Shown: piece by piece, positions 1 through 6,313 of the stretch
Layout: every line of letters starts with the position of its first letter
Position numbering within the stretch: position 1 is the stretch's first letter
Origin: a virus
Lineage: Duplodnaviria > Heunggongvirae > Uroviricota > Caudoviricetes
Direction: 5' to 3' (one strand)
Virus record (IMG/VR): IMGVR_UViG_2597490224_000003
Length of the DNA stretch: 6,313 nucleotides
Notes under the pieces: generated by a model
What the model was told of the DNA's origin: nothing
Databases searched by the model: none
The model's input: only the letters and a program-made list of their open reading frames with translations
Position numbers and translations under genes: made by a program

Positions 1-264
1 TCTTATATAGCAGAAGACGGTATCGAAAAACGTTATCTTCCAGATGGCATGCTGGTTCTGGGGAATACTGCTGCAGATGGGATCCGTTGTTACGGTGCCA
101 TTCAGGATGCTCAGGCGTTGTCCGAAGGTGTGGTGGCCTCTTCCCGTTATCCGAAACACTGGCTGACGGTAGGGGATCCCGCCCGTGAATTTACCATGAC
201 GCAGTCCGCGCCGCTGATGGTGTTGCCGGACCCGGATGAGTTTGTGGTGGTACAGGTGAAATAA
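1..264 (+). CDS. E: Major capsid protein, C-terminal fragment (lambda gpE-like); 5' end lies upstream of the window
   Basis: Frame 1 is open from nt 1 with no in-frame stop until TAA at 262-264; the listed ORF 49..264 is only the part after the first Met. Position immediately upstream of FI/FII/Z matches lambda gene order. Sequence-level resemblance to lambda gpE C-terminus is from memory and unverified. Confidence 0.75.
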   Translation, partial: SYIAEDGIEKRYLPDGMLVLGNTAADGIRCYGAIQDAQALSEGVVASSRYPKHWLTVGDPAREFTMTQSAPLMVLPDPDEFVVVQVK

Positions 265-272
265 TCCGTGAG

Positions 273-302
273 CGGGGGCGAAATGCCCCCGTGTCTTTTT
301 TC
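273..302 (+). terminator. Intrinsic-terminator-like hairpin plus T-run just downstream of the capsid gene stop
   Basis: Read directly: CGGGGGC (273-279), loop GAAAT (280-284), GCCCCCG (285-291), a perfect 7-bp GC-rich stem, followed by TGTCTTTTTTC (292-302). Function not verified; could equally be an mRNA-stability or attenuating element. Confidence 0.4.
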
Positions 303-315
303 ACAGGGGGCTGAT

Positions 316-690
316 ATGGCAACGAAAGAGCAAAATCTGAAACGGCTTGATGAACTGGCCCTGATTCTGGGGCGTGAGCCGGATATATCCGGGAGTGCCG
401 CAGAGATAGCGCAGCGGGTGGCAGAATGGGAAGAGGAAATGCAGTCATCCGGCGATGATGTACAGGTTATGAATATGGATATCCGGGAGCGGGAAACCGC
501 GGCTCATGATGTTCGTGAGGAAACATCCGGCGCGTTAACGCGCATCAGAGTTCTGACCTGCCTCCATCTCTGTGGCGTTGATGGTGAAACGGGGGAATCC
601 GTTGAGCTTGCGGATGTTGGTCGGGTGATTCTGATTATGTCCTCAGATGCAAAAACACACGTTGATGGTGGAATGGCTGTTTATGCGTGA
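316..690 (+). CDS. Head assembly / DNA-packaging accessory protein, gpFI-like (124 aa)
   Basis: ATG at 316 preceded by purine-rich CAGGGGG; the ORF-track start at 268 lies inside the terminator hairpin and is unlikely. Sits between capsid gene and FII as in lambda; size similar to lambda FI (132 aa). Stop TGA 688-690 overlaps the FII start (ATGCGTGA). Sequence is diverged from what I recall of lambda FI, so the call rests mainly on synteny. Confidence 0.6.
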   Translation: MATKEQNLKRLDELALILGREPDISGSAAEIAQRVAEWEEEMQSSGDDVQVMNMDIRERETAAHDVREETSGALTRIRVLTCLHLCGVDGETGESVELADVGRVILIMSSDAKTHVDGGMAVYA

Positions 691-1036
691 TTTTCAGAAT
701 GCCTTTGATGCCGCCCTTGCCGGGGTGGACAGTACGATTGTTGAAGTGATGGGCATCAGTGCGCAGTTCACCTCCGGTGCACAGCGTGGCGGCGAGGTTC
801 ATGGCGTTTTTGACGATCCGGAGTCGCTGGGTTTTGCCAGTAGTGGGATCCGTATTGAAGGAAGTAACCCGTCATTATTTGTGCTTACGGATACGGTTTG
901 TGCTGTACGGCGTGGTGACACGCTGACCATTAACGGCGAGATGTTCTGGGTGGACCGTGTTTCTCCGGATGACGGAGGGAGTTGTTATCTCTGGCTCAAC
1001 CGGGGGCAACCACCTGCCGCCAGCCGTCGCCGCTGA
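683..1036 (+). CDS. FII: Head-tail joining protein gpFII (117 aa)
   Basis: Product from the ATG at 683 (MRDFQNAFDAAL...GVFDDPE...GDTLTI...FWVDRVSPDDGGSC...) closely resembles lambda gpFII as I recall it, including the conserved C-terminal ...WVDRVSPDDGGSC.LWL.RG.PPA..RRR; same length as lambda FII. The ORF-track start at 647 is upstream of the homologous N-terminus and overlaps FI. Confidence 0.85.
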   Translation: MRDFQNAFDAALAGVDSTIVEVMGISAQFTSGAQRGGEVHGVFDDPESLGFASSGIRIEGSNPSLFVLTDTVCAVRRGDTLTINGEMFWVDRVSPDDGGSCYLWLNRGQPPAASRRR

Positions 1037-1047
1037 AAGGGGGATGT

Positions 1048-1626
1048 ATGGCCATAAAAGGTCTTGAGCAGGCCGTTGAAAACCTCAGCCGTATCAGCAA
1101 AACGGCAGTGCCTGGTGCCGCCGCAATGGCCATTAACCGCGTTGCTTCATCCGCGATATCGCAGTCGGCGTCACTGGTTGCCCGTGAGACAAAGGTACGC
1201 CGGAAACTGGTAAAGGAAAGGGCCAGGCTGAAAAGGGCCACGGTCAAAAATCCGCAGGCCAGAATCAAAGTTAACCGGGGGGATTTGCCCGTAATCAGGC
1301 TGGGTAACGCGCGGGTTGTCCTGTCCCGACGCAGGCGTCGTAAAAAGGGGCAGCGTTCATCCCTGAAAGGTGGCGGCAGCGTGCTTGTGGTGGGAAACCG
1401 TCGTATTCCCGGCGCGTTTATTCAGCAACTGAAAAATGGCCGGTGGCATGTCATGCAGCGTGTGGCCGGGAAAAACCGTTACCCCATTGATGTGGTGAAA
1501 ATCCCGATGGCGGTGCCGCTGACCACGGCGTTTAAACAGAATATTGAGCGGATACGGCGTGAGCGTCTTCCGAAAGAGCTGGGCTATGCGCTGCAGCATC
1601 AACTGAGAATGGTAATAAAGCGATGA
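1048..1626 (+). CDS. Z: Tail completion protein gpZ (192 aa)
   Basis: ATG at 1048 preceded by AAAGGGGGA; product MAIKGLEQAVENLSRISKTAVPGAAAMAINRVASSAISQSA... matches lambda gpZ in sequence and length as I recall it. The ORF-track start at 982 is an in-frame upstream extension. Confidence 0.9.
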   Translation: MAIKGLEQAVENLSRISKTAVPGAAAMAINRVASSAISQSASLVARETKVRRKLVKERARLKRATVKNPQARIKVNRGDLPVIRLGNARVVLSRRRRRKKGQRSSLKGGGSVLVVGNRRIPGAFIQQLKNGRWHVMQRVAGKNRYPIDVVKIPMAVPLTTAFKQNIERIRRERLPKELGYALQHQLRMVIKR

Positions 1627-2018
1627 AACATACTGAACTCCGTGCAGCCGTACTGGATGCACTGGAGAAGCATGACACCGGGGCGACGCTTTTTGATGGT
1701 CGCCCTGCTGTTTTTGATGAGGAAGATTTTCCGGCAATTGCCGTTTATCTCACCGGCGCTGAATACACGGGCGAAGAGCTGGACAGCGATACCTGGCAGG
1801 CGGAGCTGCATATTGAAGTTTTCCTGCCTGCTCAGGTGCCGGATTCAGAGCTGGATTCGTGGATGGAGTCCCGGATTTATCCGGTGATGAGCGATATCCC
1901 GGCACTGTCAGATTTGATCACCAGTATGGTGGCCAGTGGCTATGACTACCGGCGCGACGATGATGCGGGCCTGTGGAGTTCAGCCGATCTGACTTATGTC
2001 ATTACCTATGAAATGTGA
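1623..2018 (+). CDS. U: Tail terminator protein gpU (131 aa)
   Basis: ATGA start/stop overlap with Z (U ATG 1623-1625, Z TGA 1624-1626). Product [54 protein letters not shown]... matches lambda gpU; length identical to lambda. Confidence 0.9.
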
Positions 2019-2025
2019 GGACGAT

Positions 2026-2766
2026 ATGCCAACACCAAATCCTCTGGCACCGGTGAAAGGGGCCGGGACCACACTGTGGGTTTATAACGGGAGCGGCGAC
2101 CCTTATGCAAACCCGCTTTCAGACAATGACTGGTCGCGTCTGGCAAAAATTAAAGACCTGACGCCCGGCGAACTGACCGCTGAGTCCTATGACGACAGTT
2201 ATCTCGATGATGAAGATGCGGACTGGACCGCGACCGGGCAGGGGCAGAAATCCGCCGGAGATACCAGCTTCACGCTGGCGTGGATGCCCGGAGAGCAGGG
2301 GCAGCAGGCGCTGCTGGCGTGGTTTAATGAAGGTGATACCCGTGCCTATAAAATCCGCTTCCCGAACGGCACGGTCGATGTGTTCCGCGGCTGGGTCAGC
2401 AGTATCGGTAAGGCGGTGACGGCGAAGGAAGTGATCACCCGTACGGTGAAGGTCACCAATGTGGGCCGTCCGTCAATGGCAGAAGATCGCAGTACGGTGA
2501 CGGCGGCAACCGGTATGACCGTGACGCCTGCCAGCTCCTCGGTGGTGAAAGGGCAGAGCACCACGCTGACCGTGGCCTTCCAGCCGGAGGGCGCAACTGA
2601 CAAGAGCTTCCGTGCGGTGTCAGCGGATAAAACAAAAGCCACCGTGTCGGTCAGTGGTATGACCATCACCGAGAACGGCGTTGCTGCAGGCAAGGTCAAC
2701 ATTCCGGTTGTATCCGGTAATGGTGAACTTGCTGCGGTTGCAGAAATCACTGTCACCGACAGTTAA
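2026..2766 (+). CDS. V: Major tail tube protein gpV (246 aa) with C-terminal Ig-like domain
   Basis: ATG at 2026 preceded by GAGGACGAT; product [33 protein letters not shown]...[20 protein letters not shown]... matches lambda gpV; length 246 aa as in lambda. The C-terminal ~90 aa ([32 protein letters not shown]...EITVTDS) is the Ig-like decoration domain. The ORF-track start at 1996 overlaps U and is not used. Confidence 0.92.
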
Positions 2767-2781
2767 TCCGGAGAGTCAGCG

Positions 2782-3204
2782 ATGTTCCTGAAAACCGAAT
2801 CATTTGAACATAACGGCGTGACCGTCACGCTTTCTGAACTGTCAGCCCTGCAGCGTATTGAGCATCTCGCCCTGATGAAACAGCAGGCAGAACAGGCGGA
2901 GTCAGACAGCAACCGGCAGGTTACTGTGGAAGACGCCATCAGAACCGGTGCTTTTGTGGTGGCGATGTCCCTGTGGCATAACCATCCGCAGAAGACAAAG
3001 CAGCCTTCCATGAATGAAGCCGTTAAACAGATTGAGCAGGAAGTGCTTACCACCTGGCCCGCGGAGGCAATTTCTCATGCTGAAAACGTGGTGTACCGGC
3101 TGTCCGGTATGTATGGGTTTGTGGTGAATGATGCCCCTGACCAGGCAGAGGACTCCGGGCCTGCAGAGCCTGTTTCTGCGGGAAAGTGTTCGACGGTGAG
3201 CTGA
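2782..3204 (+). CDS. G: Tail assembly chaperone gpG (140 aa, zero-frame product)
   Basis: ATG at 2782 preceded by GGAGAG; product MFLKTESFEHNGVTVTLSELSALQRIEHLALMKQQAEQAESD... matches lambda gpG; slippery heptamer near the 3' end; stop TGA 3202-3204. Confidence 0.9.
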   Translation: MFLKTESFEHNGVTVTLSELSALQRIEHLALMKQQAEQAESDSNRQVTVEDAIRTGAFVVAMSLWHNHPQKTKQPSMNEAVKQIEQEVLTTWPAEAISHAENVVYRLSGMYGFVVNDAPDQAEDSGPAEPVSAGKCSTVS

Positions 3205-3620
3205 GTTTTGCCCTGAAACTGGCGCGAGAGATGGGGCGACCTGACTGGCGCGCCATGCTTGCCGGGATGTCATCCACGGAGTATGCCGACTGGCACCGCT
3301 TTTACAGTACCCATTATTTTCATGATGTTCTGCTGGATATGCACTTTTCCGGGCTGACGTACACTGTGCTCAGCCTGTTTTTCAGCGATCCGGATATGCA
3401 TCCGCTGGATTTCAGTTTGCTGAACCGGCGTGAGGATGACGAAGAGCCTGAAGATGATGTGCTGATGCAGAAAGCGGCAGGGCTTACCGGAGGCGTCCGC
3501 TTTGGCCCGGACGGGAATGAAGTTATCCCCGCTTCCCCGGATATGGCGGGCATGACGGAGGATGACGTAATGCTGATGACAGTATCAGAAGGGATCGCAG
3601 GAGGAGTCCGGTATGGCTGA
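2782..3620 (+). CDS. T: Tail assembly chaperone gpG-T fusion made by -1 programmed ribosomal frameshift at 3180-3186, continuing in the -1 frame to TGA 3618-3620
   Basis: The -1 frame downstream of the slippery site is open to 3620 (ORF-track 3186..3620, ...SFALKLAREMGRPDWRAMLAGMSSTEYADWHRFY...). The G/G-T arrangement is the established lambda paradigm. The exact junction codon is approximate. Confidence 0.85.
3180..3186 (+). promoter_or_regulatory. -1 programmed ribosomal frameshift slippery heptamer G GGA AAG
   Basis: GGGAAAG read directly; in the G frame the codons are GCG|GGA|AAG (3178-3186), matching the X XXY YYZ pattern. Same heptamer as the lambda G/T site. Confidence 0.85.
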
Positions 3621-6239
3621 ACCGGTAGGCGATCTGGTCGTTGATTTAAGTCTGGATGCGGCCAGATTTGACGAGCAGATGGCCAGAGTCAGGCGTCATT
3701 TTTCCGGAACGGAAAGTGATGCGAAAAAAACAGCGGCAGTCGTTNNNNNNNNNNCAGGCGTCATTTTTCCGGTACGGAAAGTGATGCGAAAAAAACAGCG
3801 GCAGTCGTTGAACAGTCGCTGAGCCGACAGGCGCTGGCTGCACAGAAAGCGGGGATTTCCGTCGGGCAGTATAAAGCCGCCATGCGTATGCTGCCTGCAC
3901 AGTTCACCGACGTGGCCACGCAGCTTGCAGGCGGGCAAAGCCCGTGGCTGATCCTGCTGCAACAGGGTGGTCAGGTTAAGGACTCCTTCGGCGGGATGAT
4001 CCCCATGTTCCGGGGGCTTGCCGGTGCGATCACCCTGCCGATGGTCGGGGCCACCTCGCTGGCGGTGGCGACCGGTGCGCTGGCGTATGCCTGGTATCAG
4101 GGTAACTCAACCCTGTCCGATTTCAACAAAACGCTGGTCCTTTCCGGCAATCAGTCGGGTCTGACGGCAGATCGTATGCTGGTCCTGTCCAGAGCCGGGC
4201 AGGCGGCAGGGCTGACGTTTAACCAGACCAGCGAGTCACTCAGCGCACTGGTTAAGGCGGGAGTAAGCGGTGAGGCTCAGATTGCATCCATCAGCCAGAG
4301 TGTGGCGCGTTTCTCCTCTGCATCCGGCGTGGAGGTGGACAAGGTCGCTGAAGCCTTCGGGAAGCTGACCACTGACCCGACGTCGGGGCTGACGGCGATG
4401 GCGCGCCAGTTCCATAACGTAACGGCGGAGCAGATTGCGTATGTTGCTCAGTTGCAGCGTTCCGGCGATGAATCCGGGGCATTGCAGGCGGCGAACGAGG
4501 CCGCAACGAAAGGGTTTGATGACCAGACCCGACGCCTGAAAGAGAACATGGGCACGCTGGAAACCTGGGCAGACAGGACAGCACGGGCATTCAAATCCAT
4601 GTGGGATGCGGTGCTGGATATTGGTCGTCCTGATACCGCTCAGGAGATGCTGATTAAGGCAGAGGCTGCGTTTAAGAAAGCGGACGACATCTGGAATCTG
4701 CGCAAGGATGATTATTTTGTTAACGATGAAGCGCGGGCGCGTTACTGGGATGATCGTGAAAAGGCCCGTCTTGCGCTTGAAGCCGCCCGAAAGAAGGCTG
4801 AACAGCAGAGTCAACAGGACAAAAATGCGCAGCAGCAGAGCGATACCGAAGCATCACGGCTGAAATATACCGAAGAGGCGCAGAAGGCTTACGAACGGCT
4901 GCAGACACCGCTGGAGAAATATACCGCCCGTCAGGAAGAACTGAACAAGGCACTGAAAGACGGGAAAATCCTGCAGGCAGATTACAACACGCTGATGGCG
5001 GCGGCGAAAAAGGATTATGAAGCGACGCTGAAAAAGCCGAAACAGTCCGGCGTGAAGGTGTCTGCGGGCGATCGTCAGGAAGACAGTGCTCATGCTGCCC
5101 TGCTGACGCTTCAGGCTGAACTCCGGACGCTGGAGAAGCATGCCGGAGCAAATGAGAAAATCAGCCAGCAGCGCCGGGATTTGTGGAAGGCGGAGAGTCA
5201 GTTCGCGGTACTGGAGGAGGCGGCGCAACGTCGCCAGCTGTCTGCACAGGAGAAATCCCTGCTGGCGCATAAAGATGAGACGCTGGAGTACAAACGCCAG
5301 CTGGCTGCACTTGGCGACAAGGTTACGTATCAGGAGCGCCTGAACGCGCTGGCGCAGCAGGCGGATAAATTCGCACAGCAGCAACGGGCAAAACGGGCCG
5401 CTATTGATGCGAAAAGCCGGGGGCTGACTGACCGGCAGGCAGAACGGGAAGCCACGGAACAGCGCCTGAAGGAACAGTATGGCGATAATCCTCTGGCGCT
5501 GAATAACGTCATGTCAGAGCAGAAAAAGACCAGGGCGGCTGAAGACCTGCTTCGCGGGAACTGGATGGCAGGCCTGAAGTCCGGCTGGAGTGAGTGGGAA
5601 GAGAGTGCCACGGACAGTATGTCGCAGGTTAAAAGTGCTGCCACGCAGACCTTTGATGGTATTGCGCAGAATATGGCGGCGATGCTGACCGGCAGTGAAC
5701 AGAACTGGCGCAGCTTCACCCGTTCCGTGCTGTCCATGATGACAGAAATTCTGCTTAAGCAGGCAATGGTGGGGATTGTCGGGAGTATCGGCAGCGCTAT
5801 TGGCGGGGCTGTTGGTGGCGGCGCATCCGCGTCAGGCGGTACAGCCATTCAGGCCGCTGCGGCGAAACTCCATTTTGCAACCGGAGGATTTACGGGAACC
5901 GGCGGCAAATATGAGCCAGCGGGGATTGTTCACCGTGGTGAATTTGTCTTCACGAAGGAGGCAACCAGCCGGATTGGCGTGGGAAATCTCTACCGGCTGA
6001 TGCGCGGCTATGCCACCGGCGGTTATGTCGGTGGCACCGGAAGTCCGGCGCAAATGCGGCGTTCAGAGGGTATCAGGTTTGAGCAGAACAACAACGTGGT
6101 GATTCAGAACGACGGTACGAATGGTCTGCCAGGTCCACAGATGATGAAGGCGGTGTATGACATGGCCCGCAAGGGTGCCCGTGATGAAATCCAGGCACAG
6201 ATGCGCGATGGTGGTCTGTTCTCCGGAGGTGGACGATGA
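3613..6239 (+). CDS. H: Tail tape measure protein gpH; reading frame artificially broken by an N-run plus duplicated flank (3745-3809); intact length would be 853 aa
   Basis: ATG at 3613 overlaps the T stop (ATGGCTGA). N-terminal MAEPVGDLVVDLSLDAARFDEQMARVRRHFSGTESDAKKTAAVV matches lambda gpH. After the gap the same protein continues in another frame (RRHFSGTESDAKKTAAVVEQSLSRQALAAQKAGISVGQYKAAMRMLPAQFTDVATQ...) through the 785-aa ORF to TGA 6237-6239. Removing the 65 nt at 3745-3809 gives 2562 nt = 853 codons plus stop, the lambda H length. Coiled-coil-like A/Q/E/K/R-rich middle and Gly-rich hydrophobic C-terminal segment are typical of tape measure proteins. Confidence 0.9.
3690..3809 (+). 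repeat. 55-nt direct duplication flanking the N-gap (copy 1 3690-3744, copy 2 3755-3809; 54/55 identical); most likely unmerged overlapping contig ends
   Basis: Copy 1 CAGGCGTCATTTTTCCGGAACGGAAAGTGATGCGAAAAAAACAGCGGCAGTCGTT versus copy 2 CAGGCGTCATTTTTCCGGTACGGAAAGTGATGCGAAAAAAACAGCGGCAGTCGTT; single difference A (3708) versus T (3773). Both copies encode the same peptide RRHFSGTESDAKKTAAVV. Confidence 0.85.
3745..3754. other. Assembly gap (10 N) inside the tape measure gene
   Basis: Ten consecutive N characters read directly in the sequence. Confidence 0.98.
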
Positions 6240-6313
6240 AAACCTTCCGCTGGAAAGTGAAACCCGGGATGGATGTGACATCGGCTCCTTCCGTCAGGGA
6301 GGTGCGCTTTGGT
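6236..6313 (+). CDS. M: Minor tail protein gpM, N-terminal fragment (continues beyond window)
   Basis: ATGA overlap with the H stop (M ATG 6236-6238, H TGA 6237-6239). Translation MKTFRWKVKPGMDVTSAPSVREVRFG matches the lambda gpM N-terminus as I recall it; frame is open to the window end. Confidence 0.8.
   Translation, partial: MKTFRWKVKPGMDVTSAPSVREVRFG

Follow-up and report, generated by a model that had tools for sequence, protein, structure and literature searches.

The window analyzed here, a stretch of 6,313 nt (IMG/VR record IMGVR_UViG_2597490224_000003; Caudoviricetes), appears to be a segment of a phage-21-type lambdoid prophage of Escherichia coli, colinear with that phage over the head-completion and tail genes. 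Relative to lambda this segment is a mosaic, in which two modules of different history are joined at nt 1024–1028, inside the 3' end of FII, probably through homology-guided exchange. The left module (E-FI-FII) very probably diverged from that of lambda long ago, and the right module (Z through M) was shared with lambda far more recently. The joint itself is ordinary; it is an already known and widespread feature of phage 21-type prophages, and is best regarded as an old joint that separates the phage 21 lineage from lambda.

Gene content and relation to phage 21

Based on its open reading frames and Pfam matches, the + strand of the window is a contiguous late-gene block that extends from the 3' end of E through the start of M (Table 1), and the gene order is the same as in lambda. 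In a profile search, the products of E through H all exceed the curated cut-off of the expected Pfam family; the FII product, for example, scores 58.6 bits against PF05354 (cut-off 26) and covers positions 3–96 of the 99 in the profile. The T frame is expressed as a G-T frameshift fusion in both lambda and phage 21, and a joined G-T CDS is annotated at the corresponding place in the latter. The window contains the slippery heptamer GGGAAAG at 3180, inside the G/T overlap, as a G-T programmed −1 frameshift signal.

Table 1. Coordinates of the genes, blocks, and local features of the window (nt; strand given where it applies)
Feature	Coordinates	Strand	Basis or remarks
E (major capsid) 3' end, phage-21 type	1–264	+	PF03864 Phage_cap_E; 0 mismatches to phage 21
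FI (DNA packaging protein), phage-21 type	316–690	+	PF14000 Packaging_FI; start agrees with the phage 21 annotation
FII (head-tail joining/stopper protein), phage-21 type, 117 aa	683–1036	+	PF05354 Phage_attach
Z (tail completion protein)	1048–1626	+	PF06763 Minor_tail_Z
U (tail terminator, FII partner)	1623–2018	+	PF06141 Phage_tail_U
V (major tail tube protein, C-terminal Ig-like domain)	2026–2766	+	PF16461 Phage_TTP_12 and PF02368 Big_2
G (tape-measure chaperone)	2782–3204	+	PF06894 Phage_TAC_2
T reading frame	3186–3620	+	PF06223 Phage_tail_T
H (tape measure protein), 853 aa after artefact removal	3613–6239	+	PF06791 TMP_2 and PF09718 Tape_meas_lam_C
M (tail tip protein) 5' end	6236–6313	+	likeness to lambda M; phage 21 annotation
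Lambda-diverged block, head-completion side	1–1023		35–72% nt identity to lambda per 100-nt bin; 0 mismatches to phage 21
Lambda-like tail block, continuing beyond the window end	1024–6313		97.9% nt identity over 1024–2000; 93–100% per bin beyond, except two dips
Change point, mosaic joint relative to lambda	1024–1028		maximum likelihood; FII codons 114–116
Assembly artefact	3745–3809		10 N (3745–3754), then a second copy (3755–3809) of the 55 nt at 3690–3744
Small in-frame patch in H (codons 786–823), a second mosaic segment relative to lambda	6033–6146	+	dS 1.14, dN 0.49

A megablast search against phage records retrieved phage 21 (OL657228), PhiR63_2, PhiR57_1, and ev017 at 99.6–99.7% identity over 100% of the window. 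Phage 21, which belongs to the genus Jouyvirus, has the same gene order and the same gene lengths (E-FI-FII-Z-U-V-G-T-H-M) and is colinear with the window, with 18 mismatches in 6248 ungapped positions once the assembly artefact is removed. None of these falls in 1–1332; they are scattered substitutions, most of them in H (5243–5868). Some E. coli prophages are nearer still. Among complete genomes, 216 records match the whole window at 99% identity or more, and chromosomal prophages of several human E. coli isolates are 100.0% identical to it. With a probe across the joint (600–1450), 228 records reach 99% identity or more, among them the type strain DSM 30083, which matches at 100%. The E. 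coli genomes that match, roughly 3,700 in number, do so at a median of two places, and at up to ten.

Phage 21 and complete E. coli genomes have this very joint, which means that the window is no new recombinant. The sequence-only reading had proposed that uniform identity to a single other phage would overturn its mosaic interpretation. Such uniform identity was literally found, in phage 21 (99.7% over the window), yet the mosaic relation to lambda stands, and the comparison had been badly framed. The lambda/21 head-versus-tail mosaic is a long-known case of lambdoid modularity. The sequence of the phage 21 head genes was reportedly described by Smith and Feiss in 1993 (Gene), and M81255 is presumably their head-gene fragment. 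The phage 21 genome was published in 2022, long after fragments of it, M81255 among them, had been deposited, and the genome announcement does not discuss the joint (PMC9119081). The correct annotation of the window is a phage-21-type prophage segment that has head-completion genes of the 21 lineage and lambda-like tail genes, and its significance extends little beyond this.

Besides the substitutions, the window differs from phage 21 by the assembly artefact in H. The two 55-nt copies differ at one position, A at 3708 and T at 3773, where phage 21 has T. Deleting 65 nt yields a sequence of 6248 nt that is colinear with phage 21, and this is exactly the length spanned by the E. coli prophage matches; the deletion also restores an H gene of 853 codons. 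The stretch 3745–3809 is a scaffold join of two overlapping contigs, and the 69-aa and 785-aa H fragments in the open reading frame list are artefacts. The apparent split of the tape-measure gene is not biology.

Position and strength of the joint

For comparison with lambda, the window was aligned with J02459 as the reference, and H was compared after the artefact had been collapsed. Nucleotide identity per 100-nt bin is 0.35–0.72 up to nt 1000 and 0.93–1.00 later, with dips at 2001–2100 and 6001–6300. On the head side, the C-terminus of the E product is identical to lambda gpE at 55 of 82 residues (67%), the FI product is only 24% identical in a gapped alignment, and the FII product, which comprises 117 aa in both phages and aligns without gaps, is identical at 75/115 residues (65%). 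The sequence-only reading had described FII as homologous but substituted throughout, and FI and the capsid C-terminus as diverged; these descriptions hold, and both FII peptides that it quoted are correct. It had also called the Z, U, V, G, T, and M products and the N-terminal part of the H product nearly identical to those of lambda. This is accurate for Z (190/192 aa, 99.0%), U (127/131, 96.9%), V (235/246, 95.5%), T (140/144, 97.2%), and H as a whole (825/853, 96.7%), but somewhat generous for G (128/140, 91.4%), for codons 786–823 of H, and for M, in which 23 of the 26 visible residues match.

We located the joint with a two-rate change-point model applied to the series of mismatches to lambda over 683–2000, the window and lambda being gap-free from FII onward. 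The likelihood is highest for a change at nt 1024 (2-lnL interval, 1024–1028). Identity to lambda is 62% to the left of this point, within FII, and 97.9% to the right of it; mismatches are clustered up to 1023 and then absent until 1107. The log-likelihood ratio is 139.5, compared to a maximum of 7.7 among 500 permutations, so the drop at 1024 is real and far beyond chance. The joint thus lies within the last four codons of FII, 10–13 nt upstream of the stop codon (1034–1036) and 20–24 nt upstream of the Z ATG at 1048, just before the Z ribosome-binding site. With the joint in this position, the lambda-like block opens with the translation-initiation region of Z. A promoter and terminator scan of 1–1300 gave no signal at the joint, and the number of hits was about that expected from shuffled sequence; a stem-loop flagged by the same scan at 960–980 has a weak tail.

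The sharp drop in sliding identity that had been anticipated upstream of about nt 1040 was therefore found. The boundary itself had been placed at about 1036–1048, between FII and Z; a mosaic joint relative to lambda does adjoin that boundary, but the change point is 12 nt to the left of 1036, inside FII and not in the FII-Z spacer. Among junctions between lambdoid modules, this one is a clean textbook case, placed to within 5 nt and backed at synonymous sites.

A secondary step is seen at nt 908, where identity goes from 56% to 75%. Since the megablast hits to lambda start at this position, the step was evaluated as a possible second joint or even the actual one. Its log-likelihood ratio (6.4) is below the permutation maximum of 7.7. 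It was ruled out because synonymous divergence from lambda is still high to its right (dS ~1.0 in FII codons 76–113) and amino acid identity there is 31/38. The rise in nucleotide identity after 908 is attributable to conservation of the C-terminal part of FII as a protein, not to recent ancestry.

Synonymous divergence from lambda was measured by Nei-Gojobori estimates. In FII codons 1–75 it is saturated (pS 0.80), while beyond the joint dS is 0.07 in Z, 0.06 in U, 0.09 in G, 0.08 in T, and 0.07 in H codons 1–785. The codons themselves follow the same pattern: where the residue is the same as in lambda, 18 of 31 codons are also identical in FII codons 76–113, compared to 180 of 190 in Z. A step in dS from saturation or ~1.0 to 0.07 implies different histories on the two sides of the joint, and not different constraint on the proteins.

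Block combinations around FII in related phages

To place the joint among its relatives, the window was aligned with lambda, phage 21, Lambda_4C10, D2, and PhiR12_2. The blocks to the left and right of 1024 are found in several different pairings, a hallmark of modular exchange.

D2 (OM475427) matches the window at 100% as far as 665 and lambda at 100% over all the remainder, from 667 on, so that 21-type E and FI are joined to lambda-type FII through M. This is a natural pairing of a 21-type head with a lambda-type FII. The D2 joint (665/667) is at the 3' end of FI, at the FI/FII border, and is out of register with lambda FI; as a result, D2 FI gains a new C-terminal tail, ...HVDNNGRRCG, read from the lambda FI-FII spacer. 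Lambda_4C10 (LR595861) contains 21-type E and FI at 100% and a 21-type FII, with no mismatches to the window through 1029, after which identity is 97.8% (change point 1030, interval 935–1030). Among the tail positions that distinguish the window from lambda, 132 carry the lambda base in 4C10, 69 carry that of the window, and 5 carry neither; a further 78 substitutions are found in 4C10 alone. These mixed affinities, together with its private substitutions, indicate that 4C10 carries a third tail variant. Moreover, 4C10 and D2 place this head type in other genera, such as Bievrevirus.

PhiR12_2 (PV340550) has a 21-like E and FII (~89%) and a different type of tail (74%; its Z is 534 nt long), with a change near 1015 (interval 975–1021). 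In positions 283–699 of its aligned segment (about 400–680 of the window), the central and 3' parts of FI are unrelated (37–53% nt identity), while the flanking E and FII are 84–97% identical. An unrelated FI between matching flanks implies that FI is itself a small exchangeable cassette.

In these sequenced phages, both borders of FII are used as joints. The 4C10 and PhiR12_2 changes would be compatible with re-use of the exact joint site of the window, given their wide intervals (935–1030 and 975–1021). A more far-reaching scenario is that both FII borders (~665 and ~1015–1030) are preferred recombination sites beyond what selection tolerates as joints, that FII is a 'swing' adaptor traveling with either the head or the tail module, and that short conserved sequences around the translation-initiation regions of FII and Z might act as the linkers through which lambdoid prophages in the same host undergo homology-guided exchange; in our estimate this is quite doubtful. 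With joints on both sides of FII, the FI-FII-Z region would be well suited to studying the reassortment of head and tail modules at the population scale.

The position of FII in the virion provides a context for these joints. In the lambda virion, gpFII bridges the head and the tail: the gpW barrel is bound at its N-terminal helix, and the gpU ring is contacted by its hairpin (residues 46–62) and its C-terminal loop (PMC10721106). By homology and by reference to this structure, the FII protein of the window is predicted to join gpW-capped heads to gpU-terminated tails, and a structural rationale for a cut after FII is plausible. We also considered whether conservation of FII tracks the domains that contact head or tail, but there is no clean fit: identity to lambda is 57% in the N-terminal helix, 47% in the gpU-inserting hairpin, 78% in the C-terminal sandwich, and 70% in the C-terminal loop, and the hairpin has the 47% value even though U is 97% identical. 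In the 21-type arrangement, FI and FII overlap by 8 nt at 683–690 (ATGCGTGA), whereas in lambda the two genes are 11 nt apart and FII starts with GTG. The two head types would thus differ in translational coupling.

Origin of the joint

We propose that homologous or homeologous recombination formed the joint, through an in-register crossover between FII alleles that were diverged but could still be aligned. The catalysts would be RecA and the Rad52-like recombinases of phages, acting on co-resident lambdoid prophages and on infecting phages. Since FII connects the head to the tail, the product would remain viable: a cut immediately downstream of this gene, or immediately upstream of it in the case of D2, would leave the head set and the tail set each intact. 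This agrees with the description of the head and tail genes of lambdoid phages as separate, co-transferred modules (PMC9836094).

Homology-guided exchange is the mechanism that we consider probable. FII has 117 codons in both types, the alignment is gapless, and the joint is in register, which favors a homology-guided crossover over random end joining; likewise, the median of two matching places per matching E. coli genome implies that recombination partners coexist. Experiments have shown that short, diverged homology is enough for Rad52-like phage recombinases and RecA to produce mosaics of lambda with resident prophages, and that mosaic formation depends on the recombinase (PMC3945230). The two FII types are ~75% identical just to the left of the joint, with short exact runs, and are more diverged than the 12% tested in that study.

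Alternatively, the joint may have arisen by illegitimate, non-homologous joining at a random position and been retained since only joints at or near gene borders are viable, as in Hendrix-type models. The location of the joint no more than 13 nt from the end of a gene and the low identity to its left (56–75%) are in keeping with such an event, and the out-of-register joint of D2, with its new FI tail, is the signature expected of non-homologous or microhomology joining. However, the window joint preserves register exactly between homologues of 117 codons that align without gaps, an outcome that would be unlikely for a random position, and although the debate is described as open in PMC3945230, illegitimate events were rare in the recombinase-dependent experiments of that study. 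We consider illegitimate joining possible but unlikely as the source of the window joint.

It is hardly tenable that there was no recombination and that the head-completion genes simply evolve much faster than the tail genes within one lineage. The small size of FI and FII and the known variability of FI, which differs in PhiR12_2 too, would speak for such a rate difference, but the fall in synonymous divergence is more than 10-fold within ~25 nt across the joint, and D2, 4C10, and PhiR12_2 hold other combinations of the blocks at 100% identity to one or the other parent; both observations refute rate variation. Based on the synonymous step and on these alternative gene combinations, we take the joint to reflect recombination. 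An origin of the joint in chimeric assembly, or in a recombination event confined to this sample, is next to impossible. The window does contain a scaffold gap of 10 N followed by a duplicated overlap of 55 nt, and the median of two matching places per E. coli genome could mislead an assembler. But the scaffold join is 2.7 kb from the joint, and the same joint is found in ev017, PhiR63_2, and PhiR57_1, in the genome of phage 21 virions, and at 100% in complete E. coli chromosomes, which refutes this explanation.

Recombination between modules thus remains the preferred reading, and the interpretation of the window as a case of modular lambdoid mosaicism, as the sequence-only reading had suggested, is borne out by the abrupt step in identity, the matching step in dS, the other block combinations in D2, 4C10, and PhiR12_2, and the location at a gene border. 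Abrupt change at a gene border, separate head and tail modules, and alternative combinations all fit the general pattern for lambdoid phages, from which nothing in the window departs; the joint lies 13 nt inside FII and not in the intergenic spacer.

Three further local features were observed. Within the tail block, the dS of V (0.175) exceeds the 0.06–0.09 of its neighbors, and substitutions are clustered in the N-terminal part of its product (residues 3, 7, 8, 21, 34, and 42; 2026–2160). These hint at a further small exchange at V, which would lie inside the tail block. The second feature is the patch in H (Table 1), which is located inside a gene that is otherwise 97–99% identical to that of lambda; dS relative to lambda is 0.07 upstream of the patch and 0.15 downstream. 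Lambdoid phages contain several allele classes of this patch (100, 97, 87, 83, and 79% identity). PhiR49_1 shares the allele of the window, and its match to the window begins only at nt 908.

The third feature is a GC-rich stem-loop at 272–292 (GCGGGGGCGAAATGCCCCCGT) followed by a T run (272–302 in all), directly after the stop codon of E, with a folding energy of −19.8 kcal/mol (z −3.6). At the equivalent place after E, lambda has a hairpin of different sequence (GGCCCTTCGGGGCC, then a T-rich stretch), and a conserved structural element between E and FI is suggested.

Follow-up and report, generated by a model that had tools for sequence, protein, structure and literature searches.

Gene content of the window

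The window, as we call the whole stretch of DNA that was analyzed, is 6,313 nucleotides (nt) long and belongs to a draft assembly. The region from 49 to 690 opens with the 3′-terminal part of the major capsid gene (open reading frame [ORF] ending at 264), followed at about 316 to 690 by a phage-21-type FI-like packaging gene that differs from lambda FI. These head-proximal genes are of the phage 21 type and not of the lambda type, whereas the tail genes, beginning with FII, resemble those of lambda; this mixture is ordinary lambdoid mosaicism.

The central part of the window, where every feature whose coordinates follow is on the plus strand, carries the genes for the tail tube, the tail chaperones, and the tape measure protein. 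Gene U (PF06141 match) lies upstream of G. Gene V, for the major tail tube protein, spans positions 2026 to 2766 (coordinates mapped from the phage 21 annotation) and matches PF16461 (9.7e-71) and Big_2. Gene G, encoding a tail assembly chaperone with a zero-frame product of 140 amino acids (aa), occupies positions 2782 to 3204. A Shine-Dalgarno-like GGAGAG (2770 to 2775) is found 6 nt 5′ of the G start codon, and in phage 21 the corresponding GGAG carries a ribosome binding site annotation. The T segment (3186 to 3620), 144 codons plus a TGA in the −1 frame relative to G, is predicted to be made only as the C-terminal part of a G-T protein. Gene H, for the tape measure protein (PF06791 and PF09718), spans positions 3613 to 6239. 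The G and T ORFs therefore sit between the major tail protein and the tape measure genes, in the order V-G-T-H seen in lambda.

Both chaperone ORFs were assigned to protein families. The G ORF is a gpG equivalog (PF06894, 1.3e-57; TIGR01674, 8.7e-63, 210 bits against a cutoff of 74) and has 96% nucleotide identity to lambda G. The −1 ORF is a gpT equivalog (PF06223, 2.8e-14; TIGR01715, 7.1e-56, 187 bits against a cutoff of 77). No solved relative was found when the sequence of the G-T fusion was compared with PDB chains, and a scan of the whole window at the Rfam gathering threshold returned no RNA family.

The H gene spans a contig join and is interrupted by an assembly artefact. Ten Ns (3745 to 3754) are flanked by a 55-nt direct duplication (3690 to 3744 and 3755 to 3809), the two copies of which differ by one mismatch, A at 3708 and T at 3773, with glycine encoded in both cases. 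Judging from this arrangement, the gap looks like two contig ends that overlapped by k = 55 and were joined with Ns. Collapsing the 65 extra bases leaves 6248 bases that are collinear with phage 21 and restores an intact H ORF of 853 aa. As E. coli genomes carrying the G-T segment have a median of 2 copies, the contig break and the mismatch may reflect more than one lambdoid prophage in the same genome.

Close relatives in phages and E. coli prophages

Phage 21 (OL657228) has 99.8% identity over G-T. Once the 65 artefactual bases are removed, the whole window is 99.7% identical to and collinear with phage 21, with 18 substitutions over the 6248 bases, two of which (3505 and 3515) fall in T. 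The phage 21 record carries a joined CDS annotated as ‘GT tape measure protein chaperone frameshift product’. Lambda-like phages are collinear with the whole window at about 96 to 97% identity. Moreover, several E. coli chromosomes have a prophage G-T segment that is 100% identical to that of the window, and the segment finds matches in 3708 of the 5426 complete E. coli genomes (68%).

Lambda G-T was also found, with an identical 111 nt at the slip site, on short contigs, often of roughly 1x coverage, in assemblies labeled Neobacillus, Oceanobacillus, Kitasatospora, Chromatium, Shewanella, Leeuwenhoekiella, Pseudoxanthomonas, Psychrobacter, and others. Those occurrences most likely correspond to lambda DNA contamination or spike-in and not to real prophages.

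A slippery heptamer in phase within the G/T overlap

The heptamer GGGAAAG is located at positions 3180 to 3186 of the plus strand and is the single copy in the window, counting both strands. Because G starts at ATG 2782 and (3180 − 2782) mod 3 = 2, base 3180 is the third codon position of the G ORF and the heptamer is read as G GGA AAG. After AAG (3184 to 3186), the G frame continues with TGT TCG ACG GTG AGC and ends at TGA 3202 to 3204, so AAG lies six codons ahead of the stop. These data confirm both the coordinates and the phase proposed in the initial annotation, which had placed the heptamer 6 codons before the gpG stop.

According to a stop-codon map, the −1 frame is uninterrupted between 3141 and 3617, the nearest stops being at 3138 to 3140 upstream and TGA 3618 to 3620 downstream. 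After the slip, this frame comprises 144 codons (3186 to 3617), so the figure of about 145 codons given initially, with a stop overlapping the H start, was essentially correct. The H start, ATG 3613, lies within ATGGCTGA, and the T stop and the H start overlap by 8 nt. The heptamer is intact and no stop interrupts the −1 frame after it, and either a stop there or a mutated heptamer had been named beforehand as speaking against a frameshift. The predicted G-T fusion, 2782 to 3186 joined to 3186 to 3617, is 279 aa long.

The G and T frames are both open over 61 nt (3141 to 3201, plus strand), and a productive shift is confined to this interval for that reason. Within it, G GGA AAG is the only in-phase heptamer of the form X XXY YYZ. 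The bare sequence GGGAAAG is not rare, with 1.11 copies expected per window on both strands in dinucleotide shuffles. As significance by heptamer frequency was uninformative, it was replaced with counts restricted by phase and by overlap. Across the genes of the window, in-phase X XXY YYZ heptamers occupy 6 of 1863 codon positions, and about 0.06 would be expected in the 20-codon overlap. Among these in-phase heptamers, only the one at 3180 opens a long −1 ORF with a recognized domain. The weight of the case is carried by homology and conservation, heptamer frequency being uninformative.

Comparison with the lambda site

Next, the G-T region of the window was compared with that of lambda, to which its DNA is 96.2% identical (J02459, 9711 to 10549). 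The 64 nt around the site (3163 to 3226) are base-for-base identical to the experimentally studied lambda site, whose heptamer lies at positions 10109 to 10115 of the record. The window and lambda have in common the heptamer, its phase, its distance to the G stop, product lengths of 140 aa and 279 aa, and the ATGGCTGA overlap. Alignment of the translated −1 frame to lambda had been suggested as a check; the predicted fusion aligns with gpG-T without gaps, with 263 of 279 residues identical (94% at the aa level). The 16 aa substitutions in the fusion of the window all lie more than 12 residues away from the junction. The resemblance to lambda G/G-T noted at the outset is supported by the gpG and gpT equivalogs, the gene order, the identity of the site, and the alignment of the fusion.

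Conservation of the slip site across relatives

To describe conservation among close relatives, we used 80 IMG/VR loci with a close gpG relative, which represent 55 distinct G-T DNAs with 111 of 839 columns variable. GGGAAAG is kept in all 80 loci, and the 144-codon T frame is kept in 79 of them, the remaining locus having a T frame of only 129 codons. One IMG/VR locus (L065) lacks the DWRAM motif of T, and it may be the same locus as that with the 129-codon frame. A decayed G-T was seen in Shigella flexneri CP182557, in which GGGAAAG is kept and indels just downstream break the T frame.

A more distant set contained 39 distinct sequences around the site, taken from phage records and enterobacterial genomes (a single genome for each species), and included Enterobacter, Citrobacter, Kluyvera, Trabulsiella, Klebsiella, Pantoea, and others. 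Four forms of the heptamer were found among the 39 sequences, GGAAAAG (21), GGGAAAG (14), GGTAAAG (3), and AAAAAAG (1). A AAG is invariant (39/39) and is in every case 19 codons ahead of the DWRAM motif of T. The position of the G stop is not constant; one sense codon separates this stop from AAG in 7 of the 39 sequences, and five do so in the other 32. Since the distance from AAG to DWRAM is constant while the G stop moves, the slip site is fixed relative to T and not to the end of G.

The phages of the phi80/N15/HK225/LLS type have homologous G and T genes with the slip site in the same place, 19 codons before DWRAM, and in the records of phi80 and LLS the homologous GGAAAAG bears the annotation of a −1 slippery sequence. 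Their heptamer, read as G GAA AAG, differs from that of the window in that the P-site codon cannot re-pair perfectly. Their T is also shorter, with 113 to 115 aa, and lacks a C-terminal extension of about 35 aa. In T of the lambda/phage 21 type, this extension ends in a second copy of GG(V/I)R(Y/F)G (AAGLTGGVRFGPDG ... SEGIAGGVRYG), and T of the phi80, HK225, and Stx2-phage types ends just past the first copy. The second copy could be an internal duplication.

Candidate stimulatory elements around the slip site

Frameshift sites may be accompanied by stimulators in cis, and we looked for such elements on both sides of the heptamer. No Shine-Dalgarno-like element was found upstream, the 30 nt from 3150 to 3179 (GGACTCCGGGCCTGCAGAGCCTGTTTCTGC) having no GGAGG or AGGAG-like stretch. 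Downstream, an RNAalifold consensus yielded a candidate RNA structure (3194 to 3264, plus strand), composed of an outer stem (3194 to 3201 paired with 3257 to 3264) and an inner GC-rich hairpin (3220 to 3235 paired with 3240 to 3255). This raises an alternative in which the frameshift is the same and an RNA stem 7 nt downstream of the heptamer tunes its rate, a reading that we regard as unlikely.

The outer stem came from the consensus of 7 relatives, and 90 to 95% of cells remained paired over those 7 and then over 39 relatives (90% at n = 39), compared with 22 to 44% in slid controls. One pair covaries cleanly (A-U 19, G-C 16, C-G 1), and the 75-nt segment from 3192 to 3266 gave a z score of −2.71, this segment having been picked after seeing the fold. 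However, a segment chosen beforehand (3187 to 3290) gave an unremarkable z score of −1.05, and most of the 22 pairs do not covary, as 4 are invariant, 5 change on a single side, and in 11 the only departures are broken pairs. The second pair that varies freely (19/81) is disrupted in 15 of the 39 sequences, and the relatives from Pantoea and Klebsiella, which are the most distant, have lost the stem. Moreover, the stem lies where the most conserved part of T (ELxFxxKLAREMGRPDWRAMLAGM) is encoded, and this accounts for most of its conservation. We consider it unlikely that a conserved long-range RNA stem tunes the G-T shift of the lambda family, which reviews state to be stimulator-free. If it were true, the unusual nucleotide-level conservation of CTGGCGCG...GACTGGCGCGCCATGCT would partly reflect selection at the RNA level.

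Alternative origins of the T product

A different explanation, reflected in the annotation of many genome records, would be that T is a gene of its own whose translation begins at GTG 3186 or at an ATG further inside, without any frameshift. The last G of the heptamer together with the following TG forms this GTG, and a separate T CDS starting there is called in the ORF listing, in RefSeq lambda (10115 to 10549), and by PGAP in E. coli chromosomes. The initial annotation had stated that standard gene callers mis-annotate T as a separate, start-less ORF; the separate CDS was indeed observed, but it is not start-less, as the callers take this GTG for its start.

Independent initiation is nonetheless very improbable. 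The literature assigns gpG-T to −1 frameshifting at the heptamer (Levin et al. 1993, cited in PMC3296357 and PMC7618472). Among the relatives, only lambda-like members have GTG as the first −1 codon, and the others have GCC, GCA, GTC, GTA, or GCT there, although the −1 frame is open and, beginning at the slip site, the T-frame peptide (xFxGEL / xLxSEL) is conserved. A conserved T peptide without a conserved start is what a frameshift-dependent extension would predict, and it argues against independent initiation. In addition, the bases immediately 5′ of 3186 show no Shine-Dalgarno-like sequence, and the annotated T starts differ arbitrarily among relatives. Independent initiation of T was rejected on the ground that its start codon is missing in relatives, and the GTG start is spurious.

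To our knowledge, transcriptional slippage sites in bacteria have much longer homopolymer runs than that of the window. Production of the fusion by RNA polymerase slipping on the A run, possible in principle in one relative, a Stx2a phage whose AAAAAAG holds six A’s, has a negligible probability and was rejected, as the window has a run of only three A’s and conservation concerns the phase-specific A AAG and not run length; moreover, tRNA-Lys modification mutants alter the lambda gpG:gpGT ratio, which points to the ribosome (PMC3296357).

Proposed mechanism and role of the G-T fusion

Overall, in view of its phase, its identity to lambda, and its conservation, it is almost certain that the slippery heptamer G GGA AAG at 3180 to 3186 is the lambda G/G-T programmed −1 ribosomal frameshift site, here in a phage-21/lambda-like tail module (V-G-T-H). 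No feature of the sequence is at odds with this reading. The sequence anatomy, the homology, and the conservation of the site were established directly for the copy in the window. Shifting itself, its rate, and the chaperone roles of the products would, by analogy, be those of lambda, whose site is identical over 64 nt.

The lambda G/G-T frameshift has reportedly been described by Levin, Hendrix, and Casjens in 1993 and by Xu, Hendrix, and Duda in 2004, 2013, and 2014. According to the lambda model, most ribosomes would pass G GGA AAG and terminate at TGA 3202, giving the 140-aa gpG. A small fraction (about 4% in lambda) would slip back one base with tRNA-Gly on GGA and tRNA-Lys on AAG, and the slipped tRNAs would re-pair with GGG and AAA. 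Reading in the −1 frame would then continue from 3186 to yield the 279-aa gpG-T. In lambda, gpG-T arises by −1 frameshifting at G_GGA_AAG while about 96% of ribosomes stay in frame (PMC3296357), and this heptamer is highly shift-prone in E. coli (PMC3296357, PMC5009743, PMC7618472). When the mnm5s2U34 of tRNA-Lys is hypomodified, shifting becomes more frequent and the phage yield drops (PMC3296357, PMC7618472). In the main text of Maynard et al. 2012 (PMC3296357), the slippery sequence of lambda is printed as GGGTTTG (codons GGT-TTG and GGG-TTT), and Table 1 of that paper gives GGGAAAG; the former appears to be a typographical error, and Table 1 agrees with the sequence.

As for the function of the two products, the lambda model proposes that the G parts of gpG and gpG-T would coat the tape measure protein H and that the T part would recruit the major tail protein V. 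This is consistent with the binding of H by the G domain and of V by the T domain in lambda (PMC5009743). A low, fixed G-T:G ratio (about 1:30) would be needed for correct tail assembly. A gpG:gpG-T ratio of about 30:1 is crucial for lambda tail assembly, and both proteins are absent from virions (PMC3296357, PMC5009743, PMC7618472). The importance given from the start to a low, fixed ratio in assembly with the tape measure protein agrees with these three sources.

The practical use of these results lies in annotation, where the T frame should form the C-terminal end of a single joined G-T CDS (2782..3186,3186..3620) and not the separate GTG-initiated gene that RefSeq lambda and PGAP still record.

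Comparison with known frameshift systems

In E. coli dnaX, an upstream Shine-Dalgarno-like element and a strong downstream hairpin accompany the slippery sequence, and the shift rate is far above the few per cent of G-T. The window differs from dnaX in having no upstream Shine-Dalgarno-like element and a downstream structure that is only a candidate. The two sites share the host translation machinery and the same A-site slippage on A AAG by the single tRNA-Lys(UUU), dnaX producing gamma and tau at A AAA AAG; this comparison of A AAG slippage rests partly on PMC5009743.

The nearest known system is the lambda-type G/G-T pair (Xu et al. 2004), to which the locus belongs by its placement, its gpG, its gpT in the −1 frame, and its in-phase heptamer, and also by the conservation of the slip site and by a T that has neither a conserved start codon nor a ribosome binding site of its own. 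As had been anticipated, the feature is not novel, the site being a near-identical copy of the lambda type example. The feature is already known, real but ordinary, and it opens no new question; the copy in the window is one more instance of a very common, well-understood recoding signal that sets the tail chaperone ratio of siphoviruses.

Follow-up and report, generated by a model that had tools for sequence, protein, structure and literature searches.

The 65 nt by which the tape measure gene H appears to be interrupted in this virus record are most probably an artefact of assembly or scaffolding and not a biological feature (probability approximately 0.93). The stretch of DNA that was analysed, referred to here as the window, comprises 6,313 nt, and H lies in it in two apparent pieces on either side of a short run of Ns. 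Judged by its similarity to known sequences, H is almost certainly an ordinary, intact and already catalogued orthologue of lambda gpH, carried by a lambda-like prophage.

The run of 10 Ns at 3745-3754 is the only one within the window. It is adjoined directly on each side by one copy of a 55-nt repeat in direct orientation (3690-3744 and 3755-3809, with a start-to-start distance of 65 nt), and this was the only direct-repeat family detected by a repeat search of positions 3400-4100. In 6313 nt, approximately 2.5e-24 repeats of 55 nt with no more than one mismatch would be expected by chance. According to the earlier note, the Ns were flanked by the same 55-nt sequence on both sides. The coordinates given for the copies were exact and the copies do abut the Ns, but the claimed identity was incomplete, as the copies agree at only 54 of the 55 bases. 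The mismatch was located at repeat position 19, where A is found at 3708 and T at 3773. It is synonymous, GGA and GGT both encoding Gly32 of H. The features of the region are as follows.

3613-3744, plus strand: 5' part of H, comprising codons 1-44 and read in frame with the ATG at 3613
3690-3744, plus strand: repeat copy 1, the final 55 nt left of the gap and putative end of the left contig; bears the private A at 3708
3708, plus strand: single mismatch between the copies, A here and T at 3773 (GGA/GGT, Gly32 of H)
3745-3754, no strand: run of 10 Ns, probable scaffold gap placeholder; its flanks overlap by 55 nt in CP051711 (locus L001), CP070124 and CP147567
3755-3809, plus strand: repeat copy 2, the opening 55 nt right of the gap and putative start of the right contig; bears T
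3755-6239, plus strand: remainder of H, which re-reads from codon 27 and ends with the TGA at 6237-6239; offset from the 5' part by +65 nt, which shifts its frame by +2
3613-3822, plus strand: apparently spurious 69-codon ORF, formed by read-through of the Ns into the out-of-frame copy 2
3882-6239, plus strand: apparently spurious 785-aa ORF, H cut back to its first internal ATG

As 65 extra characters (10 N and 55 nt) follow codon 44 of H, the frame is shifted by +2, and the gene is consequently divided into ORFs of 69 and 785 codons. Both ORFs had been reported in the earlier note as lying in different frames, and both were recovered from the deposited sequence, the first at 3613..3822 (69 aa) and the second at 3882..6239 (785 aa). 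In translation, the second frame of H was found to be open from the gap onward and to repeat RRHFSGTESDAKKTAAVV, the residues that close the first frame. It had further been proposed that the deletion of 3745-3809 restores one ORF of 853 codons, and this was borne out when the collapse was run. After removal of the Ns and either copy (65 nt), a single 853-aa ORF extends from 3613 to the TGA at 6237-6239, and its length equals that of lambda gpH.

A programmed ribosomal frameshift in H was also considered. The split H is similar to the lambda G/G-T -1 frameshift in that one product is likewise spread over two frames. However, the break in H consists of a 65-character insertion with Ns, no slippery site accounts for it, and relatives encode H in a single frame; the explanation was therefore rejected. 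As a separate observation, the heptamer GGGAAAG of the lambda G/G-T programmed -1 frameshift is conserved in the window, with G at 2782-3204 and the T frame open at 3186-3620. The heptamer occurs only once in the window, at 3180-3186 at the end of G, and the window contains no real frameshift other than that of G/G-T.

The identity of H was examined using the collapsed sequence. Its product was identical to WP_000840267.1, the annotated tape measure protein of E. coli FDAARGOS_1292 (853 aa), and agreed with lambda gpH (NP_040595, 853 aa) at 825 of 853 residues (97%) without gaps. The view that the phage has an intact tape measure protein is supported by both comparisons. Residues 1-158, which span the junction, were identical to those of lambda gpH. 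Moreover, the collapsed H was recognised by PF06791 TMP_2 with 234.6 bits (cut-off 30.2), by PF09718 Tape_meas_lam_C with 76.2 bits (cut-off 23) and by TIGR01541 with 416.6 bits (cut-off 104.75). The genes G (PF06894) and T (PF06223) are found immediately upstream of H, and the gene order capsid, FI, FII-like, Z, U, V, G, T, H and M is common to lambda and two annotated complete E. coli genomes. Thus, the collapsed ORF resembles lambda gpH both in its length of 853 aa and in lying between G and T on one side and M on the other. It differs from lambda gpH by substitutions that are clustered in the C-terminal region, at about residues 786-840, and these differences are ordinary allelic or mosaic variation.

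Two side observations were made on this variation. H residues 786-840 account for most of the amino-acid differences from lambda gpH, and all 11 mismatches of the sequence right of the gap to E. coli SCU-123 fall within 5402-5868. The clustering of differences at about 5400-5870 of the window and at about residues 786-840 of H suggests mosaic or recombinant segments in the gene.

For comparison with complete genomes, separate queries of 5,426 complete E. coli genomes were made with the pieces left (1-3744) and right (3755-6313) of the gap. The two pieces matched one prophage in the same strains, with an overlap of exactly 55 nt between the matched regions. In CP070124, the left piece was found at 3778756-3782499 and the right piece at 3776252-3778810, while the corresponding positions in CP147567 were 2140903-2144646 and 2144592-2147150. 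The same 55-nt overlap was obtained by direct mapping to CP051711 (left piece 1112-4855, right piece 4801-7359 of locus L001). As the flank matches overlap by 55 nt, the true length of the gap is -55 nt and no sequence is missing. The collapsed junction (656 nt) was contiguous and 100% identical in 12 complete E. coli genomes. When copy 2 was kept, the collapsed window agreed with FDAARGOS_1292 at 6247 of 6248 bases. The right piece (3755-6313) showed 100% identity to 13 complete genomes among the matches listed, and, against the same prophage in the same genomes, the left piece had 2 mismatches and the right piece 0. Judged by these matches, the host prophage is lambda-like and belongs to a B2-type E. 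coli, with UTI89, NU14, Nissle 1917 and ATCC 25922 among the best matches.

A side observation concerns the left piece. In four complete genomes (matches H73-H76), it was matched in two joined pieces with a span of 3,783 nt, compared with 3,744 nt in the window, which suggests that their prophages differ in length by roughly 39 nt at some point in the head-tail genes.

The duplication was then sought in other sequences using a junction pattern in which the end of copy 1 is followed, after 0-30 nt of spacer, by the start of copy 2. As a positive control, the pattern recovered the window itself, with the Ns matched. No match to the junction pattern was found in IMG/VR, in 185,579 species-representative genomes (one per species) or in 241 million metagenome records. 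In addition, 171 related loci were fetched, 141 of which contained the 55-mer when up to 6 substitutions were allowed. Exactly one copy of the 55-mer was present in each of the 141 loci, and neither a second copy nor an insert at the H junction was detected in any of them.

The base that distinguishes the two copies was also compared. The position equivalent to 3708 was occupied by T in 141 of 141 related loci, and a 30-mer with the T version had matches in at least 120 viral contigs. The 30-mer that bears A at 3708 had no match in IMG/VR or in the metagenome collection, and none of the 3,500 complete E. coli records with a match to the 90-mer 3655-3744 matched it at 99% or more. The copy right of the gap thus has the universal base T, whereas the terminal copy of the left piece has a base found nowhere else among the sequences examined. 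The A at 3708 is probably an error or a minor variant near the end of the left contig.

A second private base was observed in the left piece. At 2672, in codon 216 of gene V, the window has A where all relatives have T, which changes GTG (Val) to GAG (Glu) at Val216 of the major tail protein V. The A at 2672 was found in none of 3,500 complete E. coli records and none of 38 related loci, and had no match in IMG/VR or in the metagenome collection. Both private changes (3708 and 2672), each T>A within a CCG(G)T context, lie in the left piece, whereas the right piece has none; the left piece thus looks slightly less accurate than the right piece. The A at 2672 may be either a true SNP of the strain or an error introduced by sequencing or polishing.

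The main alternative to an artefact is a genuine, slightly diverged tandem duplication of approximately 65 nt or more after codon 44 of H, with the Ns standing for approximately 10 unresolved nt. If this were true, the tape measure gene would be frameshifted, and a very recent inactivating mutation would have occurred in an otherwise pristine lambda-like prophage. The gene could alternatively be the inactive tape measure gene of a decaying prophage, with Ns at a repeat that the assembler did not resolve. The difference of one base between the copies is what slightly diverged real duplicates could show. However, the variant base of copy 1 is unique in all the data and that of copy 2 is universal, which argues against a pair of duplicates. 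Moreover, the Ns abut both copies exactly, although a real 65-nt duplication would put known sequence there, and copies that agree at 54 of 55 bases share no common 55-mer able to confuse a graph with k=55. The absence of two copies from all 141 related loci and of the junction from the three public collections also speaks against a duplication. Outside the 65 nt, only one base differs between the window and the prophage of a complete genome, which is unlike a decaying gene. On this evidence, a tandem duplication was considered very unlikely.

The artefact probably arose from the joining of two contigs. The earlier note had attributed the gap to a scaffolder that joined contigs with overlapping but unmerged ends, and this agreed both with the 55-nt overlap of the flanks in complete genomes and with the finding that no relative examined is duplicated. 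In the proposed sequence of events, two contigs of one lambda-like E. coli prophage would have overlapped by 55 nt at their ends, with the left contig ending at 3744 and the right contig starting at 3755. A scaffolder or a contig-ordering step, for example a reference-based one, would then have set the contigs adjacent with a minimal placeholder of 10 Ns, and the overlap would have stayed unmerged; such a step would yield precisely the observed arrangement. This may be explained by the single difference between the ends, since A at 3708 and T at 3773 leave no exact 55-mer common to both.

The length of the overlap may correspond to the k-mer size of a de Bruijn graph. In de Bruijn-graph assemblers, contig ends repeat the k-mer of the graph vertex that they share, and the largest k in the short-read default of SPAdes is 55. 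SPAdes and Velvet probably write a minimal gap of 10 Ns for contigs at a small or negative estimated distance, and NCBI counts runs of at least 10 Ns as gaps. The overlap of SPAdes contig ends has been described as a by-product of assembly (PMC5481147), and in a phage genome announcement a 55-bp end overlap was trimmed from a SPAdes contig (PMC8483715). No publication stating that 10 Ns are inserted by SPAdes where an overlap is unresolved was found in a literature search, as the matches used '10 Ns' in other senses; the support obtained was general and concerned end overlaps of length k.

The window is similar to unmerged contig ends of the SPAdes type in that the same sequence runs up to the Ns from both sides, 55 is a commonly used SPAdes k, and the collapse restores colinearity with complete genomes. 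Unlike unmerged contig ends of length k, the overlap in the window is not exact. An overlap of exactly length k should be perfect and here it is 54 of 55; thus, the picture of a shared k-mer vertex needs an extra step. The mismatch may have come from an error in a low-coverage tip, from post-assembly polishing at the contig end or from the extension of an end by a gap closer. Among 120 loci, no common polymorphism was found at 3689 or 3810, where a branch point for k=55 would lie, and the common SNPs nearest to the 55-mer were at 3648 and 3818/3819. Neither the mismatch nor the site of the break alters the conclusion that the 65 characters do not belong to the phage genome.

It was also considered whether the gap hides an insert in H, in which case the 55-nt repeat would be a target duplication; candidates were an IS element, a morons-type insertion and an intron or homing endonuclease. 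Prophage genes do get interrupted by mobile elements, and a run of Ns in a scaffold can represent sequence of any length. However, the left sequence extends 55 nt beyond the start of the right sequence, and flanks that overlap in this way leave no room for an insert. A target-site duplication of 55 nt is also far above those of known IS families, which are typically 2-14 bp, and the insertion of an intron or homing endonuclease gene leaves no duplicate of exon sequence. Furthermore, all relatives examined were continuous at the junction. A hidden insert was accordingly regarded as extremely unlikely.

Similarly, the scaffold could be chimeric, with left and right contigs from two lambdoid prophages of one genome (A and T paralogues) that were wrongly joined. 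Two copies could be indicated by the A/T difference, and larger parts of the region do match a median of 2 places per complete E. coli genome. Nevertheless, the final 90 nt of the left piece and the 180-nt segments flanking the junction were each single-copy in the closest genomes among the matches listed. In the same genomes, the left and right pieces fit one prophage with 2 and 0 mismatches, respectively, and the A variant was present in no sequenced prophage examined. A chimera is thus hardly credible, and it would in any case leave the 65-nt insert an artefact. A related possibility, namely that the contigs broke at the edge of a repeat between co-resident lambdoid prophages, was rejected for the closest relatives, in which segments 3430-3609, 3655-3744 and 3810-3989 are single-copy. 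Single-copy status was judged in SCU-123, FDAARGOS_1292 and DSM 30083, whichever appeared among the matches listed for each segment. The extra places found with longer queries lie elsewhere than these junction segments.

With the 65 nt taken as an assembly artefact, the gap matters for data hygiene only and adds no new biology. If the record is annotated as deposited, H would appear as a pseudogene or as two genes, with the risk that the prophage is classed as defective. The length of the tape measure protein also serves to predict tail length. Gaps of 10 Ns with duplicated flanks of length k should therefore be collapsed before gene calling.

A further observation was made among the related loci. 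Lambda H with 92-100% identity (mostly 97-100%) was found on short contigs, often at roughly 1x coverage (L124-L132, L134-L135, L139 and L144-L169). The assemblies with these contigs are labelled Neobacillus, Oceanobacillus, Kitasatospora, Shewanella, Chromatium, Bradyrhizobium, Pseudoxanthomonas, Enterococcus and others. The lambda H on those contigs looks like contamination of public draft genomes with lambda DNA and not like real prophages.
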